A stretch of DNA of 64,000 bases. Origin: Myxococcota bacterium (GTDB taxonomy: Bacteria > Myxococcota_A > UBA796 > UBA2385). Made by a program: the position numbers and the translations under genes. Shown here one piece after another: positions 1 to 64,000 of this stretch (its first letter is position 1; the number at the start of each line of letters is the position of its first letter). Where the stretch lies: contig JBIJDH010000008.1 in assembly GCA_044344255.1 (NCBI GenBank), positions 192,001 through 256,000 of the forward strand, given 5' to 3'. The notes under the pieces were generated by a model, which did no database searches, was not told the origin of the DNA, and was given only the letters and a program-made list of their open reading frames with translations.

Positions 1-1545
1 CACGGCGCAGACGGTGTCCGCGGCACCTGCCTCACCGGCCTCGTCGCCGCCTTGAAGGAGCACTGGGAGCTGTTCACCGAGGTCGAGCGCGCCGAGATGA
101 CCGCCAAGCTCGCCCCCTTCAAGGCTGACCTCACAGACCCCATCGCCTTCCCCGCCGAGGTCGAGGCCGGTGTCATGGCCCCGCCGTCGGCCCCCTGCTT
201 CGGCTACTATTACGACAATCACCTCGACAGCGAGCACTTCTCCATCACCTGGGAGGACGGCTCGCTCACGGACGCCAAGGCGCAGGACTTCATCGACTCC
301 CTCGAGTTCTCCTGGGAGACCGAGATCGATGACCTCGGCTGGCTTCAGCCCGCCGGCGTGTCGAAAGATCCGATGATGATCATCGTCGAGGCGGGCGGTG
401 GAGCCGGAGCCTACACCACGGTCGACCAGTGCCCGGACGGCAGCTACGTGCCCTATGTCGTGGCGTACGAGGGGAGCTTCTCCGCCGGCAACTGGTACAA
501 GGTGATGGCCTGCCACGAGTTCAATCACGCCAGCCAGTTCTCGTATGGGTACGGTCATGAGTTCTGGTGGTGGGAGGCGACCGCCACCTACATGGAAGAG
601 CAGGTCTACCCGTCGATCAACGACTGGGCGAACATGGCTTGGGGGTACACGAACCACCCCGAGCTGGGTATGAACTCCTTCGACGTCCGCTCGAACAGCG
701 ACGCCCTGTTCTGGCACACCTACGGCATGGTGGTGTGGACGTTCTACCTCGATGAATACGTCGGCGGTCACGACCTCATCCAGGACACCTGGAAGGAGTC
801 ACGCGGCCGCGGGCGGGGCTATGACCTCTGGCTCCCCGACATCATCGAGGACGTGGGCGAAGACTTTGATGAGGTCTACCTCGGCTTCATGGCCGCCACC
901 GCGGTCATGGACTACGACGAGGGCAGCTTCATGCCCGACCTTCGTCGAACCGAGATCGACGAGCTGCCGATCGAAGACAAAGAGCCGCCCGACGCCACGA
1001 AGCCCCAGAGCCTCGGCCAGAACTACATCCGCTTCGACCGCGACCTCGGCGAAGAGGGCGACACCCTGAAGGTCACCCTCGACGGCAACAACGACGCCGA
1101 CTGGTACGCCATCCTCGTGCGCGGCAACACCTCCGTCGACGAGGTGGTGCAGTTCGAGCTCGACGCCGACGGCATGGGGACCGCGACCATCGCCTTCGAC
1201 GGCTCGAAGGACATCACCCTCGTCGTCTCACCCAAGAACGAGGACGACCAGGGGTACGCCCACCGCTGGGACACCGACGAGGGCTACAACTACTTCTACA
1301 GCGCCGAGGTCGTGCCCGCCGAGAGCGGCTCGGACGGCGGAGACGGCTCCGACGGGTCCGGGAGCTCCGACACCGGCCCCTCCACGGACGACGATGAGGG
1401 CGGCGGCGGCAAGGGCGGCGGAAAGGGCGGCGGAAAGGGCGGCTGCTCGACCGCGCCCGCCGAGGGTGGGCTCGGCGTGCTCCTCTCCGGCCTCTCCGGG
1501 CTCCTCTTGCTCGGCCTCCGCCGCCGTGGGTCCGTCCACCGCTAG
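1..1545 (+). CDS. Secreted/surface Zn-metallopeptidase-like protein with MYXO-CTERM-like C-terminal anchor (5' end outside window)
   Basis: Frame is open from base 1. HEXXH motif (HEFNH) followed by WWWEATA. Gly/Ser/Asp linker, then GGCSTAP...LLLLGLRRR (Cys + TM helix + Arg cluster). Confidence 0.75.
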   Translation, partial: HGADGVRGTCLTGLVAALKEHWELFTEVERAEMTAKLAPFKADLTDPIAFPAEVEAGVMAPPSAPCFGYYYDNHLDSEHFSITWEDGSLTDAKAQDFIDSLEFSWETEIDDLGWLQPAGVSKDPMMIIVEAGGGAGAYTTVDQCPDGSYVPYVVAYEGSFSAGNWYKVMACHEFNHASQFSYGYGHEFWWWEATATYMEEQVYPSINDWANMAWGYTNHPELGMNSFDVRSNSDALFWHTYGMVVWTFYLDEYVGGHDLIQDTWKESRGRGRGYDLWLPDIIEDVGEDFDEVYLGFMAATAVMDYDEGSFMPDLRRTEIDELPIEDKEPPDATKPQSLGQNYIRFDRDLGEEGDTLKVTLDGNNDADWYAILVRGNTSVDEVVQFELDADGMGTATIAFDGSKDITLVVSPKNEDDQGYAHRWDTDEGYNYFYSAEVVPAESGSDGGDGSDGSGSSDTGPSTDDDEGGGGKGGGKGGGKGGCSTAPAEGGLGVLLSGLSGLLLLGLRRRGSVHR

Positions 1546-1643
1546 CCCCCCCTTGGCCCCCCCGAAGGCGTGCCTAAGACCCTCCGCCGCGCGGGAAGAC
1601 CCAGCGGCGGGACGGTCGGCCCCATCCGGCTCGGGAGGTGCGT

Positions 1644-2294
1644 ATGAGCAAGAAGGTCGGTGTCATCGGATCGGGCGTGGTGGGGCAGGTGTTGGCCGCC
1701 GGCTTTCGGAAGCACGGCTACGACGTGATGATCGGCAGCCGACACCCGGCGGCCCTCCAGGCTTGGCAGGGCGCCGCCGGTGAGGGGGTCGCCCTCGGCC
1801 TCACCGCAGAGACCGCGGCCTTCGCGGACATCGTCGTGCTCGCTGTGAACGGTCGGGCGGCCGAGGAGGCGATCGCCATCGCGGGGATCGACAACCTCGC
1901 CGGCAAGATCGTCATCGACGCCACGAACCCCATCGAGGCCGCCCCCCCGGTCAAGGGGATCCTCCAGTTCTTCACCGGCCCGAACGACTCGCTGATGGAG
2001 CGCCTCCAGAAGCAGGCGCCGGCCGCGCGCTTCGTCAAGGCGTGGAGCTCAGTCGGAAACGCCTTCATGGTCAACCCCGCCTTCGCGGGAGGGCCGCCGA
2101 CGATGTTCATCTGCGGGGACGACGACGCCGCGAAGACCGAGGTGACCGCCATCCTCGACCAGTTTGGCTGGGAGGCCGAGGACATCGGGGCGGTCGAGGG
2201 GGCGCGCGCCATCGAGCCCCTGTGCCAGCTCTGGTGTGCACCGGGCCTCCAGCGCGGGCAGTGGACCCACGCCTTCAAGCTCTTGAAGCGCTGA
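1644..2294 (+). CDS. NADPH-dependent F420 reductase-like / NAD(P)-binding oxidoreductase
   Basis: N-terminal Rossmann motif GVIGSGVVG, VIDATNP, VKAW, CGDD. GGAGG at 1634-1638 before ATG 1644. Confidence 0.85.
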   Translation: MSKKVGVIGSGVVGQVLAAGFRKHGYDVMIGSRHPAALQAWQGAAGEGVALGLTAETAAFADIVVLAVNGRAAEEAIAIAGIDNLAGKIVIDATNPIEAAPPVKGILQFFTGPNDSLMERLQKQAPAARFVKAWSSVGNAFMVNPAFAGGPPTMFICGDDDAAKTEVTAILDQFGWEAEDIGAVEGARAIEPLCQLWCAPGLQRGQWTHAFKLLKR

Positions 2295-2305
2295 GGCGAG
2301 GCCCC

Positions 2306-2374
2306 TTCTTCACGGGTTCCTCACGGGTTCTTCACGGGTCTTTCAATGGGAGAGATCGGTGGGGGAGATCGGTG
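2306..2374. repeat. Intergenic direct repeats: 11-nt TTC(T/C)TCACGGG x3 (+1 degenerate), then GAGATCGGTG x2
   Basis: Units at 2306, 2317, 2328 (degenerate at 2339). GAGATCGGTG at 2352 and 2365. Confidence 0.85.
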
Positions 2375-2405
2375 ACCCGACGAGGGTCTCCAGCGCCCGG
2401 ATGAT

Positions 2406-2433
2406 CTTGACGATGCCGGGCGCCGCGCCTACC
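2406..2433 (+). promoter_or_regulatory. Possible heat-shock (RpoH-like) promoter for htpG
   Basis: CTTGAC-N16-CCTACC about 85 nt upstream of htpG. Resemblance to the consensus only. Confidence 0.3.
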
Positions 2434-2516
2434 CCTCTGCGCCACCTGTTCGGAGGCCCCTGGGGCCGCGGCGCCCTCGCCCGCTCGGCCTTGGCCTCCC
2501 CGCATCGGAGAATGTC

Positions 2517-4361
2517 ATGCAGTCGCATCGTTTTGAGGCGGACGTCCGCCAGATCCTGCACCTCGTCACCCACTCGCTCTACTCTGACCGCGAGATCTTT
2601 ATCCGCGAGCTGGTGAGCAACGCGAGCGACGCCCTCGACCGCGGGCGCTTCGAGAGCCTCAAGCGAGAGGACGCGCGTCCCGCCGCCGACGAGCCGGGCA
2701 TCCACATCACCGTGGACGCCGCCGAGCGGACGGTCACCATCTCCGACGACGGCGTCGGCATGACCCACGACGAGGTGGTGGAGCACCTCGGCACCATCGC
2801 CAAGTCCGGCACCAAGGCCTTCACCGAGCGCCTCAAGGCGGCCGGAGAGGCCGGCGGCGCGGAGAACCTGATCGGTCAGTTCGGCGTCGGCTTCTACTCG
2901 GCCTTCATGGTCTCCGACAAGGTCGTGGTCGACACGCTCTCGATCGACCCCGCCGCCACCGCGGTGCGCTGGGAGTCAGACGGCGGCGAGGGCTACTCGA
3001 TGGCCGCCGGCGAGCGCAGCACCCGCGGCACCACCGTCACCCTGCACCTCCGCGAAGACACCGCTGACTTCGCCGACCCCGACAAGCTCCGCGGCATCAT
3101 CGCCAAGCACTCTGACTTCGTCTCCTGGCCCGTGAGCGTCGAGGGGGAGCGCGCCAACCAAGAGGCGGCGCTGTGGACCCGCAACCCCTCGGAGATCAAG
3201 GACGAGGAGTACAGCGCCTTCTACAAGCACATCTCCAATGACTGGGCCGAGCCCCTGCTCCGCGCCCACCTCCGCATCGAGGGCAGCCTCCAGTACCAGG
3301 CCCTGCTCTTCGTCCCGGCCAGCCGCCCCTGGGAGCTCGACCGCCTCGACTACAAGGTCGGGCTGAAGCTCTATCAGAAGCGGGTGAAGATCCTCGACTC
3401 CGCCGAGTCGCTGCTCCCCCGCTACCTCCGCTTCGTCACCGGCCTCGTGGACTCCCCCGACGTCGACCTCAACGTCTCCCGCGAGATCCTCCAGCAGACG
3501 CCCGTGGTGCTGACGATCAAGAAGCAGCTCACCAAGCGCTTGCTCAAGCGCTTCCGCGACGTGGCCACCACCGAGCCCGAGACCTGGAACAAGTTCTGGA
3601 GCGAGTACGGCCACATCGTCAAGGAAGGTATCCACGAGGACCAGGACGACAACAAGGACCTCCTCACCGGGCTGCTCCGCTACAAGACGACCAAGTCCGC
3701 CGGGGAGTGGAGGAGCCTCGCCCAGGTCAAGGCCGACCTCCCCGACGGCGACAACACGATCTGGTACTTCACGAGCGTCGACAAGGAGCGCATCGGCCAG
3801 GCGCCCGTCCTCGAGGGCTTCCGGAAGCGGGGCATCGAGGTGCTGCTCATGGACGACCCCGTCGATGAGTGGGTGGTGATGAACGTGCGCGAGCACGACG
3901 GCGCCACGCTCAAGAGCGCGATGACCGGTGAGCTCCCGCCGGCCAAGGACGCCGAGGAGGATCCCATCGCCCAGGCGGCCCGGGATCAGGCCACCCCGCT
4001 CGTCACCTGGATGGGCGAGATGCTGGCCGGAGACGTCGCCGAGGTGCGCATCAGCACCCGCCTCACCGAGTCGCCGAGCGTGCTCGTGGACAAGGAGGGC
4101 GGCATGGGCGCCAACCTCGAGCGCATCCTAAAGGCCGCGAACCAGAGCGTCCCCGGCAGCAAGCGCGTGCTCGAGGTCAACCCCGAGCACCCGATGGTCA
4201 AGACGCTGGCCCGCCTCAACAACGAGGGCAAGACCGGCCTCGAGCCCTTCGCCCGCCTCCTGCTCGACCATGCCGCGATCGCCGAGGGCCGCCTCGAAGA
4301 TCCGGAGGGCTTCGCCAAGCGCCTCCAGGCCCTGATGGAGCGGGCCGCCTCGGCGCTGTAG
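2517..4361 (+). CDS. htpG: Molecular chaperone HtpG (Hsp90)
   Basis: HSLYSDREIFIRELVSNASDA, DDGVGMT, LGTIAKSGT, IGQFGVGFYSAF, DSPDVDLNVSREILQ, LEVNPEHP. Confidence 0.97.
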   Translation: MQSHRFEADVRQILHLVTHSLYSDREIFIRELVSNASDALDRGRFESLKREDARPAADEPGIHITVDAAERTVTISDDGVGMTHDEVVEHLGTIAKSGTKAFTERLKAAGEAGGAENLIGQFGVGFYSAFMVSDKVVVDTLSIDPAATAVRWESDGGEGYSMAAGERSTRGTTVTLHLREDTADFADPDKLRGIIAKHSDFVSWPVSVEGERANQEAALWTRNPSEIKDEEYSAFYKHISNDWAEPLLRAHLRIEGSLQYQALLFVPASRPWELDRLDYKVGLKLYQKRVKILDSAESLLPRYLRFVTGLVDSPDVDLNVSREILQQTPVVLTIKKQLTKRLLKRFRDVATTEPETWNKFWSEYGHIVKEGIHEDQDDNKDLLTGLLRYKTTKSAGEWRSLAQVKADLPDGDNTIWYFTSVDKERIGQAPVLEGFRKRGIEVLLMDDPVDEWVVMNVREHDGATLKSAMTGELPPAKDAEEDPIAQAARDQATPLVTWMGEMLAGDVAEVRISTRLTESPSVLVDKEGGMGANLERILKAANQSVPGSKRVLEVNPEHPMVKTLARLNNEGKTGLEPFARLLLDHAAIAEGRLEDPEGFAKRLQALMERAASAL

Positions 4362-4542
4362 GGTCGAGAAGGCGCCTCAGAGGTGGATCTGTTGGGGGTG
4401 ATCTCCGACAGTCCTTCGCCGCTGGGGTGCCTTTACGGGACTTTGACAGCGACTCGGAACACCCCTCTCCGGCTCCTCCCGTGGTAATGTCCCCGCCGTT
4501 CGAAGCGCTGGGGCAGCCACGAAAAGCGAAGGAGAGGAACGG

Positions 4543-6714
4543 ATGGGTTCGGTTCGAAATTGGTGGCTCGCGGCCACCACTCTCGCCGGGGCGGTCATCG
4601 CCGGTTCCGTGGCTCACGAGGCCGCAGCGGCGTGGCCCGACGGCTACCCCGGTCGTGTTGCAGCAGTCGACGCGATTCGCCACGACATGGCCATGCCGGG
4701 GATCATCTACGACCCCCAGGACATCAAGGCACGCTACGAGGATGCCTGCAAAAAGAAGTCCTCCTCCGCCTGTAACTGGACAAAGTGGCAAGGCGCGAAC
4801 GGCGGAGACCTCAAGCTCGCCCGCGAACATTACGCGGGCAAGTGCCCCTCCGATCCGCTCGCTTGCGTGGTCCTCGGCTACACCGAGTCTCGAGACGACA
4901 AGGGGAACCTCGTCTTCGACAATCCGGCGAAGGGCGCGAAGGCCCTCGACTACTTCACCAAGGCCTGCAAAGAGAAGGCCTACGCCCCCGGCTGCACCGG
5001 TGAGGGCGAGCTCTACCTGAACGGCATCGGCACCGACGTCGATCTCGAGCGCGCCCGCAAGCTGGTCGATGAGGGCTGCAAGGCCGAGGACCCCTGGGGC
5101 TGCTACCTCCTCGGCACGATGTACGAGAACGGGCAGGGCGGCCCCGCCGACTTCGGCAAGGCCGCCGAGCTCTACAAGAGCGCCTGCAGCTCAAAGATCC
5201 CGCACGCCTGCGTGCAGCTCGGCACGCTCACCGAGGACGGCCGCGCCGGCACGCGCAACCCCGAGGCCGCCGCCAAGGTCTACGGCGAGGCCTGCGAGGG
5301 CAAGTTCACGGGCGGCTGCTACCAGCTCGGCCGGCTCTATGCCGAGGGTCGAGTCGTACAGCGCTCCCCGTCGATCGCGCTCGGGATGTACAAGACCGCC
5401 TGTGACGGCGGCGACTTCCTCGGCTGCTACGGCCTCGCCACCTTCTACGAGTCCGGCGAAGCCGGCGAGGGTGACATCAAAGACGCCGCCAAGATCTACG
5501 ACGAGGCCTGCTCCAAGGGCTACGCCAAGGCCTGCACGCGCACCGGCGAGATGTACATCAAGGGCCGCGGCCTCAACAAGGACGTGGAGATGGGCGTCAA
5601 GCTCATCCAGAAGGGCTGCAGCGGGGCCGATCCGGGGGGCTGCGACACGCTCGGCGCCCTGTACGAGAACGGCAACGGCCTCGACATGAACCTGACCAAG
5701 GCCGCCGAGCTCTACAAGATGGCTTGTGAGCGGGGCGAAGGAAAGGGATGTTACCACCTTGGCAACCTCTACGAGGTCGGCAAGGGCGTGAGCCAGAGCG
5801 CCACCGAGTCCCAGACCCTCTTCCAGGCCGCCTGCGACAAGGGGCACGGCAAGTCCTGCGGCCGCCTCGCCCGCCGCTACCTCACTGGCGACGGCGTCGA
5901 GAAGAACATGGCCCGCGCGGCCGAGCTCCTCGGCAAGGGCTGCGCCGGCCAGGACGGCGACTCCTGCGGCAAGCTCGCTGGCATGTACCAGAGCGGCAAG
6001 GGCGTGAGCGCGGACCCCGCCAAGGCCCTGCAGCTCTACACCGACGCCTGTGACTTCGACAACGGGCAGGCCTGCTTCGAGCTCGCAGAGATGTACGCCA
6101 AGGGCAGCAACGGCGTCGCGATCGACTTCAAGAAGGCGGCCAAGGGCTACAGCCGCGGCTGCTCCCTCAAGTTCGACAAGGCCTGCGAGGCCGGCAAGTC
6201 GGTGGTCTTCCAGGCCCGCTTCGAGGAGGTGATCGCCGTCGCGTGGGAGTCCAACATCTGCCAGGTCTGGAGCCTCGACCCCGAGGCCCCGGAGAAGACG
6301 AAGCTCGTCGCCACCGTGCGCAAGGAGGCCTTCGAGATCCAGGACGGTCCCCTCGCCGGCAACACGGTCACCCTCGCCCGTGACCCGAACGAGTTCAAGA
6401 CCGACAAGAAGGTGGTCGGCTTCAGCAAGTGGCGCTTCAACAACGGTAAGAAGGACCTCACCTTCCGGCACTATGAGGTCTGGGATCCCGAAGAGGAGCC
6501 CATCGACACCTTCCCCGGCGACATGAGCTACTCCGACGACCGCCTGGGCGACACCAAGCTCCTGCTCTCCCGCGAGGAGGAGACGATCCGGCGCAGCGCC
6601 CCCAACACCAAGTGCTCCTTCGCCGGGGGCTATCCGGTGATCACGGTCGACCACTGCTCCGAGATCCAGGCCCTGGCCGCGGCGCAGCTCGTCACCAGCT
6701 GTAAGGGCGAGTAG
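4543..6714 (+). CDS. Secreted Cys-rich Sel1-like repeat protein (Hcp-like) with a non-repeat C-terminal domain
   Basis: Signal peptide. More than 10 repeats of C..LG..Y..G.G...D...A...Y..AC. GGAGAGG RBS. Confidence 0.9.
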   Translation: MGSVRNWWLAATTLAGAVIAGSVAHEAAAAWPDGYPGRVAAVDAIRHDMAMPGIIYDPQDIKARYEDACKKKSSSACNWTKWQGANGGDLKLAREHYAGKCPSDPLACVVLGYTESRDDKGNLVFDNPAKGAKALDYFTKACKEKAYAPGCTGEGELYLNGIGTDVDLERARKLVDEGCKAEDPWGCYLLGTMYENGQGGPADFGKAAELYKSACSSKIPHACVQLGTLTEDGRAGTRNPEAAAKVYGEACEGKFTGGCYQLGRLYAEGRVVQRSPSIALGMYKTACDGGDFLGCYGLATFYESGEAGEGDIKDAAKIYDEACSKGYAKACTRTGEMYIKGRGLNKDVEMGVKLIQKGCSGADPGGCDTLGALYENGNGLDMNLTKAAELYKMACERGEGKGCYHLGNLYEVGKGVSQSATESQTLFQAACDKGHGKSCGRLARRYLTGDGVEKNMARAAELLGKGCAGQDGDSCGKLAGMYQSGKGVSADPAKALQLYTDACDFDNGQACFELAEMYAKGSNGVAIDFKKAAKGYSRGCSLKFDKACEAGKSVVFQARFEEVIAVAWESNICQVWSLDPEAPEKTKLVATVRKEAFEIQDGPLAGNTVTLARDPNEFKTDKKVVGFSKWRFNNGKKDLTFRHYEVWDPEEEPIDTFPGDMSYSDDRLGDTKLLLSREEETIRRSAPNTKCSFAGGYPVITVDHCSEIQALAAAQLVTSCKGE

Positions 6715-6717
6715 GCC

Positions 6718-8856
6718 ATGCTCATCGCCCTCTCGCTGCTCGGCCTCGCCCGGGCGGGGGAGGGCATGTGGCTCCCCGAGCAGGTGCCCTCCCTCGCGGC
6801 GGAGCTCCGAGCCGCGGGCTTCACGGTGCCGCCGAGCGTGCTCGCGGACCCCAACGGGCCCCTGCTCGGCGCCATCCTCTCGACCGGCGGCTGCACGGCC
6901 TCCTTCGTCTCCGCCGACGGGCTCGTGATCACGAACCACCACTGTGTGGCCGAGTACACACAGTACGCGAGCGACGCCGGGCACGACCTCGCCCACGACG
7001 GCTACCTCGCCCCAGACCGAGCGGGGGAGCGCTCTGGGGGCCCCTCGGCGCGGCTCTACATCGTCGAGGCGATGACCGACGTCTCCGCCACCGTGCTGAA
7101 GGGCGTCCGGGCCAAGACGCCCGACCTCGAGCGACGCGATCGGGTGGACAAGGCCAGGAAGCGGCTGGTGGCCTCCTGCGAGGAGGGTGGGTCCCTCCGC
7201 TGCGCCGTGGTCGGCTTCTACGGCGGCGGCACCTTTCGCCTGATCCGCAGCCGAGAGCTGCGCGACGTGCGCCTCGTCTACGCGCCGGCGGAGTCCGTGG
7301 GCTCCTACGGCGGCGAGATCGACAATTGGATGTGGCCTCGCCACGCCGGCGACTTCGCGTTGCTGCGGGCGTACGTCGGCCCCGACGGACGGCCGGCCGC
7401 GCCGGCGAAGGAGAACGTCCCCTACCGTCCGCCGGCCCACCTCCAGATCGACCCCACCGGCGCTCAAGAGGGCGAGCCGGTCTTCTGCCTCGGCTACCCC
7501 GGGCGCACCAACCGCTACGGCAGCGCCGCCGCCCTCCGCTTCGAGCGCGACGTCGTGGTCCCGCGGGAGCTCCGCCAGTCCACGGACTGGCTCGCCATCC
7601 TCCACGAGGAGAGCGCGCGGAGCACCGAGGCCGCCGCCCGCCTCGCCGCGCCGATCGACTGGATCGGCAACGCCGACAAGAACAACCGCGGCCTCATCGA
7701 CGGCCTGCGCCGGGGCGGCGTCCTCGAGGCCAAGGAGGAGCGAGAGCGCCGCCTCGCCGCCTGGCTGGCCGCCGACCCTCGCCGCGCGGCCACCTACGGC
7801 TCGGCCGTGCGCGAGCTGGGCGAGGTGGAGGCCGCAGCCCGCTCCGACACGCTGGTCAACTCCTCGATCCGCTCGATCGTGCGCAGCTCGGACCTGGCCA
7901 GCACCGCCTATGAGGCCTGGCGCTTCGCCACCGAGCGGGAGAAGCCCGACCTCGAGCGCGCCCGCGGCTTTCAGGATCGCGATCTGGCCGACGCCCTCGA
8001 CGCCTCCGCCCAGCTCGAGCACACGCTCTGGCTCCCCGCGGAGCGCCGCCTGCTCGAGCACGGCCTGCGCGCCGCCGAGGCCGCCCCTGAGCCCGCCCGC
8101 CTCGTGCCCCTGCATGAGTGGCTGCGACGGATGGGCGGCGTCGACGCCGCGCTGGCAGCCCTTTACACCGATCCCCCCCTCCGCTCGTCCGAGGCGCGGG
8201 CCGCCCTGTTCAAGGCCAGCAAGAAGGAGCTCATCGCCTCGAAGGACCCCTGGGTCCAGCTCGCCATCGCCCTCGACCGCGACGCCGCCCCGCGCCGCGA
8301 GCAGGACAAGGTCCGCGAGGGCGCCCTCCTCCGCCTGCGACCGGTCGTGCTCGAGGCCCTGCAGGCCGCGGCCCCGGGGCTCGTCTACCCCGACGCCAAC
8401 AGCACCCTCCGCCTCTCCTTCGGGCGCGTGGAGGGCATGAGCCCGCGAGACGGGATGTGGTACCGCCCCCACACCACCGTCCAGGGCATGGCCGTCCGCG
8501 CCGGAGAGGCCCCCTTCAACGCCCCCGCGGCCCTGCTCGCGGCCGCCCCCACGGCGCCCGCGAGCCGCTGGGCCGACCCCCTGCTGAAGGACGTGGTGGT
8601 CGACTTCCTCAGCACCCTCGACACCACCGGCGGCAACTCCGGCTCCCCCACCCTCAACGCCGAGGGCAAGCTCGTCGGCCTCGTCTTTGACGGGAATTAC
8701 GAGGCCATCACCGCCGACGAGGTCTTCGAGGACCCGCTGACCCGCAGCATCCACGTCGACGTCCGCTACCTCCTCTGGACCCTCGACCAGGAGCCGCGCG
8801 CCGCCTGGATCCTGGACGAGCTCGGCCTCGCAGCCCCGGCGCGGCCCACCCCGTAG
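6718..8856 (+). CDS. S46 family dipeptidyl peptidase (DPP7-like)
   Basis: EGMWLP, GGCTASFVS, TNHHC, DNWMWPRHAGDF, catalytic TTGGNSGSP. FDGNYE has Gly at the S1 specificity position. Confidence 0.93.
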   Translation: MLIALSLLGLARAGEGMWLPEQVPSLAAELRAAGFTVPPSVLADPNGPLLGAILSTGGCTASFVSADGLVITNHHCVAEYTQYASDAGHDLAHDGYLAPDRAGERSGGPSARLYIVEAMTDVSATVLKGVRAKTPDLERRDRVDKARKRLVASCEEGGSLRCAVVGFYGGGTFRLIRSRELRDVRLVYAPAESVGSYGGEIDNWMWPRHAGDFALLRAYVGPDGRPAAPAKENVPYRPPAHLQIDPTGAQEGEPVFCLGYPGRTNRYGSAAALRFERDVVVPRELRQSTDWLAILHEESARSTEAAARLAAPIDWIGNADKNNRGLIDGLRRGGVLEAKEERERRLAAWLAADPRRAATYGSAVRELGEVEAAARSDTLVNSSIRSIVRSSDLASTAYEAWRFATEREKPDLERARGFQDRDLADALDASAQLEHTLWLPAERRLLEHGLRAAEAAPEPARLVPLHEWLRRMGGVDAALAALYTDPPLRSSEARAALFKASKKELIASKDPWVQLAIALDRDAAPRREQDKVREGALLRLRPVVLEALQAAAPGLVYPDANSTLRLSFGRVEGMSPRDGMWYRPHTTVQGMAVRAGEAPFNAPAALLAAAPTAPASRWADPLLKDVVVDFLSTLDTTGGNSGSPTLNAEGKLVGLVFDGNYEAITADEVFEDPLTRSIHVDVRYLLWTLDQEPRAAWILDELGLAAPARPTP

Positions 8857-8880
8857 CCATCGCCGTCGCCGTCGCCGTGC

Positions 8881-9576
8881 TCAGAAGGCGACCCCGACGG
8901 CCTCACAGAGGAAGGCCATCCAGGGGGCGCCACGGCCGTAGAGGTCCGCGCAGCGCTCGAGCAGGCCGGGGCCGACCACCTCTGCGTCGGTCAGCTTGAA
9001 CATCGCGGCGTGGCTCTTGCGCTTGAGGTCAGCGGCGTGAGGGTGATCGGCCGGGTAGCCAGCGGGCACCCGCTTGAGATCGCCATCGCCTTGGTAGAGG
9101 CTGAAACCATCACCCAGCAGCCCGTCCCGGAGCTCCCCCCAGCGCGCGGGCTCAGCGACGATGTGATCGCGGACCCCGCGCAGGCCCGCGGGCTCGGCCA
9201 TCCAGACGCCCATGCCCAGCATCGAGGCGCCGGGCTCGATGTGCAGGTAGAAGCCGGGGGCGTGGGCGTCCCCGCCCGTCTCGTGGCGGAAGTGGATGCC
9301 CACGTGGCTCTTGTAGGGCCGCTTGTCGTGGCCGAAGCGGGTGTCCCGGTAGATACGGAACAGGCTCCCGCCCTGGGCCTTAGCGATGGCCTCGAAGTGA
9401 GGCGAGATCGCGCGGAGGTGAGGCTCAAAGTCGGCGATGAAGCGCAGCGCCGGCTCCTTCAACAGGCCCTCGTAGCGGAGCTTGTTGGCGTTGAACCAGT
9501 CGCGTTCGTTGTGCTCGGCGAGCTCGGAGAGGTAGCTGAGCAGGAGCGGCGAGAAGGAGAGGGCGGTGGTCGACAT
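8881..9576 (-). CDS. DUF2461 / TIGR02453 family protein
   Basis: HNERDWFNANK, FRIYRDTRFGHDKRPYK, GFYLHIEP, LKRVPAGY...HP..LKRK. Confidence 0.9.
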   Translation of the reverse strand: MSTTALSFSPLLLSYLSELAEHNERDWFNANKLRYEGLLKEPALRFIADFEPHLRAISPHFEAIAKAQGGSLFRIYRDTRFGHDKRPYKSHVGIHFRHETGGDAHAPGFYLHIEPGASMLGMGVWMAEPAGLRGVRDHIVAEPARWGELRDGLLGDGFSLYQGDGDLKRVPAGYPADHPHAADLKRKSHAAMFKLTDAEVVGPGLLERCADLYGRGAPWMAFLCEAVGVAF

Positions 9577-9699
9577 GGGGCTCCCGGGTGCGGGAGCGTA
9601 GCGTGGCGTGAACTGCGTCGGTGGGGGGCAGAACCGGAAGGAACATGCCGGAGACCAACGAATTCGTTACCCCTTGGCGGCAGCGGAGCCTATCACCGC

Positions 9700-9739
9700 A
9701 CGCCCCGACGCCCCGACGCCCCGACGCCCCGACGCCCCG
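9700..9739. repeat. Perfect 8-nt tandem repeat (ACGCCCCG)x5
   Basis: Five exact copies ending 9 nt before ATG 9749. Confidence 0.95.
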
Positions 9740-9748
9740 GCAGAGGCA

Positions 9749-11338
9749 ATGGACACCATCGACACCCGAGATCGCCCCACGCCCACCGACTCCGACGGTG
9801 ATGGCCAGCGGCTGGTCTGCACCATCGTCGTCCACGCCGACTTCCGCCGCCTCGGTGACCAGCACGTCTCGAGCGCCCCACGGGCGCCCCTCCTGATCAG
9901 CCGCTCGGAGCCTGAATTCCAGCGCCCGGCTCCCGACGGCCCCGAAGCGGAGGGCGCGGCGTGCGGTCGCCCCCTCCAAGACCCGCACGTGAGCCGGACG
10001 CCCATCCGCCTCATCCACACAGGCGTCGACCTCGTCATCGAGCCCGGCGGCAAGCCCATCACGGTCGACGGCGTCCGCGTCTCCGAGCCCATCGAGCTCC
10101 GCGGGGAGGCCCTGGAGGCGGGGGTCCTCCTCCGGCTGGCCCGCACCGCCTGGATCCTGGTCCGCCAGGGGACCGCCGACCCGCGCCGCGGGGAGTCCGC
10201 CTTCCTCATCGGCTCGAGCCCAGAGGCCGTGAACCTACGGCACCGCGTCCGCCTGCTGGCCCGCAGCCGCCTCCCGGTGCTGTTGGTCGGTGAAGCGGGC
10301 ACGGGCAAGGCCCGCCTCGCCCGCTCGATCTTCGACATCTCCTCCCAACCCGGCGCCCCCTGGGTTGAGCTCGACCCAAAGGCCTCACCCGCCACCGCCG
10401 ACGATCCCGTCTCCGTAGCCTTTGAGCGGGCCCGCGGCGGCGCCCTCTCGATCCGAGAGCTGGGGGAGCTCAGCGCGGAGGCCCAGGCTGGCTTGCTCCG
10501 GATCCTCGATCGGCAAGAGGCCGCTGGCCGCCGCAGCCCCGACGAGCCGCGCCTCATCGCCTGCACCAGCGTCGACCCTGCGCGGCTCGTCGAGCAGGGG
10601 CGGCTGCGCCCTGCCTTGCTCCACCGCCTCGCTGCCACGGTGTTGCCCATCCGGCCCCTCCGCGATCGCCGAGAAGACATCGCGGCCCAGGTGCGGGCGG
10701 TCGCCCTCGACGCCCTCGAAGAGCTCGAGATGGAGGCAGACCAGGCCGTCTCCGCCGGTCTCCTCCACCCCAACCAGCAGCTCGAGCTGCTCCAGCAGGC
10801 CTGGCCCGGCAACAGCCGTGAGCTCGACCACCAAGTGCGGGAGCTCGTCCTCAAGGGCCCAGGCGGCTGGCAGAGCGGGGACTCCCACCTCCCCCCTGCG
10901 AGCAGCCGCCCATCCACACCGAGCCTCTCGAGGCCCGATCCCCTCCCTGTCGCGCCTGTCCTCCCGCCGACCGCCGGTCTCCCGATCTCCGAGACGCCGC
11001 TCCCGAGCGACACCGCCGGCCCCGATCGGGCCCTGATCCACCGCCTCGATCGGCTGCTGATCGAGCTCATCAACGATCCCGACCTCTCCGTCGAGCTGCT
11101 CGGCAAGCGCATGGGCCTCAGCCGTCGGCAGCTCCACCGCGAGATCCGGCGGGTGGTCGGCCTGCCGCCGAAGGACTGGCTGAACGAGCGGCGCATGCTG
11201 CTGGCCCGCGACCTGCTCCGCAGCGGGAAGGTGCGAACGGTCTCCCAGGTGGCCGCGCAGGTGGGGCTGAGCCCCGCCTGGTTCTCCAAGTCCTACCTTG
11301 CACACTTCGGGATCTGTCCCTCCGACGAGCGGGCCTGA
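9749..11338 (+). CDS. Transcriptional regulator: FHA-like + degenerate sigma-54 activator AAA+ domain + AraC-type HTH
   Basis: DPHVSR (FHA-like), VLLVGEAGTGK, LRDRREDI, WPGNSREL. C-terminal SVELLGKRMGLSRRQLHR...VSQVAAQVGL...FGICPS (AraC). Start codon uncertain. Confidence 0.75.
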   Translation: MDTIDTRDRPTPTDSDGDGQRLVCTIVVHADFRRLGDQHVSSAPRAPLLISRSEPEFQRPAPDGPEAEGAACGRPLQDPHVSRTPIRLIHTGVDLVIEPGGKPITVDGVRVSEPIELRGEALEAGVLLRLARTAWILVRQGTADPRRGESAFLIGSSPEAVNLRHRVRLLARSRLPVLLVGEAGTGKARLARSIFDISSQPGAPWVELDPKASPATADDPVSVAFERARGGALSIRELGELSAEAQAGLLRILDRQEAAGRRSPDEPRLIACTSVDPARLVEQGRLRPALLHRLAATVLPIRPLRDRREDIAAQVRAVALDALEELEMEADQAVSAGLLHPNQQLELLQQAWPGNSRELDHQVRELVLKGPGGWQSGDSHLPPASSRPSTPSLSRPDPLPVAPVLPPTAGLPISETPLPSDTAGPDRALIHRLDRLLIELINDPDLSVELLGKRMGLSRRQLHREIRRVVGLPPKDWLNERRMLLARDLLRSGKVRTVSQVAAQVGLSPAWFSKSYLAHFGICPSDERA

Positions 11339-11404
11339 CCGCGCCTGACCTCCGGGCGCCCGCGCGGGCTCCCACTCACAGCGAGGGCCGGGCGTGACGG
11401 CCGA

Positions 11405-12757
11405 TCAAGACAGCATCGCCTCGATGAGCCCACCCGGGAGGCTGGGATCACCGAACTGTTCGATGGGGCCGCCGTCGGGGCCGCGGTGGCCGGTGGCGGT
11501 GAGCAGCGTGGCGAGCAGGCGATCGTGGGTGACGCCGCCCGCGTCCACATAGGCGCCGGTCCGGAGGCTGCCGTCGCCGGCGCCGGCGATCACCCAGGGG
11601 AGCTCGTCGTAGCGGTGGGAGCCCGTCGCCACGTCGCTCACGAAGACGGCGACCGCCGAGTCGAGCACGCCGTTCTCCGCGAGGCGGTCGAGCAGGTGGC
11701 GGAACACGCCGAGGTGCAGGCGGTTGACGTCGGCGTGCATCTCGTGGGTGGAGGCGTAGGGCCCGAGCCCGGCCGAATCGACCATCCCATGGGTGAGCTC
11801 GTGGTAGGCCGGCAGGGTGAAGCCATCGACCGTGTAGCGGCAGCGGTCGAGGCGGTCTCCGATCTGCAGGGTCACCGCCCGAGCCTGGCCGCAGCCGAGC
11901 ACGAGCGCGATGAGATCGCAGTGCAGGCGCGCCACGTCGAGGGAGACGGCGTCGTCGGCGCTGCGGCCGGCCAGGTCGGCCATCGCCGCCACCTGGCCGG
12001 CGCGGAGGCCCTCACAGAGGCGCTCGAGGTCGCGTACGGAGTCGCTGTGCAGCTCGAGCCGGGCGCGGTCCTCGGCGGAGAGGCGGGGGCTCTGGGCGAG
12101 GGCCTGGAGCTGGTCGAGCACGAGGTCCTGGACCGAGCCGCGCGCCTCCCGCCCCGCCCCGCCGCCGATCCAACGCTGATAAACCGCCCAGGGGTCGCTG
12201 TCGGCCCCGCGGAGCTGGCCGGGGCCGCGGTAGGAGAGCACCTCCTCTCCGTAGTCGTCGCGCCGGCCCGCGTAGAGGGTGAGCGGCTCCCCGGCGTTGA
12301 CGTCAGACTGGCGCGCGATCCAATTGTCGATCGACTCGCCCTGCGCGTAGGTCATCACCGTCTCGGTCAGCGGGCCGCACGGGGCGCCGGTGAGGAGCTG
12401 GTTGCCCCCGCCGGCGTGGAGCTCCCGCGAGGCGGGAAAGGGGAAGGCCGTGCCGCGGACGAGCAGCACACGCTCGGCGTGATCGGCGAGCTCGGACACC
12501 ACCCGGTCGGCGTTGGCATCGGCGAGCACAGCCCGGCTGAGCGGCCCGAGCGCGCGGGGCCAGAAGAGCTCCGGCAACGCGCCGTCCTCTTGCGCCACCC
12601 CTGAGGCCGCCCGCACCACGACGAGGGGGTGCCCCAGCGGCCGCTCCAGCTCCGACTCCCGCGCCCGCCCGCAGCCGTGGAGGGAGGCGAGGAAGGGCAC
12701 AGGCACCATGAGCCCCGACGCCGCGGTCAGGAAGTGGCGTCGGGATAGGGGGCCCAT
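11405..12757 (-). CDS. DUF1552 family protein with Tat signal
   Basis: LSRRHFL...PFLASL Tat-like leader, SIDNWIA, DRARLELH.DSVRDLE, YHELTH, GVLDS, SH...LPWVIAG. AGGAGG RBS before ATG 12757. Confidence 0.8.
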   Translation of the reverse strand: MGPLSRRHFLTAASGLMVPVPFLASLHGCGRARESELERPLGHPLVVVRAASGVAQEDGALPELFWPRALGPLSRAVLADANADRVVSELADHAERVLLVRGTAFPFPASRELHAGGGNQLLTGAPCGPLTETVMTYAQGESIDNWIARQSDVNAGEPLTLYAGRRDDYGEEVLSYRGPGQLRGADSDPWAVYQRWIGGGAGREARGSVQDLVLDQLQALAQSPRLSAEDRARLELHSDSVRDLERLCEGLRAGQVAAMADLAGRSADDAVSLDVARLHCDLIALVLGCGQARAVTLQIGDRLDRCRYTVDGFTLPAYHELTHGMVDSAGLGPYASTHEMHADVNRLHLGVFRHLLDRLAENGVLDSAVAVFVSDVATGSHRYDELPWVIAGAGDGSLRTGAYVDAGGVTHDRLLATLLTATGHRGPDGGPIEQFGDPSLPGGLIEAMLS

Positions 12758-12805
12758 GCCGTACCTCCTGCCTCTGGGTAGCGCGGCGGGGGGCCCGGGT
12801 CTACG

Positions 12806-14374
12806 ATGTTCTTCCTCCTCTTCCTCGCCTGCGCCGCCGCTCCCCCGGTCTCCGGCAGCGGGCACGCGGTCCGCCTGACCCACCGCCAATGGGAGCACAC
12901 CGTGGTCGATCTGCTCGGCCTCACCGCGCCCACCGGCCTCTCGGGCGACCTCGTCCCCGACCCCGCCCGCTCCACCTTTGACACCGACGCCGCCGAGCTC
13001 TCCGTCTCTCCGGTGCTCCGCCTGCAGTACGAGGCCGCCGCGGAGGCCCTGGCCCTGCGGGTGGTGAGCGAGCCGCCGCTCTACGCGACCGTGGCGCCGA
13101 GCGGTCGTTACCCCTCTCGCGGCGCGTACACGCTCGCCGAGCGGGACGCCTGGGTCGCCGAATTCGGCGGGCGCGCCTATCGTCGGCCCCTCGACCCGAC
13201 CGAGCGGCTCCAGCTCGGCGCCCTCTTCACCGAAGGGAGCGCCCTCTTCGCCTCCGGCGAGCCCTTCGCGGACGGAGTCCGCGCCGTCGTGACCGCCCTG
13301 CTCCAGTCGCCGGGCTTCCTCTACCGCACGGAGGGGATCTATGGACAGGCCGAGCCCGGGGCCCTGTCACCCGAGGAGCTGGCCGTCCGCCTCTCCTATG
13401 CCCTCTGGGGCACGCTGCCCGACGCCGCGCTGTTCGACGCCGCCGAGGCCGGCTTCGGGCCCGAGGCGCAACGGGCCGAGGCGGAGCGCCTCCTCGACGC
13501 CCCCGCCGGCCACGCTATGGTGGCCGACCTGCACCGACAGCTCCTCCACGTCGACCAGTACGCTCAGGTCTGGCGCCCCGACGAGGAGGTGCGCGGCATC
13601 GGCACCTACGCCGCCTCCGCCCCCGCCGCGATGCAGGCCGAGCTCTATGCCTACGTCGACGACGTCGTCTATCCGGCGGGCACCGTGCGCGAGCTGCTCA
13701 CCCGCAGCGAGACCTTCGCCAACAGCGACCTCGCCGACATCTACGGCATCGAGGGTATCGAGGGTGACACGCTCGTCCCGGTCTCGCTCGACCCCGCCGA
13801 GCGCGCCGGCCTCCTCACCCTCTCGGGCTTCCTTGCCTGGCAGGCGAAGGACTCCGAGCCCAACCTGATCGAGCGCGGCGCCTTCCTCAACGACGCCCTC
13901 CTCTGCGCCGAGGTCCCGCCGCCCCCGGCCGGCGCTGCCCCCCTCCCCGAGGCCACCGAGGGCACCAGCCTCCGCGCGCGCATCGAGGCCCACACCGCCG
14001 GCTGCGGCGGCGCCTGCCACACCGAGCTCATCAACCCGATCGGCTTCGCGCTCGGCCCCTATGACGAGGCGGGCCGCTACGTCCCCTTCGAGGGTGACGA
14101 GCCCATCGACGCCACCGGCACCTACACCTTCACGGAGGGCCCCACCGACTTCGACGGCGCCGTCGACCTCGCGCAGGTCATGGCCGAGAGCGAGCAGGTG
14201 CACCGCTGCTACGTCGGACACCTCGCGGGCTACCTCCACGGGGCGCCCGTCTCCGCCCTCGACGAGGCGATGCTCGAGGCCCTCACGGAGGCCTCGCTGG
14301 GAGACGCCTCGATCCGCTCGCTCATCCTCGACATCGTCACCGATCCGAGCTTCCGGGAGGTCCGGGGGGACTGA
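12806..14374 (+). CDS. DUF1592/DUF1588/DUF1595-type (planctomycete cytochrome c-associated) lipoprotein
   Basis: Lipobox-like FLAC, RLTHRQWEHTVVDLLG, RAYRRPL, LLQSPGFLYR, ELAVRLSYALW..PD, RAGLLT, CGGACH..INPIGF, IDATG. Confidence 0.85.
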   Translation: MFFLLFLACAAAPPVSGSGHAVRLTHRQWEHTVVDLLGLTAPTGLSGDLVPDPARSTFDTDAAELSVSPVLRLQYEAAAEALALRVVSEPPLYATVAPSGRYPSRGAYTLAERDAWVAEFGGRAYRRPLDPTERLQLGALFTEGSALFASGEPFADGVRAVVTALLQSPGFLYRTEGIYGQAEPGALSPEELAVRLSYALWGTLPDAALFDAAEAGFGPEAQRAEAERLLDAPAGHAMVADLHRQLLHVDQYAQVWRPDEEVRGIGTYAASAPAAMQAELYAYVDDVVYPAGTVRELLTRSETFANSDLADIYGIEGIEGDTLVPVSLDPAERAGLLTLSGFLAWQAKDSEPNLIERGAFLNDALLCAEVPPPPAGAAPLPEATEGTSLRARIEAHTAGCGGACHTELINPIGFALGPYDEAGRYVPFEGDEPIDATGTYTFTEGPTDFDGAVDLAQVMAESEQVHRCYVGHLAGYLHGAPVSALDEAMLEALTEASLGDASIRSLILDIVTDPSFREVRGD

Positions 14375-14410
14375 GGGGTGCGGCGAGGGCGATCGTCTAT
14401 CAATTACGGT

Positions 14411-17400
14411 CTATCGCCCCGTCGCCGCGCTGCCGCCCCCCTCTCTCCGGGCACGAAACATGCGGTCAAGGAGATCGCGGTCCGGGCTCAGCTCGGCCGC
14501 GCGGGCGAGGGCCTCGGCCTCGGCGGCGAGGTCCCCCTCAGTGCGGGCGAGGTCGGCGAGCAGCAGGCTGGCCTGCACACCGCCGAGCCAGGCGCCGCCG
14601 CCCGCGCGGTCGGCGACCGAGCGGAGGAGCGCCCGGCCCGCCGGCACCCGGCCGCGCAGCAGGAGCGCCTCCCCCCGCGCCGCCTCCAGGCCGAGGGCCT
14701 CGCCGGGCTCGACGAAGCGGAGGTCGGGCGGGTTGAGGAGGGCGGAGATGACGTCGGTCCGGTCCATGTTCCAGGTCCAGGCCGACCGATAGGTGATGGC
14801 GAAGACCTGCGCCGCGGTCGGCTCACCAAAGGCCTCGCGGAGGTCGTCGTACAGCCCCGGATCGAGGCGGGAGAGCGCCGCCGCGCGATAGAGATCGGCG
14901 ATCTCGCCGGGGGCGGCCTCGGCGGAGAGCTCGGTCAGCGCGCCCCGCTCCCCTCGGGTGAAGCGGAGCAGGCGGTCGAGCGGCTCTGGCTCCGCGGCGG
15001 TGTCGATCACCACGCCGTGGAGCTCGAGCTCCTCCAGGGTCATCTCCACCAGCATGCCGGCGTTGTGGCCCCAGGAGGCCATCCCCTCGATGACGAGCTC
15101 CGCGCGTTGGCCCACGCTCAGGGGCAGGGTGCAGTCCGCGGGGGGTGGGCCAGCGAGGCCACGGCCGAAGCCGATCGTCTGCTGATCGGCGGTAGGGGCG
15201 CCCCAGCGGAGGTCAAAGGGGGCATGATCGAAGTCGAGGTCCACCCGAGAGGAGAGGGTCGCCTGCCAGCCGCCACACCCCCCACCGCGGGCGGAGGCGC
15301 GGAGCTCGCGGTTGAGGATCCCGCCCGAGCCGAGCCCGCGCGCCCAGAGCTCGATCTGCCAGTATTCGTCGATTCCTCGCATCAAGATGCGCGCCGTCGA
15401 GGCCCACTCCACGACCTCCACCTCCCCCTTCGCCCGCAGCCAGAGGGGCGCGCCGGTGGTGCGCAGGGGCAGACGGAGCACCACACCGGCGTCGCTCGGC
15501 ACGCGGAGCCGGAGGGCTCCGCGGCTCGGGTCCTGAATGACCGCGACGGGGACCCGCAGGTCGACGCCGGTGGGCAGGGGGCCCCCAAACTGCACCCGCA
15601 GGGCGCCTTCGGTCGCGCGGCGCACGGCCTCCCCCTCCACGCCCGCCACCGCCCCGAGGGCCTCAACGGCCTCTGCGGCCTGCTCGAGGTCGCCGGCCGC
15701 CTGAGCGAGGCGCGCGGCCCGTCGCAGCGCGGCCTCCCGGCCCTCTCCGCCCAGCTGGGCGCGGCGGAGCAGCAGCCGCACCGCCAGGGAGCGCTGGCCC
15801 TCTCGTTCCCACAGCGCCGCCGCGCGATCGAGCGCCTGCGCGTAGGCCTCCGGCGATCCGCTGCTGCGCTGCAAGAGCGTGTCCACCGCGGTGTCGGGGG
15901 AGATGACCTCGAAGAGGTCAGACTCGGGATCGCCGCCGCCGCTCCCCCCGCGCCGCGGGAGGGCCGGGAGGACATCGCCCCCCTCGCCGGGCAAGAACAG
16001 GCGGCCCTCGGCGTCCTGCAGCACGAGGGCGGCCGACTCGGTCCGACCCACCGCGGACTGAGACGGGCTGGTCCGCACCCGATAGCCGCTGAGCTGCGCG
16101 CGCACCTGAAAGCCCTCCCCCGCTCCCTCGGAGAGGAAGAGGGCGGGCTGGCCCTCCCCGCTGGCGATCAGCTCACGGACACCGTCGTGGTCGAGGTCGA
16201 AAGACTCGAGCAAGTCGGGACAGGCTCCGCCCCCCCACGGGAGCTCCTGCTCGACGGACAGGGCCCCGGCCGAATATCGAAAGACGACCAGGCGACAGGG
16301 GCCGCCGTAGGAGTCCTTGCGCCCGAAGATGAGCCGGCTGCCGAAACGACGCGTGGCGACGCCCGCCACCCGACCGGGCCCGACCGGCGCCAGCGCCTGG
16401 AGCCAGCCCACCCGCGGCCCCGAGACGGTCCGAAATCCCTCTCCGTCTGGAAAGACCACGACCGGCTGAAAGCCCCAGGAGGGCCCGATCGCGAAGACGA
16501 CCTCGGCCACGCCGTCACCGTCCATGTCTTCGACCGCGCTGGCGCCGGGGTTCCCCATGAGCGGCTGATCCCAGGCCCGGTCGCCGCTCGGCCGGGACAG
16601 GCCGAGCTGGCGGACTCCCCCGAGATCATGCCAATAGGCGTCCCCCACCGCCGCGCCGAGCGAAGGGCCGGGCAGGGCGATCGGGCCCGCGGCGCCCAGG
16701 CGCCAGGTCTGTCCCTTGTCGGAGTGGATGAAGGGGGGCGAGAGCTCGTTGAACCTCGGCACCCGCCAGACCTCGCCCTCTCGGACCGGCGCCGGCACCG
16801 TCTCGATCCGAATCTCCTCGAGCCGCCCGTCGCCGTCGCTGTCGACCACCTGCATCACGCCCGGCTCGAGCCACCGCCCGCGACGGAGCGGCGCGAGCAG
16901 GGCGCGGGCCGCCTCGTCGAGCCAGGGCCAGGCGCCCTCGAGATCGGCGATCCCCAGCGCCCCTTCACGCTCCGCCTCCCGCCGCGCCTCGGGCTCGAGC
17001 AGGGCGACGAGCTCCGGAGCGCCGTGGACGAAGAGCTCGATCGAGGCGGCGTCCGAACGGGCGCGCCACGCGTTGAGCAGCGCCACCACCCCCTGCAGCC
17101 GGACCCCCCGATCGGGCGTGGCGAGGATGGCCCGGCTGGCCGCGGCCACCGCCTCCCGGGGCCGCTCCGCCGTCTCCTCGAGGCGGGCGAGGTCGAGCCA
17201 GGCGGCGCCCACCGCCGGGGTGCCGCTGCGGGTCGGCTCGCTGGCGAAGGCGGCGACCCAGGTGGCGGCGCCGTCCGGGGACTCGGCGTAGCGGTCCTGG
17301 AGCTCGATCCGCGCGACCTCCCAGGCCTCCGCCGCCGCACGCTGCCGCCAGGCCTCACGCGCCCAGGCGCCGAGCCCCGAGAGCAGGATGAGCGCGACGA

Positions 17401-18361
17401 CCACCAGGGCCGCGGTGGCGGTCGGCACCCGCTGGCGGAGGCGGGTGCGGAGGGTCCAGGCGAAGGAGCCGGGCCGCAGGCGCACGTTCCGGCCCTCCAG
17501 GCAGCGCCGGAGATCCAGAGCGAAGGCGCCCATGTCCGGATAACGACAGGCTGGATCGGGGTGGGTGGCGCGCCGGATCACCCAAGCCAGCTCTCGCGCC
17601 TCCCGTGGGCGCAGGGGGTGCGCGGTGGGGACGGTCTGGCTGCCGCGATCGGGCGCCACCCCCATCACCACCTCTCGGACCACGAGCCCGAGCGCATAGA
17701 CGTCGACCCGCGCCCAGTCCCCCACCTCGCCTTGGGCCTGCTCGGGGGCCATGTACCAGGGGGTGCCCACCGCCTTGCCCGCCCGGGTGAGCCGCGGCTC
17801 GTCGGGGCCGATCGCGATGCCGAGATCGGCCACGAAGGGGCGGCCAGTGTGGCTCACGAGGAGGTTGCTGGGCTTGATGTCGCGGTGGAAGACACCCCGC
17901 CGGTGCAGGCGAGTGAGGGTGTCGGCCACCACGACGAGCTGGCCGAGGCGCTGGGTGGCGGTGAAGGCGCCGCCGGCCTGGATCGGCCCGCCCAGGACGA
18001 GCTCCATGGTGTACCAGGGCTCACCATCGAGGGACTCACCATCCTCCAGGAGCCGCACCAGACCTGGATCATCCGCCGACCGGTGCGCGACGATCTCCCG
18101 CCGGAAGCGCTCTCGGACGACCGCCGAGGCCTCCGCCCCCCGGCGCAGCACCTTGAGCGCCACGTCCTCCTGCCGTTCGTTCGACCAGGCCCGATAGACA
18201 TTGGCGCTGCCGCCAGCGCCGAGCAGCGGGCCCAGGCGGTGACCGGGGAAGCGCTCCCGCGCCACGGCCCCCGCGGGCGCCGACGGCACGGCCGGGCCCC
18301 CAGCCGCCGGCTCGACGACCGAGACGTCCCAAGTGTGCGGGGTCTCCGCCGATGCGCTCAT
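14411..18361 (-). CDS. Membrane Ser/Thr protein kinase with a large C-terminal region containing FG-GAP-like Ca-binding repeats
   Basis: LGAGGSANV, VALK, HRDIKPSN, DLG, GTPWYMAPE, DVYALG. One TM helix. DSDGDG, DMDGDG and DLDHDG repeats. Start inferred at MSASAE. Confidence 0.85.
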   Translation of the reverse strand: MSASAETPHTWDVSVVEPAAGGPAVPSAPAGAVARERFPGHRLGPLLGAGGSANVYRAWSNERQEDVALKVLRRGAEASAVVRERFRREIVAHRSADDPGLVRLLEDGESLDGEPWYTMELVLGGPIQAGGAFTATQRLGQLVVVADTLTRLHRRGVFHRDIKPSNLLVSHTGRPFVADLGIAIGPDEPRLTRAGKAVGTPWYMAPEQAQGEVGDWARVDVYALGLVVREVVMGVAPDRGSQTVPTAHPLRPREARELAWVIRRATHPDPACRYPDMGAFALDLRRCLEGRNVRLRPGSFAWTLRTRLRQRVPTATAALVVVALILLSGLGAWAREAWRQRAAAEAWEVARIELQDRYAESPDGAATWVAAFASEPTRSGTPAVGAAWLDLARLEETAERPREAVAAASRAILATPDRGVRLQGVVALLNAWRARSDAASIELFVHGAPELVALLEPEARREAEREGALGIADLEGAWPWLDEAARALLAPLRRGRWLEPGVMQVVDSDGDGRLEEIRIETVPAPVREGEVWRVPRFNELSPPFIHSDKGQTWRLGAAGPIALPGPSLGAAVGDAYWHDLGGVRQLGLSRPSGDRAWDQPLMGNPGASAVEDMDGDGVAEVVFAIGPSWGFQPVVVFPDGEGFRTVSGPRVGWLQALAPVGPGRVAGVATRRFGSRLIFGRKDSYGGPCRLVVFRYSAGALSVEQELPWGGGACPDLLESFDLDHDGVRELIASGEGQPALFLSEGAGEGFQVRAQLSGYRVRTSPSQSAVGRTESAALVLQDAEGRLFLPGEGGDVLPALPRRGGSGGGDPESDLFEVISPDTAVDTLLQRSSGSPEAYAQALDRAAALWEREGQRSLAVRLLLRRAQLGGEGREAALRRAARLAQAAGDLEQAAEAVEALGAVAGVEGEAVRRATEGALRVQFGGPLPTGVDLRVPVAVIQDPSRGALRLRVPSDAGVVLRLPLRTTGAPLWLRAKGEVEVVEWASTARILMRGIDEYWQIELWARGLGSGGILNRELRASARGGGCGGWQATLSSRVDLDFDHAPFDLRWGAPTADQQTIGFGRGLAGPPPADCTLPLSVGQRAELVIEGMASWGHNAGMLVEMTLEELELHGVVIDTAAEPEPLDRLLRFTRGERGALTELSAEAAPGEIADLYRAAALSRLDPGLYDDLREAFGEPTAAQVFAITYRSAWTWNMDRTDVISALLNPPDLRFVEPGEALGLEAARGEALLLRGRVPAGRALLRSVADRAGGGAWLGGVQASLLLADLARTEGDLAAEAEALARAAELSPDRDLLDRMFRARREGGGSAATGR

Positions 18362-18457
18362 GGGCCCATCATAGCGCGCGGTCCGATGGCCCCCTCCCTC
18401 CCTGGACGCTCCCACGGGAAGGGGGTAGCCCGAAGATCCCGCGATCTGGAGCCCCTC

Positions 18458-18817
18458 ATGGACAAGCGCAGCGAGCCCCCCAGCAGCCCGGCCGAGGGCG
18501 GCGAAGGGCCCGGAGCCCCTCCTCCCGCCCCGGAGGTGACCGCGATCGAGGCCGCCACCTTCCGCCGGCTGGTCGCCCACCTCCAGGCCCACCCCGAGGC
18601 CGCCAACATCGACCTCATGATCGTGGCCGACTTCTGCCGGAACTGCCTGGCCAAGTGGTACCAGGAGGAGGCCCAGGCCCGAGGCGTGGCGATCGACGAG
18701 GCCAGCGCTCGGGCCCTCATCCACGGCATGCCCTACGCGGAGTGGAAGGCCAGTCAGCCGCCGGCCACCCCGGCGCAGCTCGCGGCCTACGGGTCCCGAC
18801 AGAAGGCCCGTTCGTGA
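18458..18817 (+). CDS. DUF1244 family protein
   Basis: EAATFRRLVAHL...NIDLM..ADFCRNCLAKWY...HGMPYAEWK. GGAG RBS. It is the 3' end of track ORF 14378-18817. Confidence 0.88.
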   Translation: MDKRSEPPSSPAEGGEGPGAPPPAPEVTAIEAATFRRLVAHLQAHPEAANIDLMIVADFCRNCLAKWYQEEAQARGVAIDEASARALIHGMPYAEWKASQPPATPAQLAAYGSRQKARS

Positions 18818-20226
18818 AGAGGGGGCGCCCCCGCCTGTCGCTCTGCCTCATCGTGCGGGACGAGGCGCGCTTCCTCCAGGGCTGCCTCGCCTCGGTCGCG
18901 GGGCTGGCCGACGAGCTCGTGGTGGTCGACACGGGGAGCACCGACGACACCGTGCAGATCGCCCGCGCCGCGGGAGCGAAGGTCGGCCACTTCACCTGGG
19001 TGAACGACTTCGCCGCCGCCCGCAACCACAGCCTCGACCTCGCGACCGGCGCCTGGGTGCTCCACCTCGACGCCGACGAGCGCCTGGGCCCGAGCGCTGC
19101 CGAGGTCATCGGCGAGGTGCTCGACCAGGACGAGCTCGACTGCGCCTTCCTGCCGCTGCACGACGCCTCCCGCCTCGACGCCACCGCCGAGGAGGTGCTC
19201 TCTGGCGCCGCGCGCCTCCACGCGCCGACGCTGCTCCCCCGACTCTTCCGCCGCCACCCGGAGGCGCGGTACCAGTCGCCCATCCACGAGAACCTCGACG
19301 CGTGGATCACGGCCCCCGGCCGCCGCTACCGGGCGGTCAACGCGCCCATCGTCCATTACGGCGCCGTTGTGGCCCACCGGGCTGACCGCAACAAGTCGGA
19401 TCGGAACCTCAACCTCCTCGCCGCCCGCGTGCAGGCCGCCCCCGATGACGTCCGGAGCCGGGTCTTCCTGGCGCACGAGCTGCAGGGCGCGGGGCGGGTG
19501 GCGGAGGCCTGCGCCGAGATGGTCCGGGCGTGGCGAGACACCGTCGCCGCCCACGCCGAGGGGCGCCGCGGCCCCGCCCTGGCCGCCGTAGACGCCGAGT
19601 TCGTCGGCGGCTGGGGCGCGCTCATGCACCTCGGGGCCGGCGACGCCGACACGGCCCGCGACATGGCCGAGCAAGCCATGGCCTGGGGCGGGGCCCACCC
19701 GAACCTCTCCTTCTCCCGCGGCGTGGTGCGAGAGCTCGCGGCCTGGTCCGAGCCCGATCCCCTCGCCCAGCGGCGCCTGCTGGAGTCCGCGAAGGCCGAC
19801 TATAGCGACGCGCTGGCCGGGGCCGGCCGCGCCTTCTCGATCACGGTGAGCGCAGGGGTCGATGGCCACCAGGCCCGCCTGCGCCGCGGCACCGTCGCCC
19901 TCGGCCTCGGTCTCCCCGCCGAGGCCCTCGAAGACCTCGAGCTCGTCGTGAAGGAGCTCCCCGAGCACATCGACGCTCGATTGGGCATCGCCGAGGCCCA
20001 CCTGCGGCTCGGCGAGCCGCTCAAGGCCCTCGGGCTGGTCAAGCCGCTGCTCGGGCCCACGAACGGCGACGCTTGGCTGATCGCCGCCCTCTGCCTGGAG
20101 GCGATGGGCAAGGCCGATCAGTCGGGGGCCTGGCGCGACCTGGCCCGGAAGCTCCACGCCCAGCGGCCCCTGCGCCCCCACCGCCAGCCGCTGCTCCAGC
20201 CCCGCGCCGACGGCGCCCGCCCATGA
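18814..20226 (+). CDS. Family 2 glycosyltransferase with TPR-like C-terminus
   Basis: LSLCLIVRDE, VVDTGSTDDT, DFAAARN, LDADE, IHE, HYG. GTG start overlaps the previous stop (GTGA). Confidence 0.88.
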   Translation: MKRGRPRLSLCLIVRDEARFLQGCLASVAGLADELVVVDTGSTDDTVQIARAAGAKVGHFTWVNDFAAARNHSLDLATGAWVLHLDADERLGPSAAEVIGEVLDQDELDCAFLPLHDASRLDATAEEVLSGAARLHAPTLLPRLFRRHPEARYQSPIHENLDAWITAPGRRYRAVNAPIVHYGAVVAHRADRNKSDRNLNLLAARVQAAPDDVRSRVFLAHELQGAGRVAEACAEMVRAWRDTVAAHAEGRRGPALAAVDAEFVGGWGALMHLGAGDADTARDMAEQAMAWGGAHPNLSFSRGVVRELAAWSEPDPLAQRRLLESAKADYSDALAGAGRAFSITVSAGVDGHQARLRRGTVALGLGLPAEALEDLELVVKELPEHIDARLGIAEAHLRLGEPLKALGLVKPLLGPTNGDAWLIAALCLEAMGKADQSGAWRDLARKLHAQRPLRPHRQPLLQPRADGARP

Positions 20227-21125
20227 GCGACGAGGTCGTCGCGGCCGAGCTCACGGTGGTCGAGCTCACGGTGGTCGAGCTCACGGTGGTCGAGCTCACG
20301 GTGGCCGAGCTCACGGTGGCCGAGCTCCTCCAAGGGCCCGGCCGCGCCGCGATCGAGGCCCGCCTGCAGCGCCTCGAGCGGGGGCTCCAAGCGGTGCGGG
20401 AGCGCCCGATGCGGCGCACCGTGGTCACCACGGTGGTGAGCGCCCTCGAGGGCGCGGAGCTGGTCGCCTTCCTCGGGCTCCTCCTCGAGCGCAACCTCCA
20501 GGGGCAGGGCACGGCCCGGGCAGTGATGCAGGAGCTCGCGCTCGAGCCCACCGTCTTCGAAGAGATGAGCTACGCGCAGTCCCAAGCGGCCTACCACCTC
20601 GCCCGCGCCGCCGGCCTCGAGCCCATCGCCCGCATGTTCATCCGCGCGACGGGCAACGAGAACCCCACCCTGGACGAGGCCTTCACCGGCAACGACCACC
20701 TCGACATCCCGCTCGGCACGCGACGCACCGCGGCCCGCAGCCGAGACCGCTTCACCCTCGACCGCCTCCTCCACGATCGCGACCAGCGCGTGATCGCCAT
20801 CCTGCTCGACAACCCCCGCATCATCGAGCGGGACGTCGTCACGATCGCCGCGATGCGGCCCACCCGGCCGGAGCTGCTCACGGTCGTGGCCCGTCACCCC
20901 CGCTGGTCGAGCCGGGTCGCCGTGCGCCGGGCCCTGGTCGCCAACCCCTACACGCCGGCCCCGATCGCGCGGCGCCTGCTGCCCACGATGTTGCAACAAG
21001 ACCTCCGCGAGCTCGTGTTCGCCGGCGTCCTGCGCGGCGACCTCCAGGCCCTCGCCCGCAGCCTCGTCCAGCGACCCGCCCAGACCTTCACCCTCGAAGA
21101 GGGCGAGCCGAACGACGCCGGCTGA
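20223..21125 (+). CDS. Hypothetical helical-repeat protein with N-terminal ELTVV repeat
   Basis: ATGA overlap with the GT2 stop. LLDNPR and ALVANPYTP helical-repeat-like motifs. Genome-typical codon usage. Confidence 0.65.
   Translation: MSDEVVAAELTVVELTVVELTVVELTVAELTVAELLQGPGRAAIEARLQRLERGLQAVRERPMRRTVVTTVVSALEGAELVAFLGLLLERNLQGQGTARAVMQELALEPTVFEEMSYAQSQAAYHLARAAGLEPIARMFIRATGNENPTLDEAFTGNDHLDIPLGTRRTAARSRDRFTLDRLLHDRDQRVIAILLDNPRIIERDVVTIAAMRPTRPELLTVVARHPRWSSRVAVRRALVANPYTPAPIARRLLPTMLQQDLRELVFAGVLRGDLQALARSLVQRPAQTFTLEEGEPNDAG
20247..20321 (+). repeat. In-frame 15-nt tandem repeat GAGCTCACGGTGG(T/C)C x5 (ELTVV/ELTVA)
   Basis: Units at 20247, 20262, 20277, 20292, 20307. Confidence 0.95.
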
Positions 21126-21143
21126 GGGCGCGGCGGGCCCTGC

Positions 21144-21380
21144 TCAGCGGCGGATCTCCTCGGCGTCGGCCGGGGAGCGCAGGGTCTCCCGATCGCGGTC
21201 TCGATCGGGGGTCACGTCGATCGCCTTCTCTTCGGGATCTTTCATCCCGTCCTTGAAGGCCTTGACCCCCTTGCCCATCTGCCCGAGCACGTTCGGGAGC
21301 TTGCCGACCCCGAAGAAGATCAGGACGATGGCCAGGACGAGGAGCAGCTCCGTGGTACCGATCATGCCGACTCCGAACAT
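21144..21380 (-). CDS. tatA: Twin-arginine translocase TatA/TatE subunit
   Basis: IGTTELLLVLAIVLIFFGVGKLPNVLGQMGKGVKAFKDG. Confidence 0.93.
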   Translation of the reverse strand: MFGVGMIGTTELLLVLAIVLIFFGVGKLPNVLGQMGKGVKAFKDGMKDPEEKAIDVTPDRDRDRETLRSPADAEEIRR

Positions 21381-21384
21381 GCAT

Positions 21385-22665
21385 TCACCTTTCAGACGAG
21401 AGGAACAGAGCTTCACCCTGGCAGATGACCCCGCGCGCCCGATGCGAGGCGAGGTGCTGGAAGAGGCTGGCGACCTCCGGGGGCTCCCCCGGCGGTGGCT
21501 CCATCAAGGCCATATCACCAACGCCGCCCAGGCCGAGCCAGCCAAGCTCCGGATGGCCGAGCGCGCGCCCCGCGTGGCGGGTGAGGCCGAGCAGGGCCTC
21601 CTCGACGGTGAGCCCCTGGATCAAGCAGGCCAGGGTGCCGATCGCCCACGGATCGTAGACCGGTGAGGAGCCCGGGTTGAGGTCGGTGCCCAGCGCCATC
21701 GGCACCCCGGCCGCGCGCAGCTCGGCCACCGGGGGCGCGCAGTCGCGGAGGTAGAGCTGCGCCCCGGGGAGGAGCACCGCCACCGTGCCGTGATCGGCCA
21801 AAGCCTGCACCCCGGCGGCGTCGATCCGCTCGAGGTGATCGACGCTCACCGCCCCGAGCGCGGCCGCGGCCGCCGCGACCCCCGTGTAGGCCACCTGCTC
21901 GGCGTGGGCCTTCACGCGGAGGCCCCGGGCCCGCCCGGCGGAGAGGATCTCGACCGCCTCATCGAGGGTGAAGGCGCCCCGATCGCAGTAGACGTCGATG
22001 GCCTCGGCGTGGGGCGCGCAGCGGGGGAGCTGCTCGTCGATGATCTGGCGCACGTAGGCCGCGCGGTCGCCCCGGAGCTCGGCGGGGAGGGTGTGGGCGC
22101 CGAGGAAGGTGGGGATCACCCGCAGGGGCCCGGCGCAGTCGGCGGCGGCCTGGAGCATGCGCAGCTCGACCTCGGGATCGAGCCCGTAGCCGCTCTTCAC
22201 CTCCACCGTGGTGACCCCGCGCCGGAGCAGGTGGTCGAGGCGGGCGCGACCGAGGGCGGCGAGGCCAGCGCGGCTGGCGGCCCGGGTGGCCCGGACGGTG
22301 GAGAGGATGCCGCCGCCGGCCTCGAGGAGCTCCGAGTAGCTGCGGCCGGCGAGGCGCTGCTCGAATTCGACCGCCCGGCTGCCGGCCCAGATCGCGTGGG
22401 TGTGCGGGTCTACGAGGCCGGGGAGGCCGATGAGGCCGCGGCCGTCGATGACCCGGTCGGCATCGGGGGCGCGGGCCGCCTCACCGATGAAGCTCACCCG
22501 ACCGTCGCGGAAGGCGACGCTCGCCCCCCGGAGGAGCCCGAGCCCGGGGAGGGAGGGGTCACAGGTGTAGAGGGTGGCGAGGTCGTGGACGAGCAGGTCG
22601 GCGCGACCGCGCTCCGGGAGAGCGCCGTCGGGGCGATCGTGCGGGGTCTGGGGCGCGTCGTTCAT
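21385..22665 (-). CDS. hutI: Imidazolonepropionase
   Basis: PGLVDPHTH, GGGILSTVRATR, EVKSGYGL, FLGAH, HAEQ, DHLE, ALGTDLNPGSSP. Confidence 0.95.
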   Translation of the reverse strand: MNDAPQTPHDRPDGALPERGRADLLVHDLATLYTCDPSLPGLGLLRGASVAFRDGRVSFIGEAARAPDADRVIDGRGLIGLPGLVDPHTHAIWAGSRAVEFEQRLAGRSYSELLEAGGGILSTVRATRAASRAGLAALGRARLDHLLRRGVTTVEVKSGYGLDPEVELRMLQAAADCAGPLRVIPTFLGAHTLPAELRGDRAAYVRQIIDEQLPRCAPHAEAIDVYCDRGAFTLDEAVEILSAGRARGLRVKAHAEQVAYTGVAAAAAALGAVSVDHLERIDAAGVQALADHGTVAVLLPGAQLYLRDCAPPVAELRAAGVPMALGTDLNPGSSPVYDPWAIGTLACLIQGLTVEEALLGLTRHAGRALGHPELGWLGLGGVGDMALMEPPPGEPPEVASLFQHLASHRARGVICQGEALFLSSER

Positions 22666-22700
22666 GGCGGAGGGGCCTCCTCGTATCCGGCCTCGAAGGC

Positions 22701-22748
22701 CGCTGGGGCACTGGGCCGCTGGGGCGCTGGGGCGCTGGGGCGCTGGGC
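22701..22748. repeat. 8-nt tandem repeat (CGCTGGGG)x6, two copies degenerate
   Basis: Units at 22701, 22709, 22717, 22725, 22733, 22741, upstream of hutI. Confidence 0.9.
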
Positions 22749-22756
22749 GGCGCCCT

Positions 22757-23638
22757 TCAGCGTTTCTTCGCCACGACCAGCATCACGTCGCGCGGATCGA
22801 GGTGGGCCGATCGCCCGCCGATCGCCCCTCTCCCGAGCCGGGCCAGGGGGCGGGCCGCAGCGCCGAACATCCGCTGCAGGCGGTTGGTGACGAGCCGGAT
22901 GCTGACGTCGCGGCCGACGGTGCCGGCTTCGAGGGTGTGGAAGCCCTCCCGATCGAGCAGGCGGCGCAGCGTCTCTTCGGTGAAGAACCACGCGTGCTCC
23001 GGAATGATCTGCCGCCATCGCGCGCCCAAGAGCCGAAACCAGGGGTTGTCGAGGGTGGGCGTCTCGATGAGGAAGAGGCCCCCGGGGCGGAGCAGCTCGG
23101 CCACCCGCGCGACCTCGGCGCAAGGATCGGGCAGGTGCTCGATGACGTGCAGCATCACCACGACGTCGAAGGAGGCGGGCGCGTACCCCGCCTCCGCCAG
23201 CGTGCCCGGGAAGAGCGTGACCCCGTGCTCCGACCGGGCCACCTCGACGAGGCGACGGTTCGGCTCCACCCCGGCGACCTCGAAGCCGCGCGCTCTCGCC
23301 AGAGCGAGGAGCTGGCCGTCGCTCGCGCCCACCTCGAGGAGCCGCCGACCCGGGGCGTGTCGCTGCAGCGCGTCGAGGCGCCGCCGCAGGCCGGCCGCGC
23401 GGTTCTCGCGCTCCGCCGCCTCGACCTCAGGGTCCAGGAACAAGCTGCGACGGGCCTCCTCGGCGATGCGCTCCGCGGCGGCGTCGGCCGAGTGGCCGCC
23501 CTCCCCCATCTGGAAGCGGCCCTCCGACTCGACGCGCACGAGGCCACAGCCCGCGCAGCGCAGGAGCGGCCCGTCGAGCTTGGGGCTGCGGAGGAGCTCG
23601 ACGGCCTCGGTCGAGGCGCAGAGGACACAGGGCTTCAC
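22757..23638 (-). CDS. Class I SAM-dependent methyltransferase with N-terminal CxxC...CxxC
   Basis: CVLC...CAGC, LLEVGASDG, GVEP, FDVVVMLHVIEHLPDP, LRPGG, PEH. GGAG RBS before GTG 23638. Confidence 0.85.
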   Translation of the reverse strand: MKPCVLCASTEAVELLRSPKLDGPLLRCAGCGLVRVESEGRFQMGEGGHSADAAAERIAEEARRSLFLDPEVEAAERENRAAGLRRRLDALQRHAPGRRLLEVGASDGQLLALARARGFEVAGVEPNRRLVEVARSEHGVTLFPGTLAEAGYAPASFDVVVMLHVIEHLPDPCAEVARVAELLRPGGLFLIETPTLDNPWFRLLGARWRQIIPEHAWFFTEETLRRLLDREGFHTLEAGTVGRDVSIRLVTNRLQRMFGAAARPLARLGRGAIGGRSAHLDPRDVMLVVAKKR

Positions 23639-23746
23639 GGCGGACTCCTGGTCTGGCGAGCGGCGGGTGCGCGCAGGGTCTGAGGAGAAGAGGTCGGGTG
23701 TTATCATGCCGGACCCGCCGCAACCGTCGGCCGACCCGGACCTGTC

Positions 23747-25216
23747 ATGACCCGCCTCCCCGTCGTCGGCCCCTGTCTCGGCCTCCTCCTCGGCTGCGCG
23801 AACGCCGCGCCTTCGGGCGCGCCGCCCCGCCCGCCGACGACCACCCCGCCGACGACCGCCCCACCATCGGCCGCCCCGCCGACCTCCGAAGCCCCCGCCG
23901 CCTCGCTCGCCGCCCCACCGGCCGCGCCGAGCCGCCCGCGTGGCGCCACCACCTTCGGCGTGAACGATCCCATCACCATCCCCAAGCTCTTCATCGACCG
24001 GGGCGACTACCCTCGGGAGCGGGAGCCCCTCATGCTCGCCGCGAACGCCGCCCTGGTCGTTTCGGTGGGAGCGCGGGCGGTGCGGGGCTCCACCCCCGTC
24101 TATCCCTACCTTGACCATTCCACCTTGATCGCCAACAATTGGGACTGGACCCGCCCCGACAACTGGGCGCGCGCGGTCGGCGAGGCGGGCCTCGAGCCCC
24201 TGCTCATGCTTGGCCCCTGGCCTGGCAACAAGACGGCCGGCTACACCGATCAGTACGTGCCGAGCGACATGGCCGCCTATCAGGCCTATGTCCGCCGCGT
24301 GGTCGAGCGGTACGACGGGGATGGCACCGACGACATGCCCGGCCTCTCGGTGGCGGTGAAGGTGTGGGAGGTCGACAACGAGCCCGATCTCCACAACACC
24401 CGCCCGCCCAAGGGGATGACCTCGAAGGTCGAGCCGAAGGACTTCGAGAAGCCCTCCGAATACGCCCGCGTGCTCGTCGCCACCGCCGCCGCCATCCGGG
24501 AGGCCGATCCCACCGCCAAGGTGGCGTCGGCCGGCTTCTATGGCTCGGCCATCGTGTCGGGACAGGACTACATGCGGGCGGTCTTTCGGGAGCCCGGCGC
24601 CCTCGCGGCCATCGACATCATCAACGTCCACTGCTACTTCGACACCAACAACCTCGACGCCATCGAGAAGAGCCTCGCCATCGCCAAGGAGGTCGCACCG
24701 GGGCGGCCGATCTGGGTGACCGAGACGAGCGTGCCCTCCGACAAACGAAAACCCTGGGCGGACGAGGCCTGGCAGGCCCGGATGGTGGCCGCGGTCTATG
24801 GCGCCTATCTGGCCGGCGGCGCCGAGCGGATCTTCTGGCACACCTTGGCCGATCCCCCGCCCAACCCGAACGCACCGCACTCCTCGTTCAGCACCAACTC
24901 CCTGTTCCGGCGCACACCCCCGCCCGGCGGTGCCAGCGGCTCGGGCCCCCGGAAGGGGGGCGGCGTGGAGGAGAAGCCCGCGGCCCAGGTGTACAAGCGC
25001 CTCGCCGCCCACATGGCGGGCCTGGACCCCTCCGCCCTGCGCGAGGAGCCGGCGTCCGGGGGCCGCCTGCTCTGGACCGGCCAGGGCTGGCTGGCCTTTT
25101 GGGGCACCCCACAGGTGCCCTCCAACGGGGGCGTCGTCGAAGACCTGCTGACCGGCACCACCACCGCGGGCCTGAGCGAGGTGGTGGCCCCGGCCTGGAT
25201 CACGCCGCGCCCCTGA
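23747..25216 (+). CDS. Lipoprotein with clan GH-A glycoside hydrolase domain (GH39/GH5-like)
   Basis: Lipobox LLGC, Pro/Ala linker, VVERYDGDG, WEVDNEPD (acid/base), NVHCY, IWVTETS (nucleophile). Confidence 0.75.
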   Translation: MTRLPVVGPCLGLLLGCANAAPSGAPPRPPTTTPPTTAPPSAAPPTSEAPAASLAAPPAAPSRPRGATTFGVNDPITIPKLFIDRGDYPREREPLMLAANAALVVSVGARAVRGSTPVYPYLDHSTLIANNWDWTRPDNWARAVGEAGLEPLLMLGPWPGNKTAGYTDQYVPSDMAAYQAYVRRVVERYDGDGTDDMPGLSVAVKVWEVDNEPDLHNTRPPKGMTSKVEPKDFEKPSEYARVLVATAAAIREADPTAKVASAGFYGSAIVSGQDYMRAVFREPGALAAIDIINVHCYFDTNNLDAIEKSLAIAKEVAPGRPIWVTETSVPSDKRKPWADEAWQARMVAAVYGAYLAGGAERIFWHTLADPPPNPNAPHSSFSTNSLFRRTPPPGGASGSGPRKGGGVEEKPAAQVYKRLAAHMAGLDPSALREEPASGGRLLWTGQGWLAFWGTPQVPSNGGVVEDLLTGTTTAGLSEVVAPAWITPRP

Positions 25217-25287
25217 GCGCCGCCGCGCGTCGCGGCTGAGGAGAGCGACCGCCCGGTCCGGCAGGCCTTCGCATCGGCGCCCCGCGG

Positions 25288-25305
25288 CTGCCATCGAGCT
25301 GTCAC
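25288..25305 (+). promoter_or_regulatory. Pho box-like PhoB binding site
   Basis: CTGCCAT-CGAG-CTGTCAC (two half-sites, 11-nt period) 37 nt upstream of pstS. Compare the E. coli consensus CTGTCAT-N4-CTGTCAY. Confidence 0.7.
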
Positions 25306-25342
25306 ACAAGAGGTTTAGATCCGGCGCCACCCCGGAGGTCCC

Positions 25343-26500
25343 ATGATCCGCCCGCGCTCCCTCGCCCTCCTCCCCCTGCTGGCCCTCGCCTGCTCGAACC
25401 AGCCCGCCGGCGATGGCGCCAAGAAGGGCCCCGAGGTGCCCGCCGAGGCCCCGAAGAAGGTCGACGCCGCGCCGATCGTCATCGACGGCTCCAGCACGGT
25501 CTACCCGATCACGGAGGCCGTGGCCGAGGAGTTCCAGAAGACCCACCCCGGCGTGAAGGTCACCATCGGCGTGAGCGGCACCGGCGGCGGCATGAAGAAG
25601 CTCTGCGCCGGTGAGCTCGCCATCGCGGGCGCCTCCCGCCCGATCAAGACGAGCGAGGCCGAGGCCTGCAAGGCCGCCGGCATCGAGCTCATCGAGCTCC
25701 CCGTGGCCTACGACGGCCTCGCCATCCTGGTCAACCCCCAGAACACCTGGGTCGACAGCATGACGGTGGCCGAGCTCAAGGCGCTCTGGGCCCCCGAGGC
25801 CCAGGGTAAGGTCAAGACCTGGGCCGACGTCCGGAAGGGCTGGCCCAAGGAGGAGATCCATCTCTTCGGCGCTGGCGTCGACTCCGGCACCTATGACTAC
25901 TTCACCCAGGCCATCGTGGGCGAAGAGCACAAGAGCCGCGGCGACTTCACGAGCAGCGAGGACGACAACGTGCTCGTCCAGGGCATCGGCTCCGACAAGC
26001 TGGCGCTCGGCTTCTTCGGCTACGCCTACTTCGAGCAGAACCAGGACAAGCTGAAGCTCGTCCCCGTGGATGACGGCGTCGCCGACAACGGCGCCGGCCC
26101 GATCTCGCCCTCCCCGATCACCGTGCGCGACGGCACCTATCAACCCCTGTCCCGCCCGCTCTTCATCTACGTGAGCGTGAAGGCCGCGGCGCGCCCCGAG
26201 GTCAAGGACTTCATCCACTACTACCTCGGCGAGGGCCACAAGCTGGTCGCCGAGACGGGCTACATCGCCCTCCCCGACTCGGCCTACACGCTCGTCAACG
26301 CCCGCTTCGACCAGGGCAAGACGGGCTCGGCCTTCTCGGGTGGGAGCAAGACCGGCGTGACGATCGAGCAGCTCCTCCAGGCTGAAGGCGCGGCCGCCCC
26401 GGCCGACCCTGCGGCCGCCCCGGCTGACCCTGCTGCCACCCCGGGCGCCCCCGCCGCCGCCCCTGCCGCCGCTCCGGCCACCCCGGCCGCGAAGCCCTGA
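25343..26500 (+). CDS. pstS: Phosphate ABC transporter substrate-binding lipoprotein
   Basis: Lipobox [50 protein letters not shown]. Confidence 0.95.
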
Positions 26501-27423
26501 TGTCCTCCGGAGGCGAGGCCGCCGGGCGCTTCAACACGAAGAGCGGCGCACACCCGCTCGGCGAGCGCATCGTCGAGGGGGCGCTCCTCCTCTGCGGTGT
26601 CCTCTCCGTGCTGACCACCGCGGGCATCATCACGGTGCTGGCGCAGGAGACCTGGGCCTTCTTCGCAGAGGTGGGCGTCGCCGCCTTCCTCTTCGACACC
26701 CAGTGGACCCCCCTCTTCTCCGACGCCCACTTCGGCATCTGGCCCCTCGTCTCCGGCACCTTCCTGACCAGCGCCATCGCGATCGCGGTGGCGCTGCCCT
26801 TCGGCTTGTTGGCCGCGATCTACCTCTCCGAGTTCGCGCCCCCGAAGCTCCGGCGGGTCCTCAAGCCCATGCTCGAGCTGCTCGCCGGCGTCCCCACCGT
26901 GGTCTTCGGCTACTTCGCGCTGGTCACCGTGACCCCCGCCCTCCAAAAGGTGATCCCGAACCTCGCCGGCTTCAACTCGCTGTCGGCAGGCATCGTGATG
27001 GGGGTGATGATCATCCCGATGATCTCGTCGCTCTCCGAAGACGCCCTCTTCGCCGTCCCGCGCAGCTTGAGGGAGGGGGCGTGGGCCCTCGGCGCCGGCA
27101 AGCTGCCCACGCTCTTCCGGGTCGTGCTGCCCGCCGCGCGCTCCGGGGTGCTGGCCGCCCTCACGCTCGCGGTCTCGCGGGCCGTGGGCGAGACGATGAT
27201 CGTCGCCATCGCCGCCGGTCAGCAGCCCCGGCTGACCCTCGACCCCCGCGTCCCCCTCGAGACGATGACCGCCTACATCGTCCAGGTGAGCATGGGTGAC
27301 CTCCCGCACGGCACCCTCGGCTACCGCACGATCTTCGCGGTGGGCTCCGCGCTCTTCCTCATGACCTTCACGATGAACATCTTCGGTCAGCGCCTCGCGG
27401 CGAAGGCGCGGAGGCTCGGATGA
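26500..27423 (+). CDS. pstC: Phosphate ABC transporter permease
   Basis: [38 protein letters not shown]. Confidence 0.95.
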
Positions 27424-28292
27424 GCGCCCTCTCCACCGAGCATCGGCGCGGAGATCGCCGGGCGGAGCGGGCCTTCGAGTGGCTCTGCCTCGCCGCCGTC
27501 GTGCTCCCCCTCGGCCTGCTCGGCTTCCTGCTCATCGAGGGCCTCCGAGACGGGATCTCCCGCCTCAGCCTCGACTTCCTGACCAGCTACCCCTCCCGGA
27601 AGTGGGAGGAGGCGGGCGTGTTGCCCTCGCTGGTCGGCAGCGTGTACCTCCTCGTGCTCACCGCGGCGATCGCGCTGCCGATCGGCGTCGGCGCGGCCGT
27701 CTACCTCGAGGAGTACGGCAAACAGGGCCGGCTCGCGCGCGTCATCGAGATCAACATCGCCAACCTCGCCGGCGTGCCCTCGATCCTCTACGGTCTGCTC
27801 GGGCTCGGTGTCTTCGTGCGAGCCCTCGGTATGGGCCGCAGCCTGATCGCCGGGGCCTGCACCCTCGCCCTGCTCGTGTTGCCCATCGTCATCTTGTCCA
27901 CCCGAGAGGCGCTGCGCACGGTGCCGAACAGCCTCCGCGAGGCCGCGCTCGCCCTCGGCGCCACCCGCTGGCAGGCGATCCGCCAGGTGGTGCTGCCGAT
28001 GGCCTTCCCCGGCATCCTGACCGGCGCCATCCTCGCCGTGTCCCGGGCCATCGGCGAGACCGCCCCCCTGGTCGTCGTGGGCGCCCTCACCTACGTCACC
28101 TTCCTGCCCGACGGCCTCGACGCCCCCTTCACCGCCTTGCCGATCCAGATCTTCAACTGGGTCAGCCGCCCCCAGAAGGGCTTCCTCACGGACGCCGCAG
28201 CCGCGATCACCGTGCTACTCGCCACCTTGCTCCTCATCAACCTCAGCGCCATCCTGCTAAGAGACCGGCTGCAGAAGCGCCTGAACGGGTAG
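27420..28292 (+). CDS. pstA: Phosphate ABC transporter permease
   Basis: [42 protein letters not shown] overlap with pstC. Confidence 0.95.
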
Positions 28293-28297
28293 GAACC

Positions 28298-29089
28298 GTG
28301 GAAAAAGCACCGATCTCCGCACCCAGCTCACGCCCACCCAAGTACGCGGTGAGCGCGCTGCGCGCCGGATTTGGCGCGGCGGAGGTGTTGAAGGGCATCG
28401 ACCTCGACCTCCCCGAGAAGACGGTCACCGCGATCATCGGGCCCTCGGGCTGCGGGAAATCTACCTTCATCCGCACCCTCAACCGCATGCACGAGCTCGT
28501 GCCGGGGGCCTGGGCCAAGGGCCGGATCGAGCTCGACGGCGAGGACATCCAGGGCGCGGAGGTCGATCCCGTTCTGCTGCGGCGCCGGGTGGGGATGGTC
28601 TTCCAAAAGCCGAACCCCTTCCCGACGATGAGCATCCGCGAGAACACCCTCGCCGGCCTCCGCCTCACACACCGGCTCAAGCGCGCCGACGCCGACGGGG
28701 TCCTCGAGCGGGCCCTCAGCCAGGCCGCCCTCTGGGGCGAGGTCAAGGACCGCCTCGACGCCCCGGGCATGAGCCTGTCGGGCGGCCAGCAGCAGCGGCT
28801 CTGCATCGCGCGCGCCCTCGCCGTCGATCCCGACGTCCTCCTGATGGACGAGCCCTGCTCGGCGCTCGACCCCATCGCCACCGCCCGCATCGAAGATCTC
28901 CTCCACGAGCTGCAGGAGCGCTACACCATCGTCATCGTGACCCACTCCATGCAGCAGGCGGCCCGGGTCTCCAAGCGCACCGCCTTCTTCCTGATGGGCG
29001 AGCTCGTGGAGCTCGATGACACCGACAAGGTGTTCTCAGCACCCACCGATTCGCGCACCGAGGACTACATCACGGGGCGCTTCGGGTAG
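28298..29089 (+). CDS. pstB: Phosphate ABC transporter ATP-binding protein
   Basis: [53 protein letters not shown] start after AGGA. Confidence 0.96.
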
Positions 29090-29106
29090 GCTGCTCTCTT
29101 TGTGGG

Positions 29107-29796
29107 ATGGAACGCATGGGCTCGCGACACACGGACCGGGAATTCGAGCAGGAGCTAGAAGGCCTCCGACAGCGCATCCTGCGCATGGGCGGACGCGTCG
29201 AAGAGATGATGTCCCGCGCCGTCACCGCCGTCGGCCAGGGGCGCCCCGAGGACGCACGCGCCACCATCCTCCTCGATCGGCAGGTCAACCAGGACGAGCT
29301 CGAGGTCGACGAGGTCTGCTTGCGCCTGCTCGCGCGCTGGCAGCCGATGGCCTCTGACCTCCGCTTCATCCTCTTCTCGGTGAAGGTGGTGACCGACCTC
29401 GAGCGTATCGGAGACCTCGCGGTGAACATCTGCGAGCGCGCCGTCGATCTCGGAGAGGCCAGCCCCGCTGACTTGGCGCCCGAGCTGCCGGCCATAGCCC
29501 GCATCGTCTCTGCGATGCTCTCCGGCGCCATTGAGGCCTTCGTCGATCGGGACGCAGAAAAGGCCCGCGCCGTCATCAGCCGCGACGATGAGGTCGATGA
29601 GCTCTACCACATCATCTTCGGCCGACAGGTGGCCCGAATGAGCACCGACCCCGGCATCGCAGACCGACACATCTCCGTGCTCAACGTCGCGCGGTACCTC
29701 GAGCGGGCCGGCGACCACTGTACCAACCTCTGCGAGCAGGTCATCTTCCTGGTGCGCGGCCAAGACGTCCGGCACCAGGGCAAGCGCGTGCACTGA
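29107..29796 (+). CDS. phoU: Phosphate signalling protein PhoU
   Basis: QPMASDLR, DLERIGD, DDEVD, YLERAGDH..N..E. Confidence 0.95.
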   Translation: MERMGSRHTDREFEQELEGLRQRILRMGGRVEEMMSRAVTAVGQGRPEDARATILLDRQVNQDELEVDEVCLRLLARWQPMASDLRFILFSVKVVTDLERIGDLAVNICERAVDLGEASPADLAPELPAIARIVSAMLSGAIEAFVDRDAEKARAVISRDDEVDELYHIIFGRQVARMSTDPGIADRHISVLNVARYLERAGDHCTNLCEQVIFLVRGQDVRHQGKRVH

Positions 29797-29819
29797 GCGG
29801 CCGCGCCCGGAGCGTTCGC

Positions 29820-32174
29820 TCAGGGGTAGACCACCACCCGGTAGCTGCGCTCCTCGCTCCCGGAGATCTTCACCTTCAGGCCGCCCACCTCGACGGTGCC
29901 GTCGGTGAGGGTCTGGCTGGCCTCCCCCGGGCCCGTGGCCGTGCCGCTCACCGTGTAGCGGGTGCCGTCGGCCTCCGTGAAGCGGCCGCCCGAGCCGAAG
30001 ACGCGGAGCTCGCGCGCGCCGTCCATGTCGGAGAGGGTGGTGATGCCGGAGTCGGTGGCGGTGGTGAAGGTGTCCGGGGCCTCGGCCAACAGCGGGATGA
30101 TCGTGCCCTCCGCCGCGAAGACCGGGATGTCCCCCAGCGCCGCCGCCTGCCAGCCGCTCTCGACCTCCGCCCCGCTGAAGTAGTTGAACCAGCGCTGCCC
30201 GCCCGGGAGCTCGACCTCCCGACCCTCTGCGCCCGCCTCCATCACCGGCGCCACGAGCAGGGCGGAGCCCAAGAGCCAGGCGTCGATGCGCGCCCAGTCA
30301 GCCTCCGGATAGACCAGCGCGGGCGCCAACACGAGGGGGATGCCGTCGGTGTGGGCCTTCTCGGCGAGGCCGCGGAGGTAGGGGAAGAGGCGGGCGTGCT
30401 CGATGGCATAGCGGGTGAAGTGGGCGAGGGTCTCCTCGTCGGTGTCGAACTGCCAGTTGTCCTCATCGAAACGACCATGGTGCGTGCGCATGATCGGGGT
30501 GAAGGCCCCGAGCGCGCACCAGCGGAACCACACCTCTTTGGTGGTGGGGGCGTTGCCGATCGAGTTGTAGCCCGCGATGTCGTGCGTGTAGAAGGCGACC
30601 CCCGAGATGCCGAGGCCGATGCCCATCGGGAGCACGGTCGGGAGCCCGTCGTCCGCCTCAAAGCTCGTGCGCTGATCGCCGGCCCAGGTCACGGGAGAGA
30701 CCGCCTGGCTGCCCGTCCAGCCGGAGCGGGTGAAGAAGACCGAGTCCGTGCCTGCCAGGACCTCCGCCGACATCTCCTGCCAGAGGCGGGGGTAGGCGTT
30801 GTGGTCGTCGAGGGCGTCCATGCCTTGCAGGGTGGCGTCGGTGGGCAGCCACTCGGCGTAGTCGGTCATCCAGCCCTCGAGGCCGATCTCGAGCGCCGCG
30901 GTCATCTTCTCCTCCGCCCAGGCCACGGCGTCGGGGTTGGTGGGGTCGAGCACGGTGACCTCGCCCAGGCCCGCGCCGGTGAACCAGTAGGTCTCCTCCC
31001 CGTCAGGAGTGCGCACGCCGAATTCGGCGGCCTCTGACGCCGCCTTGGTGTCCTTGGCGATGAAGGGGGCGAAGTAGCCGAGCCACTTGAAGCCCTGCCC
31101 ATGGAGCTCGGCCGCGATGTCTTCGGCGTTCGGGTAGAGCGCCTCGTCCACCTCCCACTCGTCGGAGAGCTGGTAGCCCACGGCCTGGGGATTGGAGCCC
31201 TTCCAGTCCTCCGTCCAAATGACCGAGGCCGGGGCCCCGGCGGCGCGCAGCGTCGCGGCGACGGTGCGCACCCGCTCCACACCGCGGATCGCGTCGAGCC
31301 AGGGGGCGAAGGCCCAGTCGGGCGGCAGGACGGGCGCCCCCGACGCCAGGGTGTGCGTGCCCACGACCTCGAGGGGGCTGTCTCCCGCGACCACCTTGAG
31401 GTTGAGCACCCCGCTCCAGGTGGTGAGCGACCAACGGCTAGGATCGGAGGCGCAGAGGTCGACGTCGACCCTGCTCCAGGTGCTCACCCCCACGCCCACC
31501 GGCGCGCGCGGGTTCAGGATGAAGGGCACCGGATAGGAGCTCGAGTGGCGCGTGCCCTGGAGGAACCAGTCGGCGGGATAGGCCTCCTGGTCTGACTTTC
31601 CGATGCCCGGCTCGCCCACCCACAGCCCGAAGGCCTCGCCGCGGTGATCCACATCGAAGGCGTGGGCGCCGAGGCCGAGGAAGCGGTCGTCGGGGTCGCA
31701 GGCGAAGGAGGCGCGGGCGCGGTTGGTGCCGCTCGAATCGGAGAGGATCGAGACGTTGAGCACGCGGTCGCCCACCGCCCAGGCGTGCAGCCAGCCCACC
31801 GACTTGTCGCCGGCGCCGATGAGCTCCAGCTCGAGGGAGTCATCGCGGCGCTTGGAGCGGAGCTCTGTCCCCTGCACGGCGGAGAGGTCGAGCGCGGTCT
31901 CGGTGAACTTGTAGCTGCCGACCTGAAAGTCGACCTCGGCCTCGCCTTGTCCGAACTCGAGCTCCTCGAGGTCCAGCAGGCGCTTGCCGTGCCAGTCTAC
32001 GGAGAGCCCCGTGCCCTCCTCCGGCCAGCTCAGCCGAAACTCGCCCACCTCTTGGTCCTGACGGTTGCAGGCCATCGCCAGGCTCAGGCTGAGGATCAGG
32101 CCGAGGCTCCGGCGGGACCGGAGGCGCGAGCGGAGACGAGGGCGGCAGGGCGAGTGGCTCGGGGAGCGGCGCAT
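29820..32174 (-). CDS. GH31 glycoside hydrolase lipoprotein (YihQ-like signature)
   Basis: GWMTDYAE nucleophile region, WAGDQ acid/base, HDIAGY, MRTHHG, LLVAPV. N-terminal RR...LAMAC leader. Start uncertain. Confidence 0.88.
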   Translation of the reverse strand: MRRSPSHSPCRPRLRSRLRSRRSLGLILSLSLAMACNRQDQEVGEFRLSWPEEGTGLSVDWHGKRLLDLEELEFGQGEAEVDFQVGSYKFTETALDLSAVQGTELRSKRRDDSLELELIGAGDKSVGWLHAWAVGDRVLNVSILSDSSGTNRARASFACDPDDRFLGLGAHAFDVDHRGEAFGLWVGEPGIGKSDQEAYPADWFLQGTRHSSSYPVPFILNPRAPVGVGVSTWSRVDVDLCASDPSRWSLTTWSGVLNLKVVAGDSPLEVVGTHTLASGAPVLPPDWAFAPWLDAIRGVERVRTVAATLRAAGAPASVIWTEDWKGSNPQAVGYQLSDEWEVDEALYPNAEDIAAELHGQGFKWLGYFAPFIAKDTKAASEAAEFGVRTPDGEETYWFTGAGLGEVTVLDPTNPDAVAWAEEKMTAALEIGLEGWMTDYAEWLPTDATLQGMDALDDHNAYPRLWQEMSAEVLAGTDSVFFTRSGWTGSQAVSPVTWAGDQRTSFEADDGLPTVLPMGIGLGISGVAFYTHDIAGYNSIGNAPTTKEVWFRWCALGAFTPIMRTHHGRFDEDNWQFDTDEETLAHFTRYAIEHARLFPYLRGLAEKAHTDGIPLVLAPALVYPEADWARIDAWLLGSALLVAPVMEAGAEGREVELPGGQRWFNYFSGAEVESGWQAAALGDIPVFAAEGTIIPLLAEAPDTFTTATDSGITTLSDMDGARELRVFGSGGRFTEADGTRYTVSGTATGPGEASQTLTDGTVEVGGLKVKISGSEERSYRVVVYP

Positions 32175-32226
32175 GATCACCTCCTCCGCGCACTATCAAG
32201 AAAGGCGCGCGGGCGCGGGGGCCGCC

Positions 32227-32844
32227 CTACCGAGGCCGACGCACCGCCCGAATCACGGCCACCGCGGGGTGCAGGCGCTCGGCGAAGTGGAGGAAGCCGG
32301 CCCGGTCGAGCTCGCCGGTGACGTCGTCTACCGAGGGCGCGAAGCGGTGCTCCCGATCGAGCCAACCCTCCACGCCGTCGAGGCGGTCGGGTGGGAGGCT
32401 CCAGAGCAGATCGCCGATGACCAGCAAGCCGTCGGGGGGCAGCGCGGCGTGCAGGCGCCCCCAGAGCGCGCGCCGCTCCGCCGCGTCGAGCAGAGAGAGC
32501 GATCGGGCCATCATCACGGTGCTGAGCCCAGGGATGACGGGGGGATCCCGCAGATCGCCGAGCTGGAAGGAGAGGTTCGGGGCGTCGCTCCGCCCGCGGG
32601 CGAGCGCGAGGCGCAGCGGCGAGCAGTCGAGGCCCACCCCTCGGCGGATGAAGGGGGCGACGTCGCTGAGCATCCTCCCCGTGCCGCAGCCGAGGTCGAG
32701 CAGGACGTCCTTGTCCTCGAGCTCGGCCCGGTCGAGGACGGTGTGGTGGATGACCTCGTACCAATGGGCGAGCGCAGGATCTGCGGGCTGTTCTTCGAGG
32801 TGCTGGTCGAAGTGGCGGATGAGCTCGGGGAGGGGCCGCTTCAT
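32227..32844 (-). CDS. Class I SAM-dependent methyltransferase
   Basis: LLDLGCGTG, GLD.S, GDL, LPPDG.LVIGD. Overlaps the upstream stop (ATGA). Confidence 0.85.
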   Translation of the reverse strand: MKRPLPELIRHFDQHLEEQPADPALAHWYEVIHHTVLDRAELEDKDVLLDLGCGTGRMLSDVAPFIRRGVGLDCSPLRLALARGRSDAPNLSFQLGDLRDPPVIPGLSTVMMARSLSLLDAAERRALWGRLHAALPPDGLLVIGDLLWSLPPDRLDGVEGWLDREHRFAPSVDDVTGELDRAGFLHFAERLHPAVAVIRAVRRPR

Positions 32845-34784
32845 GGAGCCAGCGGGACGAAGAGGTGGTTGACGGTCGCCATCCAGGCGGTCGTTCCGTC
32901 CACCACCGACTGCGGCCCGGAGACAGGGAAGCGGTCGAGCGCGGGGACCACCTCGGGGGGGAGCTGGATCAGGGGGGCGCCGCCGGACTGGCCCTGGGCC
33001 CGCGCCTCCACCCGCACGAGGCCCGGCTCGCGGCCGGTCGTGTAGTAGACCTGCGCCACGCCGGCGTCGTCGGTGGTGGCCTTCGCGGGGAGCATCCCGT
33101 CCCCCTCGGTCACGTCGAGCTCGAGTGGGACGCCGGTGACCGGGTAGCCGAACTCGTCAAGGCAGAGCACCGTGAGCATCGTGCTCGACACGCCGTCCAG
33201 GGGGAGGCGGCTGCGCGTGGGGAGCACGAGGATCTGCCGAACGGGGTTCTGATTGGCCGGCGCCTTGACCGTGCCGAGGAGGTCGACCGGCGACTTTCCG
33301 CTCACCGTGAAGGTGGCCTTGTAGTCGCCCTGGGTGAGGTCCTTCACGGGCCCCGCGATGCGCCCACCGTCGATCTTGAAGGCGAGGCTGCGCCCGGCGA
33401 GACCCTGGCCGTCGCGCCCGGTGACGTGGGCCGTCACCTCGAGGGTGGTGACGCCAGCCGGCAGCGGGCTCGGGCTGGGGGTGAGGCTGAGCCCGACCGC
33501 GCGGCCCGGGCTGAGCGTCACGCTCCGCTTGTCCTGCTGTCCCTTCTCGGGGAGCACCACCTCCACCGACACGGCGCCCGGTGGGGTGGGCTTGCCCGCG
33601 GTCGAGCCCCCCTTGGTCGAGCCCCCCTTGGTGGGCGCGGGCAGGGCGACGGGCGGGGACCAGGAGGCGACGTAGACGCCGTTGCCCTCGTGACGGGTGT
33701 CGGAGACCACCCCCGCCGAGACCTTGATCACCGGCTTGGCGCCGCTGTCCGGCTGCCCCTCGGGGGTGACCACGAAGGCCCGAAGGGGCACGGAGAGGGC
33801 GGGGTCAGCCGGCACCCCGCTGAAGGTGGGCAGCAGCCGCACCCGCGCGGCTGGGGTGAGCTTGAGGTCGAGCGGGGTCTCCTTCGCCACGTTGTTCACA
33901 TAGGAGACCACGGTGGCCTTCCCAACCCCCGGCGAGAGGATCGCCTGAACCTTCGCGTTCCCCGACTTGTCGGCTGTGACGGGCCCAAACTCGCGACCCC
34001 CGAGCCGGAGGAGGACGCTGCCGCCCGGGCCGCCCTTCACCGGGAGCTCGGCCTTGGCTTGCAGGGGGATGGAGACCACCCCGTAGGTGCGCGAGGGATC
34101 ACGGCGGTCCGCCACGGTGATCACGGCCACGCCCGGCCTTTGAGGCTGCCCCTTGGCCGCGACGGGCGGCGTGTAGAGGGCAGAGTAGGCCCCGTTGCCC
34201 ATCGGGGTGAGGTTCGAGAGCGTGCCCGAAGACACATTGAACTCGAGGTCGCCGCCGTCTCGGGCGGCGGTGGCCCCCCCGGTGAGGGTGACGGTCAAGC
34301 TGGCGGTCGCGTCCTGGCCGAGCACCAGGGCGGGCGGGCTGGCCGCGAGGGTCACCCGCTGGGCGGGCACCGGGAGCACCGAGATCGCCCAGGCCTTGGC
34401 GATCTTGTCCTTGTTGACGGTCTTACCCTTGAGGCTGATCTCCACCTCCCGCGGGGCATCGACGAGGGGGGGCGTCCACTCCATGCGGAATAGGCCCGGC
34501 CCCACCGAGGTCGGCTGGCTGAGCTCACCGCCGGTGCTCTGCGCCTTCCACTCGAGCTGCCCCAGCGGCTCTCCGCTGCGGTCGAGGGCCAGGACGTGGA
34601 TCAGGGTCTTGCCTTGCCCCGAGCCGTACACCGAGCCCACGGGGAGCATCTCGATGACCAGATCACCGAAGACCGCTCCGCCCACGGCCGCATGGGCGTC
34701 GGAGGCGCGGAGGGCGGTCGCGGGCAGGCCCACGGCGAGGAAGAGGCCGAGGCCGAGGAGCCGAAGTGAGAGCCGCGACACCAT
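32841..34784 (-). CDS. Secreted protein with repeated Ig-like (invasin/Big-like) beta modules
   Basis: Signal peptide. Repeated G.G.Y.A.(Y/W).(P/V) strands. DEFGYPVTGVPL...TTDDAGVA. Confidence 0.65.
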   Translation of the reverse strand: MVSRLSLRLLGLGLFLAVGLPATALRASDAHAAVGGAVFGDLVIEMLPVGSVYGSGQGKTLIHVLALDRSGEPLGQLEWKAQSTGGELSQPTSVGPGLFRMEWTPPLVDAPREVEISLKGKTVNKDKIAKAWAISVLPVPAQRVTLAASPPALVLGQDATASLTVTLTGGATAARDGGDLEFNVSSGTLSNLTPMGNGAYSALYTPPVAAKGQPQRPGVAVITVADRRDPSRTYGVVSIPLQAKAELPVKGGPGGSVLLRLGGREFGPVTADKSGNAKVQAILSPGVGKATVVSYVNNVAKETPLDLKLTPAARVRLLPTFSGVPADPALSVPLRAFVVTPEGQPDSGAKPVIKVSAGVVSDTRHEGNGVYVASWSPPVALPAPTKGGSTKGGSTAGKPTPPGAVSVEVVLPEKGQQDKRSVTLSPGRAVGLSLTPSPSPLPAGVTTLEVTAHVTGRDGQGLAGRSLAFKIDGGRIAGPVKDLTQGDYKATFTVSGKSPVDLLGTVKAPANQNPVRQILVLPTRSRLPLDGVSSTMLTVLCLDEFGYPVTGVPLELDVTEGDGMLPAKATTDDAGVAQVYYTTGREPGLVRVEARAQGQSGGAPLIQLPPEVVPALDRFPVSGPQSVVDGTTAWMATVNHLFVPLAP

Positions 34785-35026
34785 GAAGTTCCTCCAGCGC
34801 TCGGCCTATGGCCGAGGACAGGTCCTGTCGAGGCGCAGGATCCGGATGGACGCACCCGCGGCGCGAGACGGAGACACCCGAGCCCGTCCAGGGAGCCCAT
34901 CCGAGATGTACTCCACAAACCGACATCACCAAATGCCGTTATCGTCTTCTAACTGCGCGCCCCTCTTCCCCAGGGGGCCGCGTTGTGCTTGACTCCGGGT
35001 CTTGACTCCGAGGCGAACGGAAGAGA

Positions 35027-36256
35027 ATGCAAGCCCCCCTCAAGGTTCACCTTGTTGACGACGATCCCGAGATTCTCGAGGTTGTTAGCACCGCTTTGTC
35101 CTCAATCGGTTGTTCAGTCCAGACATCCAAATCGGGCTCCGAGGGCCTGGAGGCCCTGCGAGCGAGCCCTCCGGACTGCGCGATCGTCGACCTCATGATG
35201 CCCGGCATGGACGGTGCAGAGCTCTGCAGACGAATCCGCGCCGACAACACGCTCTCGCACATCAAGATCATCGTGCTGTCCGCGAAGATCTACCCGGCAG
35301 ACCGGAACGCCGCGATGGAGGCCGGCGCCGACGCCTACGCCATCAAGCCGATCCGCATGAAGCAGCTCCAGGACTTGATCACCCACGTCGTCACCGACGA
35401 GGTCACCGCCCACTTCTGGGGGGTGCGCGGCACGCTGCCCGCCCCTTCGCCGAAGAACATGAAGTATGGCGGCAACACCTCCTGCGTGCAGCTCACCTTC
35501 CCCCGCGGGGAGCTCTTCATCCTCGACGCCGGGAGCGGCATCCGCGAGGTCGGTCAGCACCTGATGACCCAGAAGCGCGGGCGGCTGAAGGGGGCGATCA
35601 TGATCACCCACCCCCACTGGGATCACCTCAACGCGCTGCCCTTCTTCGCGCCGCTCTACGTGCCGGGCAACGAGTTCGAGGTCTGTGGCCCCGCGCAGCC
35701 CGGCGCCAGCATGCGAGAGCTGGTCTCGGCGCAGATGGATGGCCGATTTTTCCCGATTACTCCAGGCGAATTCGGCGCCAGCGTCACCTATCGCGACCTC
35801 TACCAGGACGCCTACCGCATCCAAGGTGTGCAGGTGCGCACCATGCTCCTGATGCACCCTGGCGCTTGCCTTGGCTACCGTTTTGAGTACAAAGGCCGCT
35901 CGATCGCCTACATAACCGACAACGAACTTTACCTCGCGAGCTCGGTACATCACGGCGAAGAGTACATGGAGCAGCTCTCGGGCTTCGTGGCCGGTGCCGA
36001 TCTCTTGATCACCGACACCACCTACACCGACGCCGAGTACCCCGCGCGTGTGGGCTGGGGGCACGCCTGTGTCTCCGAGGTCGCCCGCCTCGCCCATAAG
36101 GCCGCGGTGAAGCGGCTCTGCATCTTCCACCACGACCCCGCCCAGAACGACGACGACATCGACCGAAAGCACGGGGCCACGATCGACGCCCTCGCCCGCC
36201 TCGGCTCGACGGTCGAGTGTCTCGCCCCGCGAGAGCGCGACGAGCTCCGAGTCTGA
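35027..36256 (+). CDS. Response regulator receiver fused to MBL-fold metallo-hydrolase
   Basis: LVDDD, D.MMPGMDG, KP (REC). WGVRGT, YGGNTSC, DAGSG, THPHWDH, GWGH, FHHDP (MBL). Confidence 0.9.
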   Translation: MQAPLKVHLVDDDPEILEVVSTALSSIGCSVQTSKSGSEGLEALRASPPDCAIVDLMMPGMDGAELCRRIRADNTLSHIKIIVLSAKIYPADRNAAMEAGADAYAIKPIRMKQLQDLITHVVTDEVTAHFWGVRGTLPAPSPKNMKYGGNTSCVQLTFPRGELFILDAGSGIREVGQHLMTQKRGRLKGAIMITHPHWDHLNALPFFAPLYVPGNEFEVCGPAQPGASMRELVSAQMDGRFFPITPGEFGASVTYRDLYQDAYRIQGVQVRTMLLMHPGACLGYRFEYKGRSIAYITDNELYLASSVHHGEEYMEQLSGFVAGADLLITDTTYTDAEYPARVGWGHACVSEVARLAHKAAVKRLCIFHHDPAQNDDDIDRKHGATIDALARLGSTVECLAPRERDELRV

Positions 36257-36344
36257 GTCGAAGCCACCCTTGTCGGCAGGGTGCGGGGACGCGCACCAAG
36301 CGCTAAGGGACCCAGGCGAAACCGCTCTCCCTCCGGAGCCCCGG

Positions 36345-37559
36345 ATGTCCCTGCTGCTCGCGGCCATCTGCCTCGCCCTGACCGGTCCGTCAGCCCACGC
36401 CCAGAACCCGGAGGCGCGTGTATCCACCGAGAGCGCCGAGCAGGTGCGCCTCGACGAGGACATGCGCCGCCTCGCCTCCCGCGGCCTCTGGGACGGCGTC
36501 GAGCGGAGCTACCTCGAGCTCGTCTACCTCTCCACGCATGGGGTGGTCGTGACCGCGGATCAGCATGATCTCGGCGCCGAGGCCGCCCGAAACCGGGGAG
36601 ACGCCCAGGGCGCCCACGAGCGACTGCTCCGCGCCCAGGAGGTGAGCCCGACCGCCGCGCGAGGCATCGACGTCGCCGATCTGGAGGGCCGCTTCGGCGA
36701 GGTGCACCTCCTCTCCCGCGCGAAGCGGGACAAGGCGGTCCTCTCCGTCACCGACCTCCCCTTCGCCCCCGACGAGCGGGCGGCCGTGCTCTTCGCACAG
36801 AATGAGCTCGCAGCGAAGGGACAATTCAAGGGCTACCTCCCGCGCTTGGCCTACAGCTTCGCCGGTGAGAATTTCACCGTGGTCCCCGGCCAGGTGCCGG
36901 TGGTGATCGAGGTCTCGGCGCTCCCCGAAGGGGAGGGCGCCCAGACCCGCCGCTCGGGGAGCATCAGCCAGGCCCGGGCGCCCCTCCGCGGGCCGATCAT
37001 CACGGTCGGCCCCGCGTGGACTTGGGCGGCGGCCACCGACAACTCCGAGGTCCAGCCCGAGCCCTTCTCCGGGCCGGGGGCGCGGGTCGGCGCCGGCCTG
37101 GACCTCGGGACCACCAACCCGCTCTCCGTGCCCATCGTCATCGGCTACCAGAGCCTGTACGGCGTCCCCCCCGGCGGCGGCGAGCTGCCCGATCGCGCAC
37201 ACTTCGGCTGGGTGCAGGCCTCGCTGGCCATCCACACCCGCACCATGCGCTTCGCGATCGGCCCCGAGCTCGCGCTCGGCTTCGCCTCCTCCACCGGGCT
37301 GCGCACCGATCCGGCGCCGGTCTGGTGCGAGGAGCCGAACACACCCGCGGAGGTCTGCACGGACGCCGCGCTGGCCCGCACCGCCGTCCGCGGCACCCTC
37401 CGCAGCGGCGGGATCGTGGGCGGCTACACCTGGTGGGGGGCCAGCAGCAAGACCTGGCAGGCCGGCCCCACCCTCGAGGGCGGCTTCCTCCACGACGGGG
37501 CGCGGGTCTGGCCCTGGCTCTCCCTCGGCTTCACGGTGCAACCCCAGGGATTTCGGTAG
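36345..37559 (+). CDS. Hypothetical secreted / outer-membrane-like protein
   Basis: Signal peptide ending AHA. GGAG RBS. Amphipathic beta-strand-like C-terminal half. Confidence 0.6.
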   Translation: MSLLLAAICLALTGPSAHAQNPEARVSTESAEQVRLDEDMRRLASRGLWDGVERSYLELVYLSTHGVVVTADQHDLGAEAARNRGDAQGAHERLLRAQEVSPTAARGIDVADLEGRFGEVHLLSRAKRDKAVLSVTDLPFAPDERAAVLFAQNELAAKGQFKGYLPRLAYSFAGENFTVVPGQVPVVIEVSALPEGEGAQTRRSGSISQARAPLRGPIITVGPAWTWAAATDNSEVQPEPFSGPGARVGAGLDLGTTNPLSVPIVIGYQSLYGVPPGGGELPDRAHFGWVQASLAIHTRTMRFAIGPELALGFASSTGLRTDPAPVWCEEPNTPAEVCTDAALARTAVRGTLRSGGIVGGYTWWGASSKTWQAGPTLEGGFLHDGARVWPWLSLGFTVQPQGFR

Positions 37560-37564
37560 GCCTC

Positions 37565-39538
37565 ATGCGTCACCCCCGCCTCGCGCCCTCCCGCCCCCTT
37601 CGCCCCGGGCCCGCTCGCCTCGGCCGCCTCGCGGTCCTCCACGCCGTCCTCCTCGTGGCCTTCGGCGCGCTGTCGGGCTGCGCCTCGAGCTGGGAGCCGC
37701 TCGACAAGGACGGCGACGGATACACCTGGGTCGACGGGGACTGTGACGACACCCGCGCCACCTCCAAGCCCGGCAACGCCGAGGTCTGTAACGGCCTCGA
37801 CGACGACTGCGACGGCGAGATCGACGACGGCGTCGCCGTAGACCTCTGGGCGGACGCCGACGGCGACGGCCACGGCGACCCCACCCGCAACCAGAGCGGC
37901 TGCGCCGAGACGGACGGGCTCGTCGCCAACTTCGACGACTGCGACGACGCCAACCCCTCGGCGGCCCCCGACCTCGTCGAGGTCTGCGACGGCGTCGATC
38001 AGGACTGCGACGGCCGCATCGACGACGAGCCCTCCGACGGCGGCACCTGGTACACCGACGCCGACGCCGACCACCACGGCGACCCCAACGCCGTCGTCCG
38101 AGCCTGCGAGAAGCCAGCCGACGCCGTCACCGAGCCCACCGACTGCGATGACAGCGACGGGGACGTCTTCCCCGATTCACACGCCACAGAGGTGCCCGGA
38201 GACGGCGTCGACCAGGACTGCGACGGCCTCGACGTCTGTACGGACCTCGACTGCGACGGCATCCCCGACCTCTTCATCCCCGCCGAGCGGGCCGGCGCCG
38301 CCGACGATCTCGCGGCCGAGACCGCCTCCCACCTCTACCGCGGTGACCCCGGCGACCACCCCGTGCTGTTCGGCAGCCTCGTGGGGCCGGGCGTGGCCGC
38401 CGCCGCCGCCGCCGACTTCGACCAGGACGGCACCATCGACCTCGCCCTCGGCGCCTCGGCGCCCGGTGAGAGCCGCATCGCCTGGGGTTCGGTCACCGGC
38501 CCTGCGGACGCCGGCAGCGCCTCCTTCACCACCGATGGGGTCGTGGCGATCGCGGCGGCGGAGCTCAGCGGCGACAGCCTCCCGGAGCTCATCCTCCTCG
38601 AAGGGGGGCCGAGCGAGGGCTCCGCCGCCCTCACCCTGTTCCATGGCGCCACGGGCGGGCCCGACCTCGCCCACCCGGTCCACCTCCCCGCTGTCGATCC
38701 CCGCGCCCTCGTCGTGGCCGACCTCGACGGAGACGGCAGCGACGACATCGCGGTCTGTGACCACGCCGGATCCACCATCTACTGGAACGACGCCAGTCTG
38801 TTCTTCACGGAGAGCAACCAGATCAACCTGCCGAGCAGCGGCTGCGCAGGCATCGTCGCCGAAGACCTCGACCAGGACGGCGACATCGACCTGGTCCTCG
38901 CCAACAGCGACGCTGACTCCGAGATCCTCTGGAACCAGGGCGACCACTTCGCCAGCCCCGACCGAACCGCCCTCCCCACCCGCGGCGCCTGGAGCGTGAC
39001 CGCCGCCGATCTCGACGGCGATGGCTGGAGCGACCTCGTCTTCGGGGCCTGGGCCGGCGAGGGTATCGACCCCGCCGAGCCCGTGGGCGGGGACTGGGAG
39101 AACCTCGTCCTGGCCTACTACAGCAACGAGGGGGTCTTCACCTCCACCGACGCCGATGGCCTGCTGGCCACCGGCGGGGCGTACCCGGCGGTGGGCGACC
39201 TCAACGGCGACGGCCTGCTCGAGATCGTCGTCCCCGGCTACCGCAGCGAGGCCGGCGACTGGTCCCCCGGCAGCGCCATCTGGTGGGGGGACGCCGCCGG
39301 CTACGGCACCGCGAGCCGCACCCTGCTCGACACCGCCAACAGCCTGCGCGTCCGCCTCCTCGACGCCGACCAGGACGGCGACCTCGACCTGCTGTTCACC
39401 GGCTGGTTCGACGGCGGGGACCACGACGTGCGCCCCCGCATCTACTCGAATGAGGGCGGGGCCTTCGACGAGGCCCACCTGGACGACCTCGAGACCGCCG
39501 GAGCCTGGGCGAGCCCCCTCTGGATCGGCCAGCGCTGA
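37565..39538 (+). CDS. Lipoprotein with Asp/Cys 'putative metal-binding' (MopE-related) repeats and FG-GAP repeats
   Basis: Lipobox LSGC. DxDGDG..DCDD...E.C.G.D.DCDG repeats. ADFDQDG, DLDGDG, GDLNGDG repeats. Confidence 0.85.
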   Translation: MRHPRLAPSRPLRPGPARLGRLAVLHAVLLVAFGALSGCASSWEPLDKDGDGYTWVDGDCDDTRATSKPGNAEVCNGLDDDCDGEIDDGVAVDLWADADGDGHGDPTRNQSGCAETDGLVANFDDCDDANPSAAPDLVEVCDGVDQDCDGRIDDEPSDGGTWYTDADADHHGDPNAVVRACEKPADAVTEPTDCDDSDGDVFPDSHATEVPGDGVDQDCDGLDVCTDLDCDGIPDLFIPAERAGAADDLAAETASHLYRGDPGDHPVLFGSLVGPGVAAAAAADFDQDGTIDLALGASAPGESRIAWGSVTGPADAGSASFTTDGVVAIAAAELSGDSLPELILLEGGPSEGSAALTLFHGATGGPDLAHPVHLPAVDPRALVVADLDGDGSDDIAVCDHAGSTIYWNDASLFFTESNQINLPSSGCAGIVAEDLDQDGDIDLVLANSDADSEILWNQGDHFASPDRTALPTRGAWSVTAADLDGDGWSDLVFGAWAGEGIDPAEPVGGDWENLVLAYYSNEGVFTSTDADGLLATGGAYPAVGDLNGDGLLEIVVPGYRSEAGDWSPGSAIWWGDAAGYGTASRTLLDTANSLRVRLLDADQDGDLDLLFTGWFDGGDHDVRPRIYSNEGGAFDEAHLDDLETAGAWASPLWIGQR

Positions 39539-39598
39539 GCGAGACCTTCCGGCCGATCCCGCGCGCATCGCGGCGTGGGCAGGCCCGCGGAGCGGGGT

Positions 39599-41041
39599 AT
39601 GGTGCCGACCAGCCACCTCGGAGGCCGCTTGCGGGTCCTGCTCATCAATCCTGCCATGAACATGCGCAAGCTGGGGCGCTTCGCCGGACTCCTCGAGCCG
39701 ATGCCCTGCATCGGGCTGGCCTACATCGCCGCCGCGCTCGAGCAGCACGGCTGCCACGTGCGGGTCATCGACATGTTCGCCGAGAAGCTCTCCGGCGAGG
39801 AGGTCGTCGACCGCGCCGCCCGCTTCAAGCCCGACCTCGTCGGCATGACCGTGCTCACACCGTCTGCCCCCGTCTGCGCCGAGCTCTCCGGGCGCATCCG
39901 GGCGCGGCTCCCCGACGTCCGGATCGTCTGGGGAGGGGTCCACGCCGACGTGTTCGCCGCCGAGATCGTGCGGGCCCACGAGGCTGACTTCTGCGTCCAC
40001 CACGACGGAGAGGTGACCGTCTGCGAGCTGGTCGACGCCATGGCCACCGGCGGGCAGGACTACGCCTCCGTGGACGGCCTCACCTGGAAGAGCACCGACG
40101 GTCAGGTGATCACCAACAAGGGCCGCGTGCTCAACCGCGACCTCGACGATCTGCCCTACCCGGCCTGGCACCTCTTCCCGTACCACCGCTACGGCCTGCT
40201 CCCCTTCGCTGACTTCGCCAAGCCCGTGCTGACGATGACGGGCTCCCGGGGCTGCCCCTACCGCTGCGACTATTGCTCGCTCATCAACACGGGTGGCAAG
40301 ATCTACCGCAAGCGCGATCCCATCAAGATCGTCGATGAGTACGAGTTCCTCGTCGATCGGTACGGGGTCAAGCAGATCGGCTTCGTCGATCCCATCTTCC
40401 CGCTCGTCAAGAAGGACCTCGAGCCCTTCTGCGTCGAGCTCGTCCGCCGCGGCCTCGACAAGCGGTGCCAGTGGCTCTCCGAGACCCGCTGTGACCGCCT
40501 CGACGCCGACACCGCGCGCATCATGTACGAGGGCGGCTGCCGTCGCGTGTTGATGGGCATTGAGTCCGGCTCCGACATGCTGCTCGGCAACGTGAACAAG
40601 AACATCACCACGGCCAAGGTCCGAGAGGGCGTCAAGCACGCCCGCGACGCCGGCATCCAGACCGTGGGTCTGTTCATGATCGGGATGCCCGGCGAGACCC
40701 CCGAGATGACGAAGGAGACGGTCGAGTTCGCGGTCGATCTCGACCTCGACTTCGCCAAGTTCGCGATCACCGTGCCCTTCCCCGGCAGCAAGCTCTTCGA
40801 GGATCGGTGGCAGAAGGACCTCTTCCGCGACGACTGGGACAACTACACCACCTTCAACCCCAACCCCGACCAGCTCATCTACCACCCGCCCGACTACGAT
40901 CCCGCGCTGCTGATCGAGATGCAGAGCTGGGCCCTTCGGCGCTTCTACATGCGGCCCGCCCAGCTCAAGCGACAGTTCGTCGAACTGCGCACGATCAGCC
41001 CGAAGATGCTGCTCTACGGCCTCTACGGCATGGCGATCTGA
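39599..41041 (+). CDS. B12-binding radical SAM protein
   Basis: IGLAYIAAAL, WGGVHA, SRGCPYRCDYC (CxxxCxxC), GIESGS, FMIGMPGET, PFPGS. Confidence 0.92.
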   Translation: MVPTSHLGGRLRVLLINPAMNMRKLGRFAGLLEPMPCIGLAYIAAALEQHGCHVRVIDMFAEKLSGEEVVDRAARFKPDLVGMTVLTPSAPVCAELSGRIRARLPDVRIVWGGVHADVFAAEIVRAHEADFCVHHDGEVTVCELVDAMATGGQDYASVDGLTWKSTDGQVITNKGRVLNRDLDDLPYPAWHLFPYHRYGLLPFADFAKPVLTMTGSRGCPYRCDYCSLINTGGKIYRKRDPIKIVDEYEFLVDRYGVKQIGFVDPIFPLVKKDLEPFCVELVRRGLDKRCQWLSETRCDRLDADTARIMYEGGCRRVLMGIESGSDMLLGNVNKNITTAKVREGVKHARDAGIQTVGLFMIGMPGETPEMTKETVEFAVDLDLDFAKFAITVPFPGSKLFEDRWQKDLFRDDWDNYTTFNPNPDQLIYHPPDYDPALLIEMQSWALRRFYMRPAQLKRQFVELRTISPKMLLYGLYGMAI

Positions 41042-41075
41042 GCCCGTCAAGGGGCCGCCCAGAGGACTCCCACCC

Positions 41076-43121
41076 ATGTACGCCGCCCGCTCCCTGCGCA
41101 TGTTCACGCTGATCGGACTCCTCACGGGCTGCGCCGGCGCCGACAAGGGGGCCGGCGGCGAGGGGGACGGCGCGGTCATCCTCGATCCCGACGGGGACGG
41201 CTACGCCGGGGAGGCCGACTGCGACGAGGGGGATCCCACGCTCCACCCGGGCGCGGAGGAGCGCTGCGACGGGGTTGACCAGGACTGTGACGGCGTGATC
41301 GACGAAGACCCCGTCGACGGCGCCGCCTACTTCCAAGACGCCGACGGGGACGGCTTCGGCGATCCCCTCACCCCCGTCCAGGCCTGCACGTTGACAGAGG
41401 GCCTCAGCCAGGACGGGGCCGACTGCGACGACACCGACGCCGCGGTCTCCCCGGCCGCGACCGAGGTCTGTGACGATGTAGACAATGACTGTGACAGCGT
41501 CACCGACGACGTCGCGCCGGAAGACCTGCTCACCTGGTGGATCGACGAAGACGGAGACGGCCACGGCGACCCCGCCCTCAGCCTCTCCCAGTGTGAGCCC
41601 CCGCTCGGCTACGCCGCGCTCGGGGATGACTGCGACGACCTCGATCCGGCCGTACACCCCGACGCCGTCGAGCGCTGCGACCCCCTCGACACCGACGAGG
41701 ACTGCGACGGCGCGGCCGAGGAGGCCGACGACAGCCTCGATGAGGGCTCCCTCATCGAGTGGTACCCGGACGAAGACGAGGACGGCTACGGCGCCGGGAG
41801 CCCCTCCCTCGCCTGCGAGGCCCCCTCGACCGCCCACGTCAACCAGAGCGGCGACTGCGACGATCTCAACCCGGCCGTCTCACCGAGCGCCCGGGAGCGC
41901 TGTGACCCCCTCGACACCGACGAGGACTGCGACGGCCTCGCCGATGACGCCGACAGCTCGGTCGACCCCTCGACGATGGACACATTCTACGAGGACGCCG
42001 ACGCCGACGGCTTCGGGGCCGAGGGCGCCGGGGCCCCCTCCTGCGACCCGCCGCCCGGCACCTCGGCCCTCTCGACGGACTGCGACGACGACGCCCCCGC
42101 GATCCACCCCGGGGTGACCGAGGTCTGTGACACCCTCGACAATGACTGTGACCGCCAGATCGACGAGGGGCTCACCGGCGACTGGTACCCCGACGCCGAC
42201 GGCGACGGCTTCGGCGATCGCGAGTCCAGCGCCACGACCGGCTGCGCCCCCACCGGCTACCTCGCCGACTCGAGCGACTGCAACGACGGCGACTCCGCGA
42301 TCCAGGACTGCGGCTTCCCGCTCTTCACCGGCAGCGTGAGCGCGACCTGGACCTCCCGAGCCGCCTCCGCGTGGACGTCCAGCCTCGGGAGCCTGTCGAG
42401 CTACTGGCCGACCGACGAGAGCGACCTCGTCAACCTCTACGGCTCGCCCGCTCAGTCCTACGACCCCACCGCCAACCTCTGGTCGAAGGGCAGCACGACG
42501 AACCCGCTCAGCACCGCCTACTTCGCCGGCGGCGCCCCCTTCAACGGCTACCTGTGGGTGATCCGTAAGGGCAAGGTCTACCGCTACGACCCCCTCACCG
42601 ACAGCTTCGCCACCGCCGCCTCCTTCACGATGACCGACGACAAGTCGATGACGGAGTCCGATGAGGAGGGGGTGGTCTACGGCTACGACGGCGCGGGAGA
42701 GCTCATCACCTACGACACCCTCACGAGCACGCTCACAGAGTCCTCGACCGGCCTCGGCGCGCTGACACAGACCCGCCTCGCTTACGATCCCACCCATCGC
42801 TGGCTCTTCGTCGGCGCCTACGACGGGCCCGAGCTCTACCGCTACGACATCCTCGCCGACACCTGGAGCGCGGTCAGCCCCATCCCGGAGACCCAGCTCA
42901 ACGACATCTTCTGCGGGGACCGCTCGGGGCACATCTACGCGGCGGGAGGCACGAGCGGGACGACGATCTACCAGTACACCACCGCCACCGACACCTGGAC
43001 CACCATCACCGCCTTCCCGGTGAGCCACGCCAACGCGGGCGCCTGTACGGTCTCCGATGACGGCTACCTCTACGTGAGCACCGGCAGCGCCTCGGTCTTC
43101 TACCGCCTCGCGCTCTACTGA
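41076..43121 (+). CDS. Lipoprotein with Asp/Cys metal-binding (MopE-related) repeats and C-terminal Kelch-like propeller
   Basis: Lipobox LTGC. About 6 DCDD...E.CD..D.DCDG repeats. YDP...W, YD...DTW and IYAAGG motifs. Confidence 0.85.
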   Translation: MYAARSLRMFTLIGLLTGCAGADKGAGGEGDGAVILDPDGDGYAGEADCDEGDPTLHPGAEERCDGVDQDCDGVIDEDPVDGAAYFQDADGDGFGDPLTPVQACTLTEGLSQDGADCDDTDAAVSPAATEVCDDVDNDCDSVTDDVAPEDLLTWWIDEDGDGHGDPALSLSQCEPPLGYAALGDDCDDLDPAVHPDAVERCDPLDTDEDCDGAAEEADDSLDEGSLIEWYPDEDEDGYGAGSPSLACEAPSTAHVNQSGDCDDLNPAVSPSARERCDPLDTDEDCDGLADDADSSVDPSTMDTFYEDADADGFGAEGAGAPSCDPPPGTSALSTDCDDDAPAIHPGVTEVCDTLDNDCDRQIDEGLTGDWYPDADGDGFGDRESSATTGCAPTGYLADSSDCNDGDSAIQDCGFPLFTGSVSATWTSRAASAWTSSLGSLSSYWPTDESDLVNLYGSPAQSYDPTANLWSKGSTTNPLSTAYFAGGAPFNGYLWVIRKGKVYRYDPLTDSFATAASFTMTDDKSMTESDEEGVVYGYDGAGELITYDTLTSTLTESSTGLGALTQTRLAYDPTHRWLFVGAYDGPELYRYDILADTWSAVSPIPETQLNDIFCGDRSGHIYAAGGTSGTTIYQYTTATDTWTTITAFPVSHANAGACTVSDDGYLYVSTGSASVFYRLALY

Positions 43122-43672
43122 CCGCGGGCGGTGAGGCGGGCCCGCCAGGCCTGCACGCTCTCCCCGGCCTGATCCCGGGCGGAGAGCAGGGGTGGCCCTT
43201 GGAGGGGCCAGGGGATGGCGAGCTCGGGGTCATCCCAGCGGAGCACCCGCTCGTCTTCGGGCCGGTAGGGCGCGGTGAGCTTGTAGTCCACCAGGGCCTC
43301 GGCGCTGCGGACGTAGAAGCCGTGGGCGAAGCCAGGGGGGATCCAGAGCGACTCGCGGACCTGATCGCTGAGGTCGATGCACATCGCCTGGCCGGCCGTC
43401 GGCGAGCGGGGGCGGACATCGACGAGCACGTCGAAGATCTGCCCCACCAGCACCCGCAGCAGCTTCCCTTGGGGCTCGGCCTCCTGGTAGTGAAGCCCGC
43501 GGAGCGCGCCGTGGATCGAGCGGCTCAAGTTCTCTTGGGCGAAGGCGGTGGGCAGACCGAGGGCGGCGAGCGCATCGGCCTGGAACGTCACCCAGAGGGC
43601 GCCCCGGGCGTCCTCAAAAGGAGAGGGTCGAAGCCGAAGAGGGCCGGAGAGCGCGCAAGGGAGGGCCAACAT
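43115..43672 (-). CDS. rfbC: dTDP-4-dehydrorhamnose 3,5-epimerase
   Basis: DARG, QENLSRS, LRGLHYQ, PQGKL, VDVR..SPT, WIPPGFAHGF, WDDP.L.I.WP. Confidence 0.93.
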   Translation of the reverse strand: MLALPCALSGPLRLRPSPFEDARGALWVTFQADALAALGLPTAFAQENLSRSIHGALRGLHYQEAEPQGKLLRVLVGQIFDVLVDVRPRSPTAGQAMCIDLSDQVRESLWIPPGFAHGFYVRSAEALVDYKLTAPYRPEDERVLRWDDPELAIPWPLQGPPLLSARDQAGESVQAWRARLTARGQ

Positions 43673-43770
43673 CCTGCCTCCCTAGCCCGCGCTCGCCTCG
43701 GGATCGAGCTGTCCGCTCCTTGTCAGATCCTGCGCTTGATTCGTGCGGGTGGGTGGTCTACGATCAGATC

Positions 43771-45624
43771 ATGGCCCCTATCGATCCTTCGACCAGCGCT
43801 GGCCCGACGACGATCGCCTCGGAGAGCCCCGAGGTGGGCCGCTCTACCCTGATCACCACCCTCAAGGTCTTCGTGCTGGGCTTCGCGCTCGGCTCGGGCT
43901 GGATCGTCTACCACTCGAGGGAGCTCCGCGGGCAGCTGGAGGAGCGGGTTCACACCCTCAGCGCGCTAGGGGGCCTCAGCCGCACCGTGGAGATGGCGTT
44001 CGCGGCTCCGGCCGCCGACGGAGCGGCGCAGGACCGCCTCCGCCAGGCCGTGGAGGACGTCGAGCAGCTCCGCCCGGGCCTGATCGCCGCGCTGCCCGAG
44101 GTCCCCGTGGCCCGCTCCCTGGACGAGCTCCACGCGGGGCTGATCGGCCTCCAAACGACGCCCCCGTCCGCGGACGCCGCCCTGCGGGCCAACGAGGCGA
44201 TCGGCACCCTCAGTCAAGCCCTCCGCCTCGAGACGGCCGCGATCTCGACGAGCCTCGGCTCCCTCTGGAGTGGCCTCAACGTGCTCGTGCTCGTCGCCCT
44301 CGCCTTCGCCTGGGCCACGCTGAGCTACGCCACCCACAGCCGAGGCTTGGAGGCCGCTCTCGGGCGCCTCCGCGAGGCGCTGGCGCTGTCCAACGCGACC
44401 GCCGAGCGGGCCAGCGAGGCCGAAGCGGAGGCCCAACGCCAGATCGAGCTCTTCGTGGCCCTCGGCGGCGGCGGCGGCTGGACCTGGAGCGCCGGGGGGG
44501 CCATGCGCTACTCCCGCGCCTGGAGGGGGATGCTCGGGCTCCCCGCCGACGCGCCCCTCGAGGCCCTCTCCGACTGGTTCGACCGCCTCCACCCGGACGA
44601 CCGGGCCCCGGTCGAGGAGGCCTTCGAGCGCCACCTCTTCGGCGGCGACTCCACCCTCGAGCTCCGCTACCGGATCCGTCACGAGGACGGCCGCTGGCGG
44701 AGGATGCGCACCCAGGCCACCTCAGAGCGCGGCGCCACCGGGGAGGTCGAGCGTATGGTGGGCCTACAGCTCGAAGGGGCTGAACCCCGCGTGACCGCGC
44801 CCCTGCCCGACCGCAGCGCGCTCCTCCGCCAGGTGAGTGACGGGCTCGGGCTCGGCCTGCTCACCCTCCACGCCGACGGCAGCATCTCCTCCCTCGGCCC
44901 CACCCTCGAGCGGCTGACGGCCCCCTGGGGGGACGTCAGCGGCTGGTGGCGGGCGGTCCAGCGCAACTTGAGCTGGCCCCGACAGGTCACCTGTCCGACC
45001 TGTCGCCAGACCGTCCCCACCGGCCCCAGCGTGGCCGAGGTCTACACCGCCGAGGGCGCGCGCCGCACCTTCCGAATCCACTGGACCGGGCACGGCCACA
45101 GCCTCAGCGCCGACGATCCGCCCCTGGTGCTCACGGTGGAGGACATCACGGACGACACCACCCAGCGCGAGGACGTGCAGGACGTCCGCCACGACCTCGC
45201 CCGCACCCGCGAAGAGATGAACACCATCATCGAGCGCAGCCACGACGCGATCGCGCTCGTGGCGGACGGTCGGGTCCTCTACGGCAACCTCGCCCTGCGC
45301 CAGCTCGTCGGCGTCTCCGAGCCCGAGGGCCTCGCCGGCCGCCGCTTCGAGGACCTCGTCCGGGTGCCCGCAGGCAGCCGCCCCGGCACCCTGCCCGAGC
45401 TCCGCCGCCCCGATGGCCGCAGCCTGCCCGTCGTCGTCGCGGCCCCGCTCCCGATCGAATTCCAGGAGCAGCAGGTCGAGCTCATCTCCATCACCCCAGG
45501 CTGGTTCGCTCGCCTCGATGACCTCGACCCGGACTCCTCCCTCGACGGAGTGGCCTCCCTCGTCCCCGGCACACCGCCGCCGCCCGGCGAGCTCAGAATG
45601 GCGGTTCAACCCCGGTCTCGCTGA
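43771..45624 (+). CDS. Membrane sensor-like protein with PAS domains and no recognisable output domain
   Basis: Two TM helices. YS..W..MLG...WFDRLHPDDR...YRIRHEDGRWR (PAS). VEDIT. Second PAS-like DAI...GRVLYGN.A. Confidence 0.7.
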   Translation: MAPIDPSTSAGPTTIASESPEVGRSTLITTLKVFVLGFALGSGWIVYHSRELRGQLEERVHTLSALGGLSRTVEMAFAAPAADGAAQDRLRQAVEDVEQLRPGLIAALPEVPVARSLDELHAGLIGLQTTPPSADAALRANEAIGTLSQALRLETAAISTSLGSLWSGLNVLVLVALAFAWATLSYATHSRGLEAALGRLREALALSNATAERASEAEAEAQRQIELFVALGGGGGWTWSAGGAMRYSRAWRGMLGLPADAPLEALSDWFDRLHPDDRAPVEEAFERHLFGGDSTLELRYRIRHEDGRWRRMRTQATSERGATGEVERMVGLQLEGAEPRVTAPLPDRSALLRQVSDGLGLGLLTLHADGSISSLGPTLERLTAPWGDVSGWWRAVQRNLSWPRQVTCPTCRQTVPTGPSVAEVYTAEGARRTFRIHWTGHGHSLSADDPPLVLTVEDITDDTTQREDVQDVRHDLARTREEMNTIIERSHDAIALVADGRVLYGNLALRQLVGVSEPEGLAGRRFEDLVRVPAGSRPGTLPELRRPDGRSLPVVVAAPLPIEFQEQQVELISITPGWFARLDDLDPDSSLDGVASLVPGTPPPPGELRMAVQPRSR

Positions 45625-45702
45625 AATGTCTGCGGGGCGACCGTCCACGGGCCCCTCAGGTCCCGCGCGGGCCGGGTAGACTGCGCGACCCTGGAGGCGC
45701 CT

Positions 45703-47223
45703 GTGCCCGCGCTGTTGTTCCCCTCGCTCGCCCTGCTCTTGAACGCCGGCGGCGCCCGTGCCGCCGAGCTCACCGTCCTGGACGGGGAGTCCATCCAGGC
45801 CGCCCTGGACGTCGCCCTCCCCGGCGACACGATCACCGTCGAGTCCGGCACCTACGTCGAGTCCCTCCTCACCGCGGTCGACGGCGCGATCACGCTGCAA
45901 GCCGCCGAGGGGGCCACCGTCGTCGTCCAGGGCTCGCCGGCCCTCACCGTCTCGCACGCCGATCTCACCGTGGAGAACCTCATCCTCGAGGGGGCCTACG
46001 CCGCGGGCCCCGTCGTGGCGGTGGGAGACGGCGGGCACCGATTCCGCCTCGTCGGCGGCGAGGTGCGGGAGAGCGCGCGGAGCTGCCTCGTCATCGGCGC
46101 GCCCGAGGCGGTGCGCATCGAGCGCACGGTGATCCACCACTGCCTCTGGTGGGAGGACGCCCCCGAAGAGGCGCACGCGGTCGTCGCCGGCGCCGTCCAG
46201 GGCCTGCTCCTGAGCGCGGTCGAGCTCCACACCTTCTCCGGCAGCGGCGTCCAGCTCGACCCCGACCGCGCCGAGGCCGGCTGGGCCGACCTCACCATCG
46301 AGAGCTCCACGATCTGGCTGGCGCCGCTCACCGAGGCGGTGGCCGGCTTCAGCGTGGGCGCAGTCCCCGGCCGCAGCGCCCTCGAGACCCGCACCGCCAC
46401 CACCCCCGAGCGCGCCACCGTGGTCGTGCGCGACACCTGGGTCTACGGCTTCAAGGACGGGCCCGATCCCGAGGCCGCCGCCTTCAACTTGAAGGAGAAG
46501 GTGGACGTCACCCTCGACCGGGTGCGCATCTCGGACAGCACGATCGGGCTCCGCGCCCTCGGCCCCAGCGACACCCGCCCCGACAGCGTGATCGTGCGCG
46601 TGCAAAACAGCCTCTTCTGGGACCTCGGCGTGGCCCTCCAGGCCGAGGACGAGGTGGAGACGCTCCAGGTCTGGAACGACACCCTCGGCCTCAACGTCAC
46701 CGCGCCCCTGGTGCTCCTCACCGACAGCGGCACGGGCATTGACCTCCGCAACACCCTCGTCGTCGGCACCCTGCCCGCCCAGGCTGTCGCCGCCCTCGGC
46801 AACCTCGCCACCGATCAGACCGCCTTCGAGGACGCCGTCGCCGACGACTACCACCTCATGGAGACCGCCACCGCGGTCGACGCGGGCGTGGAGCTCCCCG
46901 AGGTCATCGGCGACCTCGACCAGGACACCCGGCCGCAGGGCCTCGCCTGGGACGTCGGCGCCGACGAGCGCGTCAACACCGACACCGGCGCCGACACCGG
47001 CGGCACGGACGGCACCGACGGCACCGGCGCCGACACAGGCCTCACCGTCGATGACACCGGCGTCCCCACCACCCCCGGCACGTCGGCGGCGATGGACGCA
47101 GGCGAGAAGGGCGGCTGCTCCTGCACCACCGCAGGCGGCGCGGGCGCCCTCCGTCGCACCACCGGCCTGCTCGGCCTCTTGGGCCTGCTCGGCCTCCGCC
47201 TCTTCCGGGCGCGCCGCCGCTGA
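45703..47223 (+). CDS. Secreted pectin-lyase-like beta-helix protein with MYXO-CTERM-like anchor
   Basis: Signal peptide. SIQAALD.A.PGDTI.V..GTY. DYHL...AVDAG...RPQG..WDVGADE. GGCSCTT...LLGLRLFRARRR. Confidence 0.8.
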   Translation: MPALLFPSLALLLNAGGARAAELTVLDGESIQAALDVALPGDTITVESGTYVESLLTAVDGAITLQAAEGATVVVQGSPALTVSHADLTVENLILEGAYAAGPVVAVGDGGHRFRLVGGEVRESARSCLVIGAPEAVRIERTVIHHCLWWEDAPEEAHAVVAGAVQGLLLSAVELHTFSGSGVQLDPDRAEAGWADLTIESSTIWLAPLTEAVAGFSVGAVPGRSALETRTATTPERATVVVRDTWVYGFKDGPDPEAAAFNLKEKVDVTLDRVRISDSTIGLRALGPSDTRPDSVIVRVQNSLFWDLGVALQAEDEVETLQVWNDTLGLNVTAPLVLLTDSGTGIDLRNTLVVGTLPAQAVAALGNLATDQTAFEDAVADDYHLMETATAVDAGVELPEVIGDLDQDTRPQGLAWDVGADERVNTDTGADTGGTDGTDGTGADTGLTVDDTGVPTTPGTSAAMDAGEKGGCSCTTAGGAGALRRTTGLLGLLGLLGLRLFRARRR

Positions 47224-47266
47224 TCCCCGCGGCGCCGATCCCCGCGGCGCCGATCCCCGCGGCGCT
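47222..47266. repeat. 15-nt tandem repeat GATCCCCGCGGCGCC x3 between convergent genes
   Basis: Units at 47222, 47237, 47252. Confidence 0.9.
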
Positions 47267-47382
47267 CCGGGGTCCCCCAAACGAGCCCGCCCCTCCACAC
47301 CCCGCCAAGCTTGGCGGAGCGGGAGGGGCGGTCCTTCACCGGCGGAGCCACGCTGGCCCCGCCGGTGAATGAGGCGATCCGA

Positions 47383-48036
47383 TCAGATGCGGATCGAGAG
47401 GCCGGTGCGGAGCCCGATGTTCTGGAGCTTGGCCTCGGTGTCCTTGACCTCGTCGCCATCGAAGAAGAACTTGCCCTTGCCGCCTTCGTAGCTGAGCGAG
47501 GTGTCGATCGAGGCGCGCTTCATGATCTTGTAGCGAACGCCCGCGTCGAGGCCGTACACGGTCCACTTCTGCTGCGTGACCGGGTCGCCCGAGGAGGCGC
47601 GCTCGATGCCCACGTTGACCTGACCGAAGCCGACGAGGGACTCGCCGATCTTCTGGTTGTAGCCGCCGTAGAGCTGGAAGCCGGCGTGGGTGTTGGGGTC
47701 ACCGTCGCCGTCGGTGGCCTTGTTCTCGGGGTCGGACTCAACGCTGTCCGTGAGCTTCGAGTAGGCCAGGAACGCGCCAACCTCGACGTTCTTGGTGGCC
47801 ATGTAGCCAACGCCGAAGCGGGCCGGCTGGTCAAAGAGGGCGAGGCCGGAGGTCTTCGTCTTGGAGGAGACGTCGCTGGAGCCACCCGTGAAGGTGACCG
47901 TCGTCGAGTTGCTGACGAAGATCGGGGTGCTCAGGGACACGCGAACCTTGCCTTCATCGTCCCCACCACCCTTGCCCTTCTTGGCGAACGCAGCGGGAGA
48001 GGCAACGAGGACAGCGAGCAGCAGCAAGCGCTTCAT
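47383..48036 (-). CDS. Outer membrane beta-barrel protein
   Basis: Signal peptide MKRLLLLAVLVASPAAFA. Alternating beta strands. C-terminal LRTGLSIRI. AAGGAG RBS. Confidence 0.75.
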   Translation of the reverse strand: MKRLLLLAVLVASPAAFAKKGKGGGDDEGKVRVSLSTPIFVSNSTTVTFTGGSSDVSSKTKTSGLALFDQPARFGVGYMATKNVEVGAFLAYSKLTDSVESDPENKATDGDGDPNTHAGFQLYGGYNQKIGESLVGFGQVNVGIERASSGDPVTQQKWTVYGLDAGVRYKIMKRASIDTSLSYEGGKGKFFFDGDEVKDTEAKLQNIGLRTGLSIRI

Positions 48037-48284
48037 GGAGGGCTCCTTGGGTCTGGGAAGAACGGCGCAAAGGTACCATGACCTGCCACCGTGTGCACGG
48101 TGACGCAGGCCGAGCCCCGACATTCGAGGCCTCCCCTGTGAAGTTCGATCCAATTCCCGATCACAGCCGCGGAGATCCAGGCCACGGCGAGGCCGCCGCG
48201 CGCCGCCACCTGTGCGGGATCAGCCCCGGTACCAGATCCTCGCGATCCGGGCCCTGCGGCCGGCTCCCAGCCAACCCGGCACCT

Positions 48285-48341
48285 CTCCAGGGCGTAGCGG
48301 CCGAGGATCCGCCTGGATAGGCTGCTCTCCTCGCCCTGGAG
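48285..48341 (+). promoter_or_regulatory. Leader hairpin occluding the RBS of the first retron-operon gene
   Basis: CTCCAGGGCG (48285-48294) / CGCCCTGGAG (48332-48341) is a perfect 10-bp inverted repeat. Inner stems AGCGGCC/GGCTGCT and ATCC/GGAT. GGAG is in the 3' arm. Confidence 0.5.
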
Positions 48342-48347
48342 TCCGTC

Positions 48348-49769
48348 GTGCCCGACTTCCGCAGCTACCTGGAGCTCTCTGAGGAGGGCGGTGGTTCCCA
48401 CAAGTTCTACGAGGTCGTGATCGAGGGCACCACGCTCACGATCCGCTACGGCCGCATCGGCGACAAGGGGCAGTCCCAGGTCAAGGCCTTCCCGAGCTTC
48501 GAGAAGGCCAAGGCAGAGGCGGACAAGAAGATCCGCGAGAAGGCGAGCAAGGGCTACGCCGCCGCGGTGCTGGGGGAGCGTAAGAAGCGCACCGTCACCC
48601 GCCGCGAGGTGGTCTCCCGCCCCTCCACCTCCCGCGCCGCCCCCGTGCTCTGGCAATTCGACTCTGGCAGCGCGGCCTTCGGCGTCTTCGTCGACGCCGG
48701 GCTCTGCTGGGTGGGCAACCAGAAGGGCAACGTCTACGCCCTCGACCACGCGGGCAAGGTCGTCTGCAATTACCAGCTCCCCGACGGCGTGAAGTGCCTC
48801 GTGGCCGACGGAGAGTGGCTCTACGCCGGCTGCGACGACGGCAACGTCTATGACCTCACGAGCAAGGCGCCGCGGGTGGCCTACCGCATCTCCGAGAGCG
48901 TCGACATCCTCTGGATCGACATCAAGGACGGCGTGCTCGGCGTGGGCGACACCGGCGCCCAGATCAGCGTCTTCAACCACGAAGAGGAGACCTGCTGGAC
49001 CCAGAAGCAGCAGGGTGGCTACGGCTGGATGGTGCGCTGCGACGAGATCGGCGTCTACTTCGGCTGCGGGGCCCGGGTGACGATGTACGACTGGCAGGAC
49101 GGCCGCGTCGTCTGGGAGCACGCGCTCGGCGGCGGGGTGCTCTTCGGCTGGCAAGAAGAGAGCGCGGTCTACGCGGCCTGCGGCGACAACCTGATCTACA
49201 AGGTGTCCAAGCGCGGTGAGCGCCTCGCCACCTACCGCTGTGACGCCGGCGTCTTCTCTTGCGCCACCGCCCCCGACGGCGCCTTCGTCTTCGCCGGCGA
49301 CAACAGCTCCTCGATCTACTGCTTCGACGCCGAGGGCAAGCGCCTCTGGAAGGTGGGCACGGGCGCCGGCTCGGCCCTCTCCATGCAGTTCTTCGGCGAT
49401 CGGCTCTTCATCGTCACCTCCGGCGGGGCGCTCTGCTGCCTCGACGTGCGCGCCGAGGCCATCGCCGCCGCCGAGCAGGGCACCGTGCCGGTGATGCTGA
49501 AGATCGCCGCCCCCACGGCACCTGCGGTCCAGGTGAGCACCACCGTCGAGACCACCGCCACCGCCGGCAGCGGCGTCGTGGTGGAGTGTGTCGAGGTCGG
49601 CAGCCAGCTCCGGGTGCGGCCGGTCGGCGCCGGCTTCCACGCCGACTGGTTCGTCCAGTTCCCGAAGGACCTCCGCGTCGTCGGCGCCCGCTACGTGGTG
49701 GCGGAGCTCCGCGAGTCCAGCCGCGGCGGCTTCTACCGGGCCTTCGGCGAGATCAAGAAGCTGGGATGA
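48348..49769 (+). CDS. WGR-domain + PQQ/WD40-like beta-propeller protein (first gene of retron operon)
   Basis: YLEL...SHKFYEV...IRYGRIG..GQ...EKASKGY (WGR). Repeated G.VYALD..G.V.. and G.RLW blades. Stop overlaps the next ATG (ATGA 49766-49769). Confidence 0.85.
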   Translation: MPDFRSYLELSEEGGGSHKFYEVVIEGTTLTIRYGRIGDKGQSQVKAFPSFEKAKAEADKKIREKASKGYAAAVLGERKKRTVTRREVVSRPSTSRAAPVLWQFDSGSAAFGVFVDAGLCWVGNQKGNVYALDHAGKVVCNYQLPDGVKCLVADGEWLYAGCDDGNVYDLTSKAPRVAYRISESVDILWIDIKDGVLGVGDTGAQISVFNHEEETCWTQKQQGGYGWMVRCDEIGVYFGCGARVTMYDWQDGRVVWEHALGGGVLFGWQEESAVYAACGDNLIYKVSKRGERLATYRCDAGVFSCATAPDGAFVFAGDNSSSIYCFDAEGKRLWKVGTGAGSALSMQFFGDRLFIVTSGGALCCLDVRAEAIAAAEQGTVPVMLKIAAPTAPAVQVSTTVETTATAGSGVVVECVEVGSQLRVRPVGAGFHADWFVQFPKDLRVVGARYVVAELRESSRGGFYRAFGEIKKLG

Positions 49770-52700
49770 AGCTCCTCGACCAGCGCATCCTCGTCTGGCG
49801 GGACGGCAGCGTCGACCGCATCCACGAGGTCGACCTGCTCGAGCTCTCCCCCGGGCGGGCCGTCGTCAACTTCCGCTACGGCAAGCGGGGGGGCCCCCTC
49901 CGGGACGGCTCGAAGACCCCGATGCCCGTGCCCCTCGAGCAGGCCCGCGCCCTCTTCCTAAGAGAGATCGCCGCGAAGATCGAGAAGGGCTACGTCGAAG
50001 ACACAAGCGCGGTGCCCGGCGGTGGGGCCGAGCGCCCGCCGCCTTCGACGGCCTCTCCGCCCGCCGCCGCGCCGACGCTGCGGGCCGTTCCGCCTCCCCC
50101 TCCGCCCTCGGGGGCCGGCCCCGAGGGCGCCCTGCTCCGCCGCCTCGCCGAGGGGGAGCGCCCCGCCGCGCCCGCCACCCCCGACCGCCCCGCGACCTTC
50201 CTCCGCGGCTCGGCCGGCATCGTCGCCCGCCAGCGCCGCCGCGTCCGTAAGCCCCGCCCCCTCTACCGGGTGATCGAGCGGGTGGGGGAGCTGCGCCTGG
50301 AGGCGGCGCTGCCCTACCTCTTCGACCTCCTGCCACGCGCCGACGTCCGTCTCGCCTATGTGATCGCGGGGGCCCTCGGGCGGATCGGCGGCCCGGAGGC
50401 CTCCGCGGCGCTCGTCCCCCTGCTCCAGCACGCGGACGAGCCCCTGCGCCGCCGCGCCGTCGAGGCGCTCCGCTTGCACGCCCCGCCCGAGGCGCGGGTG
50501 GGCCTCGCCGAGTCCCGCACCGACCGCCTCCCCGAGCCCCTCCGCGCCGCCGTGAAGAGCCACCGGCCCGAGCGGGTGGCCGACGAGGTCACCGCCCTGC
50601 TCGCGGAGCCCAGCCTCGAGCGGGCCATGCTGCTGGGCGAGCTCTACCTCATCGACAGCGAGGCCGTCCGCCCGGCGCTGCTCGAAGCGGCGCGCACCCT
50701 CCCCCTCCGCCCGCCCTTCCTGCGCGTGCTCCGCCACCTGTTCAAGGCCGCAGAGTACCGCCGCGATCCCGCCCTCTGGGGCACCCTCGCCTGGCGCTTC
50801 GAGACCACCCGCGCCGCCTTCCGGGTCGGCAAGCGGATCGGCAGCGGGCGCTTCGGCGAGCGGGTCGTGAACATCTCGTTGAACGGCGAGCGGAAGACCC
50901 AGGTGATGTCCCGCATCGGCGCCGCCGACAGCGCGCTCGGGTACAGCGACCGCACCCGCAAGTACCTGCGCATCCGCTGCTGGCGCCTGCTGCGCCGGCT
51001 CGGCCAGGATGGCGGCCCTGACTACGTCCGAATGGCCGTCGGCGCCCTCCTGCCCTGGACCGACGCCGACCGCGTCGAGCCCCGCGTCCAGCCCGGCCTC
51101 GAGGCCGCCCCGCCCACCTCGGGCGCGCGGGGTCGCGGGCCGATGCTCTCGGTCCCCTATCCGCTCTTCCACAGCCTCGTTCACGGCAACAGCGGGCGCT
51201 TCCTCCGCTCCAAGCGCGGCAGGATGGCCTGGCTCCCGGCCAACGCTCCGAAGACCGGCATCCCCCGCGAGGAGGCCTTCGCCGAGCTCTGGGACCGCGC
51301 CCCCGCCGGCCTCCTGCATCTCCTCGCCGAGAGCCGCTGTGAGGCGGTGCACGTCTTCGCGGTGCGGGCGCTCCAGGCGAACGCCCCCTTCGTAGACACC
51401 CTCGACAAGGGCGTGGCGCTCATGCTGCTCGAGCGGCCCTACGAGGGGACGGTGGCCCTCGGCCTCAAGGTCGCCCGGCTCCGCTGGCCCCCGCAGGGGG
51501 ATCGTGACCTGCTGCTCGCCGCGGCCCACGCCGCCCACCTCCCGGCCCGCAGCCAGGCCTGGCAGTGGATGAGCCAGTCGCCACACCTGCTCGCGAACGA
51601 CAGCGACGGCATCGCGACCCTCCTCTCCGGGCCTTGGAGCGACACCCGCGCCGTGGCCCGTCAGCAGCTCGACCGGATGGTGCTCGCGCCCGACCTCGCC
51701 CGGGCCCTGGTGGTCCGCCTCGTCTCGAGGCTGTTGCCCCTCCGCGGACCGGCGGCGGCGGACGTGGTCGCCGCCCTCGGGGGCCCGCTCGAATATTCAT
51801 TCGTGACCGTCGGGCTGAGCGTCCTCCGCGATCTCATGGCCCACCCCGAAGAGGCTGTGCAGGCCCTGGTGGCGCGGGTGTTGGCGGCGCGGCCCGCCGA
51901 TCAAGAGGCCGCCCTCGGCCTCCTCCTCCGATCCACCTTCCCGGCCATCCGCGCGACCGCCCTGTCCTGGCTCGACGGGCTCGGCGTCGAGGCGCTGCTC
52001 GCCCGCCCGGGGCTGCTGCTCGCCCTCGCCGCCAGCGCCGACCCCCTCCTCCGCGAGCGCGGCCTGCTGCTCGCCCGTTCGGCCGTCGAGAGCGGCGGGG
52101 GCGACAACGGCGGCGCCGCTGACCTCGCCCTCGCCGCGACCGCGCTCCTGCTCGAACCGCTCCCCGCCGGGGCCCCCACCGGCCTCGTGAGCCTGCTCGA
52201 GGCCCTGCCCGACGCCGCCCTGGCGGACATCCCCGAGGAGCGGCTCCACGAGCTCCTCCGCTCCAAGCGCCCCACCGCCGTCGAGGCCGGCGGCCTCGTC
52301 CTCGGGGCCCTGCCCGCCGATCGAGCCCTCGATCCCGCGCTGTACCAGCTCGTCCACCACGAGGCCCGGCGGGTGCGCGAGGGCCTCCTCCGCGCGCTCC
52401 AGCGCCGCGCCTCCACCCTGTCGGGCGCGCTCGCCGAGCTCACCCCCCTCACCGACTGCCGTTGGCCCGAGAGCCGAGAGGGCCTGTTCGCCCTGCTGCT
52501 GCGCCTCCCCGCCGAGGCCTGGACGGTGGAGCACCTCTCCACCCTGTCCGACTCCAACCGCCCCGACGTACAGCGCTTCGCCGTGCAGATCATCCAGCGG
52601 GCCACCCCGCCCGGCCAGGAGGCGCCCCTGCTCCGCCGCCTCGCCGAGCACCCGAGCCCGCGCATCCAGTCCGTGGCCGTCAGCCTGCTCGAGGGCGTCG

Positions 52701-52987
52701 CCGAGGGGGCCGCCCTCATCCCCGAGCTCGAGCCCTTCTTTCGTGTCCTGCTCGGGCAGATTGGCCGCGCCACCGCAGCGCGCCTGCGGCTGCAGGCCTG
52801 GCTGCTCCGGGCCGCCCTCGAGGAGGAGACCGCCGCCCGCGTCGCCCTCTCGGTGCTCGGCCCCCTCTCCGCCACCACCGCCATCGAAGACCGAGCGCGC
52901 ATCATCGAGGCCCTCGCGGCCCTGCGACGCCGCTGGCCCGCCCTCGAGGGCCCCCTCCGACCCATCCCCGTGGAGCTGCGCGCATGA
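49766..52987 (+). CDS. WGR-like + HEAT/ARM-repeat protein (retron-associated)
   Basis: N-terminal VNFRYGKRG...AKIEKGY. Pro-rich linker. ALGRIGG.EA..AL..LL HEAT repeats. FKAAEYRRD...RFE. LSDSNRPDVQRFA and LAEHPS. ATGA overlaps at both ends. 1073 aa from ATG 49766. Confidence 0.85.
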   Translation: MKLLDQRILVWRDGSVDRIHEVDLLELSPGRAVVNFRYGKRGGPLRDGSKTPMPVPLEQARALFLREIAAKIEKGYVEDTSAVPGGGAERPPPSTASPPAAAPTLRAVPPPPPPSGAGPEGALLRRLAEGERPAAPATPDRPATFLRGSAGIVARQRRRVRKPRPLYRVIERVGELRLEAALPYLFDLLPRADVRLAYVIAGALGRIGGPEASAALVPLLQHADEPLRRRAVEALRLHAPPEARVGLAESRTDRLPEPLRAAVKSHRPERVADEVTALLAEPSLERAMLLGELYLIDSEAVRPALLEAARTLPLRPPFLRVLRHLFKAAEYRRDPALWGTLAWRFETTRAAFRVGKRIGSGRFGERVVNISLNGERKTQVMSRIGAADSALGYSDRTRKYLRIRCWRLLRRLGQDGGPDYVRMAVGALLPWTDADRVEPRVQPGLEAAPPTSGARGRGPMLSVPYPLFHSLVHGNSGRFLRSKRGRMAWLPANAPKTGIPREEAFAELWDRAPAGLLHLLAESRCEAVHVFAVRALQANAPFVDTLDKGVALMLLERPYEGTVALGLKVARLRWPPQGDRDLLLAAAHAAHLPARSQAWQWMSQSPHLLANDSDGIATLLSGPWSDTRAVARQQLDRMVLAPDLARALVVRLVSRLLPLRGPAAADVVAALGGPLEYSFVTVGLSVLRDLMAHPEEAVQALVARVLAARPADQEAALGLLLRSTFPAIRATALSWLDGLGVEALLARPGLLLALAASADPLLRERGLLLARSAVESGGGDNGGAADLALAATALLLEPLPAGAPTGLVSLLEALPDAALADIPEERLHELLRSKRPTAVEAGGLVLGALPADRALDPALYQLVHHEARRVREGLLRALQRRASTLSGALAELTPLTDCRWPESREGLFALLLRLPAEAWTVEHLSTLSDSNRPDVQRFAVQIIQRATPPGQEAPLLRRLAEHPSPRIQSVAVSLLEGVAEGAALIPELEPFFRVLLGQIGRATAARLRLQAWLLRAALEEETAARVALSVLGPLSATTAIEDRARIIEALAALRRRWPALEGPLRPIPVELRA

Positions 52988-54633
52988 TCGTCGAGCACGC
53001 CTATCGGGGCCGGTCCCGGGTGCTGGGCGGGGCCCGGTCCACCTCCCTCTCCTTCGCGCCCGACACGCTGCGCGAGCCCACTCGGCTCGTCGCCGAGCTT
53101 CGCCGCCCCCTGCCCTTTCGCGAGGCGATCAGCGCGCTGCACGACGTGGTGGTCTCGAACCTCCGCTTCGTCCCGAAAGACCGCACCGCCTGGCGCGCCT
53201 GGCTGGCCGAGCAGGGCGACCTCCTCGACTGGCGCGGCATTCACAGCCAGCGCGCTCGGCTCGACGAGCGCATCCGCACCTTACAAGCCGAGCTCCAGGA
53301 GCTCAACCTGCGCCGAGAGGCCCGGGGCCGGACCTGGAAGGACGCCGAGCGAAGGTACTTCAATTATCTGTACGAGCGTGACCGAGACGCCTGGATCGTG
53401 CTCGACCCCGTGATCTCCGTGCACCCCGACGAGGTGCTCTTCGAGTGTTTCTCCGAGGACGAGAGCAGCTATGGCCGCCTGTCGGTGGTCCACGACGAGC
53501 TCGCCCGCGAGGGGGAGGTGGCCTACGGCACCACCAACATCGACTACTCGGCGCCGCTCTATGAAGAATTCCAGAAGATCCGCTCCTACAAGCGCACCCG
53601 CCTGTCGGTAGACCCCCAGGGCCTCGGGGTGCAGCAGGGAGAGGCCGCCGCCTATCGAGAGGAGAAGATCGACCTCCCGGAGAGCTGGGTGCGCGGCTTC
53701 CTCCAGGTGAGCGCCGCGATGGGCATGGAGGCCACGGTCCTCGATCTCCAGCCGATGGACGTCCACGCGCTGCTCTTCGCGCTGCGCCGCCGGCGCGAGA
53801 AGAGGGGCCCCCGCTCGCTCCGCTTCCGCCTGCGGCCGGGGCAGCCGGTGTCGGTGGTGGTCGAGCCCTGGTTCCAGGAGCTGACCTTCCCCCGCAGCCC
53901 ATACACCGGAAACGTCGAGACCGAGGTGCGCCTCTGGGGGCGGCGCCGGCTCTTCATCCTCGAGCGGCTGCTCCCCTGGGCCCGGAGCGTGCGGCTCCAC
54001 CTGCTCGGCACCGGCCTCCCCTCCTTCTGGGAGGTCGACCTCGGCGGGCTCCGCTTCACGCTCGGCCTGTCCGGCTGGACGGCGAATGACTGGTCCCGGG
54101 CCGGGCACTTTGACCTCCTCGCGCCCCGCGGGCGGGTCGACGACAACACGGCCGTGCGCGTGATCGACGCGCTCCGCCGCGCCTGGGTCTCCGACGCCGA
54201 CAGCCTCTCTCGCACCCTCGGCCTCGACCGCCCGACGGTCCTCTCCGCCCTGCTCGGCCTCGCGCAGGCCGGCCGCGCCATCCCCGATCTCGGCACCGAT
54301 CGCTGGCGCGCCCGCGAGCTCACCCGCGAGCCCTTGCCGCTGGCCGCGCTGCGCTTCGCCGACCCCCGCGAGGAGCTGGCCCGCGGTCTCGTCAACAGCC
54401 GCGCCGTGAACATGCGCCGCCCCACGCTGGCCGCGGACGGCAGCCTCGAGGTGGCCGGCACCGTCCGCGGGGAGGAGCGCCTCTACACCGTGAGCCTCGT
54501 CCTCGACGCCGATCAGCGCATCACCGACGGGAGCTGCGGCTGCAGCGCCTTCACCCACAACCGGATGCGGAAGGGGCCCTGCGCCCACATCCTGGCCCTC
54601 CGGATCCGCCACGGACAGGGCGGTGTCGCGTGA
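52984..54633 (+). CDS. Winged-helix + SWIM zinc-finger protein (retron-associated)
   Basis: LDPVISVHPD...FECFSEDESSY, GTTNIDYS, DLPESWVRGFLQV, LGLSGWTANDW. wH-like LGLDRPTVLSAL..L.QAGR. SWIM CGC-x12-CAH at 54535-54588. Confidence 0.88.
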   Translation: MIVEHAYRGRSRVLGGARSTSLSFAPDTLREPTRLVAELRRPLPFREAISALHDVVVSNLRFVPKDRTAWRAWLAEQGDLLDWRGIHSQRARLDERIRTLQAELQELNLRREARGRTWKDAERRYFNYLYERDRDAWIVLDPVISVHPDEVLFECFSEDESSYGRLSVVHDELAREGEVAYGTTNIDYSAPLYEEFQKIRSYKRTRLSVDPQGLGVQQGEAAAYREEKIDLPESWVRGFLQVSAAMGMEATVLDLQPMDVHALLFALRRRREKRGPRSLRFRLRPGQPVSVVVEPWFQELTFPRSPYTGNVETEVRLWGRRRLFILERLLPWARSVRLHLLGTGLPSFWEVDLGGLRFTLGLSGWTANDWSRAGHFDLLAPRGRVDDNTAVRVIDALRRAWVSDADSLSRTLGLDRPTVLSALLGLAQAGRAIPDLGTDRWRARELTREPLPLAALRFADPREELARGLVNSRAVNMRRPTLAADGSLEVAGTVRGEERLYTVSLVLDADQRITDGSCGCSAFTHNRMRKGPCAHILALRIRHGQGGVA

Positions 54634-54661
54634 CGCAGCCCTTCCCAAGCCCACTCCCCCA

Positions 54662-54918
54662 CGATAAGCCACCCCTGCAACCGCGGTCTCTGGCGAGCCT
54701 TGCAACCCGGCCGGCGCTTCGCCGTCCTTGCGACCCGCTTCGTCATGCGTCACTGGCCTGCTCATCACCGGGCGGGGCCACGCCCTGGTGGGGCGGATGC
54801 GGTCTGGCTTCCGAGAAGCCAGGCACGCCCCACCAGGGCCGGCCCCGCTTCAGTCGAGCGAGTCCAGTCCCGAGCCTCCTCGAAGACCCCAGAGACCGCG
54901 GTTGCACCTATCTTATCG
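54662..54918 (+). ncRNA. msr-msd: Retron msr-msd non-coding RNA
   Basis: Perfect 18-bp terminal inverted repeat TGCAACCGCGGTCTCTGG (54676-54693) / CCAGAGACCGCGGTTGCA (54889-54906), extended by CGATAAG/CTTATCG. Short msr hairpin 54709-54727. Long msd hairpin 54752-54868. Lies directly upstream of a retron RT. Confidence 0.88.
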
Positions 54919-54940
54919 CGCCCACCCGCAGGGCCGTCCG

Positions 54941-56515
54941 ATGAGCGAGAGTGAGCGCGAGAGAGCGAGCGAGAGACCCCGCTCCCGGCAAGCGATCTAC
55001 GATCACATCCGAGCCTCGTCCAAGGATGAGTTCATCCGCGAGGACATGGTGCGCCTCGGCTTCTGGCCGAGCCGCGAGCCCCGCCCGAGCGACCCCGCCG
55101 AGGAGCAGCGGCGCCGCGAGGAGATCTTGCGCGAGCTCCGCGCGCTCCAGACCGAGGGCTCCCGCCTCAAGGACGAGGCGAAGCTCAAGGCCGAGGCGCG
55201 GAAGCAGCGCATCGAGGCCAGCCGGGCCAAGCAGCAGGCGAACAAGGCCCGACGCGCCACCGATCGAGCGGCGGCCGCGGAGGCGTGGCGGGCCCGCGGC
55301 GAGTCCGAGCTGCTCTACCTCGGAGCGGGCGCCTCGGCGGGCCTCGGGCCCACCGGCACAGCGGCCACCGGCACAGCGCACCCCTCGCTCCCCGCGTTGG
55401 AGGGGCCCCTGTCGCTCGCCCGCTGGCTCGGCCTCAGCATGGGCCAGCTCCGCTTCCTCGCCTTCCAGCGCACGGTGAGCCGGGTCTCTCACTACGCCCG
55501 CTTCCGCATCCCCAAGAAGACCGGCGGTGACCGCCTCATCTCCGCCCCGATGCCCCGCTTGAAGGCCGTGCAGCACCGCATCGCCACGGCGCTCCTCCGC
55601 GAGGTGCCGGTGCACGAGCGCGCCCACGGCTTCGTGCCCGGCCGCTCGATCACCACCAACGCCGCCCCCCACGTGGGCGCGGCCGTCCTCGTGAACCTCG
55701 ATCTCCAGGACTTCTTCCCCTCGATCCACTGGCGGCGGGTGCGGGGCGTCTTCCGAACGCTCGGGTACTCCGAGGCCGTATCGACGGTGCTGGCGCTGCT
55801 CTGCACCGAGGCCCCCGTGGAGGCCTGGGAGCTCGACGGTCAGCGCTGGTTCGTGCAGACGGGCCCACGGGCGCTGCCCCAAGGTGCGCCCACCTCCCCC
55901 GCGCTCACGAACCTCCTCTGTCGGAGCCTGGACAGACAGTGTGAGAAGCTGGGAGAGCGCCTCGGCTTCACCTACACCCGATACGCCGACGACCTCACCT
56001 TCTCCTCGACCGATCCCGAGGCCCGGGTGGGCGCCCTCCTCTATCGCCTCCGCAAGGACCTCGATCGGCACGGCCTCACCGAGCACCCCAAGAAGACCCG
56101 GGTGCTCCGACAGGGTCGGCGCATGGAGGTGACAGGCCTCATCGTCAATCACAAGCTGGCGGTTCCCCGAGAGGAGCTCCGGCGTTTCCGGGCGGTCCTC
56201 CACAAGATAGACCGCGCCGGGCCCACCGGGGCCGAGTGGCGCCCCGGGATCGAGCTCTGGGCCGGGCTCCGCGGCTTCGCTGGATACGTCTTCATGGTCG
56301 ATCCCGCGCGCGGTCAGACGCTGCGAGACCGGGTCGAAGAATTGGCGGGTCGATACGAGGTGAAGGCGCCCGCGCCCGTGGTGAGGAGCGCCCCTGTCGC
56401 GGCCCCCGTGGTCGCGCCGGTGGTGACGGCGGCTCCAACGGTCACTGCGCCCCTGCCCGAAGTCGCGCCCGCGCCGGAGCCGCCGGCGAAGAAGCCGTGG
56501 TGGAAGCTTTTCTAA
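54941..56515 (+). CDS. Retron-type reverse transcriptase (myxobacterial Mx162/type XIII-like)
   Basis: IPKKTGGDRLISAP, AHGF, region X NAAPH (55658-55672), LDLQDFFPSI, LPQGAPTSP, YADD (55982-55993), region Y VTG (56129-56137). Helical N-terminal extension (SSKDEFIREDMVRLGFWP). Track start 54728 lies inside the ncRNA, so ATG 54941 is preferred. Confidence 0.95.
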   Translation: MSESERERASERPRSRQAIYDHIRASSKDEFIREDMVRLGFWPSREPRPSDPAEEQRRREEILRELRALQTEGSRLKDEAKLKAEARKQRIEASRAKQQANKARRATDRAAAAEAWRARGESELLYLGAGASAGLGPTGTAATGTAHPSLPALEGPLSLARWLGLSMGQLRFLAFQRTVSRVSHYARFRIPKKTGGDRLISAPMPRLKAVQHRIATALLREVPVHERAHGFVPGRSITTNAAPHVGAAVLVNLDLQDFFPSIHWRRVRGVFRTLGYSEAVSTVLALLCTEAPVEAWELDGQRWFVQTGPRALPQGAPTSPALTNLLCRSLDRQCEKLGERLGFTYTRYADDLTFSSTDPEARVGALLYRLRKDLDRHGLTEHPKKTRVLRQGRRMEVTGLIVNHKLAVPREELRRFRAVLHKIDRAGPTGAEWRPGIELWAGLRGFAGYVFMVDPARGQTLRDRVEELAGRYEVKAPAPVVRSAPVAAPVVAPVVTAAPTVTAPLPEVAPAPEPPAKKPWWKLF

Positions 56516-56530
56516 ACGAGACCGGCTTCG

Positions 56531-58612
56531 TCACTCCTCCTCGACGCAGGCCCCCGCGAGGTCCATGTTCCAACCCGCGAAGGGCCGAGCCTGCTTGATG
56601 AAGAGCTGGGGCTCCCCCGGCACGTACTTGTCGTCGAACTTCCAGTCCACCTCGAGGGCGTACCAGTCCCCGTCGCCGCCATAGGCCTCCTGGAAGAAGC
56701 TGTGGATGGAGTCGAGCGCCACACCGAGCTCATAGGCCTCCTCGTTCGTGAGCACCGTCTCCCCCTCCGCGACGAGGGAGCTGTGCTGGATGTAGACGAT
56801 CGGCTGGCCCGGATAATAGAAGTAGTGGAGATAGGCGTCGGGGAGGAGGCCGAGCTCCGGGGTGACCACGTCCTCGCCGCCCACCTGCGCGTTGACATAG
56901 AAGGCAGGCTCGAGGCCGGAGGTGTCATAGGGGTTGTTGGTCAGCGCCACCCCGTTGGACTCCTCCTCCGGGAAATTCGGGTGGACGAGGAGGCCCATCC
57001 CGACGTCGAGGTGGTTCATCGAGTAATAGTCCCGCTCCTCATAGGCGCGGGGGTTCCAGACTTGGGACCACACCTTCTTCACCGCCCACTCGATGGAGTC
57101 CGAGCCGTCGCCTGCGATGTCGGGGTCACCCGTCTCGGAATTGTAGAGGCCGGCGCCGGTGAAGGCACCGAGGTCCTCTGAGTTTGTGCTGGAGCGGAAG
57201 CGGGCGTCCTCCCCCGGAAACATCTCCACGGCCTTGGCGCGGATGAGCTCGACCACCTCGGGGCGCATCGGCATGTCGCGGAGCTCGTCCTTGAAGTCCT
57301 CAAGGGCCTGGGTGCGATAATCGGGATCGGCCCACTCCGGGGAGGCCATCATCTCTTCGATGTGCACCCACAGCCCGTTGTCGGTCATGAACTGGTCGTA
57401 GTAGTACATCGGGATGGCGAAGCCCGGCTGCACCGGGATGGGCGACCCGAGCGCGGCGGCGTCCTCCAGGGCGCCATAGTTGGTGGCCTTGGCCCCGAAG
57501 ATCGGGATGGCGCCCGAGATCGCCTCGCCGAGCGGGAGGGCGTCGAGGTCGAGGATGTCGACGTTGTCGCGCAGGTCGGTGACGCTGAGGTCCATCGGCT
57601 GCACGACGAGGGGCTCGGGGCGGTGGTCCAACCACCAGGCCTCAGCCTCCTCGGCGCTGATCTCCTTGATCTCCCAGTCGAAGGCGCCCACGGTGAGCTC
57701 GACCCACTTGCCCTCGAGGGCCTGGAGCTCCGCCGCCGCCTGTGCGTCTCTCAGGGCCATGTTGGGCGTGCCCCGGTTGACGGACAGCACGTTGATGTGG
57801 GCGAGCGGCGTCTGGAACTGGGCGGTGATGATGCCGGCGACGATCGAGATGTCATTCGGGACCGCGTCGAGGACCACGACCTCCCGATAGGGCGTATAGC
57901 TGCCGTCCACCTCTTCGGCGGTGCGGAAGGAGAGGATGCCGGTGGTGGTGCCGAGGTTGAGCGGCTGATAATCCACTCCGGCGTAGAGCTCATCGGTGGA
58001 GACGAGCTTAACGTCGGCGGGGAGGTCGAGGGCCATCCGCTCCACCGCCTCGCTCGTGGGGTGGAAGCGCAGCTCCTCGCCCATCCAGGCGCTCGCGGCC
58101 ACCCGGCGATAGGCCGCGGCGACCATGTCGGCGCTCGCGGTGTCATAGGGGGATATCTCATAGACCCACAGCCCCGGCCCCTCGTAGCGGGAGACGGCGC
58201 CGAGGAGGAAGCGACGGTCCGGGCTGTAATACTCGGTGGTGTTGAAGGTTCCGAGGTCGGGGACGATGGGGAGGCCGTCCCCCGAGAGGTGGGTCGAGCA
58301 GAAATCCCAGTGGACACAGTACCGTTTCGAGTTCTGAAAATAGAGCGCGTCTCCGTCCAGGCGATCGATGACGGTCTTGACCGAGGTGGCGCCGGGGATG
58401 CTCGAGTCTGCGGGCTCGCTCGACAGGGCGAGGTAGTCTGCCTCACAGCCGAGCTGCTGGGCGAAGTCGGGATCGGCGCCCTCGGGGATGAGGCAGTCCC
58501 AGCCCGGGACGGCGCTGTCATCGGCGGGGGTGGAGCCGCCGCCCTTCGGGCCGGGCGGATCATCCCCACACGCAGAGACAGACAGCACAACCAGGATCGC
58601 GAGACGAGTCAT
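56531..58612 (-). CDS. Lipoprotein with PEP/pyruvate-binding (PPDK N-terminal, ATP-grasp) domain
   Basis: Lipobox VSAC, TPLAHINVL...RGTPN, FGAKATNY, PGFAIP, RFRSSTNSEDL..FTGAGLY, EVDWK, KQARP. GAGG RBS. Confidence 0.85.
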   Translation of the reverse strand: MTRLAILVVLSVSACGDDPPGPKGGGSTPADDSAVPGWDCLIPEGADPDFAQQLGCEADYLALSSEPADSSIPGATSVKTVIDRLDGDALYFQNSKRYCVHWDFCSTHLSGDGLPIVPDLGTFNTTEYYSPDRRFLLGAVSRYEGPGLWVYEISPYDTASADMVAAAYRRVAASAWMGEELRFHPTSEAVERMALDLPADVKLVSTDELYAGVDYQPLNLGTTTGILSFRTAEEVDGSYTPYREVVVLDAVPNDISIVAGIITAQFQTPLAHINVLSVNRGTPNMALRDAQAAAELQALEGKWVELTVGAFDWEIKEISAEEAEAWWLDHRPEPLVVQPMDLSVTDLRDNVDILDLDALPLGEAISGAIPIFGAKATNYGALEDAAALGSPIPVQPGFAIPMYYYDQFMTDNGLWVHIEEMMASPEWADPDYRTQALEDFKDELRDMPMRPEVVELIRAKAVEMFPGEDARFRSSTNSEDLGAFTGAGLYNSETGDPDIAGDGSDSIEWAVKKVWSQVWNPRAYEERDYYSMNHLDVGMGLLVHPNFPEEESNGVALTNNPYDTSGLEPAFYVNAQVGGEDVVTPELGLLPDAYLHYFYYPGQPIVYIQHSSLVAEGETVLTNEEAYELGVALDSIHSFFQEAYGGDGDWYALEVDWKFDDKYVPGEPQLFIKQARPFAGWNMDLAGACVEEE

Positions 58613-58778
58613 CCACACCTCGACCCCGGGCGAACGGACCAGGGCTCCGCTCCCAGTATGCCCCGGCAGGACCCAATATGCCTTGGCAGGCCGCCGCCCG
58701 AGCGCGATTTGAGGCCCCCGCGGCGACCTCGCGCGCCCCGGCTGGTTACCGGGCCGGCGCACGCCCCCGGGAGACCCG

Positions 58779-60104
58779 ATGTCCATCGCCCCCATCGACT
58801 GCGACCTGATCGTCCTCGGGCTGGGCACCGCCGGGGCGATGGCGGCCTTCGCCGGGGCCCGCGCCGGGCTCCGCGTGCGGGCCTTCGAGCGGCGGCCCCT
58901 CGAGTCGGCAGGCGCCCGCTGGGTGAACGCGCTGCCAGCCGCCTCTTTCGACGAGGCCCGCCTCCCGCGCCCCGAGGCGCCCGAGCTCCGCGCCCTCGGC
59001 CACCGCTTCCACATGAAGGCCGGCTGGACGGGCCCCTCCCTGCCCCTCTCCGCCGATGGGCTGCTGGAGGTCGACATGCGGCTGCTGGTCGCCCGCCTCC
59101 ATCACCTCGCCGTCGAAGCGGGGGCCCACCTCGCAGGCGGCGCGACGATCGAGGGCTGGCGCGTCGAGGAGGGCGCGGTCACGATCGACAGCCCCGAAGG
59201 GTCCATCCGAGGCCGCTTCCTCGTCGACGCGCGGGGCATGGTGCACGGAGAGGGGGCCGTCCCCCGGGAGCTCATCTGCGCGGCCGCCCATGAGATCCGC
59301 GCCCTGACCGACCGGGCCCGCGCCGAGGCCTGGTTCCGCAGCCACGGCGTCACCCCGGGGGAGACCCTCTGCTTCACCGGCGTCGAAGGTGGCTTCTCCG
59401 TGCTCAATGTCCGCCTGGAGCTGGACACCGCGGAGGCCCTCGTGGGCGCGGGATCCATCTCGATCCTCACGGGCTCGATCCCCGGCCAGGGCCACCCCTC
59501 GGGCCGCCAGATGCTCGACCGCTTCGTGGCCGAGCACAAGGACTGGATAGGCCCCCTCCACTTCGGCGGGGCCCGACCGATCCCGCTCGGCCTGCCCCAG
59601 GCCTGCCTCGCCGAGGGGCCGGTGGCCCGCATCGGCGACGCCGCAGGGCAGGTCTTCGCGATGCACGGCTCCGGCATCGGCGCCGGGCTCGTCGCCGCTG
59701 AGCTCCTCGCCACCACGCTCGCCCGCGGTGGTAGCCCCTGGGACTACAACGTCGCCTGGCAGCGCCGATACGGCGGCCTCTTCGCCGGCTCGGCCGTCTT
59801 CGCCGCCTGGAGCCGGGCCCTCCGCCCCGAAGACCTCGCGCGGCTCTTCGAGGCGGGCCTGATGAACCCCCACCTCGCGCGGATGGGGCTCCTCCAGCAG
59901 CCCGCCCGCCCGCGGCCGGCCGATCTCCCCGGCCTCGCCTTCGGCCTGCTGCGGGCCCCCGGGACCGCGGCGCGCCTCGCCCCCGCCCTGTTGGCGATGG
60001 AGCGACTCAACCTGCACGCCGGACGCTATCCGGGCGACCCCGCCGCGCTCCCGGCCTGGTCCGCCGCACGCGACCGCATCGCGGGCCTGCCAGCACAGGG
60101 ATAG
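58779..60104 (+). CDS. FAD-dependent oxidoreductase (geranylgeranyl reductase/lycopene cyclase-like)
   Basis: DLIVLGLGTAG, VDARG, IGDAAGQV..MHGSGIG. Confidence 0.85.
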   Translation: MSIAPIDCDLIVLGLGTAGAMAAFAGARAGLRVRAFERRPLESAGARWVNALPAASFDEARLPRPEAPELRALGHRFHMKAGWTGPSLPLSADGLLEVDMRLLVARLHHLAVEAGAHLAGGATIEGWRVEEGAVTIDSPEGSIRGRFLVDARGMVHGEGAVPRELICAAAHEIRALTDRARAEAWFRSHGVTPGETLCFTGVEGGFSVLNVRLELDTAEALVGAGSISILTGSIPGQGHPSGRQMLDRFVAEHKDWIGPLHFGGARPIPLGLPQACLAEGPVARIGDAAGQVFAMHGSGIGAGLVAAELLATTLARGGSPWDYNVAWQRRYGGLFAGSAVFAAWSRALRPEDLARLFEAGLMNPHLARMGLLQQPARPRPADLPGLAFGLLRAPGTAARLAPALLAMERLNLHAGRYPGDPAALPAWSAARDRIAGLPAQG

Positions 60105-60112
60105 ACCGCCCC

Positions 60113-60784
60113 ATGGCTACCAAAGTCCCCCCCATGCCCGATCGCGCCCTCCACCTCGCCGCCGAGGCCCTGCCGCTCTTCCCCTTGAGCGGAGTCGTCC
60201 TCCTGCCGAGCGCGGTGCTCCCATTGCACGTCTTCGAGCCCCGCTACCGCTCGCTCGTCGCCGATGTGATCGCCGCAGACGGCCTCTTCGCGATCCCACA
60301 GATCCGCCCGGACGACCTCGGGCTCGCCGATGGCACCCCCCGCCTGCTCTCGACCGCGGGCATGGGGCGCATCGTCCGCCACCAGATCTTGCCCGACGGG
60401 CGCAGCAACATCCTCGTGATGGGGCTGGCCCGCGTGAAGATCCTCGACGAGCACCCCGCCGACCGCGCCTACCGCGTCGCCCGCGCCGTGGTCCGCCCCG
60501 ACCTCTGCCCCCCCGAGGCCACGCTGCGGCGCCTCGTCGAGCAGGTGCGCTTCGCCGTGCACCGCGTCCTGCTCCGCCGCCTGCCCATCGGCCCCGAGCT
60601 CGTCGAGGCCGCCGCCCTCGACCAGGAGCCGGTGGCCCTGCTGCACACCGTCGCCAACCGCGCGCTCGGCGAGGCGGACTCCCGCCAGGCCTGGATCGAA
60701 GAGGACGACGTCCTCACGCGCGGTGAGCTGCTCCTCGGCGTGCTGACCGCGCTCGGCACCGAGACCACCGAGGCCGAGGCATGA
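60113..60784 (+). CDS. LON peptidase substrate-binding (N-terminal) domain protein
   Basis: LPLFPL..VVLLP...LPLHVFEPRYR, PDGRSNI. Confidence 0.88.
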   Translation: MATKVPPMPDRALHLAAEALPLFPLSGVVLLPSAVLPLHVFEPRYRSLVADVIAADGLFAIPQIRPDDLGLADGTPRLLSTAGMGRIVRHQILPDGRSNILVMGLARVKILDEHPADRAYRVARAVVRPDLCPPEATLRRLVEQVRFAVHRVLLRRLPIGPELVEAAALDQEPVALLHTVANRALGEADSRQAWIEEDDVLTRGELLLGVLTALGTETTEAEA

Positions 60785-61470
60785 GCGCGCCGCTCCTCCT
60801 CCTCGCACTGGGGGCGGCCCTCGCGGAGGGCCCGCCGGCCCCACCCGCCCCGCCACCCGAAGCAGCCCCTTCGACCGCGCCCGCCGCGGTCGAGGGCGCC
60901 TGCGCGGCGCCGCTCAGCGCCTACATCGAGGAGGTGCAGAAGGCCGGCAACCGCGTCGCCTACTTGTGCCTCGCCACTCGCGACGACGCCGGCGCGGCGC
61001 TGCTTCAGGCCATCGACGCCCTCCCCGCCGACGCCGTCGGCGACGAGCGGCTCCAGCGGGCCCTCGCCGTGCACCTGCTCCCGCGCCTCGACCGCGCCCT
61101 CACCGTCCCCGAGGTGCGCGCCCTCGGGGCCGCCGACCGCCGCCTCCTCGCCGACGGCGTCCACGCGCGCCGAGGTCGCCGCTCGCCCTCCCCGGAGCAC
61201 GAGCTGGTCTTCGGGCAGTTCGACTGGTACAGCCCGACCCCCTCCTTCAACAACGGGTCCCTGCAGCCGGTCGACCGCGAGAACATCAAGGCCCTCGACG
61301 ACCCGCCTCGCCCGCCCAAGCCGCCCAAGGAGGGCGGCGCCGCCGACGCCATCGCCGCCGACGGGACCGCCGGCGGCGCGCCCACCCCCTGCTCCTGCAC
61401 GACCGGAGGCGCCGCCGGCCTCGCCTGGCTCGGCCCCCTCCTCCTCCTGCTCGGGCTCCGACGCCGATGA
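60781..61470 (+). CDS. Secreted YARHG-like domain protein with MYXO-CTERM-like anchor
   Basis: Signal peptide. HARRGR...F.QFDWY.P...L..VDRENI. CSCTTGG...LLLLLGLRRR. Confidence 0.7.
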   Translation: MSAPLLLLALGAALAEGPPAPPAPPPEAAPSTAPAAVEGACAAPLSAYIEEVQKAGNRVAYLCLATRDDAGAALLQAIDALPADAVGDERLQRALAVHLLPRLDRALTVPEVRALGAADRRLLADGVHARRGRRSPSPEHELVFGQFDWYSPTPSFNNGSLQPVDRENIKALDDPPRPPKPPKEGGAADAIAADGTAGGAPTPCSCTTGGAAGLAWLGPLLLLLGLRRR

Positions 61471-62795
61471 GCGACGGCCCCACCGAGCGCCCTACCCTCG
61501 AGACCGACGTGCTCGTGGGGCCGCCCCGGCCAGGCCTGATCTTCACCTGGGGGCCCGGCCCCGTCCGCGCTGGCGACCGCGCGCTGCGCTTCGAGGTGGT
61601 GACGGAGGGCGCCGGGGTCGGCCTCCTCGGGTGCACCGTCGAGGCCACGCCCGCGCCGGGGGCCGATCCCGACATCCTCCAGCCGAGCCGCCGCGGGCCG
61701 CTCCAGCGCCTCGGGTGGTCCGGTGGGGCCCTCGTCCCGATCGGCGGCGTCGAGCCCGAGCTCCTCGCGGGCGCCCGCGCCTTCGTCGACTCCGCCCCGG
61801 GCCTCCTCGACGCCGCCCACCGCGTCGCCCTCTCGATCGGCGGCCCCAACCTCCTGCCCGCCCTGCGCGCCGGGGGATGGGGGCCCGGCCTCCTCCTGGC
61901 CCTCCATGACCTCGCCCCGCTCGAGCCCGAGCTCTTGCCCGAGCCCGGCGGCCTCTCCTGTCAGGTGGAGCCCCTCTTCTGTGTCAATCCGCGCTGCGAC
62001 TGCCAGGACGCCCTGCTCGAGTGGGGAGCCCTCCAGGTGAGCGCCGACTCCGCGCTGATCGGCACCGTCACCGTCGACCTGCGGCGCCGGGTGGTCACCC
62101 ACGTGGACGGCGCCGGCGCTCAGTCCCCGCGCCTCGAGCGCCTGTCCGCCGCCCTGCTCTCCGACCTCGGCGCCGTCGAGCGGCTCCGGCAGTGGCGCTC
62201 CCGGGCGCGCGCCGCGGTGCAGGCCGCCCTGTCCCCTCCCCTCCCGCCTCTCGCCGCGGGGCGAAACACGGCCTGTCCCTGTGGGAGCGGCAAAAAATAC
62301 AAGGTCTGTTGCCTCGGCAAGCCGGTCGCGCCGCCCTCCACCGTCGCGCGGATGGCCGCGGCGAGCCGCTCCCTCTCCGTCGCCCTCGGGCTGGACGGGA
62401 CGGAGAGCGCCCTCGACCGCGCCCGCGCCACCCTCAGCCCGCGGGCCCTCACCGCCCTGTCTGGGCTCGGTCCCGCTGAGCTCGACCTCGAGCGCCGCCT
62501 CCGGCTCCGCGTCGGCAGCCCCTTTGACCCCTACGAGGTCGATGAACAGGGGCAGATCACGGACCTGCTCAGCGGCCGGCCCGAGGCTGTCGAGGTGGAG
62601 TCGCCCGTCCGCCCCGGCACCGCCTTCCTCGCCCAGCGGATCGACCTCGACGGCGAGGTCACGCTCGAGGGCGTCGTGCCGGAGCTCGAGCTCACGCGCC
62701 TCTCGCCGCTGCTGGCCGCCCTCCGCGGCGCCTCCCGCCTCGGCCGACTGGCCCGCGGCCCCGCCCTGCTCGAGGCCCTCGGCGCCGCTGGCTGA
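61467..62795 (+). CDS. SEC-C metal-binding motif protein
   Basis: GRNTACPCGSGKKYKVCC plus an additional CVNPRCDC. ATGA overlap with the upstream stop. Confidence 0.75.
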   Translation: MSDGPTERPTLETDVLVGPPRPGLIFTWGPGPVRAGDRALRFEVVTEGAGVGLLGCTVEATPAPGADPDILQPSRRGPLQRLGWSGGALVPIGGVEPELLAGARAFVDSAPGLLDAAHRVALSIGGPNLLPALRAGGWGPGLLLALHDLAPLEPELLPEPGGLSCQVEPLFCVNPRCDCQDALLEWGALQVSADSALIGTVTVDLRRRVVTHVDGAGAQSPRLERLSAALLSDLGAVERLRQWRSRARAAVQAALSPPLPPLAAGRNTACPCGSGKKYKVCCLGKPVAPPSTVARMAAASRSLSVALGLDGTESALDRARATLSPRALTALSGLGPAELDLERRLRLRVGSPFDPYEVDEQGQITDLLSGRPEAVEVESPVRPGTAFLAQRIDLDGEVTLEGVVPELELTRLSPLLAALRGASRLGRLARGPALLEALGAAG

Positions 62796-62870
62796 AGGGT
62801 CGAAGAAGGGTTCGAGCGGCGGGGCCCCCGGGTACAGCTCTCGCACCTCACCCGACCGCGGAGCTCCCCC

Positions 62871-64000
62871 ATGTTCATCCCCTCGGCCCTCATCGCCCTC
62901 GCCCTGTCCGTGCCCTCCGCGAACGCGGCGACGAGCGGCTACGTGCCGCGCGCCGTCCTGCTCGACCTCGAGCCCGGCGTGCTGGACGCGGTCCGCGTGT
63001 CCGTCATTGTCCCCTCCAATGACGGCACGGTGGCCGAGGTCTCCGCCGAGGTGCAGTCCGACGGCGGCGCGGAGACGGTGGCGCTCACCGAGTCCGACAC
63101 CCGGCTCCACGGCGCCGCGCTCATCAAGGCCCTGCCCGCCAAGGAGGCCACCCTCTCCCTCACCGTCTACGATGTAGACAACGCGGTGCTCGCCTCCTTC
63201 ACCGCCACGCTCAGCGCGACCGGCGCCCTCACCCGCATGAAGCGCGCCGACTTCTGCGGCACCGGCGACCCGACGACGACCGCCGACCTCTCCGGCTGCT
63301 CGAGCGGTGACGCCGACATCGAGACCCTGACCGCCGAGCTCTTCCCGGCCGAGGGTGGCGGCTGGGACGTCGCCGTCGACCTCCACGGCGCCGACACCTA
63401 CGACATCGCCTACGCCGACGTCACGCTCACCGAAAGCGAGAAGACCACCACCACCGCAGAGGTGGGCTGGGACACGCTCGACGCGGTGTGGGAGGGCGCG
63501 CTCACCGTCGCGCACGAGGGCCTCATCGAGGTCAAGGCCAAGACCTATGACGCCGACGGCAAGAAGCTCGGCGCCGCCAAGGTCAAGCTCGGTAGCCCTT
63601 GGCAAGACGGCGGAGCCGGTGCCCCCACGCTCGCCACCGACGAAGACCCGCTCACCCGCGTCGCCCTGCTCAGCGACGAGGTCAACAACAACGGCACGAG
63701 GGGCTTCTTCGTCGTCTCCGACGGCTGGTCGGTCACCGACACCCTGCCGATCGACGCCGAGGTCGATCTGGAGGGCGGAGAGACCCTCACCCTCCCCGTC
63801 AACAGCTATCAGGTGGCGGCCCTCGCGGTGCCCTCTCTCAAGGTCGAGCTTGAGGCCATCGTCATCACCCACCTGAAGGTGAACATCAACGGCGGCACCC
63901 TCACGCTGGACGGCTCCTCGGCCCTCTCCCTTGCGTCCCTCTCCTCCCCGGTCTGTGCCAACGGCACCTGCGTGGCGCTCCGAGAGGACAGCCTCGGCGG
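62871..64000 (+). CDS. Secreted hypothetical protein, 3' end outside window (absent from ORF track)
   Basis: GGAG RBS. MFIPSALIALALSVPSANA signal peptide. Frame has genome-typical codon usage and appears open to the window end. Confidence 0.75.
   Translation, partial: MFIPSALIALALSVPSANAATSGYVPRAVLLDLEPGVLDAVRVSVIVPSNDGTVAEVSAEVQSDGGAETVALTESDTRLHGAALIKALPAKEATLSLTVYDVDNAVLASFTATLSATGALTRMKRADFCGTGDPTTTADLSGCSSGDADIETLTAELFPAEGGGWDVAVDLHGADTYDIAYADVTLTESEKTTTTAEVGWDTLDAVWEGALTVAHEGLIEVKAKTYDADGKKLGAAKVKLGSPWQDGGAGAPTLATDEDPLTRVALLSDEVNNNGTRGFFVVSDGWSVTDTLPIDAEVDLEGGETLTLPVNSYQVAALAVPSLKVELEAIVITHLKVNINGGTLTLDGSSALSLASLSSPVCANGTCVALREDSLG

Follow-up and report, generated by a model that had tools for sequence, protein, structure and literature searches.

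A 64,000-nucleotide stretch of Myxococcota bacterium DNA, here called the window, was analysed, and four forward-strand genes together with an intergenic structured RNA make up the locus described below (Table 1). The first three genes are chained by ATGA overlaps (49766-49769 and 52984-52987), and a gap of 307 nt (54634-54940) separates gene 3 from the reverse transcriptase (RT) gene. The minus strand carries the neighbour on either side: a gene at 47383-48033, and a PPDK_N gene that ends at 56531. No sigma-70-type promoter was found for the locus. An original prediction for this DNA had given the same coordinates, overlaps, gap and opposite-strand flanks, all of which were re-checked and are correct.

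Table 1. Features of the locus (positions are those of the window; aa, residue of the encoded protein)
Feature	Position	Strand	Description
Gene 1	48348-49769	+	473 aa, GTG start; optional accessory
Gene 1 domains	WGR aa 6-72; beta-propeller ~aa 100-375; small C-terminal domain ~aa 400-472	+	WGR and propeller from Pfam
Gene 2	49766-52987	+	1073 aa; WGR fold aa 1-83 (modelled), then long HEAT/ARM alpha-solenoid
Gene 3, core partner	52984-54633	+	549 aa; predicted PCNA-like clamp fold with coiled-coil insert, winged helix, SWIM zinc finger
Two-domain sliding-clamp-like fold	53077-54087	+	Gene 3 aa 32-368; predicted from VIA-align, Foldseek, conservation and coupling
Insert in first clamp domain	53152-53406	+	84 residues (aa 57-141), mostly one helix, aa 83-132
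Winged helix of gene 3	54133-54315	+	aa 384-444, Z-alpha-like shape; 4wcg_B
SWIM zinc finger of gene 3	C518, C520, C533, H535	+	C518-x-C520-x12-C533-x-H535, fits CxCx12CxH
Retron ncRNA (msr-msd)	54676-54906	+	231 nt, a1 through a2; folding, inverted repeat, covariation
a1 arm of priming stem	54676-54693	+	Perfect 18-nt complement of 54889-54906
Conserved CTTGC	54699-54703	+	Conserved in the family; CTT pairs with AAG 54883-54885
msr stem-loop	54709-54727	+	8 pairs
Predicted msDNA strand	54742-54882	-	~140 nt, single long hairpin; both ends inferred
a2 arm of priming stem	54889-54906	+	Perfect 18-nt complement of a1
Gene 4, retron RT	54941-56515	+	524 aa, long N-terminal extension; PADLOC RT_XIII

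The locus is almost certainly a type XIII retron. PADLOC represents this type by the models RT_XIII, SWIM_XIII, WGR_XIII and HEAT-ARM_XIII, and matches were obtained for WGR_XIII (E 5e-209), SWIM_XIII (E 3e-209) and RT_XIII (E 7e-166). The last scores 551 bits on the RT against 312 bits for the next PADLOC model, an assignment made by HMM score and not by a tree with reference RTs. Mestre et al. 2020 (PMC7736814) describes type XIII as RT clade 10, with Retron-Mxa1/Mx162, Mxa2/Mx65, Sau1/Sa163 and Nex2/Ne144 as members. Genes 2 to 4 with the ncRNA are the architecture published there and not a new system. Wherever the flank was sufficient, the HEAT gene accompanied the type XIII RT in 67 of 68 loci and the SWIM gene in 45 of 49; the claim that all three upstream genes travel with the RT holds for these two but not for gene 1, which lies directly upstream at 3 of 47 metagenomic loci. 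The locus is an ordinary type XIII member with one optional extra gene. The first retrons ever discovered belong to this type, which is the third most abundant group (143 of 1,286 candidates) in a recent survey (PMC13712802), and the literature searched held neither a tested mechanism nor an experimental test of any type XIII system. Three features are absent from that literature: the clamp fold of the SWIM partner, the optional gene 1, and an ATP-dependent DNA ligase at some loci. None of the words propeller, WD40, ligase, clamp and PCNA occurs in the main text of PMC7736814; gene 1 or the ligase may be found among the associated clusters of its supplement.

The RT is intact and carries the retron signatures named in the original prediction, NAxxH (as NAAPH, at 240), YADD (348) and VTG (397), the first two as set out in PMC6868368. 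The gap upstream of it folds with a z of -6.3, a value equalled by none of 100 shuffles, and its perfect 18-nt a1/a2 stem compares with a longest inverted repeat of 12 nt among 189 shuffles of related gaps. TTGC and CGA[AT]G are jointly present in 47 of 55 loci. The ncRNA is conserved. Spans were drawn from the 55 of 63 gaps with a span of 205 to 270 nt (6 more loci were skipped for gap size), and 42 of the 53 distinct spans were aligned after near-duplicates and poorly delimited spans had been removed by eye. Compensatory changes were found in 30 of 35 pairs, and 91% of alignment cells are paired, where shuffles reach 66% and slid alignments no more than 45%. In the msr stem-loop the paired fraction is 98.8%, with changes on both sides in 5 of the 8 pairs. 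Folded as DNA, the predicted msDNA reaches -54.6 kcal/mol (z -7.6), and none of 200 shuffles folds as well. We infer that G54702 would be the priming guanosine, with G54697, in GAGC, as the alternative. An Rfam scan gave no retron match and only three sub-threshold chance matches. The PADLOC matches, the intact RT motifs and the folding, perfect stem and covariation of the gap bear out the original prediction of a complete retron system with a retron-like ncRNA.

The WGR_XIII match spans the full length of gene 2, which corresponds to the type XIII WGR-HEAT protein and, by its description, to cluster 216 of Mestre et al. Pfam WGR gave no match at its N-terminus. The N-terminal part of the model (pLDDT 86.6) superposes on the WGR domains of PARP3 and PARP1 (Z 9.2 and 9.1; rmsd ~2 Å over 81 residues), including PARP1 structures solved on a double-strand break (7s68, 4dqy). 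The WGR domain first proposed for this gene is therefore upheld by model superposition, while that of gene 1 is found directly by Pfam (E 1.3e-19, plus propeller families). When a profile built on the gene 2 N-terminus was searched, the window's gene 1 WGR gave a weak match (E 0.09), and 32 of 120 gene 1 family members matched at E < 1e-3. Gene 2 was also examined for a concealed enzyme: its model and two fold searches yielded only solenoids and WGR, with residues ~85-600 barely covered.

Gene 1, which the original prediction had counted with the core, is an optional extra and is mostly unlinked elsewhere: 24 of the 28 loci holding a homologue lack any type XIII gene. No PADLOC model matched it, and its C-terminal domain had no match in the Atlas or among longer proteins. 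Such counts would suit an independent WGR gene that lies near type XIII through shared lineage history and works outside the complex. So would the cyanobacteria, where 1 of 7 other carriers has SWIM_XIII, on a separate contig (Fisher p 0.42), and a genome-wide check in which 5 of 10 carriers were without a SWIM_XIII match. We consider this view somewhat unlikely. All six carriers in this phylum hold SWIM_XIII, against 30 of 250 genomes overall (the carriers being kin and not independent), and in four of the six gene 1 stands directly upstream of the type XIII unit in the same order with short or overlapping junctions. In other arrangements it adjoins the RT at three loci (L001, L003 and L084) and lies a few kb off at two more (L046 and L085). 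In the SWIM tree the window's SWIM also falls apart from the other eight cases with an upstream gene 1, though on a long branch. Gene 1 may instead be an optional additional WGR sensor that would supply the propeller as a separate protein. A propeller recurs in two forms, since in a second subtype the giant HEAT protein itself carries a fused WD40 propeller.

Gene 3, which by its description appears to be Mestre cluster 114, had been read as a winged helix and a SWIM finger alone, a reading that missed the predicted clamp-like fold making up most of the protein. In the predicted model (pLDDT 75) the clamp part superposes on PCNA (3aix_A) with a VIA-align Z of 18.8 and an rmsd of 2.9 Å over 233 residues, and clamps or processivity factors fill every one of the best 38 VIA-align rows, from Z 18.8 down to 9.2. 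Foldseek gave an E of 3e-9 for the clamp part, and against PDB and viral models it again returned clamps. Coupling analysis, which is independent of any structure library and drew on 333 sequences (effective number 174), placed pairs across both clamp domains at ranks 9, 12, 26 and 46 of 31,135. Ring formation finds no support in the same analysis, whose power here is low: strand coupling between subunits, as at a PCNA-type joint, ranks 569 at best, and a hairpin within the fold ranks only 426. A PDB sequence-profile search returned weak winged-helix matches and no clamp, so the clamp relation is invisible at the sequence level in the PDB; a distant RT-free homologue has a weak Pfam Rad9 match (E 0.006). 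As modelled, the SWIM partner has the fold of a PCNA sliding clamp with a coiled-coil insert. In the mostly open-access literature searched, neither retrons nor these SWIM proteins were found to be connected with a clamp. The winged helix superposes on 4wcg_B with a Z of 5.3 and an rmsd of 1.3 Å over 61 residues and has weak sequence matches to winged-helix proteins. The SWIM protein of a MoxR-vWA cluster in the same genome was considered as a relative of gene 3 and rejected, only the zinc finger being common (probability 2.9%).

These domains bear out a nucleic-acid-binding complex as the likely form of the system. The predicted clamp shape of the main partner and the extra gene of DNA-end-binding type suggest a machine for watching or handling broken DNA. 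The best reading, which we hold with a little less than even confidence, is an msDNA-gated guard that would act on DNA ends or forks. The RT would copy the ncRNA into the ~140-nt hairpin msDNA, whose duplex and RNA-DNA junction may resemble a primer or nick junction. Both the clamp protein and the WGR-HEAT scaffold would be kept inactive by RT-msDNA, an effect that the N-terminal extension of the RT and the coiled-coil insert of the clamp may mediate. A phage nuclease or replication protein might then alter the msDNA, or broken DNA might out-compete it for the WGR domains, and the clamp protein so freed would grip DNA ends or forks and block or process them, so that replication stops. The modelled combination of PCNA-like fold, winged helix and SWIM finger in gene 3 with a WGR on a HEAT solenoid in gene 2 is consistent with such a guard. 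Four helices of gene 3 are expected to face DNA, an assignment that follows PCNA topology; their family mean net charges are +0.3, +1.3, +2.7 and +3.0, so that two are basic across the family, and basic helices lie at aa 257-277 and 318-332. The insert has 84-91 residues in one RT-linked subtype, 51-53 in a second and 18-21 in a third, and 14 in three copies for which the stretch examined holds no RT; from the first subtype to the third the RT N-terminus also becomes shorter (226-240, 197-210 and 126-177), a trend over three lineages only with start codons chosen by eye. The type was present patchily, in 30 of 250 genomes, and with several subtypes per genome, both of which are usual for conflict systems, and characterised retrons with effectors are anti-phage in the accounts available.

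Against the guard, its trigger, binding and toxicity are only hypothetical, and a ring lacks coupling support in a weak test. Genomic context also gives little support to the anti-phage role assumed at first. A defence gene was clear among the nearest neighbours at 1 of 31 loci and at most 2 (141 of 143 picked ORFs, two having overlapped the RT itself; heuristic gene calls and no matched control), and none was seen in the window. The locus genes resemble the host in codon use, with values of 0.66-0.83 where the window median is 0.71. None of 50,697 phages was found to carry the SWIM gene, and 24 of 72,556 plasmids were, 21 of them non-mobilizable. On three cyanobacterial chromosomes SWIM and RT are separated by 0.28, 0.56 and 3.4 Mb, an unusual arrangement for a toxin-antitoxin cassette, and related SWIM proteins with DUF6493 partners have no RT nearby.

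The main rival to the guard is a domesticated DNA-break or replication-stress module that is not a defence system. WGR would find nicks or ends, the clamp-like protein would hold them, an ATP-dependent ligase would seal them, and msDNA would be a stored substrate mimic, a regulator or a splint. The few defence neighbours, host-like codons and rare mobility fit this module, as do the split but retained genes: of 12 cyanobacterial genomes in which SWIM matches strongly, 11 also hold RT_XIII. For type XIII, PMC7736814 reports vertical inheritance and raises domestication as a possibility. A SWIM-ligase-WGR gene for an ATP-dependent DNA ligase lies directly upstream of gene 1 at five loci (L017, L019, L049, L057 and L111); at L126, of a different subtype, its place is downstream of the RT, where a small WGR gene accompanies it, and the window's own genome holds it unlinked, on C78. 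On the other side, the ligase is adjacent in at least 2 of the 14 other ligase-carrying genomes of the phylum sample, and because 4 of the 5 upstream cases share one SWIM-tree clade (99% support), about two independent linkage events are indicated. The system was not found in 220 of the 250 genomes, and no clamp loader was seen in the loci. We judge the module rather unlikely. In a bolder and slightly more doubtful form, type XIII would be no toxin cassette. A PCNA-like clamp would be combined with PARP-like WGR sensors, a HEAT scaffold and, at some loci, a ligase in a bacterial machine that handles DNA breaks, and the retron would be an addition to it, as regulator or substrate mimic. If so, bacteria would have a second, PCNA-like clamp lineage, and the myxobacterial msDNA first seen in 1984 would have a function. 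Given the links to WGR and ligase, assays of DNA damage are no less relevant here than phage challenge.

A decoy or docking role of the clamp fold, which would capture phage or host proteins with clamp-binding motifs and so sense or poison a replisome without encircling DNA, seems to us quite improbable. Such a role would suit a clamp-like fold with no inter-subunit coupling found and many interaction surfaces (HEAT, propeller, SWIM), and the fold is shared by herpesvirus processivity factors, which are not known to form closed rings. In PCNA, however, the linker between the two clamp domains forms the peptide pocket, and the gene 3 model has a helix for this linker (aa 233-246). Nucleic-acid binding is what the conserved basic helices, the winged helix and the WGR domains suggest.

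It is very unlikely that gene 3 is, as published, a DDE/Mutator-type transposase derivative and a nuclease with a DEDE site: the clamp fold argues against it, and the acidic residues concerned all fall inside the part of gene 3 superposed on PCNA (Z 18.8). Among the matches listed for gene 3 none has an RNase H-like or transposase fold, though such lists leave room for other families. The partner motif given in PMC7736814, Dx7[D]x4Ex30-32Dx37E, has no strict match in gene 3, where the last spacing is 38 and not 37; all five residues are nevertheless present and conserved near it among 89 diverse homologues (D141 in 79, D149 in 70, E154 in 89, D187 in 73 and E226 in 72), and D159 is a further conserved acidic residue. 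The original statement that no partner has a recognisable active site overlooks these residues, proposed as a DEDE motif by Mestre et al. On the first clamp domain they are the only candidate catalytic site, and catalysis on a clamp scaffold is possible and is counted in the guard reading. Until now a transposase-derived nuclease was the only published hint; in its place the clamp fold offers concrete features that can be tested, namely oligomer state, basic helices, acidic residues and coiled-coil insert.

Among known systems, the gene 2 N-terminus resembles the PARP1 and PARP3 WGR in superposing at ~2 Å, and gene 1 in its Pfam match; unlike those proteins, the locus has no PARP catalytic domain, and break binding by a bacterial WGR is putative. 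Gene 3 shares its modelled two-domain fold (~233 residues at 2.9 Å) with PCNA, 9-1-1 and beta clamps, UL42, UL44 and gp45, is closer to PCNA (Z 17-19) than to the bacterial beta clamp (Z 12-15), and may have basic helices in common with them. It differs from clamps in its identity of 6-13%, its 84-residue insert, its helical interdomain linker and its fused winged helix and SWIM finger, and from loaded clamps in that no clamp loader gene was seen in the locus and a ring is only hypothetical here. Pairs of a SWIM-finger gene with DUF6493, DUF7824 or DUF7825 in Actinomycetota, Myxococcota and cyanobacteria, families named in no paper of the literature searched, share a homologous clamp-wH-SWIM protein (PADLOC SWIM_XIII E 2e-52 and 1e-43) and a large partner gene; they differ from type XIII in having no RT nearby, a short insert or none, and the partner gene downstream. 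With type XIII as described by Mestre et al. the locus shares the order of WGR-HEAT gene, wH-SWIM gene, ncRNA and RT with a long N-terminus, as well as motifs and host-like codon use; it differs in adding a translationally coupled upstream WGR-propeller gene that has no PADLOC model, and in a SWIM partner that is modelled here as a clamp and not as a transposase derivative.

The locus is a real, intact type XIII retron. Its four open reading frames, two ATGA overlaps, 307-nt gap, RT motifs and opposite-strand flanking genes all agree with the original prediction, and the PADLOC check proposed there placed three of the four proteins in type XIII: gene 2 matched WGR_XIII (E 5e-209), gene 3 matched SWIM_XIII (E 3e-209) and the RT matched RT_XIII (551 bits, with 312 for the second-best model). 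Gene 1 had no match to any PADLOC model. The host's relatives and gene content suggest that it belongs to Myxococcota. Codon use of the locus is host-like, and matches among the 34 other window proteins scanned were limited to a kinase and a sigma-54 activator.

Coordinates of the retron and of other loci mentioned in the text
Feature	Position	Remark
Gene 1 (WGR-propeller)	window 48348-49769 (+)	
Gene 2 (WGR-HEAT)	window 49766-52987 (+)	
Gene 3 (SWIM partner)	window 52984-54633 (+)	
Gap holding the ncRNA	window 54634-54940	
a1	window 54676-54693	
a2	window 54889-54906	
RT	window 54941-56515 (+)	
Short tandem repeat	window ~47225-47300	about five amino-acid-length units, in shadow ORFs between two convergent genes
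vWA protein	L046:15648-17486	near a cyanobacterial-like type XIII locus
Second propeller gene	L004:11563-12795; L012:11564-12838; L149:7474-8706	3' of gene 1, cyanobacteria
Unlinked ligase	G000:C78:20506-21855 (L127)	window's genome
Adjacent type XIII pair	L112:6453-19782 (G111:C79)	convergent
WGR-DUF4132 locus	L129:1716-11826 (G000:C83)	with MoxR-like AAA, DUF5682, vWA-CoxE and SWIM-motif protein
WGR-DUF4132 locus	L128:969-7149 (G000:C14)	beside a 1,609-aa neighbour

The retron ncRNA expected in the gap was borne out by its fold (z -6.3) and by a perfect 18-nt a1/a2 repeat. An inverted repeat of at least 11 nt was present in 39 of 63 SWIM-RT gaps versus 5 of 189 shuffles. Across 42 aligned spans, 30 of the 35 predicted pairs showed changes on both sides; the share of pairing cells was 91%, whereas shuffles reached 66% and sliding the partners gave 45% at best. 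G54702 is a candidate priming base, because the CTT immediately 5' of it can pair with a conserved AAG ahead of a2. PMC6868368 places the priming G at the inner end of the a1/a2 stem and lists sequence contexts that differ from that of G54702 and include GAGC; G54697 is therefore an alternative. The predicted DNA product is a single long hairpin of ~140 nt (z -7.6).

As modelled (pLDDT 75, pTM 0.71), the gene 3 product is a clamp-shaped protein. Residues 35-368 of the model span an alignment to PCNA with a Z score of 18.8 and an rmsd of 2.9 A over 233 residues, and the top 38 rows of the fold search are PCNA, 9-1-1, beta clamps and viral processivity factors, with the next unrelated row at Z 7.8. 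Foldseek also returned clamps, both from the PDB (E 3e-9) and from viral models. C-terminal to the clamp are a winged helix and then the SWIM region, which resembles ZSWIM8 with a middling score (Z 7.8). Two helices keep a basic character throughout the family. In a coupling analysis of 333 sequences, cross-domain contacts of the clamp ranked high among the 31,135 pairs (G164-I325 9th, A51-F358 12th, V169-R357 26th and G164-F358 46th). For the strands through which PCNA subunits contact each other, assigned here from PCNA topology, there was no coupling signal (best rank 569); as a test of ring formation this has low power, since even a within-fold hairpin ranks just 426. Among the papers searched, none described a clamp fold for type XIII partner proteins.

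The first clamp domain carries an insert of 84 residues in the window copy. Its length is 84-91 residues in this subtype and close kin, 51-53 in the giant-HEAT subtype, 18-21 in a third subtype and 14 in three SWIM copies whose retrieved flanking sequence contains no RT. The N-terminus of the RT gets shorter in parallel across subtypes, a trend from three lineages only, which hints that the insert may touch the RT. SWIM-clamp homologues with a DUF6493-family partner and no nearby RT occur in the window's phylum, in cyanobacteria and in Streptomyces, so the clamp-plus-partner pair exists beyond retrons too. Six loci (L137, L138, L139, L150, L153 and L154) have such a homologue followed by a large gene, with no RT nearby, and in five of them that gene belongs to the DUF6493 family. 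No paper found by literature search named the domains of this partner.

Gene 2 begins with a WGR domain (aa 1-83; Z 9.2 to PARP3 and 9.1 to PARP1 on a DNA break) and continues as a long solenoid; no enzyme domain was seen in the protein, the middle of which the searches barely covered. Gene 1 is an optional accessory, linked in the window's phylum and largely free elsewhere. Its family is widespread, with ~60% identity in cyanobacteria and myxobacteria. Among 250 other genomes of the phylum six carry it, four of them in the window's gene order, and all six have SWIM_XIII, which is present in 30 of the 250 overall. Metagenomic loci with enough flank had gene 1 directly upstream in 3 of 47 cases and close by in 3 more, and the expectation that it would co-occur with the RT was not supported there. 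A type XIII gene was visible at 4 of 28 loci retrieved with gene 1, and among 150 other cyanobacterial genomes one of seven gene 1 carriers had SWIM_XIII, on a different contig. It is somewhat unlikely that gene 1 is a mere passenger. In a second type XIII subtype a WD40 propeller is fused to a 2,100-aa HEAT protein, for which PADLOC has a model, so propellers recur in type XIII.

At L046 the vWA protein contains the unnamed C-terminal domain of gene 1 twice (41-47% identity). In some cyanobacterial loci another, related propeller gene comes after gene 1, and on a Calothrix plasmid the two adjoin a RecD/TraA helicase.

An ATP-dependent ligase with a SWIM-like motif at its N-terminus (by eye) and a WGR domain at its C-terminus (Pfam match in L126) is the gene immediately preceding gene 1 at five loci; at one locus of another subtype it is found downstream of the RT. 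In the SWIM tree four of the five loci with the ligase ahead of gene 1 group in a single clade, and the remaining one lacks a SWIM gene on its contig; the link thus represents about two independent events. The ligase is present in at least 14 of 250 other genomes, adjacent in 2, and unlinked in the window's genome, where a methylpurine-DNA glycosylase gene lies ~3 kb away.

All recognisable domains (two WGR, the clamp fold, winged helix, zinc finger and sometimes the ligase) point at DNA structure. Our tentative reading, each step of which we infer, is an msDNA-gated guard acting through a clamp-scaffold complex. RT-msDNA would hold the complex in check; an alteration of the msDNA, or the presence of broken DNA, would release the clamp protein, which would then block or process DNA ends or forks. 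A domesticated role in repair is rather unlikely, and use of the clamp fold as a decoy is improbable. Least probable is a transposase-derived nuclease, in keeping with the transposase origin suggested for the wH-SWIM partner by Mestre et al. (PMC7736814), since the DEDE-motif residues, conserved as they are across the family (E154 in 89 of 89), fall within the clamp-aligned stretch. The literature search found no experimental test of any type XIII system.

Among 141 proteins flanking 31 loci, a count made without a control set, the sole clear defence system was a Wadjet pair at L042, with a cysteine desulfurase at L062 as an ambiguous case; the others have generic domains or are type XIII parts. 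No copy of the SWIM gene turned up among the 50,697 phages searched, and IMG/VR yielded a single match of 30 residues. Of 72,556 plasmids 24 carry the gene, and most of these are large and non-mobilizable. RT_XIII is held by 11 of 12 cyanobacterial genomes with a strong SWIM match, and in three of these 11 the SWIM and RT genes lie far apart on one chromosome. Presence is patchy, with several type XIII subtypes per genome, a pattern that would fit conflict systems, for which it is usual.

Two subtypes adjoin at L112, a propeller-HEAT-SWIM-ncRNA-RT form and a giant-HEAT form whose SWIM and RT genes abut, leaving no space for an ncRNA. At four near-identical loci (L060, L061, L063 and L067) the type XIII HEAT gene has a vWA-CoxE gene plus a second gene with a SWIM motif directly ahead of it. 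The two WGR-DUF4132 loci in the window's genome are of another kind than type XIII. Bacteroides thetaiotaomicron, with matches to SWIM_XIII and RT_XIII (the RT passing 1e-60, not 1e-100), is a possible tractable native host.

Mestre et al. (PMC7736814) report vertical inheritance for type XIII and define it by a clade-10 RT and a wH-SWIM partner with the DEDE motif, usually with a WGR-HEAT gene ahead. For HEAT and RT the predicted co-occurrence stood: in a metagenomic set of 80 loci with the SWIM gene, 68 extend 1 kb or more upstream, and 67 of these have the HEAT gene; 49 extend 2.5 kb or more downstream, and 45 of these have the RT. Together with the PADLOC matches, this regular company makes the core of the locus one of a known kind, and the value of the analysis lies more in the new reading of the type XIII core partner, and in the tests it prompts, than in the locus itself.

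Follow-up and report, generated by a model that had tools for sequence, protein, structure and literature searches.

A type XIII (clade 10) retron locus of the Ne144 group in a Myxococcota genome and its probable msr-msd template RNA

Retrons are bacterial enzyme systems that turn an RNA into a small single-stranded DNA copy. The locus described here lies in a 64,000-nucleotide stretch of a Myxococcota genome (the window), and comprises four protein-coding genes and one non-coding RNA (ncRNA) gene, all on the plus strand, in the order WGR-propeller, WGR-HEAT, SWIM, ncRNA, reverse transcriptase (RT). The first gene (48348–49769) encodes a 473 aa protein with a WGR domain and a beta-propeller (Pfam WGR, 1.3e-19; PQQ_2, 2.5e-11), which matched none of the PADLOC families. 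It is followed by a 1073 aa WGR-like and HEAT/ARM repeat protein (49766–52987; PADLOC WGR_XIII, 5.4e-209, and HEAT-ARM_XIII, 2.9e-29; Pfam HEAT_2) and by a 549 aa SWIM_XIII protein (52984–54633; PADLOC SWIM_XIII, 3e-209), these first three genes overlapping by 4 nt each. Searches of the three partners with Pfam, PADLOC and NCBIfam identified no toxic or effector domain.

The RT gene (54941–56515) begins with an ATG 35 nt beyond the a1 arm of the ncRNA and encodes a 524 aa clade 10/type XIII retron enzyme with a long N-terminal extension (PADLOC RT_XIII, 7.1e-166), scoring 550.8 bits against 312.2 for the next model. The RT motifs NAAPH, YADD and VTG are found at 240, 348 and 397. Its C-terminus has a linker rich in Pro and Ala, then the tail KKPWWKLF; several relatives show matches to the tail region (55003–56515). 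A gene with a PPDK_N (PEP/pyruvate-binding) domain lies convergent with the RT on the minus strand (56531–58723).

The msr-msd ncRNA gene occupies positions 54662–54918, where the outer limits include a 7-bp outer stem. A preliminary description had set out its stems in detail and they are indeed all present, since base-by-base checking found each of the seven arm pairs to be exact reverse complements. These are the outer pair (54662–54668 with 54912–54918), the 18-bp perfect part of the a1/a2 repeat (54676–54693 with 54889–54906), one pair in the msr (54712–54716 with 54720–54724) and four in the msd (54752–54756 with 54864–54868, 54772–54779 with 54841–54848, 54782–54795 with 54826–54839, and 54804–54811 with 54815–54822, closing a CGA loop at 54812–54814); GCTC starts at 54760 and GAGC at 54856. 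Taken in full, the a1/a2 arms extend over 54676–54701 and 54883–54906, each including a short inner segment (CTT at 54699–54701 and AAG at 54883–54885), and the msd hairpin covers 117 nt (54752–54868), with a conserved base and an upper stem that is variable in sequence.

The first point to consider is whether such a structure could arise without any connection to the RT. Among the 139 perfect inverted repeats of the window (at least 10 bp, arms within 400 nt), the 18-bp repeat is the longest and the only one above 14 bp. Two other repeats match the 14-bp msd stem in length, and so neither it nor the stems of 4–8 bp are remarkable alone; at the 72% GC content of the window, each of the shorter stems taken singly is what chance would give. 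In favour of reading the spacer as a terminator, a REP-like repeat or a GC-driven chance fold are the high GC content, the occurrence by chance of stems of up to 14 bp and the Rfam search, which at gathering score gave no match in the 64-kb window, the TypeXIIIB_Ne144 model being absent at that score. However, the 271-nt segment folds at −150.8 kcal/mol compared with −108.1 ± 5.4 for its shuffles (z = −7.96), with none of the 200 shuffles as good, and no terminator-like site was found at the ncRNA. A sigma-70 promoter scan also returned no sites. Both the ncRNA and the RT are single copy, no further copies being found in the genome by BLAST or profile searches.

Homologues of the window RNA are present at 39 of 89 other RT loci. 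Leaving out seven near-duplicates, an alignment of 33 copies (the window and 32 homologues) showed two-sided compensatory change in 37 of 45 consensus pairs (RNAalifold), with 92.2% of cells paired, as against 70.0% for shuffled and 36.6–40.7% for slid controls; these pairing and covariation figures lean upward, the sequences being related and the alignment having also supplied the structure. No conservation of sequence is seen in the a1/a2 arms (identity 0.43–0.46), which pair best with their own partners, at a mean of −36.8 kcal/mol compared with −18.8 kcal/mol with the partners of other copies, the own partner being ranked first in 28 of the 33. The msd hairpin is 113–117 nt long in 30 copies and 124 nt in the other three, with an identity of 0.86–0.87 at its base versus 0.52–0.56 in the upper stem. 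The homologues at RT loci, the own-partner pairing of a1/a2 and the covariation refute a terminator, REP-like or chance origin, to which we give next to no probability.

The hairpin of the msr was proposed to span 54712–54724. It is present at that place, although its extent was underestimated, as the homologue consensus is longer (54709–54727, eight pairs around a loop of 3–4 nt). In this hairpin 99.2% of cells are paired, and five of the eight pairs show two-sided change. It is a probable RT recognition element, judging from what is described for Eco1 and Eco3 in PMC6868368. A candidate second msr stem (54728–54733 with 54745–54750) is paired in only 69% of cells and contains one invariant G-C.

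Thus the structure is real and conserved, and the retron is of a kind that is already classified. The general features of a retron are present, namely an RT with NAxxH, YADD and VTG motifs adjoining an ncRNA, an a1/a2 repeat, and an msr and long msd with covariation. So are those of type XIII: a clade 10 RT, a cluster-114 SWIM/winged-helix protein with the motif Dx7[D]x4Ex30-32Dx37E, and an upstream WGR/HEAT-ARM gene, an accessory that many but not all type XIII members carry. The type XIII of Mestre et al. (2020; PMC7736814) likewise combines an RT, a SWIM/winged-helix/DEDE-like protein, a WGR-HEAT protein and an ncRNA beside the RT, whereas the WGR-beta-propeller gene of the window is absent from the type XIII clusters in Table 1 of that paper. 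From these sequence features, positions 54662–54918 are very probably the msr-msd template RNA gene of an Ne144-group retron of type XIII (clade 10), and would serve as the template for its msDNA.

The closest named retron is Retron-Nex2 (Ne144) of Nannocystis exedens. Its RT (AAL40743.1) is 51% identical to that of the window over 451 aa and similar in length (514 versus 524 aa), both having an N-terminal extension, and its msDNA, 144 nt by its name, is close in size to the 133–139 nt predicted here; this likeness is drawn from the RTs and the msDNA sizes. A quick tree was built from 48 selected RTs, with SH-aLRT values and no bootstrap, and in it the 28 loci with this ncRNA type all share one clade, which also takes in RT-Ne144 (SH-aLRT 95). 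A larger tree of 98 rows gave a clade of 56 loci with this ncRNA type and three without an ncRNA match (support 93). The window RT sits on a long end branch, with a top identity of 59% among the 120 best-scoring homologues listed, and a match to this system at the level of Nannocystis was not found among 401 and 31 genomes (best 61%). None of the 12 matches in the PDB was a type XIII structure, all being other retron RTs.

Clade 10 also includes loci with a CAGC motif, whose msr hairpin resembles that of the window and whose RT is likewise of clade 10. We presume these to be Mx162/Sa163-like, a label given from the motif rather than from a reference sequence. In the RT tree they branch separately (support 98), and their ncRNAs (L182, L184, L188 and L191) were unmatched by a profile of the window RNA. 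The CAGC motif used for the label is that of PMC6868368. At eight further loci (L082, L185, L190 and L194–L198), a clade 10 RT comes directly or almost directly after the SWIM gene, and the ncRNA search gave no match nearby; the RNA of these loci may be located elsewhere. The element had been put forward as a new long-stem retron, of which the long msd hairpin stands and the newness is overstated, since it belongs to type XIII and the Ne144 group. At least 4,824 related RTs exist, and the locus as such is ordinary, type XIII being both classified and already mined for tools.

Where conservation in the homologues departs from the earlier account is in the register of priming. G54695 or G54697 had been suggested as the branching guanosine, with copying from about 54888. 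Both bases are G in the window, yet no more than 14 and 17 of the 33 copies, respectively, retain them, compared with 33 of 33 for G54702, and the linker that contains them has an identity of 0.46 versus 0.97 for CTTGCAA. Indeed, T54700, T54701, G54702 and C54703 are invariant in all 33 copies. The inner CTT (54699–54701) can pair with AAG (54883–54885) in 31 to 33 of the 33 copies for each pair, which extends the a1/a2 stem inward to G54702. Its columns barely vary in this set, and the CTT/AAG segment therefore gives little covariation.

G54702 is kept in 13 of 13 sequences, including five divergent relatives (L030, L033, L035, L181 and L199; L187, being identical to L035, is not counted separately) in which the G is in register. 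Two of these, L035 and L181, have TTAGC at the branch position. TTAGC is the canonical and commonest retron motif. In four of the five, a helix of 4–5 bp ends directly before the G, and its partner strand follows a CG at a distance from the G of 176–181 nt, the distance in the window being 181 nt; the innermost pair in the divergent relatives is A:T, G:C or C:G versus T:A elsewhere, and has thus changed on both sides. The fit is not uniform, as L033 has only three inner pairs and L199 a 6-bp alternative partner.

There is, however, evidence pointing the other way. The minimum-energy fold of the window buries G54702 in a helix with 54728–54733 (G54702 pairing with 54731), forcing the CTT/AAG pairing costs 3.0 kcal/mol, and the competing helix is also possible in 32 of the 33 homologues. 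In the same fold the 3′ arm takes up G54695 and leaves G54697 unpaired just inside the stem, as might suit priming from G54697 (GAGC) or from G54695, just inward of the 18-bp arm, and GAGC is given in PMC6868368 as the motif of Retron-Mxa2/Mx65. Against this stand the poor conservation of both bases and the TTAGC of the divergent relatives, which is in register with G54702, and we regard priming from either of the two as improbable. Judging from its invariance, the predicted branching guanosine is G54702, in TT-G-C, and we hold this assignment with good though not complete confidence.

With G54702 as the branch, the conserved register of the inner a1/a2 pair places the msDNA start at 54882 instead of 54888. 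The predicted msDNA (54744–54882, minus strand) would have its 5′ end opposite G54882 and its 3′ end at an estimated 54750–54744, so that a length of some 133–139 nt is expected from the homologue register, in agreement with the roughly 140 nt given originally. From retron biochemistry we infer that the RNA ends would pair through the 18 bp and the inner CTT/AAG, and that the RT would bind the 54709–54727 hairpin, prime from the 2′-OH of G54702 and copy from G54882 back to about 54750–54744, yielding a branched hairpin msDNA of 133–139 nt. On this analysis we have high confidence that the RT would make a branched hairpin msDNA.

The partner proteins bear on what such a molecule might do. SWIM_XIII has a CxCx12CxH zinc finger at residues 518–535. 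Of the residues of its Dx7[D]x4Ex30-32Dx37E motif, D141, D149, E154 and D187 fit, and the last Glu, E226, is one residue off the spacing; all five are invariant in 35 of 35 sequences. An AlphaFold2 model built with these 35 sequences (pLDDT 75.7) matched PCNA and other sliding clamps over residues 34–366 (Foldseek E about 1e-9; against PCNA, Z 18.1, rmsd 3.0, 235 residues aligned), with winged-helix matches at residues 384–449. The N-terminal part is therefore predicted to have a PCNA-like clamp fold, in contrast to the transposase-derived nuclease proposed for the type XIII SWIM protein in PMC7736814. A shared fold alone does not establish function, and the trimer prediction for the clamp domain (score 0.00) speaks neither for nor against a trimer.

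Of the 301 genomes of the phylum, seven carry the propeller gene; each of these is one of the 42 with RT_XIII, and in five of the seven the gene lies upstream in the same operon. In metagenomes it adjoins type XIII parts at 15 of 80 loci, or 5 of 18 when the count is limited to loci flanked by 5 kb or more on each side. It is placed upstream, between SWIM and ncRNA, or, in cyanobacteria, convergent downstream, and often stands away from the retron. By these linkage counts the gene is an optional partner, though one that recurs. Literature searches on WGR or propeller proteins with an RT, or on a retron with a clamp, found nothing relevant beyond Mestre 2020.

One possible function is that the SWIM protein, through its predicted clamp fold and winged helix, would together with the WGR scaffold proteins hold the msDNA hairpin, of fixed length and free sequence, as a DNA decoy, and that phage proteins disturbing this decoy would set off a defence response, as in other retrons. 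From the analysis, we put such a decoy and defence role at about an even chance. RT_XIII occurs in 42 of the 301 genomes; within the family, 3 of 21 other genomes have close relatives at full length, and several other phyla also include close relatives. This patchy presence is a pattern typical of defence systems. We found no demonstration of phage defence by a type XIII retron in the literature searched, including the portion available of 10.1101/2020.06.21.156273. Alternatively, the msDNA may serve the host, for instance in sensing DNA damage or replication stress through the clamp-like and WGR proteins. Type XIII is described as partly vertically inherited, with domestication suggested (PMC7736814), the codon GC3 of the four genes (0.90–0.95) is near that of two neighbours (0.93 and 0.97), and an exact-match search for the msr motif in viral contigs gave no matches; the modelled clamp fold of the SWIM partner may also be counted for a host role. 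Set against the patchy presence, a host function seems to us the less likely reading, though a serious rival.

The decoy and defence role can also be put in a narrower form, which we offer tentatively and rate as doubtful, somewhat below the host function. Here the msDNA would be a ruler-like decoy of 113–117 nt onto which the PCNA-like clamp would load from the open tip without a loader, its state would be read by the WGR-HEAT protein and the optional WGR-propeller protein, and the range of decoys would be broadened by tandem arrays of 2–5 ncRNAs per RT. If true, reading a ruler decoy would supply a mechanism for the oldest known retron family and would be the first clamp-based retron sensor. 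No mechanism for type XIII function was found in the literature searched, and the wider value of the locus lies in a testable idea of this function, built on the partner with the predicted clamp fold and on an msDNA hairpin of conserved length.

Several ncRNA units occur in 3 of the 57 loci with an ncRNA match (L136, L001 and L002), compared with one in the window. Five complete msr-msd units precede a single RT in L136 (8598–9810), and two do so in each of L001 (7448–7927), L002 (7463–7932), L210 (8037–8551) and L211 (8273–8806). In the 301 genomes of the phylum of genome G318, two tandem units were seen in three of six with a motif match. The tandem units have a common msr, and their upper msd stems vary. 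A literature search for natural ncRNA arrays found nothing relevant beyond Mestre 2020.

Metatranscriptome contigs lend weak support to the ncRNA being a discrete, abundant RNA. Contigs with no differences to the ncRNA and confined to it (54688–54900, 54701–54879 and 54675–54859) came from three of four runs, in two studies, and the fourth run gave a near-identical contig at 54515–54670; all are strandless, from runs found via this stretch itself and possibly including DNA. The RT, SWIM and flanks are mostly uncovered in these runs, and the contigs cannot rank the genes. One run (X1) held four more short contigs (174–219 nt) at 54697–54734, representing related ncRNAs of other organisms.

The locus had also been suggested as a tool for ssDNA production. 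This is borne out for type XIII as a class, which has already been tested in this way, but tool novelty is low and the RT–RNA pair of the window stands as a prediction. In the census of Khan et al. (PMC10849725), 17 type XIII rows correspond to 16 retrons built and tested, and clade 10 is reported there among the best RT-DNA producers. One of its retrons, Mestre-1710, originates from Vandammella animalimorsus (PMC10849725), the species of locus L032, which carries this ncRNA type; the link is by species, not by RNA sequence. Elsewhere, the type XIII retron Tsp1 is described as giving editing above 10% in V. natriegens (PMC12262390), and a 2026 survey (PMC13712802) reports 143 type XIII candidates, classed as the expansion of a known type. 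The practical value is that the corrected register (putatively G54702, with a start opposite 54882) would apply across the Ne144-like group, and that the variable upper msd stem offers a natural site for a donor insert. Finally, one contig (L091:8817–14269; G130:C79) carries two type XIII systems from different RT branches, with RT facing RT.
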